This document shows, one piece after another, positions 1-28,057 of a stretch of DNA of 28,057 nucleotides. Every line of letters begins with the position of its first letter. The stretch's first letter is position 1. The DNA is from Acidimicrobiia bacterium (GTDB lineage: Bacteria; Actinomycetota; Acidimicrobiia; Spongiisociales; SHLN01), in contig JABDOU010000283.1 in NCBI GenBank assembly GCA_013043085.1, positions 1-28,057 on the forward strand, written 5' to 3'. The notes beneath the pieces are model-generated. The model ran no database searches. It saw nothing but the letters and a program-made list of their open reading frames with translations, and was not told where the DNA came from. The translations under genes were made by a program, and so were the position numbers.

Positions 1-583
1 TCGCATATTCGTCGACCTGATCCATGAGCTGGATCGACCCGTCCACGTAGTCCTGCAGTTGGCTGGCGAGCAGGGCTGCGCCGACTCCAGCCAGTCGGGC
101 GGTCAAGGTTCCGGTCGTCTCCGAGCGAGCGATCTCCGTGCGCCATGTGGCAAAGACCGGGCCGGTATCTAGACCCGAGTCGAGCTGCATCAAGCTCACG
201 CCGGTGTGCTCATCACCGGCAAGAATTGCTCTGGCTACGGGAGCAGCACCCCGCCAACGTGGGAGCAAGGAAAAGTGCAGATTCACAAAACCCCGGCGCG
301 GTGCGATCAGCAGAGCATCCGGGATGATCTGCCCGTATGCGACCACCACCGCCACATCTACCTCGAGCATGGCGTCGATGAGCTCGCCCGGACGTTCTGG
401 CTGCACAACCTCCATACCCCATTGGTTTGCGGCAACCTTTACCGGGGGTGCAACGGGTTGCTTAGAGCGTCTTTGCGGTCGGTCCGGCCGCGTCACCACA
501 AGAGCAATCTCGGCAACCTCAGAAATGGCGGCCAGCGAGGGCACCGCAGCCGAAGGAGTCCCGAAGAAGGCGACCCGGGTCAT
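1..583 (-). CDS. fmt: Methionyl-tRNA formyltransferase, N-terminal part (runs off the window edge; not in the ORF track)
   Basis: Manual translation from ATG at 583: MTRVAFFGTPSAAVPSL...VVTRPDRP...VVVAYGQII...GFVNLHFSLLPRWRGAAPV...LDSGLDTGPV. Contains the NxHxSLLPxxRG and DTG formyltransferase motifs; lies directly downstream of def. Confidence 0.95.
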   Translation of the reverse strand, partial: MTRVAFFGTPSAAVPSLAAISEVAEIALVVTRPDRPQRRSKQPVAPPVKVAANQWGMEVVQPERPGELIDAMLEVDVAVVVAYGQIIPDALLIAPRRGFVNLHFSLLPRWRGAAPVARAILAGDEHTGVSLMQLDSGLDTGPVFATWRTEIARSETTGTLTARLAGVGAALLASQLQDYVDGSIQLMDQVDEYA

Positions 584-593
584 CGGTCCACTG

Positions 594-1100
594 CTACAGC
601 TGAGCCTTGCGCCACTCGCGCATGAACTCGATTCTCAAATCACGCTCGAGGCGTTTGATCAACAGGGTGCCGTGAAGATGATCGACCTCGTGTTGCAGCA
701 TCCGTCCCATCAGCTCGTCGCCCTCCAATTCGATAGCCTGCCCATCCACGTCGAAGCCGGCAACGCGAGCGTACTCGGGACGAGTGATCGGCCAGAAATG
801 GCCCGGAACCGACAGACAGCCCTCATCGAACTCGTAGGTCCCGCTCGTTTCGACGATCTCGGGATTGATCATCGCCCCGGGACCCTCTCCGATGTCGTAT
901 ACGAAAACGCGTTTCGAGATGCCGATCTGGGGCGCCGCTAATCCGACTCCTGGTGCGTCGTACATGCTCTCGAGCATGTCCTCGACCAGATGTTCGAGGT
1001 CAGCGTCGAACTCTGTGACGGGCTGAGCCGTCTGTCGGAGGACGGGATCGCCGAAGGTTCTAATGGGGTATATCGCCATGGCCGGGTGAGGATAGGTCAC
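594..1100 (-). CDS. def: Peptide deformylase
   Basis: Motifs GVGLAAPQIG, EGCLSVPG and QHEVDHLHG (HExxH). Start is either the GTG at 1100 (GTGA overlap with the priA stop) or the ATG at 1079. Confidence 0.97.
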   Translation of the reverse strand: MTYPHPAMAIYPIRTFGDPVLRQTAQPVTEFDADLEHLVEDMLESMYDAPGVGLAAPQIGISKRVFVYDIGEGPGAMINPEIVETSGTYEFDEGCLSVPGHFWPITRPEYARVAGFDVDGQAIELEGDELMGRMLQHEVDHLHGTLLIKRLERDLRIEFMREWRKAQL

Positions 1101-2878
1101 AGGTCACGCGGATCTGCATCGACGCGGACCGTGATTCCCTTCTGTCGCCAGGTGTGAATCACATCTCGTAAACCAATGCGAAAAGCACGCAAATCACGAC
1201 CCTGGGCCAGCCATCGGAATCCGTGGCCGGCCGGCGCCGGCCCGAACAACTCCACACCACGCTCAGCAGCGAGGTCGGGAAGCTCATCCGTGGGTTCCGA
1301 TGTTTCAACGACCAGCACCTCCCCTGCCGGCGGTAACACCAGTCGGGCGCGTTCTGCGAGTTGTTCCAACATGAACTCCGATGCATCCCCCCGCCTGAGA
1401 GCAACGATTACCGGATCGAGAGGGTGACTGGTTTGCACAATGAGGCGGTTTCCTCTCCCCCGTTCGACCAGTCTCGCCACTCGCACCATGACCTGCAGCG
1501 ACCGTTCGCGAGCCCGGTAGTGAGGTGCGGCAATCAATCCATCTGCATCGACAATCAGCGCCAGATCAACACCTGTGGCGGCAGCAAGGTCCGCTTCGCT
1601 TCCAACGGAAACTCTCTTCTCGTGACCCGGCTCCGACAGGTCGATATCAAGTACTCGCCCGACGTGTTCGGCTATGCGTTCAACTCCGGCACCAAGCGGC
1701 TCGAACCTGACGCCCTTGCATGTTGTACACGCGTCGGATTCATAGCCGCATCGCTCACACACTGGCCCCCGGCCGAGCCGTGCCTCACAGGAAGAACATG
1801 TGCGGACCGCGCGACACTGCACACATCGAAATGCCGGTGCATAACCCCGTCGATGAGCAAATACGAACAGTCTCTTGCCGCTGTTGAATGCATGTGTGAG
1901 CGCCCGGGTGCCGGACGGACTGAGAAGCCGTCCTTCCGGTGGTTCCTCGGAACGGTCAATCACCTCGACCAGTGGCCAGAGCCTTGTCGAAGTGGCTACG
2001 ACTCCCACCCCTGCGTCAAGCAGGTCCGTTGAGGCGGTGGAGCCCACGAATGCCAGCGCAAACTTTTCTACCGTCGCCCGTTTTCGCAATACCTCGCGAA
2101 CGTGCATGGTTGGCGTCTGCGGCTCCTTCATGGCCGGACGTTCTTCCTCAACTGCGATCGCAATACCCAGATCGGCAACCGGCCAAAGCACCCCCTCTCG
2201 GGTCCCGACGAGCACATTCCCGGCCTGGGCAGCCATCCTCACCCACGCTCGCGTTCGGACCTTCGATTCGAGTCGGCTATGGGTAATGACGATCCGGTTG
2301 CCGAACCATGCTTCAAGCGCCCGGCCCAGCCGATCAGCTTCGATCACCGTCGGCGCGATCACCATCGCTGATCTTCCAGAACGAACCACGGGACCCAGCA
2401 AACCGGCTATGGCAGCGGGTAATTCATCTCGCACGAGAATCGCCGTCGCGGGCGTCCGCTTGCGGTTTGCGGCAGCCGTCGTAAATGACGGATGAACCGA
2501 TGAAGGTGTTCGTGCGGGATCTTCGAGCTCCGGCAGGCGAATTTTCTTGGGAAGATTCGGAGGCGTGGTTTTGGCAAGAACTACCGACATCGGAGCAACG
2601 TAATGGGTTGCAATCCAACGCAGCACTTCAACCCCTGAAGACGAAAAGGCTGGATAATCGCTCGAAACGGCAGCTATTGGTTTCAAACCCGTCACATCTC
2701 CGCGACGAACAGAAATCACGTACCCACGTTTCCTCCGGTTTCCCACTGGAATCCTGACGACTGAGCCAACCGAGAGGTCGAGTCCGGCTGGTATCGAATA
2801 GCTGAACCCGTCATCGACAGCGAATGTGGGAATCGCTGGAACAACCTGTGCTATCAGCTCTGCATCAGCGTCGCTCAA
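1097..2878 (-). CDS. priA: Primosomal protein N' (PriA), with degenerate helicase motifs
   Basis: N-terminal FSYSIPAGLDLSVGSVVRIPVGNR (PriA 3'-DNA-binding-domain-like), RRGYAP followed by four CxxC pairs, and the late motif LIVQTSHP. Located in the coaBC-priA-def-fmt context. Start uncertain: TTG at 2878 chosen, ORF open to 2905. Confidence 0.88.
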   Translation of the reverse strand: MSDADAELIAQVVPAIPTFAVDDGFSYSIPAGLDLSVGSVVRIPVGNRRKRGYVISVRRGDVTGLKPIAAVSSDYPAFSSSGVEVLRWIATHYVAPMSVVLAKTTPPNLPKKIRLPELEDPARTPSSVHPSFTTAAANRKRTPATAILVRDELPAAIAGLLGPVVRSGRSAMVIAPTVIEADRLGRALEAWFGNRIVITHSRLESKVRTRAWVRMAAQAGNVLVGTREGVLWPVADLGIAIAVEEERPAMKEPQTPTMHVREVLRKRATVEKFALAFVGSTASTDLLDAGVGVVATSTRLWPLVEVIDRSEEPPEGRLLSPSGTRALTHAFNSGKRLFVFAHRRGYAPAFRCVQCRAVRTCSSCEARLGRGPVCERCGYESDACTTCKGVRFEPLGAGVERIAEHVGRVLDIDLSEPGHEKRVSVGSEADLAAATGVDLALIVDADGLIAAPHYRARERSLQVMVRVARLVERGRGNRLIVQTSHPLDPVIVALRRGDASEFMLEQLAERARLVLPPAGEVLVVETSEPTDELPDLAAERGVELFGPAPAGHGFRWLAQGRDLRAFRIGLRDVIHTWRQKGITVRVDADPRDL

Positions 2879-4040
2879 GCACCGTATCCCATAACCGGTG
2901 AGCAACTTCGGCCTTGCTGAGGGTTGGCCAGACGTCCTGTTGCCCGTCCGGCGTCACGAGCATGACCTGATTGGTATCTGTCCCGAAACCGGAATCAGGT
3001 CGGGACACGTCGTTTGCGACGAGAAGATCGACCTTCTTGCGCTTGGCCTTGTCGATGGCTCGATCGAGCGAACCAACTTCAGCTGCGAACCCGACGAGGT
3101 ACGTTTCGGGCGATCGTTCTGCCACGCCGGCAAGCACGTCCGGAGTCGGCTCCATCGCCAGCGTAGGTGGCCCGGACGACCGGTCAATCTTCGCCTCAGA
3201 CGTCTTGCCGGGCCGAAAGTCAGCTACCGCCGCCGCCATCACTGCCACGTCAAGCCCTTCGAGAGAAGCCCAGGCGGCTTCGGCCATCTCCTGGGCGGAT
3301 TCGACCGTTACAACAGAGATGTTCTCGTGGTCAGGAGCCCCCACCGAGGTGACCAGCCTCACGCGAGCCCCTCTTCGCGCCGCGTCGAGAGCAATCGCGT
3401 TGCCCATCTTTCCGCTCGATCGGTTGCCGATGTATCGAACTGGATCTATCGGCTCGCGGGTGCCACCGGCCGTTACCAGTACGGTCAAGCCATCCATGTC
3501 ACCGGGTCCCAGAATGCGGATGACCTCAGAAATGATCTCATCGGGTTCAACCATCCTGCCCGTTCCATGATCGCCGCTGGTCAGCGCTCCCTCAACCGGT
3601 CCGACGAGATATACACCATCGGCCAGGAGTTGGGCTGTGTTCCTACGGGTGGCGGGTTGCTCCCACATCTCGGTATGCATCGCCGGGGCGAAGAGGCGTG
3701 GAGCTCTCGAAGCGAGCAATGTTGCCGACAGCAGATCGCTACCCCCGCCAATCGCGGCTCTGGCCAAGAAGTTGGCGGTTGCCGGCGCGACCACGATGAT
3801 CTCGGCCCAGCGCGCTAGATCGGTGTGAGGACTCGGGCTCAGCCCGTCGAACAGGTTGGTGTGCACGGGACGACCTGCGATTGCGGACAGAGTTTGTTGT
3901 CCGACAAACTGTTGAGCGGCGTCCGTCAGAATGACTTCGAGTTCGGCGCCGGCCTCCATGAATCTCCTGGCGAGATAGGCAGCTTTGTAGGCCGCAACGC
4001 CTCCACTGATACCTAGAAGAACTCGCCGATCGGCGAGCAC
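2865..4040 (-). CDS. coaBC: Bifunctional phosphopantothenoylcysteine decarboxylase / phosphopantothenate-cysteine ligase
   Basis: Motifs LLGISGGVAAYKA, VAPATAN, PAMHTEMW, TAGGTREPIDPVRYIGNRSSGKMG, AAAVADF and GFAAE. Confidence 0.96.
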   Translation of the reverse strand: MLADRRVLLGISGGVAAYKAAYLARRFMEAGAELEVILTDAAQQFVGQQTLSAIAGRPVHTNLFDGLSPSPHTDLARWAEIIVVAPATANFLARAAIGGGSDLLSATLLASRAPRLFAPAMHTEMWEQPATRRNTAQLLADGVYLVGPVEGALTSGDHGTGRMVEPDEIISEVIRILGPGDMDGLTVLVTAGGTREPIDPVRYIGNRSSGKMGNAIALDAARRGARVRLVTSVGAPDHENISVVTVESAQEMAEAAWASLEGLDVAVMAAAVADFRPGKTSEAKIDRSSGPPTLAMEPTPDVLAGVAERSPETYLVGFAAEVGSLDRAIDKAKRKKVDLLVANDVSRPDSGFGTDTNQVMLVTPDGQQDVWPTLSKAEVAHRLWDTVLERR

Positions 4041-4041
4041 G

Positions 4042-4275
4042 TTACTCCGGCTCGACGATGTCTACCGCAACCTTGCCTGCCGCGATCTCCTCGAGTGCAA
4101 TCGATAGCGGCTTGCGGGACAACGTCTGCACCTGGGGTGGAGCGTACGTCCCGATACCTTCGCCAAGCTGGTTGTAATAGGCGTTGATCTGACGTGCTCT
4201 CCTGCTCGACAGCACGACGAGGGTGAAGCGCGACTTGGTCTCTTTGAGGACGTCTTCGATTGGCGGGTTGATCAT
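4042..4275 (-). CDS. rpoZ: RNA polymerase omega subunit (actinobacterial type)
   Basis: NPPIEDVL...SRFTLVVLSSRRARQINAYY...KPLSIALEEIAAGK; located between gmk and coaBC. Confidence 0.95.
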   Translation of the reverse strand: MINPPIEDVLKETKSRFTLVVLSSRRARQINAYYNQLGEGIGTYAPPQVQTLSRKPLSIALEEIAAGKVAVDIVEPE

Positions 4276-5142
4276 TTATTGCATCCGAAACTTGGGGAGG
4301 ACCCGAAGTATAGAGCGCAGCTCACCTGCAGCACGTTCCACGTCGTCGTTGACGACAGTGAAATCAAAGAATGGAACTTCCTCGAGTTCCTTTCTTGCAG
4401 TCGCAAGCCGTTCGGCAACATTGGTCGTGTCACCTCGTCCTTTGAGTCGCTGTTCCAGTTCTTCGATGCTCGGCGGAAGTATGAACACGAGCAACGCCTC
4501 GGGCATCGCTGTCTTGACCTGCCTGGCGCCCTGCACTTCGATCTCGAGAACAACATCTCGACCCGCCCGCAGGTGCTGTTCGACGGCTTCACGCGGCGTG
4601 CCGTAGAGGTTGCCTGCGTACTCTGCCCACTCGAGCAGGCGATCCTCATCGATCCACTCATTGAATTCGGTTTCACTGAGGAAGAAGTAATCCCGACCGT
4701 CTACCTCGCCGGGACGCATCTGCCTTGTGGTAGCAGAAACCGAAAGGTGAAACGACGTGTGCTTGGCAAGTTCTCGAATAACCGTTCCCTTGCCCACTCC
4801 GCTAGGCCCGGAGACAACGATCAACCGACCCCGTGCCAACTCGAGCAGTGCTTTGCGGTGATTGTGGCTGAGATCGGCGATTCGGACGGTCTCCTCAACC
4901 CCGAGATCTTGCAGGCAAGCGAGGGTTTTGACCTTCCCGACCCCGGGTATCACCCACATGAGTGATGCCACTTTCGACGCGCCCAGGGTCGCATCGGTCG
5001 ACGCCTGATCGAATAGCTCCTCGAGCGTCATTCGCCTCGTGCGGAGAGCCTCTCGTGCGCGCTTGCGGACATCCCGGAATCTCGCAGCATGGTCGAGCAC
5101 TTCACCACGATCAGCCACGTGACGCTCCGGCAATCTCCTCAT
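4276..5142 (-). CDS. gmk: Fusion protein (288 aa): N-terminal mIHF/sIHF-like nucleoid-associated domain plus C-terminal guanylate kinase
   Basis: ATG at 5142. Residues 1-103 resemble actinobacterial IHF (LPxxxxxxRxxxLxxAAxxR and KVxSLMxxIPGVGKVK). From about residue 105 it is Gmk: LIVVSGPSGVGKGT, SVSATTRQMRPGEVDGRDYFF, LEWAEYAGNLYGTP, LEIEVQGA, FILPPS, VVNDD. No stop codon between the two domains. Confidence 0.9.
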   Translation of the reverse strand: MRRLPERHVADRGEVLDHAARFRDVRKRAREALRTRRMTLEELFDQASTDATLGASKVASLMWVIPGVGKVKTLACLQDLGVEETVRIADLSHNHRKALLELARGRLIVVSGPSGVGKGTVIRELAKHTSFHLSVSATTRQMRPGEVDGRDYFFLSETEFNEWIDEDRLLEWAEYAGNLYGTPREAVEQHLRAGRDVVLEIEVQGARQVKTAMPEALLVFILPPSIEELEQRLKGRGDTTNVAERLATARKELEEVPFFDFTVVNDDVERAAGELRSILRVLPKFRMQ

Positions 5143-5821
5143 TGATTCGTGCGACGGCCTCGACCGGGTTCGCTGCAGCAGTGATGGGGCGCCCGACGAC
5201 CAGATAGTCGGCGCCGCGGGCCACGGCCTCGGCTGGTGTAGCCGATCGGCGCTGGTCCGCACGATCCATCGCTGCTGGACGAATGCCCGGCGTCACCCTG
5301 ACCATATCGGGAGCGACGTCGGCCACAACACCGAGTTCCGGGACTCCGCAGACCACACCCTCCACCCCGGCATCGGCTGCTGCGCGAGCGAGTCGCGATA
5401 CGAGTTTGCCGGGGGTCGTCCCTGGTGCAATCTTCTCCACGTCACCTGGCTCGAGGCTGGTGAGGACCGTGACAGCCAGGATTCCCACATCGCCGCCACC
5501 CGCGCCCGACCTCATGCCTTCGTTGGCAGCCTCCATCATCGTCCGACCCCCTGATGCGTGAACTGTCAACCACCTTGCACCATATTGACCAACCCGCCGG
5601 GCCGCGGCCTCGACCTGGGAGGGAATGTCGTGAAGTTTGGCGTCGACGAAGACGGGGAGCCCTATGCGCGCCAGCGCCGCCGTGGTGGCAGGTCCGGGTC
5701 CCATCAAGAGCCCCAGTCCGATCTTGAAGCCGGCGACGTGGTCTTTGAGGCGTTGGGCGATGGTCACGGCTTCGTCGGCGCTCGGTAGATCAAGCGCCAG
5801 GAGGATCCGACTCGTTACCAC
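5111..5821 (-). CDS. pyrF: Orotidine-5'-phosphate decarboxylase
   Basis: Motifs ILLALD, FKIG, DAKLHDIP, TVHASGG, AVTVLTS, TPGIRP and DYLVVGRPIT. GTG start at 5821 overlaps the pyrD stop; the ORF-track extension to 6049 lies inside pyrD. Confidence 0.95.
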   Translation of the reverse strand: MVTSRILLALDLPSADEAVTIAQRLKDHVAGFKIGLGLLMGPGPATTAALARIGLPVFVDAKLHDIPSQVEAAARRVGQYGARWLTVHASGGRTMMEAANEGMRSGAGGGDVGILAVTVLTSLEPGDVEKIAPGTTPGKLVSRLARAAADAGVEGVVCGVPELGVVADVAPDMVRVTPGIRPAAMDRADQRRSATPAEAVARGADYLVVGRPITAAANPVEAVARINEEIAGASRG

Positions 5822-6723
5822 GGGGAAGCAGTTCCAACCAGGTCTGCCGGCGACGACTCGTTGTTTTGTCGCAACCATCGTTTCAGTTCTTTGAGGATGC
5901 GTCGACCGGCGCGGGGCTCGGCAAAGTGGGTTGAACCGATCTGAACCGCTGATGCACCGGCCATGAGATACTCCACGACGTTCCGACCCGAACGAACGCC
6001 CCCGCAACCGACGATCGGAAACCCGGGTAGCGATTGATGCACCTCCCACACGCAGCGCAACGCAATCGGCTTCAGGCCAACGCCCGAATAGCCCCCGACC
6101 CCACCAGAAAGCAGCGGTTTTCGAGTGTCGATATCGACGCCGAAGCCCCAGGCTGTATTCGTCAGAACCACCCAGTCGGCTCCTGCATCCTGAACAGCAG
6201 CGGCAACCCGGACGATGTCTTCGCTGTTGGGTGATAGCTTGGCGCCGATTGGTTTGTCGGTTGCGGCTTTGACCTCGGAGATGACCTTCGCCGAGGCGTC
6301 GGGACTCAACGCGAACATGTCATGGTCCAGGTTTGGGCAAGCGAGATTCACCTCAACGGCGCCGACCCCGGCCACGCTATCAATGGCAGCCGCGACTCTG
6401 GCAAATTCGGCCACGGTGTGCCCGACTGCCGAGGCCCACACCTCAACGTCTAGATCAGCAAATGAAGGAGCGAACTCTTGCAGCCAGGCCTCTACGCCCG
6501 GGTTTTGGATGCCGATGCCATTCAACATCGACGCTCCCGCCGGTGCCATCCGTGGCGGCTTTCTTCCGTCCCACGCCACCGGGGCAACCGACTTTGCCAC
6601 CGCTGCGCCATAAGGCCGTAACGATGCAACTTCGGCGAACTCAACAACCGACCCGACAGTCCCTGACGCCGCTATCAACGGCGATCGCAGCTCATTGCCG
6701 CCGAGTTCGACGGCCATATTCAC
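5815..6723 (-). CDS. pyrD: Dihydroorotate dehydrogenase catalytic subunit, family 1B-like
   Basis: Motifs [26 protein letters not shown] (catalytic Cys), AKLSPN, LTNT, GGYSG and IVGCGGV. GTGA overlap with the carB stop. Confidence 0.93.
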
Positions 6724-9700
6724 GAGTGATACTCCTGCAGGCTGGCGACCGAAACAACGCCCTCGGAGCCGGCCTCGATGCTCTCTACTGCAGCTCGAGC
6801 TCCTGCCAACGTGGTCACCGATGGAATCTCGGCCCGCTGTGAGGCTTGTCGAATCAATCGGCCATCACCGCGGGCGCGACGCCCTCGCGGTGTGTTGATG
6901 ACGAGGTCCACCTTGTCCTCGGCAATGAGGCGAACCGGATCCCATGGTCCGTCCCCGACCTTGTCCACAGCCACCGAGGCCACACTGTGCTGTGCCAGGT
7001 ATTCGGCGGTCCCGTAGGTCGCCAGAATCCGAAAGCCCATGTTGGCGAAACGGCGGGCCACCTCGACACCCTCGGCTTTATCTCGATCGGACAGCGAGAT
7101 GAATACGGTCCCAGACGTTGGCAGCGCCTGGCCGGTCGCCATGAACGCCTTGGCATACGCCGTTGGCGTGTCGCTCGCAATCCCCATGACCTCACCGGTT
7201 GCTCTCATCTCGGGACCGAGAACACTGTCTTCGCCCGGGAACCGGTTCCAGGGAAGCACCGCCTCTTTGACTGCTACAAACCCGAGGTCGGTAGGAGCAT
7301 CTCGCAGCAACCCCTCGATCCGCAGCTCCTCGAGCGAAGACCCCATCATCACTCTCGCGGCCACCTTGGCAAGAGGTACGCCTGTCGCCTTCGAAATAAA
7401 CGGCACTGTTCGTGAACCGCGGGGGTTGGCTTCGAGCACGACCACTTCGTTGCCCCGAACGGCAAATTGAATGTTGATGAGGCCCCTGACATCGAGGCCG
7501 GCGGCGAGATCGTGGGTATACATCCGCATCAGCTTCTGGGCTTCGTCCGAAATAGTGGGTGGAGGCACGACACACGCCGAATCCCCCGAGTGGACGCCGG
7601 CTTCCTCGACATGCTCCATGACCCCACCGACATAGAGTTCGGCGCCGTCGAAAACAGCATCAACGTCGACTTCAACGGCTGCTTCCAGAAATCGATCGAT
7701 CAGGAGCGGCGCCTTGCTGAGATCAACCGAGCCATCTCCAGATGCCGACAGATTCTCGACATACGCCGTGAGCTCTTCGACTGAGTAGATCACGCGCATG
7801 GCTCTCCCGCCGAGAACGTAGGAGGGGCGTACCATGACCGGAAAGCCGATCGTATCTACGATCTCTTCGGCCTCCAGAACCGATGAAGCAATGCCGTTTG
7901 GAGGCTGCGGAACACCCAGTTCCCGACACAGTGCGTCAAATCGTTTCCGATCCTCCGCCGCATCAATCGCATCGGGCTGAGTACCGGCGATGGGGACATC
8001 GTATTCGGCGAGAGCTGCGGCCAGGTTGAGGGGCGTCTGTCCCCCCAGCTGAACCACCACGCCGATTGGTTGCTCCTGGTCGATGACAGCGAGAACGTCC
8101 TCAATATGCAGCGGCTCGAAATAAAGGCGGTCGGACGTGTCGTAGTCGGTTGAGACCGTCTCCGGATTGCAGTTGACCATCACCGTTTCGTACCCAGCGT
8201 CGCGAAGAGCCAACGAGGCGTGGACACAGCAATAGTCGAATTCGATCCCCTGGCCGATCCGATTCGGGCCCGATCCGAGCACGATTACGGTGTTGTTGCC
8301 GGCATCGGGCGCCTCGTTTTCCTCTTCATACGTACTGTAGAAATAGGGCGTCGCCGCCTCGAATTCGGCTGCGCACGTATCCACGGTCTTGTACGTGACC
8401 TGAATCCCTGCCTGGCGGCGCAGCTTCCGTATCTCGCCGGCGGTCGAATCCCAGATGCGGGCCAATTGATCGTCACTGAAGCCGAACCGCTTCGCACTGC
8501 GGATCTCCTGTACTCCCGGCTGCGAGATCTCGAGCTCACGGCGCAGCTCGACGATCGCCGCAATTTGATCCACGAACCACGGGTCAATCGCGGTTGCCGA
8601 AGCCACATCGGCGACGGATGCCCCCCGCCGGAGAACCTCTGCGATTTGAAACAATCGATCGGGCGTGGGGACTTCGACGGCGTCCATGAGCTCAGCTCGC
8701 GTCATCGTCTCCCAGCGAGATTCCATTGCAGTCGCAACCAGCCCTGAATGTCCGGTTTCGAGACTTCGAACTGCTTTCTGGAGGGCTTCGGGAAAGGTGC
8801 GGCCGATCGACATGACCTCTCCAACACTTTGCATAGAGGTCGTCAACACTCCGTCCGCCGACGGGAACTTCGCGAAATCGAATCGTGGAATCTTTACTAC
8901 GACGTAGTCGAGCGCCGGCTCAAAAGATGCGGGAGTTGCCAGCGTTATGTCGTTTGGGATCTCGTCGAGGGTGTATCCAACGGCCAGCAGCGCCGCAATC
9001 TTTGCAATCGGAAAACCGGTGGCTTTCGAAGCCAGAGCTGACGAACGCGACACCCGGGGGTTCATTTCGATGATCACTCTCCGACCGGTGGCCGGATCGA
9101 CGGCAAACTGCACATTTGAGCCACCGGTCTGCACCCCAATCACAGACAGGCACAGGATCGCCTCATCACGCATCAGCTGGTATTCACGGTCAGACAGTGT
9201 CTGAATCGGAGCGACCGTCACAGAATCTCCGGTGTGGACACCCATGGGATCGAGATTCTCAATTGAACAGACGACTACGGCATTGTTCGCCGAATCGCGC
9301 ATCACCTCCAGCTCGAACTCTTTCCACCCATACAAGGATTCCTCGATGAGAACCTCGGAAATGGGTGACGTCGCCAGTCCGTGCCCGACAACAGCCTTGA
9401 ATTCTTCCAAATCATATGCGAGACCTGTCCCTCCACCTCCAAGGATGAACGACGGTCTGACCATGACCGGGAAACCGATGCTTTCTGCCGCCTCGATCGC
9501 CTCGCTCAGGGACCTCGCATACTCGGCCCGTGCAGTGGCGATGCCCGCGTCTTCCATCGCGGTTTTGAACTTTCCTCGATCTTCGGCCATGTCGATCGCC
9601 GCCAGAGGGGCACCGATTACCTCGACGCCGTACTTCTCGAGAACACCCATCGCTCCCAGAGCAGTGGTCGCATTGAGTGCCGTCTGGCCTCCGAGCGTGG

Positions 9701-9962
9701 GAAGCACGGCATCCGGCCGTTCCTTCTCGATGATCTTGGCGATCACCTCCGGAGTAATCGGTTCGATGTAGGTGGCATCGGCGAACTCGGGATCGGTCAT
9801 GATGGTTGCCGGATTCGAATTGACGAGAACGACCCGGTATCCCTCTGCCCGGAGAGCTTTGGTTGCCTGTGAACCTGAGTAGTCGAACTCACAGGCCTGG
9901 CCGATGATGATTGGCCCCGACCCGATCACCAGGATCGAGGAGATATCGTTGCGCCTTGGCAT
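6720..9962 (-). CDS. carB: Carbamoyl-phosphate synthase large subunit
   Basis: 1080 aa; [37 protein letters not shown], second repeat [19 protein letters not shown], and C-terminal MGS-like domain. Confidence 0.99.
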
Positions 9963-11113
9963 CAGGCGAGCCCCATGGCCGATGCAAACTGGTCGAACAA
10001 GCCAACCGCATCGTGTGGTCCGGGTGCGGCTTCAGGGTGGTATTGAACCCCAAATGCAGGAACATCGAGACAAGCGAATCCTTCGATGGTTCCATCGTTC
10101 AGGTTTTGGTGAGTAGAAGCAACGACCCCGAAATCAGATGAGACGCGGGTCGGAAGCAGATCGGGCGTCGGCACCCCGGACCTGACCGGCGCCGTCTGGT
10201 CGGTGAGAGACCACAAATCGACGGCAAATCCGTGATTCTGAGCCGTGATGGCAACCCTCCCGGTTTCCAGGTTTCGCACCGGATGGTTGCCGCCGTGATG
10301 CCCGAAGGCCAGTTTGTAGGTGCGTGCACCCAACGCCAAACCGAGAACTTGCAGCCCGAGACATATGCCAAAAACGGGCACCTGACCAAGAAGACCCCGC
10401 AGCGTTTCAACCGGAGCCTTCAAAGGTTCAGGGTCTCCAGGACCATTGCTGACGAATACTCCCGTTGGTTGGAGTGCAAGGATTTCGCCAGCCGTAGTGG
10501 CCGCGGGTACCACGTGGACTTCGTGCCCTCGCCGGACGAGTTGGGAGATGATATCGCGCTTGATTCCAAGGTCGATCGCCACCACCCTCCCGATAGGAGT
10601 CTCAGTCGGTGACACCATATAGGGCTCAAGCGTGCTGACGCCGCTGGCAAGATCGCATCCTTCCATCCGGGGAGCCTGGGCCGCAAGTTCAACCAGTTCA
10701 GCCCGGTCGCAATCAACCCCAACAGCGACCGGCATGGCTCCTCGATCGCGGAGATGGCGTGTGAGCCGGCGGGTATCGATGCTGCCAATCCCCACGATGC
10801 CGTGGCGACCGAGATACTCACCAAGCCCACCTTCGGCTCTCCAATTGGAGTGAAGCCGAGCCATCGATCGCATCACAAACGCCGACGCATAGGGAGCTTC
10901 TGCCTGCTCGTCGGCGTTGGCAACGCCGTAGTTTCCGATGTGGGACGCCGTCATGACGACAACCTGGCCCGCATACGACGGATCGCTCAGGATCTCCTGG
11001 TACCCGGTCATGGATGTGTTGAACACGGCTTCGCCGGTTGCCACACCATCAGCTCCAACCGATTCGCCGACGAACTCCTGGCCGTCTGCTGTGACAAGCA
11101 CTGCAGGCTTCAT
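9962..11113 (-). CDS. carA: Carbamoyl-phosphate synthase small subunit
   Basis: Motifs [36 protein letters not shown] and VQYHPEA. Confidence 0.98.
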
Positions 11114-11205
11114 GGATGTTCCCCCCGCGTGATACCACCAGTGATCGAAAGCCCCCGTGCGAAGGGCTGAGGCACCTGAATACCCACAAGCGAATCAACG
11201 TTCAT
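11110..11205 (-). CDS. Putative 31-aa small ORF bridging pyrC and carA ([31 protein letters not shown])
   Basis: Its ATG (11205-11203) overlaps the pyrC TGA (11204-11202), and its TGA (11112-11110) overlaps the carA ATG (11113-11111). It fills the gap exactly. No homology evidence. Confidence 0.5.
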   Translation of the reverse strand: MNVDSLVGIQVPQPFARGLSITGGITRGEHP

Positions 11206-12479
11206 GTCAGCTGGCCTTCCGAGGACGTTGTTCGACCCATCGAAACTGTCAGCCTCACTTTTCCCGTGAGCGTCAATCCGGTGTATGGCGAGTTTGTGGA
11301 TTTCGAGGCATAGGTGCCGGGGATCCATCTGGCATTCGGGTCAAAGACGACGAGATTCGCAAGCTCGCCATGTGTTGGATACCTACCGTGGTTCGCCATG
11401 CGGGCGATTCCTGCCGGACCCGTCGACATCCACGAGAAAAACTCCGCGGCGTCGGGTTGGAGCACGGTATTCACCACCGCTGCTGCTGTCTCCAAGCCGA
11501 TGACCCCGTTAGCAGCCTCCTCAAAAGGGACCTCTTTATCAGCCGTGACATGCGGGGCGTGATCGGTGGCAACGACGTCAATCACACCGTGACGCAGACC
11601 TTCGATGAGTCCCTGGCGATCCGATTCGGTGCGTAGTGGAGGATGCATCTTGAATGCGGGATCGGTCCCGGCCTCGATTTCTTTGTCGGTGAACATCAGA
11701 TGGTGGGGAGTTACCTCAGCCGTTACCGGGACCCCTCGCAACCGGGCGTCGGCGATCAACTCGACGGATCGTGCCGATGAAAGGTGCTGGAAATGAACGG
11801 GCCGATCGGTCATCTCGGAAAGCGCTATGTCGCGAGCGACCACGATGTCCTCGGACGCCGGAGGAATTCCGCGGATTCCCAACAGGGACGAAACAGATCC
11901 TTCGTGCATATGCCCGCCCCTCGAAAGGCCTTTGTCTTCACAGTGTTGGGAAACGACACCGCCAAGGTCGCCGATGTACTCGAGCGCCTGACGCATGAGG
12001 CCGCTATCGGCGACCGGATCACCATCATCGGTGAAGATTCGGCTACCTGCTTCCCACAGTTCGTCGAGGTGGGCAAGCTCGTTGCCCTGTCGTCCCAGCG
12101 TTACTGCTCCCGCCGGCTGAACCTCTATCAAGCCAACCTCGCGTCCACGAGCAGCCACGAGCCGGGCGATGTGGCCCGAATCGATCGCAGGCATCGTGTT
12201 CGGCATCGCTACCACTGCTGTATACCCACCGAGGGCCGCTGCTTGCGAACCGGATTTGATGTCTTCTTTGTACTCGTGACCCGGTTCTCGCAGATGGGTA
12301 TGGATATCGACGAAGCCGGGACCGACCCAGCATCCGGTTGCATCGAATTCGGGGTACAGGGCATCGTTCGACAACGCCGGACCGATTGACACAATCCGGC
12401 CATTTTCGATCAATATATCGACGGTCTGCCCGCCGTCCGGTGACAACACCAGGCCTCTCCGGAGCAGAAGATCAGTCAC
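11202..12479 (-). CDS. pyrC: Dihydroorotase (type I, multifunctional-complex type)
   Basis: Motifs GFVDIHTHLREPG, VAMPNT, FTDDG, HCED, HFQHLS, EVTPHHL and ATDHAPH. GTG start at 12479 overlaps the pyrB stop (ORF open to 12494). Confidence 0.96.
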   Translation of the reverse strand: MTDLLLRRGLVLSPDGGQTVDILIENGRIVSIGPALSNDALYPEFDATGCWVGPGFVDIHTHLREPGHEYKEDIKSGSQAAALGGYTAVVAMPNTMPAIDSGHIARLVAARGREVGLIEVQPAGAVTLGRQGNELAHLDELWEAGSRIFTDDGDPVADSGLMRQALEYIGDLGGVVSQHCEDKGLSRGGHMHEGSVSSLLGIRGIPPASEDIVVARDIALSEMTDRPVHFQHLSSARSVELIADARLRGVPVTAEVTPHHLMFTDKEIEAGTDPAFKMHPPLRTESDRQGLIEGLRHGVIDVVATDHAPHVTADKEVPFEEAANGVIGLETAAAVVNTVLQPDAAEFFSWMSTGPAGIARMANHGRYPTHGELANLVVFDPNARWIPGTYASKSTNSPYTGLTLTGKVRLTVSMGRTTSSEGQLT

Positions 12480-13386
12480 GGTCGGCACCGGCAAGCGTCA
12501 TCATCACAGCCATCCGAACTGCTACTCCATTCCGCACCTGGCTGAGCACCAGCGACCGGTCTGCCTCGGCAACACCGTGTGCGATCTCGACCCCACGATT
12601 CATAGGCCCGGGATGCAAGACGACAGAATCTCCGGACATGCGCGCATATCGCTCATCAGTGAGACCGAATCGGCTCACGTACTCGGGGAGCGATGGCACA
12701 ACCTGGTCACCCCCGCGCTCGGCCTGGATCCGCAGGAGATAAAGAACATCAGTCGACTCGATAACGTCGTCGATGTGGTGAGCCACCCTGACCGGCCATT
12801 CATCGAGGGTCGGCGGCAGAAGGGTGGGCGGTGCAACAAGAGTCACGTCGGCACCGAGGGCCGTCATGGCGAACACGTTGGAACGAGCAACCCTGCTGTG
12901 CCTGATATCTCCCACGATCGCGACCGTCAACCCGTCCAATTTGCCGAATCGCTTGCGCAAGGTCAGCACATCAAGCAGCGCTTGTGTCGGATGCTGGTTG
13001 GTACCGTCTCCGGCATTGATGACCGGGACGTCGACCCATTCGCTGATGCGGTGCGCCGCACCGACGGCGTGGTGCCTGACAACCATCAGGTCGGCTCCCA
13101 GTGCCTCGAGCGTCAGGGCCGTATCGCGCAAACTTTCGCCCTTCGTCATTGAGGATCCTTGCGATCCGAAGGTCATTGTGTCAGCAGAAAGCGCCTTGGC
13201 AGCTCGTTCGAAGCTCAGGCGGGTTCGGGTGGAGTTCTCAAAGAACAACAACCCCACGGTCTTGCCCCGCAACGTCGGCACTTTCGGAATCGGCCGCTCG
13301 AGCACCTCAGCCATCTCGTCCGCCATGTTCAAGATCCACGTCAACTCGGTAGCCGTCATATGTTCAGTTGAGAGCAGATGCCTCAT
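12472..13386 (-). CDS. pyrB: Aspartate carbamoyltransferase catalytic subunit
   Basis: Motifs [38 protein letters not shown] and [11 protein letters not shown] at 13386 forms an ATGA overlap with the pyrR stop. Confidence 0.98.
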
Positions 13387-13949
13387 GACAACCGCTCCAG
13401 CCACACGCCCTCGGTTCCGTCGGTTTCTTCGAGCTGAACTGTGACCCGCTCACCGACGGCCGTGGGAAGATTCTTGCCAACGTAATCCGCGCGGATCGGG
13501 AGTTGTCGATGGCCTCGATCAACCAGAACAGCCAATTGGACGGTGGAAGGTCGGCCGAGGTCGGCGAGCGCATCCAGGGCAGCCCTGATGGTTCGGCCGG
13601 TGAACAACACATCGTCGACGAGAATCACGGTTCGACCATCGAGGTCTACCGGTACCTCTGTCGGCCCAAGCCGCGTTGTGGGACGATGGTCGAGGTCGTC
13701 TCTGTACAGTCCCACGTCTACCGATCCGACCGGTACCTCGGTGTTGTCGTGCTCTCTGATCGCTGATGCGATGCGACGCGCCAGCGGTACCCCTCGTGTC
13801 GGGATGCCCAACAACACCACTTGATCGAGGTAGGGATGTTGTTCTCGAATCTCATGCGAGATCCTGCGCAAGGCCCGCCTGATGTCGTCATCGGTCAGAA
13901 GAAGCGGCGCCTCGCGGATGCGGGCTGTTTCGAGGCCGGGTTCGATCAC
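13383..13949 (-). CDS. pyrR: Pyrimidine regulatory protein / uracil phosphoribosyltransferase PyrR
   Basis: Motifs [29 protein letters not shown] and [21 protein letters not shown] start preceded by AAAGGA. Confidence 0.97.
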
Positions 13950-13954
13950 AGTTT

Positions 13955-13986
13955 CCTTTCCGGCCTCACGGGACCGGTCTTAAAGG
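13955..13986 (-). promoter_or_regulatory. PyrR binding loop (cis-regulatory RNA) that sequesters the pyrR Shine-Dalgarno
   Basis: Minus strand CCUUUAAGACCGGUCCCGUGAGGCCGGAAAGG. Lower stem CCUUU/AAAGG, upper stem CCGGUC/GGCCGG, and it carries the CUUUAA and GUCCnGnGAGG PyrR consensus elements. The 3' arm is the ribosome binding site. Confidence 0.9.
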
Positions 13987-13994
13987 TTCAGGCG

Positions 13995-14000
13995 AGAATA
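13995..14000 (-). promoter_or_regulatory. Candidate -10 hexamer (TATTCT) of the pyr operon promoter
   Basis: TANNNT hexamer 8 nt upstream of the PyrR loop. No recognisable -35 at 17 nt spacing. Confidence 0.4.
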
Positions 14001-14064
14001 GCGAACGATGGCCCATAGTTGGTTTTCAACACCCATGATCGCGAAAGATTTGCGGGCTGCGACA

Positions 14065-14418
14065 TTACGGACGGGTGGAACGAGCGATTGCCGCGAGCAC
14101 CCCGTTGACGAACGATCCCGACTGTTCGGTCGAGTACCGCTTTGCGAGTTCCACAGCCTCGTTGATGACGACACCCGTCGGCGTTTCAGGCCGTGACGTC
14201 AATTCAAAAACCGCCAGACGAAGTATCGATGCGTCGACCGCGGCCATGCGCTGTATCGACCAATTCTTGGAAGCGCCTTCTATGAGCCGATCGATGTCTT
14301 CCACGTGATCAAGCACGCCTGCGACCAGTTGGCCTACCCGACCGTCTGGAATCTCTGTCGAGTTCCGTGCATGCCGCTCGTACAAGGCCAAAAATGCCTT
14401 CTCGCGTGGTTCACTCAT
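14065..14418 (-). CDS. nusB: Transcription antitermination factor NusB (short, 117 aa)
   Basis: NWSIQRMAAVDASILRLAVFEL, VVINEAVELAKRYS and FVNGVL; ATGA overlap with efp. Confidence 0.95.
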   Translation of the reverse strand: MSEPREKAFLALYERHARNSTEIPDGRVGQLVAGVLDHVEDIDRLIEGASKNWSIQRMAAVDASILRLAVFELTSRPETPTGVVINEAVELAKRYSTEQSGSFVNGVLAAIARSTRP

Positions 14419-14975
14419 GAGATACGGGTCATGTACTCCCCGGTACGCGTGTCAACCTTGATGGTGTCGCCAATGTCGACAAACAGCGGAGCCTGCACCA
14501 CCAATCCGGTCGACAATGTGACGGGTTTCGTGGCACCCGAGACTCGATCTCCTTTGACGCCGGGTTCTGTATGCGTCACTTCTAACTCCACCGACGTAGG
14601 TAGATCGACAGAAAGCGGGATTCCGTCATAGACCGGTAATTGGACGGTGGCACCGTCGTTGAGGTATGCCGCAGCCTCCCCAACCTGTTCGACGCTCAAC
14701 GCGAACTGGGAGTACGTCTCGAGATCCATGAAATGAAAGTCGGTCCCCGACCGATATAAGAACTGATGATCACGCCGATCAATAACCGCCTGTTTGACAT
14801 CCTCCCCGGCGCGAAATGTCTTGTCGACGACAGCCCCCGAATTGAGATTCTTGAGCTTCATCCTCACAAAGGCCTTGCCTTTTCCGGGCTTGACGTGCTG
14901 ATAATCGACGATCTGGAACAGACCTTCCGGGAGGTCTAGAGACTGACCTGGTCGAACATCATTGGTGGATGCCAT
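14415..14975 (-). CDS. efp: Elongation factor P
   Basis: QHVKPGKGKAFVR, HFMDLETY, PGVKGD and VQAPLFV...IKVDTRTGEY; RBS-like AAGGGG upstream. Confidence 0.98.
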   Translation of the reverse strand: MASTNDVRPGQSLDLPEGLFQIVDYQHVKPGKGKAFVRMKLKNLNSGAVVDKTFRAGEDVKQAVIDRRDHQFLYRSGTDFHFMDLETYSQFALSVEQVGEAAAYLNDGATVQLPVYDGIPLSVDLPTSVELEVTHTEPGVKGDRVSGATKPVTLSTGLVVQAPLFVDIGDTIKVDTRTGEYMTRIS

Positions 14976-15046
14976 GATTTCCCCTTTGAAAAAAGGTTTG
15001 AGAGCTGGGTTTGAGAACTGGTGTGCGAGCCGGAGTGTAAAGCGTT

Positions 15047-16729
15047 CTAGAGATGACGATTGACGGCGTTCATCACTGCTCGTAACGATGCAGTTGTGAT
15101 GTCGGAATGCAAACCGACACCCCAGATTTCATCATCGTTCACCCGCATTTCCAAATACGTCACGGCCTCCGCATCTCTACCTGTGCCCATCGCGTGTTCG
15201 TGGTAATCCATGACCCGTAGCGACACGCCCAATCGATCCTCCACTGCGGCAACGAACGCGTCCACTGCACCGTTGCCTTCACCGACGATCGTCCACTGTT
15301 CTCCTGATTCCTCGATGAGTGCTTCCACCGTTGTCCGGTCGTTTCCGCGAGCATTGTGCGAGCTGCTATGCCGGATCAGTCGGTATTTGGCGTCAGGAGG
15401 ATTGATATACGTGCTGCGGAATTCGGCCCAAATCTCGTTCGGCTGAATCTCTCTACCGGTTTCATCTGTGATCGACTGGATGACGCGCATGAAATCGATC
15501 TGCAGCCGCCTCGGCAGCTCCATCTTCTGCTCGGTCTTCAACACGTATGCAACGCCACCCTTGCCCGACTGGCTGTTGACGCGAATTACATCCTCGTAGG
15601 ATCGGCCGAGATCTGCCGGGTCGAGCGGCAAATAGGGCACGTCCCAGAGCGCCTCGCCTCCGACTGCGGCGTCCTCCTTCTCTTGAGCCTCGAAGCCCTT
15701 CTTGATCGCATCCTGGTGTGATCCCGAGAATGCCGTATAGACCAGGTCACCGACGTAGGGATGGCGGGGATGGACCGGCAATTGATTGCAGTGCTCGGCC
15801 ACGCGGCGTATCTCGTTGATGTCGCTGAGGTCGAGGCCGGGATCGACCCCCTGAGTGAAGAGGTTGAGAGCCAGGGTGACAACATCGACGTTTCCGGTTC
15901 GTTCGCCATTTCCGAAGAGGGTGCCTTCAACCCGGTCAGCACCTGCCATGACCCCGAACTCTGCCGCGGCGATCGCCGTGCCCCGATCGTTATGCGGATG
16001 CACACTCAGGACAATCGCATCGCGCCGATCCAGATTGGTGTGCATCCATTCGATCATGTCTCCAAAGAGGTTTGCGGTGGACATCTCAACTGTGGCCGGA
16101 AGGTTGATGATCACCTTGTCCGACGGTGTCGGGTCGAAGACATCCATGACAGCCTCGCACACCTCCTTTGCAAACGGCAATTCGGTACCCGTGAAACTCT
16201 CCGGCGAGTATTCATATCGAATGCGCGTGTCGCCCATCGCGGCTTCGAACTCTTTGCAGTGCTCCGCGCCCTTGACGGCGATATCGACGATGCCGGCCTC
16301 GTCCAACCCAAAGACAACTCGTCGCTGAGTTGTCGACGTCGAGTTGTAGAGGTGCATGATCCCCTCGCGGGCTCCGACGAGACTTTCATACGATCTCTCG
16401 ATGAGATCGCGCCGGGCCTGCGTCAATACCTGAATCGTCACGTCGTCCGGGATCAGATCTTCCTCAATGATGAGGCGCACGAAATCAAAGTCCGTCGACG
16501 AGGCTGCGGGGAATCCGACTTCGATTTCTTTGAAGCCGAGCGCAACGAGAGCCTGGAACATCATGAGCTTCCGCTCCGGATCCATCGGATCGATGAGTGC
16601 CTGGTTGCCGTCTCGGAGATCCACGCTGCACCAGATGGGTGAGGTGGTGATGCGGGCATCGGGCCAGGTTCGATTGCCAAGCTCGACAGCGGGGAACGGT
16701 TTGTATTTGTGGACAGGCATGCGGTTCAT
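15047..16729 (-). CDS. leuA: 2-isopropylmalate synthase (actinobacterial/yeast type)
   Basis: [49 protein letters not shown] and [10 protein letters not shown], plus C-terminal regulatory domain (GNGAVDAF). RBS GGGAG 7 nt upstream. Confidence 0.97.
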
Positions 16730-16736
16730 GGATGAA

Positions 16737-16849
16737 CTCCCGGGAATTGTGACGTGACGTGTAAGCGGTTTCCGGCAGCGTTATAGCGCCGGGCTCATAA
16801 GTCGAAGGAGCGACTTCTTACGCGGAGAGTCGTCGTGCGTCGTCACAAT
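16737..16849 (-). promoter_or_regulatory. LEU-element-like structured leader of leuA
   Basis: 9-bp inverted repeat 16841-16849/16746-16754 encloses the leader. Internal hairpin AAGUCG/CGACUU (16799-16816) has loop CUCCUU. CCCGG (16789-16793) can pair with CCGGG (16739-16743), which overlaps the leuA RBS. Confidence 0.6.
16781..16846 (-). CDS. Putative leuA leader peptide, 21 aa (MTTHDDSPRKKSLLRLMSPAL)
   Basis: GTG...TAA in the aroB-leuA gap, with four Leu codons (CTC CTT x CTT ... CTA) in its 3' half. Confidence 0.65.
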   Translation of the reverse strand: MTTHDDSPRKKSLLRLMSPAL

Positions 16850-16859
16850 GCAGTTGAGC

Positions 16860-17888
16860 TTATTGGACGACTGCCCCCGCCGCAACCATCGCGGTTGATA
16901 TCAGCTTCGGGTCAACATGGATGACGACAGGATCGCCGAACGCTCTCAGGAGCACCATCCGGAGGCCCCCTGCGTCTCGCTTCTTGTCCAAAACAACCAG
17001 CTCTTCCAGATCTTTTAAGGCGAGGCCTGGAATCTGCGTGGGAAGATCCTGGGCAGCAAGCATCGTTTTCTGACGCTCGCTGCCTTCAAAACCAAGGATT
17101 TCATGCGAGATCGCGGCCGCTACCGTCATGCCGATTGAAACTGCGTCGCCATGTGGCAGGTTTCCTGCGATCTCCACTGCGTGTCCGACTGTATGGCCGT
17201 AGTTGAGGATTGCGCGGCGGCCCGACTCTTTCCAATCGTCGCTCACAACATCGGCTTTTACCCGAACGGCTTCCAACACGACCTCATTGAGATCCACCAG
17301 TGGACCGTCTGTTTCGTAGAGGTCCAGAATGCGTGCACTGCCAATACATCCGGCTTTGATGATTTCTGCGTGACCCTGGCGGGCAATCGGTGCGGGGAGT
17401 TCGGCAAGAAGCAAAGTGTCGATTACCACGCGGGACGGATGCGAAAACACACCCACGAGGTTCTTGCCATCGACGTTGACCCCGGTCTTGCCCCCGATCG
17501 CGGCATCCACCGCTCCGAGCAATGTAGTTGGCACATAGATCGCCTCAATGCCCCGCAGATATGTACCGGCCACGAACCCGGTCAGGTCCGTTGCTGCCCC
17601 GCCTCCGACACCGATCACGGTGTCAGAACGGCTCATCCCGATGCCGTTCAACCAGCGATACACCAAGCCTGCCGTCTCGAGGCTCTTGGCCGCTTCTCCA
17701 TCCGGTAGTTCAAATAGGTTGGCCCGCGGTAGTCGATCGAGAAGGGCTCGGGCGACCTCCTCTGGCTTCCCCGGTTGGTAGAGGACCGCGATACGGCCCC
17801 GGTCCCGGTCGCTGACGATCGGATCTGTTTCGATCGTCCCCTTCCCGATGACGATCTCGCACTCGGAGATGTGGATCCGGTGTGACAT
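16860..17888 (-). CDS. aroB: 3-dehydroquinate synthase
   Basis: PDGEAAKS, GGGAATDLTGFVAGTYLRG, PTTLLGAVDAAIGGKTGVN, LNYGHTVGHAVE and HGDAVSIGM. Confidence 0.97.
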   Translation of the reverse strand: MSHRIHISECEIVIGKGTIETDPIVSDRDRGRIAVLYQPGKPEEVARALLDRLPRANLFELPDGEAAKSLETAGLVYRWLNGIGMSRSDTVIGVGGGAATDLTGFVAGTYLRGIEAIYVPTTLLGAVDAAIGGKTGVNVDGKNLVGVFSHPSRVVIDTLLLAELPAPIARQGHAEIIKAGCIGSARILDLYETDGPLVDLNEVVLEAVRVKADVVSDDWKESGRRAILNYGHTVGHAVEIAGNLPHGDAVSIGMTVAAAISHEILGFEGSERQKTMLAAQDLPTQIPGLALKDLEELVVLDKKRDAGGLRMVLLRAFGDPVVIHVDPKLISTAMVAAGAVVQ

Positions 17889-17894
17889 AGCTGC

Positions 17895-19046
17895 TTAGAA
17901 GGTTGCAATGCGCTTGCGGTAGGCGTCGACTGCTGCAACGAAATCCGAAATCGTGTCTCCGCCAAACTTGCGCTGCATCTCCTGCGCAAGAACGATTGCG
18001 ACCATCGACTCTGCGACTACTCCCGCCGCAGGCACCGCGCAGACGTCAGAACGTTCCCGAATGGCTGACTTCTCATCCTTCGTTTCGACGTCGACCGTTT
18101 TGAGCGCCTTCATCAACGTAGAGATCGGTTTCATGGCAGCCCGAACTCGCACTACCTGGCCGTTCGTCATGCCTCCCTCGATCCCGCCCGCCCTATCCGT
18201 ATCCCGGACAAACTCTCCTTCGGAGTACGCGATCTCATCATGGGCGGCCGATCCCCTTCTTCGAGCCGAATCGAAACCGTCCCCGACCTCAACGCCCTTG
18301 ATCGCCTGGATGGACATCAACCCCATCGCCAGCAATGCGTCCAATCTCCTGTCGTAGTGGACATGGCTTCCTACGCCGACCGGGACCCCGTAGGCCAGAA
18401 CTTCCACGATCCCACCGAGCGTATCCCGATCGGCTTTGGCGGCTTCGATGGCTGCAACCATGGCTGATTCGGAGGCCGGGTCAGAAGACCGAACGGGAGA
18501 GGCATCAATAGTGGGGAGATCCTCTGGCGTGGGCCTCGGACCGGTCGCCGCCGCATCACCGATAGCAACGACGTGCGAAAACACATCTATCCCTACCTGA
18601 TGCAGGAGTTGTTTGGCCAGATAGCCGGCAACGGCCCTGGCTGCAGTTTCTCGAGCTGACGCACGTTCGAGAATGTCGCGAGCATCATGGGTGTCATATT
18701 TCTGCATTCCGGCGAGATCGGCATGTCCTGGACGTGGAGCGGTTGCAGGTCGCGAGCTCGCCCCGGCTTCTGGATTCATTTCTTCAGTCCACTTGGTAGC
18801 GAACTCGGTGTTTCGTACCAGCACCGAGACCGGTGATCCAAGCGTCATGCCAAAACGAAGACCGCCCAAAAACTCGATCTCGTCCTGTTCCAACTGCATC
18901 CGCCGACCGCGCCCATATCCAAGACGCCGCCGAGCCAGCTCGGCAGCAAGCCCTTCGCGACTCACGGGCAGACCAGAAGGAAGACCTTCCACGATGGTGG
19001 TCAGACCGGGCCCGTGCGATTCTCCGGCAGTCAGCAAGCGCAACAT
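17895..19046 (-). CDS. aroC: Chorismate synthase
   Basis: TAGESHGP, PRPGHADLAG, ERASARETAAR, SIQAIKGVEVG, GGIEGGMTNG, MKPISTL and ERSDVCAVP. Confidence 0.98.
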   Translation of the reverse strand: MLRLLTAGESHGPGLTTIVEGLPSGLPVSREGLAAELARRRLGYGRGRRMQLEQDEIEFLGGLRFGMTLGSPVSVLVRNTEFATKWTEEMNPEAGASSRPATAPRPGHADLAGMQKYDTHDARDILERASARETAARAVAGYLAKQLLHQVGIDVFSHVVAIGDAAATGPRPTPEDLPTIDASPVRSSDPASESAMVAAIEAAKADRDTLGGIVEVLAYGVPVGVGSHVHYDRRLDALLAMGLMSIQAIKGVEVGDGFDSARRRGSAAHDEIAYSEGEFVRDTDRAGGIEGGMTNGQVVRVRAAMKPISTLMKALKTVDVETKDEKSAIRERSDVCAVPAAGVVAESMVAIVLAQEMQRKFGGDTISDFVAAVDAYRKRIATF

Positions 19047-19058
19047 ATTCGTCGAGAT

Positions 19059-19091
19059 GGTAGCCGTGGCCGCACTGAGCTCTCGGCTACC
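19059..19091. terminator. Hairpin between the pil operon and aroC; possible U-less intrinsic terminator
   Basis: 8-bp inverted repeat GGTAGCCG/CGGCTACC with a 17-nt loop, 3 nt after the stop at 19095. No U-tract. Confidence 0.35.
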
Positions 19092-19094
19092 CAG

Positions 19095-19607
19095 CTACTT
19101 CAGGATCTGTTGTCCCTCGCCCAATACAAAGGTCGAGTCACCAAATAGGAACGTGACCTTGTCGTCGTCCAGGGCGACAATCTTGTAGCGACCGGCGAAT
19201 GTTTCACCGACACCAACGGTGTACTCAGTGCCATCGACCCGGACGATCGCCCTGCGATTCCCGGCAGCATCCGTGGTGATCGCAACGACTGTCACATTGC
19301 TTCCGGAGAGAGGATCATCGGAACCGGAAACATCGGGCGCTCCGACAATGAGGGGTCGGAAAGGATCGCGTGGTTGAGCGGCCTGGAACGCCTCGACGAC
19401 TCGGGATCCGCGCAGCAAACTGTCCGTGGAACCAACACCCGCGACCACGCCGGCGTCGGTGGCTGACGGAAGCACGACGTTCTGCGGAGCATCGAGCGTC
19501 GTGCGTGACGCTCCAAAGACGCCAGGCGCCACCAGCAGCCAGCTGATTGAAACCAGCGCAGCAAGCAGCAGAATCGTCGTAATGAGCGTAGAGCTTCGCT
19601 TGACCAT
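19095..19607 (-). CDS. PilP/GspC-HR-like pilus alignment protein with an N-terminal transmembrane helix
   Basis: Directly after pilO (TGATG overlap). Hydrophobic N-terminal helix, PRDPFRP motif, and a C-terminal beta-rich region (RAIVRVDGTEYTVGVGETFAGRYKIVALDDDKVTF). No Cys, so no lipobox. Confidence 0.55.
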   Translation of the reverse strand: MVKRSSTLITTILLLAALVSISWLLVAPGVFGASRTTLDAPQNVVLPSATDAGVVAGVGSTDSLLRGSRVVEAFQAAQPRDPFRPLIVGAPDVSGSDDPLSGSNVTVVAITTDAAGNRRAIVRVDGTEYTVGVGETFAGRYKIVALDDDKVTFLFGDSTFVLGEGQQILK

Positions 19608-20188
19608 CAGTTCCCCTCCTCCTCCACTTCCAGAGTTCCTGGCAGTGGACTGGTTGAAAAGGCTCGCGCCGTCAAGTTGGTTTGGAGAATGTTTGTCGAC
19701 GTTTCTTCGTCCAGAGTCGCCGAGATGGACAATTGGTCGACACGGATCAGCCGGTCGAGATCCTCCAGGTCGAAGAGGAATTGCAGAGTCCTGAAGTACT
19801 CGCCCTCGATGCCGAGGTTCAGCGCGATTTCGTACAGACCTTCGCCCAAAGTCGATTCAGCAGGGGGAATCGCGGTGAGCTGGATTATCGCAAGACCAGA
19901 ATCTCTGGCCAGGGATCGAATCGACTCCAGCAACGCTGCTTCACTTGGATCTTCCGGGATCGACACCGAGATCTCAGCGACCGCCGCATCAAACTGGCCT
20001 TGTTGGCGCTGAAGTTCCAATAATCTGGCGATGCGTGCCTCGAGCGTCTCTTGCTCCTGTGACGCCGTCTGGATGTCGGCCTCGATGTCATCGATCGTGG
20101 CCGTCGAACCCCTCCAGAACAGGAACCACCAAAGCGCCAGGATGACCAATCCAACGAGCACAGCGATCAAGATGTTGCGTCGGCTCAT
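19607..20188 (-). CDS. pilO: Type IV pilus assembly protein PilO
   Basis: N-terminal TM helix, coiled coil, conserved IP, and IEGEYFRTLQFLFDLEDLDRLIRV; follows pilN. Confidence 0.88.
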   Translation of the reverse strand: MSRRNILIAVLVGLVILALWWFLFWRGSTATIDDIEADIQTASQEQETLEARIARLLELQRQQGQFDAAVAEISVSIPEDPSEAALLESIRSLARDSGLAIIQLTAIPPAESTLGEGLYEIALNLGIEGEYFRTLQFLFDLEDLDRLIRVDQLSISATLDEETSTNILQTNLTARAFSTSPLPGTLEVEEEGN

Positions 20189-20772
20189 GAGATCTCCGGA
20201 ATTCTGGATGCAATTCTTGCGCTCGCTGCTTCATCGGTCAGTTGAGCGCTGGACTGGTAGCCAACAACGGCGACTCCGTTGACGTCGGTTGCCGTGACGG
20301 AAGTCACCCAGGTCGATCCGAGCCCTGCGTAGGACGTATTGTCAATGGAGCGGAGCCAGTTGGCGACATCTTCATATTCGAAGGCTGTTCCCGATACCGT
20401 TACCTGCACGTCGTTTCCGGTCAGGTTGCTCAACCAAACACGATCAGGGATGAATCGGCCGAGATCGTTGAGCAGTCTCGCCCACGACACATCTCCGGCG
20501 AGAGCGGCCACGACGAGTTCGCTTCGAGCGTCGAAATTCTGAAGCGGGATCTCGAACTGACCTAGAGAATCTATTTCGGCCTGTTTCGCGGCATTTGCCT
20601 GTTGTTGAGCCACCAGATCATCTTCGAGATCTCGAACGGTTGTGAGGCGCCCGAGTGTGAGAAACGCAAGTAGGACAACCAGCAGCACCAGGCCGGCTAG
20701 CAATATGACACGGTTGCGTCGCGAGGCCTCCTCTTCGAAGATCTCGCCGGGAAGGAGATTGATGTCCCTCAT
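20185..20772 (-). CDS. pilN: Type IV pilus assembly protein PilN
   Basis: MRDINLLP hallmark, TM helix, coiled coil, IPDRVWLSNL and VSGTA. ATG at 20772 forms an ATGA overlap with the pilM stop. Confidence 0.92.
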   Translation of the reverse strand: MRDINLLPGEIFEEEASRRNRVILLAGLVLLVVLLAFLTLGRLTTVRDLEDDLVAQQQANAAKQAEIDSLGQFEIPLQNFDARSELVVAALAGDVSWARLLNDLGRFIPDRVWLSNLTGNDVQVTVSGTAFEYEDVANWLRSIDNTSYAGLGSTWVTSVTATDVNGVAVVGYQSSAQLTDEAASARIASRIPEIS

Positions 20773-21830
20773 TCGGGACTCCATAGCGCCAGCCCAACGG
20801 GAACCGGAAGTACCGGCTGCAGAGGGGCCACTACCTCATCGGACAGTTTGCCAGTGCTGAGGTGACTGAGAACACGGGCGGGTTCGACAGGTGCGTCGAG
20901 CGCACGCCCGAGTCGATTTGCAAGATGAGGAAGCCGAGCGCCATTGCCCGCCACGATCACCTTGCTCACCGGGCCGCCTTCGCCCTGGCTCAGGAAGAAG
21001 TTGACCGATCCTCGAATCTCCTCGATGAACCTGCCGGCCTCGGCGGTCAAAAGTGACTGGGCGACCTCGTCTTCGGTCTCGTCGCCGGATGCTGCGGAGA
21101 CATCGTCGTCGACCGAGATTCCGATGCGACGCTTGAGCTGCTCGGCGGCCGCGAATTCGAGATTCAATCCTTCAATCAGTGTGTCGGTGAATGCCGAGCC
21201 GCCAGTCTGAATGATGCGAACGAAGCGTGGAGTCAATCCACTGACGAGCACCACCTGCGTGATCTCGGCCCCGATATCGACCAACACCGCGATGCCGCTG
21301 ACCGGCTGCGGTATCAACGACCTGACGAGGGCGAATGCTTGAAGGTCGACAGCGATAACGTTGAGACCTGCTGAGGTGGTGACGTCGAGGAAATCCTGGA
21401 CCATCGATCGATGGGCGGCAACGGCGAGGATGGCTTGCATTGGTTCGCCCTCTGGTGTGGTGAACTCGTCGATTCCAACGTGGTCGAGGATTGCCTCCTC
21501 CACTGACATTGGCATGTATTCCTGCACCTGAAACGGAAGGGCGTCTCTCAGCTCCGCTTCACCCATGAGAGGGACATCAACCTGACGCACAACGACTCGC
21601 TGGTTGGCGACGCCAACAACCACCCTCTTCTTGGGCAATCGATGCTTGCGCCAAAGCTCCTTGATGGCATCGACGATCGCTGCTCCGTCAATGATCTCTC
21701 CCGCGGCAACGGCGCCTTCTGGTAGCTGCACCTCGCCGACCTTGCGAAGGACGGGCTGGGACTTTCCGGCGTCGATGGCCACAGCGCGAACGCTGCTGGA
21801 ACCTATATCCAGGCCAACGTTGACTGCCAT
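20769..21830 (-). CDS. pilM: Type IV pilus assembly protein PilM (actin-like fold)
   Basis: VGLDIGSSSVRAV, VVVRQVDVP, LVDIGAEITQVV, GGSAFT, VAGNGARL and VPVGLAL. Confidence 0.95.
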   Translation of the reverse strand: MAVNVGLDIGSSSVRAVAIDAGKSQPVLRKVGEVQLPEGAVAAGEIIDGAAIVDAIKELWRKHRLPKKRVVVGVANQRVVVRQVDVPLMGEAELRDALPFQVQEYMPMSVEEAILDHVGIDEFTTPEGEPMQAILAVAAHRSMVQDFLDVTTSAGLNVIAVDLQAFALVRSLIPQPVSGIAVLVDIGAEITQVVLVSGLTPRFVRIIQTGGSAFTDTLIEGLNLEFAAAEQLKRRIGISVDDDVSAASGDETEDEVAQSLLTAEAGRFIEEIRGSVNFFLSQGEGGPVSKVIVAGNGARLPHLANRLGRALDAPVEPARVLSHLSTGKLSDEVVAPLQPVLPVPVGLALWSPE

Positions 21831-21978
21831 CTACTCTCCGCCTCTTCGTCTCGTGATGTATCCGGATGCCCAGCGCGGGTGTCTCGGTTACGACTTCGGT
21901 TTGTCTCGCTCGTGTGCTTGATCGTGTATTGCTTGTTCGTGCTCGGTCTGACGCTCGATGTGGATCGTGCGTCCACGA

Positions 21979-21999
21979 ACGTGTTGTAATTACGCACGT
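21979..21999. promoter_or_regulatory. Imperfect palindrome upstream of pilM; candidate transcription-factor site
   Basis: ACGTG-TT-GTAATTAC-G-CACGT: a perfect 8-bp AT-rich palindromic core with 5-bp inverted flanks. Confidence 0.4.
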
Positions 22000-22040
22000 G
22001 TCATTTACTCGGCGAAAGCATAGCGATGAGGGGTATAGCC

Positions 22041-22063
22041 CGCGGTCTTTGGACCGGACCGCG
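22041..22063. other. Stem-loop downstream of pilD
   Basis: CGCGGTC/GACCGCG 7-bp stem with a 9-nt loop. No U-tract on the coding strand, so terminator function is unproven. Confidence 0.35.
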
Positions 22064-22132
22064 AAAACTTCTCTAACGGCGCGGTTACGCGTTCTTGAGG
22101 ATCCCGTTGGCGGTGGTCGCTGGGCGGGGTCT

Positions 22133-22906
22133 TCAGAGTCCGAGATACCACGACGCGATCGAGTCGCCCCATAGGGCAGCCAGCCACGCTGCCCCCATCA
22201 TCGCCGGCCCAAACGGCATCTTGGCTTTTCGGCCCCGCTTCGTGAACAGCATGATCGCAGTACCTGCCAGGCCACCGAGCAGGAAGGCAAGAAAGATCCC
22301 GACTACGAGCTCTGGCCAACCGGAGTACGCCATCACAAATCCGAGCAAGAACGCAAGTTTGACATCGCCGAAACCGAAGCCTCCAGGGGTGACCATGAAG
22401 AGGACAAAGAACAGAACGAGATAGACAAGGCCACCTAGGAAGGCGACCGGGAGTTGATCGGTCTGGCTTTCCAGAACGCTGCCACCAATGAATAAGGCAA
22501 CAGTCAGCCCGGTTCCCGTGAAAACGATCCGGTCGGGTAATCGTTTGTGATCGAGATCGGTGAGAATCAATGCGATCGTCGTACCCGCGAAAAACAGGTA
22601 GCCCGGTAGCAATGCCGTAGGTCCCACCCACCACGCGATGAGACCAAATAGTAAACCGGATGCACCTTCCACAACCGCATACCGCCGAGACACCGAGCTC
22701 CCGCAATCGCGACATTTGCCGCGAAGACGTAGCCAACTGATGACCGGGATATTGTCGGAGGCGCGGATAGGGGCGTCACAAGCCGGACAAGCGGAACCAG
22801 GACTGATGACCGACTTGCCGAGCGGCACTCGATACGCCACCACGTTCAAGAATGAGCCAATGATCAACCCGACGAGCGCGGAAAAGGCAATCAGCAACGC
22901 ATGCAT
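22133..22906 (-). CDS. pilD: Prepilin peptidase / N-methyltransferase
   Basis: GSFLNVVAYRVP, two CxxC pairs (CPAC, CRDC), DLDHKRLPD and GFGDVKLA catalytic Asp motifs, and MPFGPAM. Confidence 0.96.
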   Translation of the reverse strand: MHALLIAFSALVGLIIGSFLNVVAYRVPLGKSVISPGSACPACDAPIRASDNIPVISWLRLRGKCRDCGSSVSRRYAVVEGASGLLFGLIAWWVGPTALLPGYLFFAGTTIALILTDLDHKRLPDRIVFTGTGLTVALFIGGSVLESQTDQLPVAFLGGLVYLVLFFVLFMVTPGGFGFGDVKLAFLLGFVMAYSGWPELVVGIFLAFLLGGLAGTAIMLFTKRGRKAKMPFGPAMMGAAWLAALWGDSIASWYLGL

Positions 22907-22915
22907 GATCTATTG

Positions 22916-23377
22916 CTACCAGCCGTTACCGGCCCATGCCGGTGAAGCCGGCGGCGACAAGGGACAGGAACCCCCGAACAGCGCTGCGGCGGTATCGGAT
23001 CGACCGAACGCAGTTGCATCCTGCACGGCATCCCAGATTCCGAACCAGGTTCCGGATTGACTCTGCACCGCCATGCAGACAACATCGGTGCCGTTAACGG
23101 CGACACCAATCTGTCCCACAGGTGGGCTGAGAGATGCCACAAACAAGAAGCTCGGCTCTACAGCCTGCAGCTCGGTCACATCGTCGGTAAACGAGAACCT
23201 CCCGGCCATGACACTTTTCTCTGCAACCAGACCGTTGCGAAGCGCGGACTGCGCTGCACGGTCTTGAGCCGTCACCCTCTGGCCCAGAAACGTCGGGACA
23301 GCTACCGCAATGAGAATGGCGACAATCAGAACAACGATCATCAATTCGACGAGCGAGAATCCGTCTTGTCGTGACAT
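22916..23377 (-). CDS. Type IVa pilin, second paralog
   Basis: Class III signal MSRQDG|FSLVELMIVV (G-1, F+1, E+5) and two Cys in the C-terminal half. No Shine-Dalgarno. Confidence 0.92.
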   Translation of the reverse strand: MSRQDGFSLVELMIVVLIVAILIAVAVPTFLGQRVTAQDRAAQSALRNGLVAEKSVMAGRFSFTDDVTELQAVEPSFLFVASLSPPVGQIGVAVNGTDVVCMAVQSQSGTWFGIWDAVQDATAFGRSDTAAALFGGSCPLSPPASPAWAGNGW

Positions 23378-23385
23378 GACAGCAA

Positions 23386-23413
23386 ATATCGACCATCCAT
23401 GAAGCGCCCTTGA
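23386..23413 (-). promoter_or_regulatory. Sigma28 (FliA/WhiG)-like promoter of the second pilin
   Basis: TCAAG-N15-GTCGATAT, with the ATG 8 nt after the -10 box (leaderless or nearly so). Confidence 0.6.
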
Positions 23414-23464
23414 ACGATTCCGATTGGTACCGGCCGGATACTCGCCTCAGCTCCTTTGCACGCG

Positions 23465-23494
23465 AAAATGGGACCCCTGAAGGGGTCCCATTTT
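23465..23494 (-). terminator. Intrinsic terminator after the major pilin
   Basis: Perfect 13-bp inverted repeat AAAATGGGACCCC/GGGGTCCCATTTT with a 4-nt loop, 19 nt after the stop codon. Confidence 0.9.
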
Positions 23495-23513
23495 CTTACT
23501 GACTTGGAGTTGA

Positions 23514-23984
23514 CTACCAGCTGGCGGCGGTAGCGTCCGTTGCACAGTCGGTGAGCGTGCCTCCGGAGGCAATTTCACCATAGGCAGTCGCAGCAGTCGG
23601 ATCCTCAGCAATCATGAAGATCTTTCCACTGGCGCTCAGCACGGTGAGACAGGCAACGCCGCCGGTCTCGAGCTTGACGAATACGTCTCCCGCATTCGAT
23701 GTAGCAGCCGCGTATGCGTCCTCTTGCCAAGTGAGGCTTGGCTCGACGGCGCCGAGATCGGCAGCAACGTCGGTGTATGCCTGGTCATTGGCGTAAATGG
23801 TCTTTTCCGTGGCCAGGGCGTTGCGCAGATTTGACTGTGCAGCACGGTCCTGGGCCGTCTCACGTTGACCGAGGAAGGTCGGGATCGCGATTGCGACCAA
23901 GATGGCGATGATAAGCACCACGACCATAAGCTCGATCAGTGTGAAACCGTCTTCGTTGAGACGATTGCGCATCCGATTCAACAT
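23514..23984 (-). CDS. pilA: Type IVa pilin, probable major pilin (156 aa precursor)
   Basis: ATG at 23984 with RBS AGGAGG. Class III signal MLNRMRNRLNEDG|FTLIELMVVV and two Cys. Has its own promoter and terminator. Confidence 0.93.
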   Translation of the reverse strand: MLNRMRNRLNEDGFTLIELMVVVLIIAILVAIAIPTFLGQRETAQDRAAQSNLRNALATEKTIYANDQAYTDVAADLGAVEPSLTWQEDAYAAATSNAGDVFVKLETGGVACLTVLSASGKIFMIAEDPTAATAYGEIASGGTLTDCATDATAASW

Positions 23985-24013
23985 GTTGTATTGCCTCCTA
24001 TGACAATGAATCC

Positions 24014-24032
24014 GGGACGCAATGCGCGTCCC
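24014..24032 (-). other. Stem-loop in the predicted 5' UTR of the major pilin
   Basis: GGGACGC/GCGTCCC 7-bp stem with a 5-nt loop, between the promoter and the RBS. Confidence 0.6.
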
Positions 24033-24045
24033 ATGTACAACAGCT

Positions 24046-24073
24046 ATATCGGCCCCCCTCCCAGCTTCCTTAA
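24046..24073 (-). promoter_or_regulatory. Sigma28 (FliA/WhiG)-like promoter of the major pilin
   Basis: TTAAG-N15-GCCGATAT against the consensus TAAA-N15-GCCGATAA: 3/4 and 7/8 matches with exact spacing. Confidence 0.75.
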
Positions 24074-24076
24074 GGG

Positions 24077-24103
24077 TGATCGGCCAATTTCCCAAACGAA
24101 CTA
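24077..24103 (-). promoter_or_regulatory. Possible second, tandem sigma28-like promoter
   Basis: TAGT-N15-GCCGATCA immediately upstream of the first promoter; weaker -35. Confidence 0.35.
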
Positions 24104-24150
24104 GTCAGGCTCTGTAAGGTGCCAAGCGCAGAGTGTTCGATTCACCACGT

Positions 24151-24260
24151 GGCATGCGAAAACTCTTGAAGCCCCATTGGGTTGATCTCACATGAGGAGT
24201 TGCGAAGCAACTCCCAAGGAACCCGAAGGGTTCCCGGCATGCGCAGGGTGTTCAAGCCCC
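24151..24260. repeat. 25-bp imperfect direct repeat, two copies 85 bp apart
   Basis: GGCATGCGAAAACTCTTGAAGCCCC (24151-24175) and GGCATGCGCAGGGTGTTCAAGCCCC (24236-24260); 19/25 identical. Confidence 0.7.
24196..24234. other. Twin perfect hairpins with identical 3-nt loops
   Basis: GGAGTTGC-GAA-GCAACTCC, a CAA linker, then GGAACCC-GAA-GGGTTCC. Confidence 0.8.
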
Positions 24261-24460
24261 TTCGCGTCAAGGTGGGTGGCAATCTCACACGGACAACTCC
24301 GCCTCCCCACTTACGCTCTGAGGGCCCTCGTCCTCCGTGACATCGACGTCCGGCCACAGAGGCGGTAGCTCTCCCGCGTGACCACGGCCGACGTATTAAA
24401 TCCCGTACGTGCGGATCGCTCCAACCAACAAGCGTTTAACCGCCGGTAGGAAGAAACGCG

Positions 24461-25687
24461 CTAGCCGATGACGTTGACCAGGTTGAACATCGGCAGGTAC
24501 AGGGCTACGAGAATGGCACCGACCGTTGCACCCATGAAGGCGATGAGAATTGGCTCGAGGAGGCTGGTGAGAGCGTCGACGGTGTCGTTGACTTCCCGGT
24601 CGTAGAAGTCGGAGACCTTGTCGAGCATGTTGTCGAGCGCACCGGTTTCTTCGCCAACGGCCATCATCTGGACGACCATGGGCGGGAAGATCTTGCCTTC
24701 TTTTGCCAGCGGCTTCGAGATCGAATCTCCACCCTTGACGGCCTGTGAGACCCGGTTTACGGCGTCTCCGACCACTACGTTTCCAGCGGTCAACTCGACG
24801 ATCGCCATCGCTTCGAGAATCGGGACGCCGGAACGTACAAGCACGCCAAGCGTTCTGGCGAATCGGCTGATGGCGGTCTTGTGGTTCATGGTGCCGAACA
24901 CCGGTGCTCGCAACTTGAACGCATCCCACAAACGACGGCCGCCCTTCGTATTGATCCAACGCCGGAACGCGTAGACGGCACCGCCAAATGCGGGGAAGAT
25001 GATGTACCACCTCGAAGTGAGGATGCCCGAGGCGCCGATCAACGCTCGGGTCGCGATCGGAAGTTCGCCGCCTACGTCTGCGTACATATCGACGAACTGC
25101 GGTACGACGAAAAGGAGCATGAGAGTGACGACGCCTGCCACCATGCTGAGGACCACGATCGGGTATGCCATGGCCGACTTGATTTTGCTGCGCAATGCCG
25201 CCGCAGATTCGAGGGTGTCTGCGATGCGTTCGAGAGTCTCGTCGAGGACACCTGCGGCTTCGCCGGCCTGGACCATGGCCACGAAGAGTGTGTTGAAGAC
25301 CTTGGGATGCTGCTCGAGAGCAACGCTGAGGCTTGCACCGCGCTCGACACTGGCCCGCACCTCCCCGATTGTCTTCTTGAGAGGCTTGGATACGGTCTGT
25401 TCTTCGAGAACATAGAGAGACCTCAGTAGCGACAGACCGGAATTGATCATGGTCGCAAACTGACGGCTGAAGATGGCAATCTCTTTGGCCTTGATCCGAT
25501 CGGTGATGCCCGGGATCGAGATCTCTTTCTGAAGACCATCGGTCTTCTTCTCGGCCACGCCGAGAGGGGTCATCCCGCTTTCTTTCAGAGCGCGAATAAC
25601 CGCTTCTTTGGAGGAACCCTCCAACTCACCTTCGATGACTTTGCCGCTCTTGGCGTCACGAACCTTGTATGTGTACATCGAGGCCAT
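24461..25687 (-). CDS. pilC: Type IV pilus inner-membrane platform protein PilC (GspF family)
   Basis: FSRQFATMINSGLSLLRSL, GEAAGVLD, KSAMAYP, FARTLGVLVRSGVPIL, VGEETGALD and LLEP. Confidence 0.97.
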   Translation of the reverse strand: MASMYTYKVRDAKSGKVIEGELEGSSKEAVIRALKESGMTPLGVAEKKTDGLQKEISIPGITDRIKAKEIAIFSRQFATMINSGLSLLRSLYVLEEQTVSKPLKKTIGEVRASVERGASLSVALEQHPKVFNTLFVAMVQAGEAAGVLDETLERIADTLESAAALRSKIKSAMAYPIVVLSMVAGVVTLMLLFVVPQFVDMYADVGGELPIATRALIGASGILTSRWYIIFPAFGGAVYAFRRWINTKGGRRLWDAFKLRAPVFGTMNHKTAISRFARTLGVLVRSGVPILEAMAIVELTAGNVVVGDAVNRVSQAVKGGDSISKPLAKEGKIFPPMVVQMMAVGEETGALDNMLDKVSDFYDREVNDTVDALTSLLEPILIAFMGATVGAILVALYLPMFNLVNVIG

Positions 25688-25690
25688 GCT

Positions 25691-27229
25691 CTAACCGCCC
25701 TGTAGGAGGCGTTGCATCGCCTCTTTGTCGTTGCAACGTTCGAGCGCAAGTTCTCGAGTGATCTTGCCCTGTTTGGTCATCGCGGCCAGCGCCATGTCCA
25801 TCGTCTGCATTCCGTACTTGCCACCTGCCTGAATGGCGCTCGGGATCTGGTGGACCTTGCCATCGCGTACGAGGTTCCGGATCGCCGACGTTGCAATCAT
25901 GACCTCGACTGCCGCGATCCGACCCTTGCCGTCAACGGTAGGGAGCAACTGTTGGGACAAAACGGCCTGCAGCGAACCGGCCAACATCACACGAACCTGA
26001 GATTGCTGATGCGCTGGAAACACATCGATGATTCGCTCTATGGATTGAGGTGCACTTTGGGTATGGAGAGTTCCAAAGACAAGGTGTCCTGTTTCGGCTG
26101 CGGTCAAGGCAGCGCCGATGGTTTCGAGATCTCGCATCTCACCCACCAGGATCACGTCCGGATCCTGCCGCAAGATGTGCTTGAGCGCCTGGTTGAAGCC
26201 GAGCGTGTCAGTTCCGACCTCACGTTGATTCACGATGCTCTTCTTGTGCCGGTGCAAGAACTCGATCGGATCCTCAACAGTGATGATGTGACTCGCCCGC
26301 TCCGTGTTGATCAGGTTGATGATCGACGCCAACGACGTGGACTTACCTGACCCGGTCGGGCCGGTCACGAGAACCAGACCACGATGCAAGTGCGCAAGTG
26401 AGTTGACCGCAGCAGGCATGCCGAGCTCATCGGGATTCTTGATCTCATTGGGAATGGAACGCAGAACCGCCGCTACCGAATCACGCTGGAAGAACACGTT
26501 GACACGAAATCGTCCACGGCCAGGGAGTGGATGGGAAGTGTCCAGCTCTCGAGTTTCCTCGAAGCGAGTTCTCTGCTCGGCCGTGAGGATGTCGTACAGG
26601 ATCCGGCGAAGCTCAGCCGGCATCAGAATGTCGAATCCCTCCATCGGCTCCAGGGACCCGTGAACGCGCACCATGGGCGGCGAACCGGCGGTCAGGTGAA
26701 GGTCGGAACCCTGCTTTTCGATCAACAACTCGAGGAAATCGTTGAGATGTACCTGCTCGGCGATTTCTGTGCGTATACGTCTCGGCTCCTCGTCGAGCCC
26801 CATGAAGAATGAATTGAGCATCTCGTCGATACCCGTCTGGCTGGCAAGCGCCATGGTTACAGCCGAGCCACATACGGTCTCGAGGCTGGTTTGGATGTCT
26901 CGTACAAACGGGTTGGCAACCGCCACAATGACGCGGCCATCTTCTACTTTGATAGGAATCGCATTGAAGCGATGTGCCGTGTCGGGATCGAGCCTGGACA
27001 CTGCCTCGGGCTGAAGCACCTCATTCTGCACGTCGACATACCTCATCCCGATCCGATCTGCGACCGTAGCGAGCAGATCCCCAGGTGACACGTGGCCGTT
27101 TTGCAGAAGGATTCGTGCAAGAGGAACGTCCGTGTCCTTTTCCTGCACGTACAGGGCTTCGAGCACGTCACGGCTCAGCAGTCTCTTATCGACGAGTGAT
27201 TCGCCGATTTGTTTGGAAACCCTGTTCAC
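25691..27229 (-). CDS. pilT: Type IV pilus retraction ATPase PilT with an extra PilB-like N-terminal region (512 aa)
   Basis: Core motifs GSDLHL, Walker [17 protein letters not shown], Walker [14 protein letters not shown] and the PilT signature AIRNLVRD. No tetracysteine Zn motif. About 150 extra N-terminal residues. GTGA overlap with pilB. Confidence 0.93.
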
Positions 27230-28057
27230 GCCACGACTCTCATGATCTCTTCGATGGACGTCATGCCCTTGCGAACCTTTGTCATACCGTCATCCCACAG
27301 TTCGAGCATGCCTTGCTCTTTGGCGACGACTTTGATTTCGTTCGAAGGGCGGTTCTCGACGGCCATGCGGCGAATCTCGTCGGATATGAGCATGACCTCG
27401 TGCAATGCCAATCGCCCGCGGTAACCGTTCGAACAAGCACCACATCCCTTCGGATCAGCGGCATACATCTGCGAGGCGGTGGCTTTCTCGATCTCCTCAT
27501 CGGCCCATCTGGCTTTGACGAGCACATCCTTGTCAGGCGAATACTCGACCTTGCACTTCTTGCACAGGCGTCTCGCGAGACGTTGGCCGAGCACAGCGTC
27601 GAGAGAGGATGAAACCAGATAAGGTTCAACACCCATTTCAATGAGGCGGCCGATGCTCGATGGGGCATCGTTGGTGTGCAGGGTTGAAAGCACGAGGTGA
27701 CCGGTCAGGGCAGCTTCGATTGCGATCTGCGCCGTCTCGTGGTCACGAATCTCACCAACAAGGGCAATGTCAGGGTCAGAACGCAGGATTGAACGCAAAG
27801 CGGTGGCAAAGGTCAATCCGGCCTTCTTGTTGACCTGGACCTGAGTTATCCCCTCCAGGCGATACTCAACCGGATCTTCTGTGGTGATGATGTTGACTTC
27901 GGGTTTGTTCAACACGTTGAGCGTGGCGTACAGGGTGGTGGACTTACCGGAACCGGTCGGGCCCGTGACGAGAATCGCGCCATAAGGCTTCGTGTAGGCC
28001 GACTCGAATCGAGCAAGCGTTTGCGGCAGGAAACCGAGATCCACCAGCTCCAACAAC
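27226..28057 (-). CDS. pilB: Type IV pilus assembly ATPase PilB, C-terminal part (start outside the window)
   Basis: [42 protein letters not shown], Zn motif RRLCKKC...GCGAC and GYRGR. Confidence 0.95.

Follow-up and report, generated by a model that had tools for sequence, protein, structure and literature searches.

The question raised by this locus is whether a nucleoid protein and a nucleotide kinase have become a single polypeptide and, if they have, what the nucleoid part still does. The window is a stretch of 28,057 nucleotides from an Acidimicrobiia bacterium (contig JABDOU010000283.1). On its minus strand a preliminary description, made from the letters alone, had recognized an mIHF/sIHF-like domain joined in frame to a complete guanylate kinase (Gmk), and it had suggested that the fusion could tether the kinase to the nucleoid or make DNA binding responsive to nucleotides. 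In mycobacteria mIHF is an essential and abundant chromatin protein, and we know of no partner that has been described for it. A full-text literature search found no paper on mIHF that also names guanylate kinase.

The fused gene and its surroundings

The in-frame arrangement was found as first described. An ORF scan of the minus strand gave one open frame of 987 nt, from 5262 to 4276, with no stop codon; the profiles PF22525 and TIGR03263 both scored above their cut-offs; and the junction letters, RKALLELA-RGRLIVVSG, were confirmed, with no linker between the two parts. The MAG that contains the window measures 2.46 Mb and is 77% complete. It is fragmented into 416 contigs, but nothing was found in favour of an artefact, in which a lost base or a chimeric contig would have created the fusion. 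The 987-nt frame recurs in three independent assemblies (GCA_018680515.1, GCA_013001065.1 and GCA_013043185.1), which differ from it by 1-6 SNPs and lack indels, and all four species of genus g1 in the GTDB set (G000-G003) have a full-length ORF at 68-88% protein identity. The junction, on whose integrity the preliminary description had made its reading depend, is free of stops and frameshifts in the three other species as well. The same architecture was also present in metagenome proteins from several sources. The continuous frame in other assemblies and congeners rules out a sequencing or assembly error, and the probability that we attach to such an origin is close to nil. The fusion is genuine and genus-wide.

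The position of the translation start is less obvious than the frame. The preliminary description began the protein at ATG 5142; its frame stands, and a different start is likelier. The homologues are 279-286 aa long and their N-terminal ends align at GTG 5118, a codon overlapping the pyrF stop (GTGGCTGA). Because the homologue starts coincide there, a GGAG sequence is located 6 nt upstream and ATG 5142 is not preceded by a Shine-Dalgarno sequence, the fused product most likely comprises 280 aa from GTG 5118, and ATG 5142 was set aside as the start. We propose a product of about 31 kDa whose translation is coupled to that of pyrF. The deposited gene call is shorter. In all four assemblies of the window species it starts at Met54, which halves the IHF domain and hides its N-terminal part. 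This start was ruled out, as residues 4-53 align to mIHF/sIHF and purifying selection extends across the whole domain. In practical terms, the deposited calls for the window species mask the IHF domain by starting at an internal ATG.

Read from the gene boundaries, the locus is a tightly coupled operon in the order pyrF-(ihf~gmk)-rpoZ-coaBC (Table 1). Polar effects on this neighbourhood have been dealt with in M. tuberculosis, where gmk and rpoZ were supplied in trans to offset them in an mihF deletion (PMC6155035).

Table 1. Features of the fused gene and of its operon in the window.
Feature	Position	Strand	Remarks
Fused ihf~gmk ORF	4276..5118	minus	280 codons plus TAA stop (4276-4278); likely start GTG 5118
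GGAG Shine-Dalgarno	5125..5128	minus	6 nt 5' of GTG 5118, from sequence reading
ATG, start in the preliminary description	5140..5142	minus	adds 8 codons; no Shine-Dalgarno; 32 nt inside pyrF
Internal ATG	4957..4959	minus	Met54 of the 280-aa product; deposited gene call (protein P0003, 227 aa) begins here
pyrF (OMP decarboxylase)	5111..5821	minus	TGA stop (5111-5113) lies across codons 2-3 of ihf~gmk
rpoZ	4042..4275	minus	ATG abuts the TAA of the fused gene, zero spacer (TAAATG)
coaBC	2865..4040	minus	next gene after rpoZ, same tightly packed operon
mIHF/sIHF-like H2TH domain	4831..5118	minus	aa 1-96 of the 280-aa product; assigned by profile, PDB search and AF2
H2TH turn PGVGKVK	4927..4947	minus	aa 58-64; kept
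Lid between helices 4 and 5	4867..4902	minus	aa 73-84; GVEETVRIADLS versus canonical GIADNRRIRGLN of the sister genera
Junction ELA-RGRL	4822..4842	minus	aa 93-99; two TTG Leu codons (4839-4837 and 4824-4822)
Guanylate kinase domain	4279..4830	minus	aa 97-280; P-loop GPSGVGKGT at 4783-4809

Domains, junction and origin of the fusion

Profile matches are numbered here from ATG 5142, that is with 8 codons more than in the 280-aa numbering used elsewhere. The N-terminal part matched PF22525 (H2TH_5, Pfam; an S13-like H2TH domain) over aa 33-101 with 42.5 bits against a cut-off of 27, and NF041260 (actino_IHF, NCBIfam) over aa 10-101 with 55.6-58.8 bits against a cut-off of 60. The latter profile gave 64.6 bits in the congener G002, which is above the cut-off, and 57.9 and 56.9 bits in G001 and G003, which are below it. 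On the mIHF profile match that the preliminary description had made a condition of its reading, the two profiles divide: PF22525 is above its cut-off, and NF041260, at 55.6 bits, stays narrowly under its threshold. A PDB sequence search with the IHF part retrieved 6TOB (E 2.2e-9) and 4ITQ (E 2.1e-8) in ungapped alignments of about 90 residues. The AF2 model of aa 1-96 has a pLDDT of 94.1, and in Foldseek it superimposed on 6BEK and 4ITQ with TM 0.81-0.87 and rmsd 1.4-1.7 Å, and on 6TOB with TM 0.74. In the model the N-terminal 96 residues retain the sIHF/mIHF fold, an all-helical arrangement that combines a long N-terminal helix with the H2TH core. Residues P58, G59 and G61 are invariant in alignment A1, and in the fused clade R4, A11, R15 and R18 of the N-terminal helix are conserved.

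The C-terminal part matched Guanylate_kin over aa 105-280 (Pfam, same extended numbering; E 1.5e-49) and TIGR03263 (guanylate kinase) with 231 bits against a cut-off of 160. In a 55-sequence Gmk alignment that includes the window protein, 31 invariant columns cover the P-loop and the GMP-site residues. In Foldseek the C-terminal domain matched Gmk of E. coli with E 5e-22 and that of M. tuberculosis with E 1e-20, with target-normalised TM values of at most 0.88. The full-length AF2 model has a pLDDT of 93.7 and a pTM of 0.87, the latter suggestive of packing between the two domains. By these measures the C-terminal 184 residues are a complete and intact guanylate kinase. The full-length core, the P-loop and the GMP-binding and lid residues are shared with standalone Gmk (TIGR03263; M. 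tuberculosis Rv1389, 1ZNW; E. coli, 1S96), to which the window protein adds a 96-residue N-terminal IHF-like domain. Compared with Gmk of the sister genera, it is without the short low-complexity leader and has a C-terminal tail, VLP[KRQ]FRM, that is specific to and conserved in the fused clade. No second IHF-like (NF041260) or Gmk-like (PF00625) sequence was found in the four g1 genomes, which are 77-94% complete, so that a further mihF or gmk could in principle lie on DNA missing from the assemblies. Because no other gmk match is present in these assemblies, we infer that the fused protein is made and catalytically active.

This conclusion concerns the fused protein, and it should be asked whether free Gmk could be made as well. 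The junction reads RKALLELA-RGRLIVVSGPSGVGK, with TTG at codon position 4839-4837. The preliminary description had proposed TTG 4839 as the ancestral gmk start or a second start. Initiation at this codon or at TTG 4824, or else proteolysis, would release Gmk, so that the fusion would exist only at the DNA level; the presence of two in-frame TTG codons at the junction is in line with that. However, the four species do not agree on either codon: at the first, G000 and G003 have TTG where G001 and G002 have CTG, and at the second G002 alone has CTG. Both codons lack a Shine-Dalgarno-like sequence in front of them, and the leader and start that gmk has in the sister genera are gone from the fused genus. 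Both codons were accordingly rejected as conserved internal starts. A conserved start for free Gmk is unlikely as judged from these comparisons, and we consider it very improbable that two products are made.

The sister genera show how the fusion arose. As the preliminary description had stated for actinobacteria in general, mihF and gmk are adjacent yet separate genes in relatives, namely in the examined genomes of sister genera g2 and g3 and in 11 other sampled families of the order. Eight sister-genus loci were read. Their mihF is canonical and ends in ...NRRIRGLxERQRQALLDxLx-stop. The gmk segment encoding strand 1 and the P-loop, GRLFVVxGPSGVGK, begins 4-12 codons past the mihF stop in another frame, and in most of the eight the sole in-frame ATG or GTG for gmk is found about 40 nt inside mihF. 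In the junction alignment the fused genus is 10-13 nt shorter (3n+1), and the gap spans the last mihF codons and the stop. A net loss of this size within the conserved, tightly packed pyrF-mihF-gmk-rpoZ-coaBC operon accounts for the fusion: it deleted the mihF stop and welded the last IHF helix directly to strand 1 of Gmk. Stoichiometry is a plausible driver to consider, as the event would have forced an abundant nucleoid protein and a housekeeping enzyme into a 1:1 ratio.

Lid, charge and evolutionary rate of the IHF-like domain

In the structure of sIHF with DNA the main contact is made by a positively charged 11-residue lid that lies between helices 4 and 5, the H2TH turn provides a second contact, and no contact with DNA is made by the conserved N-terminal helix (PMC3627587). 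In the fused clade the lid has changed. The segment NRRIRGL of the sister genera is changed to ETVRIADL, and the canonical motif RRIxGLG / RR[ILV]xGLG is missing. Only 0-1 of 12 lid residues are K or R in the fused clade, versus three arginines in the sisters, and acidic residues have been gained. Summed over aa 73-88, the lid segment carries a net charge of -1 in the window protein and of -1 to -3 in the fused clade as a whole. Of the 23 other aligned IHF domains, whether fused or free, 22 reach +1 to +5, and the fused form P0142 (-1) is the sole exception. For the domain as a whole (aa 4-94) it is -4 to +3 in the fused clade, versus +6 to +9 in the same columns of the sister genera and +5 to +15 in all other aligned domains. 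Both the arginine-rich DNA-contact lid and the net positive charge are thus lost in the fused clade.

The rate of change has shifted in the same domain. Between g2 and g3 the IHF parts are 82% identical, against about 40% when g1 is compared with either of them; the corresponding values for Gmk are 60% (g2 and g3), 55% (g1 and g2) and 59% (g1 and g3). Within g1 the ratio dN(IHF)/dN(Gmk) is 1.6-2.7, with dN values of 0.114 and 0.051 for the pair G000-G003, whereas in the sister genera it is 0.3-0.7 (medians 0.11 and 0.25). This corresponds to a 4-5 fold acceleration of IHF evolution relative to Gmk in the fused clade. IHF dN/dS is 0.18 in G000-G003, the only unsaturated pair, and 0.13-0.45 overall, the other pairs being dS-saturated and non-independent. 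The domain has accumulated no indels down to 63-64% identity, and it contains a clade-specific motif, SKVASLMWVIPGVGKV, that is strongly conserved. These estimates indicate that the IHF domain now changes at roughly twice the rate of Gmk, opposite to what is seen in the sister genera, and that purifying selection persists. The faster rate, the replaced lid and the lost charge bear out the earlier impression that the IHF part is divergent and apparently changing function.

Compared with mIHF (M. tuberculosis Rv1388, 6TOB) and sIHF (S. coelicolor SCO1480, 4ITQ/6BEK), the window domain has the fold and the PGxGK turn in common, and it occupies the same genomic site between pyrF and gmk/rpoZ. It differs in being attached to Gmk with no linker, in having a neutral or acidic segment in place of the RR[ILV]xGLG lid, in a net charge near zero, in outpacing the neighbouring Gmk in evolution, and in an NF041260 score that reaches the cut-off in only one of the four species.

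The explanation that we favour, with moderate confidence, is an intact Gmk whose N-terminal module, IHF-like in origin, has been repurposed, rather than a nucleoid-tethered enzyme or a classical abundant nucleoid protein. An altered role of the IHF domain is suggested because lid and charge are lost and the rate is reversed while constraint remains. The domain would persist as an accessory module of Gmk, and its role could be structural, could consist of an interaction through the retained N-terminal helix, or could at most be that of a weak nucleic-acid tether through the H2TH turn. Two considerations run counter to this. Some binding of DNA, or of RNA, may remain and would then be carried by the H2TH turn together with the strongly basic N-terminal helix. 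Furthermore, a total loss of mIHF function in the genus would need compensation, because the fused protein contains the sole mIHF homologue found there and mIHF is essential in M. tuberculosis (PMC6155035).

These considerations lead to the possibility that the N-terminal domain is still a working nucleoid protein, with Gmk sited on the chromosome or with DNA binding that responds to guanine nucleotides. The retained fold, H2TH turn and N-terminal-helix arginines would agree with such a bifunctional protein, as would the purifying selection on the only mIHF homologue of the genus. sIHF and msIHF remain functional with GFP attached to the C-terminus, which can therefore bear a cargo (PMC3627587; PMC10028186), and fused forms elsewhere, for example in Agromyces, have a canonical lid and are probably bifunctional. 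For the window protein, however, the near absence of lysine and arginine from the lid and its acidic gains, the domain charge of about zero, the acceleration relative to Gmk and the NF041260 scores under the curated cut-off in three species all argue against it, and we regard it as possible but doubtful. The proposal of a nucleoid tether or nucleotide-responsive binding is weakened to that extent: the fold and the turn on which it could build are present, but the lid is neutral or acidic and the positive charge is gone. We would rank a nucleoid-tethered Gmk as better suited to the Microbacteriaceae fusions, with their canonical lid, than to the window protein.

The same loss of functional residues and the relaxed constraint could also mean that the fusion is a neutral, frozen accident. 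A deletion would have joined two co-translated genes, and the IHF part, made dispensable perhaps by another nucleoid protein that replaced it, would slowly decay, being retained only since its deletion would endanger the essential gmk. Fusion of the adjacent genes should be easy because mihF and gmk abut or share a frame in many actinobacteria. A second HU-family gene, which three genomes of the fused genus possess and the fourth does not, would also fit; in six unfused relatives, four g2 genomes and one g5 genome have one HU-family gene each and a further g2 genome has none. The second HU gene could reflect compensation, although the comparison covers few and incomplete genomes. On the other hand, dN/dS values of 0.13-0.45 are well below 1, no indels or stops have accumulated among species with saturated synonymous sites, and the strong conservation of the clade-specific motif SKVASLMWVIPGVGKV points to a maintained function. 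We therefore consider simple decay unlikely and retain the repurposed module as the preferred reading.

Distribution of mIHF-Gmk fusions

The two-domain architecture, which the preliminary description had thought worth seeking in related genomes, is present in all four g1 species as well as in Microbacteriaceae and other lineages. Among 301 genomes of the class, full-length stop-free matches were found only in G000 and in G224, which belongs to another family, and about 30 genomes have mihF and gmk in one frame with a single stop between them. Among 401 genomes of the phylum, G000 and each of the four genomes sampled from family f100 gave full-length stop-free matches, and about 55 genomes have the arrangement with an in-frame stop. 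The tallies of unfused arrangements include the unpublished genomes G028, G298, G322, G366, G404, G433, G616 and G632, which contribute nowhere else. One of the f100 genomes is that of Agromyces intestinalis, which has a fused protein of 309 aa (P0278).

With the IHF part of the Agromyces intestinalis protein as the query, 1,729 clusters (90% identity) of fused length were retrieved. Nearly all of the 120 clusters listed carry PF22525 and PF00625, and listed clusters from Agromyces, Rathayibacter, Luethyella, Leifsonia and Cryobacterium are named 'guanylate kinase'. In a set of 1.84 billion cluster representatives (50% identity), about 13-16 of the top 150 matches were full-length fusions, and the fused architecture also occurs in two river-water Actinomycetota MAGs. 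A region-limited protein search with the IHF part of the fused clade as the query returned four proteins only, because this domain shares few words with other IHFs. The architecture itself is thus not new: it is widespread in Microbacteriaceae and public under the bare name 'guanylate kinase'. What is new here, on the alignments and rate estimates given above, is the loss of the lid, the drop in charge and the reversal of rates under purifying selection.

The relation between these fusions was examined with a quick maximum-likelihood tree of Gmk domains. The window clade (SH-aLRT 99) is placed with Acidimicrobiia in which the genes are unfused and is separated from the remaining fused groups. 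On this tree, which has modest support, at least 2 origins of the fusion are forced and about 11 are most parsimonious. Judged from the tree, the fusion in the window clade is probably an independent event.

Repeated independent fusion of mihF and gmk could be read as a 'Rosetta stone' signal, meaning that mIHF and Gmk cooperate physically across Actinomycetota and that the domain of the fused clade keeps only that job. The conserved N-terminal helix, the part of IHF that leaves DNA untouched, might for example dock Gmk beside the chromosome and RNA polymerase, rpoZ being the gene that follows. If this were true, it would account for the retention of the helix arginines and of the H2TH core despite the lost DNA lid. 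We offer this as a speculative and improbable reading. The sister genera with a canonical free mIHF and the fused genus with the fold but without the DNA-binding lid constitute a natural experiment, and their comparison would reveal the role of the N-terminal helix and the H2TH core, and any functional link between IHF and Gmk.

Next to the known fusions, the window fusion is probably an independent and structurally distinct variant of a widespread architecture, with no linker and a degenerate lid. The fusions of Microbacteriaceae (Agromyces, Rathayibacter, Leifsonia and Cryobacterium) and of freshwater Actinomycetota MAGs likewise combine PF22525 and PF00625 in one ORF within the same operon. 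However, their lid is canonical and basic, their domain charge is positive, and about 10-25 linker residues separate the two parts, in contrast to the direct junction and degenerate lid of the window clade. In the quick tree, again with modest support, the Gmk domains of these fusions and those of the window clade have different positions.

Gene arrangement in unfused relatives and the deposited gene call

In the sister genera g2 and g3, in which mihF and gmk are separate (loci L007-L014), the strand that leads into the P-loop of Gmk begins only 4-12 codons past the mihF stop. Most of these loci offer gmk a single ATG or GTG in its frame, which sits about 40 nt within mihF at a position that is itself conserved (CTCAATGA or CTCAGTGA); the 'leader' of Gmk is therefore an alternative-frame reading of the conserved mihF 3' end. 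This arrangement suggests that the two genes overlap and that their translation is coupled.

Another arrangement, with mihF and gmk in one frame and a single stop codon between them, occurs in about 30 of the 301 genomes sampled from the class and about 55 of the 401 sampled from the phylum (for example G161, G127, G358 and G389; loci L016-L024). By chance the two genes would share a frame in one-third of cases; the observed frequency is somewhat lower, and the pattern may therefore mean nothing. At such loci one substitution, or readthrough of the stop, would yield a fused mIHF-Gmk product.

In this species the gene call deposited for the fused ORF starts at Met54 and gives a protein of 227 aa; the record of the window has it, as do three other NCBI assemblies. 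Since this start removes half of the IHF-like domain, the annotation does not reveal the fusion.

Coordinates of the features discussed
Feature	Location	Strand	Remark
C-terminal tail, final 9 codons of the fused ORF	window 4279-4305	minus	
ATG of the deposited gene call, Met54	window 4957-4959	minus	protein P0003
Fused gene of G224, another Acidimicrobiia family	L029:1504-2403		
First HU-family (PF00216) gene of G000, the window's genome	G000:C155:2643-2927		outside window
Second HU-family (PF00216) gene of G000	G000:C213:6707-6973		outside window

The lid and the C-terminal tail of fused proteins

A lid that has lost its arginines is found in a second, unrelated-looking fused lineage, comprising the gene of G224 and the protein P0193 (GTAVGELDDATRR; EATRAGVLDDATRE), and likewise in the fused protein P0142 (APTTPVGALAAD). 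Lid decay may therefore have occurred more than once among the fused forms, judging from these sequences. The tail VLP[KRQ]FRM[QKN] at the C-terminus is conserved throughout the fused clade, and both the Gmk of the sister genera and the other fused forms lack it; its pLDDT in the AF2 model is below 50.

The top matches of the search against cluster representatives were very long proteins of 900-1,400 aa with 3-7 Gmk-like stretches (P0130, P0140, P0144, P0148 and P0171). They are probably multi-Gmk or MAGUK-like proteins that bear no relation to the mIHF-Gmk fusion.

HU-family genes in the fused genus

Three of the four genomes of the fused genus carry two HU-family genes. Each of the six unfused relatives searched has at most one: in g2 four genomes have a single gene and one has none, and the one genome of g5 has a single gene. 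The second copy in the fused genus may compensate for a weakened IHF, or its presence may be a coincidence.

Follow-up and report, generated by a model that had tools for sequence, protein, structure and literature searches.

A lineage-wide fusion of the pilus ATPase PilT to a diverged MshEN domain in Acidimicrobiia

In its canonical form, PilT is a protein of about 345-390 aa that begins at the N2 domain, and PilT-type ATPases have been described as being without a T2SSE_N domain (Roelofs et al., PMC4624772). The gene analysed here departs from this scheme, since its product carries an extra 145-residue MshEN domain and a linker ahead of the ATPase. It lies in a stretch of 28,057 nucleotides (the window) from an Acidimicrobiia bacterium. 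A preliminary description of this DNA had proposed a retraction motor that gained the docking or sensor module of the extension motor, possibly by duplication from the adjacent pilB, with PilM or some ligand as its partner rather than canonical c-di-GMP. The locus raises three questions: whether the ATPase is truly PilT and the extension truly MshEN, where the extension came from, and what it could do on a retraction motor.

A PilT core behind a folded MshEN domain

The long pilT gene stands between the genes for the extension ATPase and the platform protein, within a type IVa pilus operon:

27226..28056, minus strand: 3' part of pilB, extension ATPase (Pfam T2SSE, 311 bits, with a CxxC...CxxC Zn motif), cut by the window end
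25691..27229, minus strand: long pilT, 512 aa plus stop, GTG start, with full-length orthologues
24461..25687, minus strand: platform gene pilC, immediately downstream of long pilT (Pfam T2SSF, 212 bits)
19607..24095, minus strand: remainder of the type IVa pilus operon (Pfam matches), made up of the six genes below
23514-24095, minus strand: pilin 1 (Pfam)
22916-23377, minus strand: pilin 2 (Pfam)
22133-22906, minus strand: prepilin peptidase (Pfam)
20769-21830, minus strand: pilM (Pfam)
20185-20784, minus strand: pilN (Pfam)
19607-20188, minus strand: pilO (Pfam)

Further genes of the downstream stretch are an unassigned open reading frame of 170 aa and aroC. The host genome is a 416-contig bin of 77% completeness, and no secretin was found in this bin. 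The N-terminus of PilB from the same genome sits on a different contig (C343), and an overlapping contig has variant residues. The pilB stop codon and the GTG start of the long pilT share the overlapping letters GTGA. This start is supported by the orthologues of the long protein, which align from residue 1-2.

Three parts can be distinguished in the protein, namely an MshEN/GSPII domain (residues 1-145), a disordered linker (146-160) and a complete PilT core (161-512), with the following features:

27050..27229, minus strand: MshEN_N subdomain, residues 1-60, predicted four-helix bundle (AF2 pLDDT 89-97)
26795..27049, minus strand: MshEN_C alpha/beta subdomain, residues 61-145 (PF05157 at residues 61-144; own-genome match at 26798-27049; AF2 model)
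26750..26794, minus strand: flexible linker, residues 146-160, about 15 residues (pLDDT <50 at residues 146-156)
25694..26749, minus strand: PilT ATPase core, residues 161-512 (TIGR01420, 480.6 bits, residues 162-502)
26339-26362, minus strand: Walker A, GPTGSGKS, residues 290-297
Residues 356-367: Walker B/Asp box, intact
Residues 380-390: His box, intact
25862-25885, minus strand: AIRNLVRD, residues 449-456

The identity of the ATPase follows from several independent comparisons. The core scores far above the cut-off of the NCBIfam model TIGR01420 for the PilT/PilU family type 4a pilus ATPase (480.6 bits against 319.1), while the long protein stays well below that of the PilB model TIGR02538 (181.9 bits against 675.65). 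It has no CxxC pairs, and with Cys120 and Cys499 as its only cysteines it is without a Zn motif. An AIRNLIRE-type motif near the C-terminus is specific to PilT, and the protein presents AIRNLVRD. The Walker A, Asp box/Walker B and His box are invariant across 66 orthologues. Compared with solved chains, the core is closest to PilT (1e-119 to 1e-100; 5zfq at 1.7e-119, then 6ojx, 2ewv and 3jvu), followed by PilU (5e-88) and, at a large distance, PilB (1e-27). Residues 161-512 are 51-55% identical to canonical PilT (Geobacter metallireducens PilT4 6OJX, G. sulfurreducens PilT-4 5ZFQ, P. aeruginosa 3JVU/3JVV and Aquifex 2EWV), and the predicted core superposes on 6OJX and 3JVV with TM-scores of 0.92-0.95, the value for Geobacter PilT4 (6ojx) being 0.95. 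The likeness extends to the Walker A/B and His boxes, the AIRNLIRE-type motif, the absence of a Zn motif and the setting in a pil operon. The preliminary description had named the ATPase PilT from AIRNLVRD and the absent Zn motif, and this assignment holds; by profile and by solved-chain matches, the core does not group with PilB.

Only one other PilT-family gene was found in the genome, a short paralogue on contig C194 that scores 434 bits on TIGR01420 and does not have the AIRNLxRx motif. Short PilT-family paralogues are present in almost every genome of the order (31 genomes), 44-51% identical to the core of the long protein. The C194 protein looks PilU-like in sequence and, since it is without the motif, the long protein would be the true PilT of the operon. 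From its sequence and predicted structure, we take the long gene to encode the genuine type IVa pilus retraction ATPase, although it is no compact PilT of about 350 aa without an N1 domain.

The extension itself proves to be a folded domain. Pfam MshEN (PF05157) matches residues 61-144 with 48.9-51.8 bits (cut-off 23.1), and this match includes the AIP...VAVANP signature at residues 89-108 of MshEN_C, the segment that had been called T2SSE_N-like. Ahead of this alpha/beta unit, AF2 predicts helices at residues 3-14, 20-33, 37-43 and 49-59. The model of the whole protein, built on an alignment of 66 orthologues, has a mean pLDDT of 89.8, with 89-97 in the blocks of the N-domain; modelled alone, the N-domain reaches 92.5 and again shows the MshEN_N plus MshEN_C fold. 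Searched against the PDB with Foldseek, the N-domain model finds only MshEN/GSPII domains among its top 20 matches (TM 0.5-0.67, E 4e-10 to 7e-6), including PilF GSPII-A/B, MshE, Xanthomonas PilB-N and XpsE-N. Comparison of the N-terminal sequence with solved chains gives a similar picture, the three Thermus PilF GSPII domains ranking best, followed by Geobacter PilB, MshE (5htl) and XpsE.

The PilT of this lineage is thus fused, through a flexible linker, to a folded and PilT-specific MshEN domain. The about 142 residues before the core (26804-27229) that had been read as a PilB-type module fall inside this domain, which ends near residue 145, and the profile search suggested at that time, for MshEN/T2SSE_N together with PilT, placed both families above their cut-offs. 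A retraction-type motor with the N1D/MshEN module of extension motors is therefore confirmed by Pfam, NCBIfam, solved-chain matches and structure models. The domain has the same two-subdomain fold and the same 24-5-24 motif register as the MshEN/GSPII domains of V. cholerae MshE (5HTL), of Thermus PilF (GSPII-B/C) and of Myxococcus, Clostridium and Geobacter PilB, and as in those extension ATPases it stands at the N-terminus, joined by a flexible linker to the PilT/VirB11-class ATPase that follows. It differs from them in its retraction-type core, in forming a clade separate from the PilB domains of the same genomes, and in the replacement of key c-di-GMP residues.

Distribution and descent of the fused domain

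The preliminary description treated the fusion, by implication, as a local peculiarity, and it is not one. A full-length fusion gene (query 1-7 to 508-512) lies directly beside pilB in 26 of the 31 genomes of the order, a count that includes the genome under study and the unpublished G028 (25 of 30 without the latter), and several of these genes sit on long contigs of independent assemblies. More than 100 clusters with the PF05157+PF00437 architecture, at 54-67% identity and 494-551 aa, came out of a search against 5.8 billion proteins; the few of them that are named are called 'Acidimicrobiia bacterium'. In a 201-genome sample of the phylum, whose tallies take in the unpublished G031, G076, G116 and G147 with no use of their sequences, full-length matches also occur in families f15, f26 and f60 and in part of f24. 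An HMM of the N-domain finds it, with a longer linker, on the PilT of f23 and f17; family f30 has an ordinary short PilT. The fusion is the norm in this order, lineage-wide, and is also found in other actinobacterial families.

Wider searches agree in finding the architecture beyond the order. The domain is present in 17 of the 150 best matches among 50%-identity representatives of 1.84 billion proteins, and one of these has it twice. Of ten other long N-terminal extensions compared with Pfam among the PilT-like representatives, one has HEAT repeats and the remaining nine match no family; many of these extensions may be mis-called starts in high-GC DNA. Among 80 loci listed from genomes of named species, Egicoccus alone has the fusion, the others being mostly short PilTs from many phyla, and as the peptide patterns used for these loci lay in the ATPase core and saturated the scan, this count does not speak against a wider presence of the fusion.

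That the domain was copied recently from the adjacent pilB is ruled out by sequence identity and by phylogeny. Over 103 residues, the N-domains of this genome's PilT and PilB (the latter on contig C343) share only 27% identity. In a maximum-likelihood tree of 54 domains, drawn from the same loci across several actinobacterial classes, the 28 PilT-borne and 26 PilB-borne domains are split by a single branch with support 99/98, and 98% of bootstrap trees present this split. Inside each set, the branching broadly tracks genome groups. As the split is complete, any duplication would predate the sampled lineages, and the proposal that the domain was gained by (recent) duplication of the adjacent gene does not survive. 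The tree is unrooted and the domain short, so a single origin of the PilT-borne domains is not proven by it. These domains also have longer terminal branches, with faster evolution at depth.

At closer range, the domain changes very little. Compared with a congener (G003), the N-domain has 52 synonymous differences and a single non-synonymous one (dN/dS 0.004), the same level as the core (0.003), and the linker between these two domains stands at about 0.1 in this pair and at about 0.1-0.25 overall; against a second genome (G001), the dS of the N-domain is saturated, and the pair with G002, misaligned by a one-codon offset, was left out. Taken together, these sequence comparisons mark the fusion as ancient and under strong purifying selection.

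One sub-lineage presents only half of the domain. In four genomes of one family (a subset of f24), PilT and PilB are both without the four-helix MshEN_N and start essentially with MshEN_C; elsewhere in the family, both motors have the whole MshEN. The loss was probably one evolutionary event, and for this reason it suggests only weakly that MshEN_C would be the indispensable part on both motors and that the four-helix halves may serve an input that is shared between them and dispensable.

Altered positions in the c-di-GMP motifs

MshEN domains are built on two 24-residue motifs, RLGxxhhxxGhhxxxxhxxxLxxQ, separated by a 5-residue spacer (Wang et al. 2016, PMC5013675). The backbone amides at Gly3 contact guanine, Gly10 forms the helix turn, the leucines provide base stacking, and ribose and phosphate are bound by Gln24; the MshE mutations G11L and G40I abolish c-di-GMP binding (PMC5013675), as does R9A (Roelofs et al. 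2015, PMC4624772). Thermus PilF has provided a more graded picture (PMC11731258). It tolerates Lys or Leu at motif position 1, and its GSPII-C domain, whose motif II starts with Pro, has an affinity of about 460 nM. Replacing Gln by Glu at position 24 of motif I lowers the affinity 158-fold, and no binding is seen in a double Gln-to-Glu mutant or in the naturally degenerate GSPII-A, whose motif II is degenerate.

In the long PilT, the 24-5-24 register is exact over 53 residues, with the spacer at residues 31-35 and the two motifs as follows:

27140..27211, minus strand: motif I, residues 7-30, with Gln7 at position 1, Arg16 at position 10 and Glu30 at position 24; Gly9 is kept
27053..27124, minus strand: motif II, residues 36-59, with Pro36 at position 1, Ala38 at position 3, His46 at position 11 and Arg at position 24; Gly45 is kept

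Even the relaxed form of the published motif does not allow Gln7, Arg16, Glu30, Ala38 or His46 (PMC5013675). The NCBIfam c-di-GMP motif model NF053729 gives 25.3-27.3 bits at residues 7-57, below its cut-off of 38. The hydrophobic residues that would stack on guanine are largely kept (Ile8, Leu23, Tyr27, Leu37, Leu52 and Val56). Two repeats in which both leading arginines and two glycines are replaced had already been noticed from the letters, and Gln7 and Pro36, together with Arg16 and Ala38, bear this out. Of the motif I quoted at that time, the repeat itself stands and its end does not: it was one residue short, position 24 being Glu30 and not Gln29.

The substitutions recur across the clade. 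Among 114 orthologues, Arg stands at position 10 of motif I in 96 and Glu ends this motif (position 24) in 78; motif II begins with Pro (position 1) in 102 and has Ala at position 3 in 82; Gly9, Asp21, Asp51 and the hydrophobic positions are near-invariant. Arg (or His/Lys) at position 10 of motif I is common to the PilT-borne domains of most lineages examined, whereas nearly all PilB-borne domains have Gly there. The f26 PilT-borne domains have a motif II that fully fits the relaxed published motif. On the PilB side, most relatives keep both glycines in both motifs, and the PilB of this genus is without Gly3 and Gly10 of motif II. The earlier observation that canonical c-di-GMP residues are substituted is therefore sustained both by these counts and by the motif comparison, and the pattern is one of conservation in the clade, not of decay.

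The consequences for binding can be set out with some caution. Three experimentally important positions are changed and the changes are conserved in the clade, so canonical high-affinity c-di-GMP binding has probably been lost or much weakened in this copy. This genome gives two GGDEF matches, and 30 of 31 relatives have GGDEF as well; neither EAL nor PilZ was found in this 77% complete genome. With GGDEF present and the other two not found, weak or altered nucleotide binding, of c-di-GMP or another dinucleotide, is possible. The strong conservation of the altered residues would suit a specific new ligand or binding partner no less than a purely structural role. Precedents exist for the same fold with degenerate motifs: Thermus PilF GSPII-A, which is the top structural match of the N-domain here, and the N-domain of Xanthomonas XpsE (2D27/2D28) are documented non-binders (PMC11731258, PMC5013675). 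Those domains sit on extension or secretion ATPases, and the substitution pattern found here is a different one, conserved across the PilT-borne clade.

Docking, sensing and the choice between motors

On balance, we lean towards the idea that the N-domain works mainly as a docking or regulatory handle without canonical c-di-GMP binding. Mechanistically, the MshEN domain would anchor the PilT hexamer on the cytoplasmic side of the platform (PilM/PilN/PilC), where PilT and PilB would replace each other or compete beneath a monoderm machine that has no secretin, and the four-helix half may add regulation. Docking to the platform is proposed from the class of partner that the N1 domains of PilB- and GspE-type ATPases are thought to use. 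The N1 domain docks GspE to GspL, and a similar role has been hypothesised for PilB (review PMC11656802). The complex of GspE N1E with the cytoplasmic domain of GspL (2BH1, 4PHT) is the precedent for an N1 domain that docks to a platform protein of PilM-like actin fold; the similarity in structure between GspE N1E and the domain described here is marginal (E 0.17, ranks 22-23, MshEN_C only). The changed positions in motifs I and II, the NF053729 score below cut-off and the sub-lineage without MshEN_N all count in favour of a handle. The exact 24-5-24 register and the kept guanine-stacking residues count against it, as does the tolerance in PilF for Lys or Leu at position 1 and for Pro at position 1 of motif II (PMC11731258).

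These last observations are the ones on which a rather doubtful alternative builds, in which the N-domain has kept the role of a cyclic-dinucleotide sensor, with reduced affinity for c-di-GMP or with another dinucleotide as its ligand, and retraction is gated by a second messenger in a mirror image of PilB/MshE control. The exact 53-residue register with most of its guanine-stacking hydrophobics speaks for a sensor. The motif II of the f26 PilT-borne domains fits the relaxed motif (PMC5013675), PilF accepts Lys at position 1 and, in motif II, also Pro there (PMC11731258), GGDEF is nearly universal among the relatives with PilZ not found in this genome, and the altered residues are themselves conserved. 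The residue at position 1 of motif I is however Gln, at a site where R9A abolishes binding by MshE (PMC4624772), and the Glu at its position 24 is the change with the 158-fold cost in PilF (PMC11731258). Ala at position 3 of motif II takes the place of a Gly that is needed for the backbone-amide contacts, and binding is lost in the mutant G40I (PMC5013675); motif I has Arg where its turn Gly should stand, the NCBIfam motif model stays under its cut-off, and one sub-lineage does without the entire four-helix subdomain.

Two further explanations concern the motor as a whole. The long protein could be a second extension-type or a bifunctional motor, with a PilT-like core recruited to the docking site of PilB and aiding both assembly and retraction. 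This would suit a gene that lies between pilB and pilC and encodes PilB's N1 domain, in a genome with a separate short PilT/PilU-family paralogue elsewhere, and V. cholerae PilT is reported to promote both extension and retraction of the MSHA pilus (PMC9815625). We consider it improbable: profile, motif and structure leave no doubt that the core is PilT, the gene directly upstream encodes a normal PilB that has its Zn motif, and the short paralogue, without AIRNLxRx and PilU-like, does not resemble a primary retraction motor. That the fusion is an artefact, whether a chimeric assembly, a mis-called start or a functionless remnant, could be argued from the fragmented bin, from the window ending within pilB and from the overlapping contig with variant residues. 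It is hardly credible given the same architecture in 26 of 31 independently assembled genomes and in the more than 100 protein clusters, the dN/dS of the N-domain, the confidently predicted fold and the coupling of the start codon to the pilB stop. Chimera, mis-called start and decaying remnant are all excluded by the orthologues, the clusters and the dN/dS.

A bolder proposal, to which we give little weight, joins docking and input. In Acidimicrobiia and several other actinobacterial lineages, the paralogous MshEN/N1 domains of the two motors might compete for one PilM/PilC site, and a messenger or partner read by the four-helix halves might bias the choice of motor, as a motor-exchange switch in the place of proteobacterial PilZ/FimX-type adaptors. 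If this were so, the joint loss of the four-helix halves in one sub-lineage would be the loss of a shared input.

We found no description of a PilT with an MshEN domain in the searchable literature, a search outside of which most subscription journals lie, and the founding MshEN paper does not mention PilT. Databases nevertheless hold hundreds of such proteins, named generically 'PilT/PilU family type 4a pilus ATPase'. The preliminary description had asked whether the architecture was already widespread and characterised: widespread it is, and no paper characterising it was found. The statement that PilT-type ATPases lack T2SSE_N (PMC4624772) is corrected by this fusion.

How the opposing PilB and PilT motors alternate at the pilus base is a standing question of pilus biology, and the role of the N1/MshEN domain of PilB is poorly understood (PMC11656802). 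The fusion provides a natural experiment in this respect, a lineage of retraction motors with their own diverged copy of the domain beside a PilB with an ordinary one. Should the domain serve for docking, a comparison of the two paralogues ought to show which surface docks and how one motor is chosen over the other; should it still bind a nucleotide, the retraction motor would be gated directly by a second messenger.

Remaining genes of the source genome

The genes of the source genome treated here lie in the window and on other contigs.

window 19095-19607, minus strand: 170-aa ORF following pilO
contig C343, 1-1254 (locus L001), minus strand: N-terminal 418 aa of pilB
contig C194, 2-1021 (locus L127), minus strand: second, short PilT-family gene (434 bits to TIGR01420, the PilT/PilU family model)

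The 170-aa ORF presented no match to Pfam at E<=0.01. The C343 part of pilB overlaps in sequence with the pilB fragment of the window (27226-28056), and the two stretches differ at two residues (E/A and T/A); strain variation seems to have broken the assembly here.

The short protein of C194 shares 45% identity with the core of the long PilT. Inspection of its sequence revealed no AIRNLxRx motif and, because of this absence, the paralogue looks PilU-like. Nearly all relatives also have a comparable paralogue.

PilT-like architectures in the representative library

Half of the best 150 PilT-like representatives carry at least 90 aa upstream of the core, and these N-terminal stretches are mostly without Pfam matches. 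Other arrangements include two tandem PilT cores in proteins of ~720-1020 aa (P0124, P0125, P0127-P0129, P0131 and P0133), and a PilT core preceded by two tandem MshEN domains (P0222, 887 aa).

MshEN variation on PilB and PilT

In the PilB of the source genus, c-di-GMP motif II presents Gly3 replaced by Thr and Gly10 by Glu, whereas both glycines are retained in the PilB of most relatives.

Two other actinobacterial families also possess an MshEN-bearing PilT (L039 in G123 and L040 in G200), with a far longer MshEN-to-core linker of ~70-120 residues; these orthologues escaped whole-protein matching.

In one sub-lineage (L036 in G081, L037 in G038, L045 in G124 and L046 in G138), the four-helix MshEN_N subdomain is missing and MshEN_C alone is retained, on PilB and PilT alike. 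The loss of MshEN_N is concerted across both motors.
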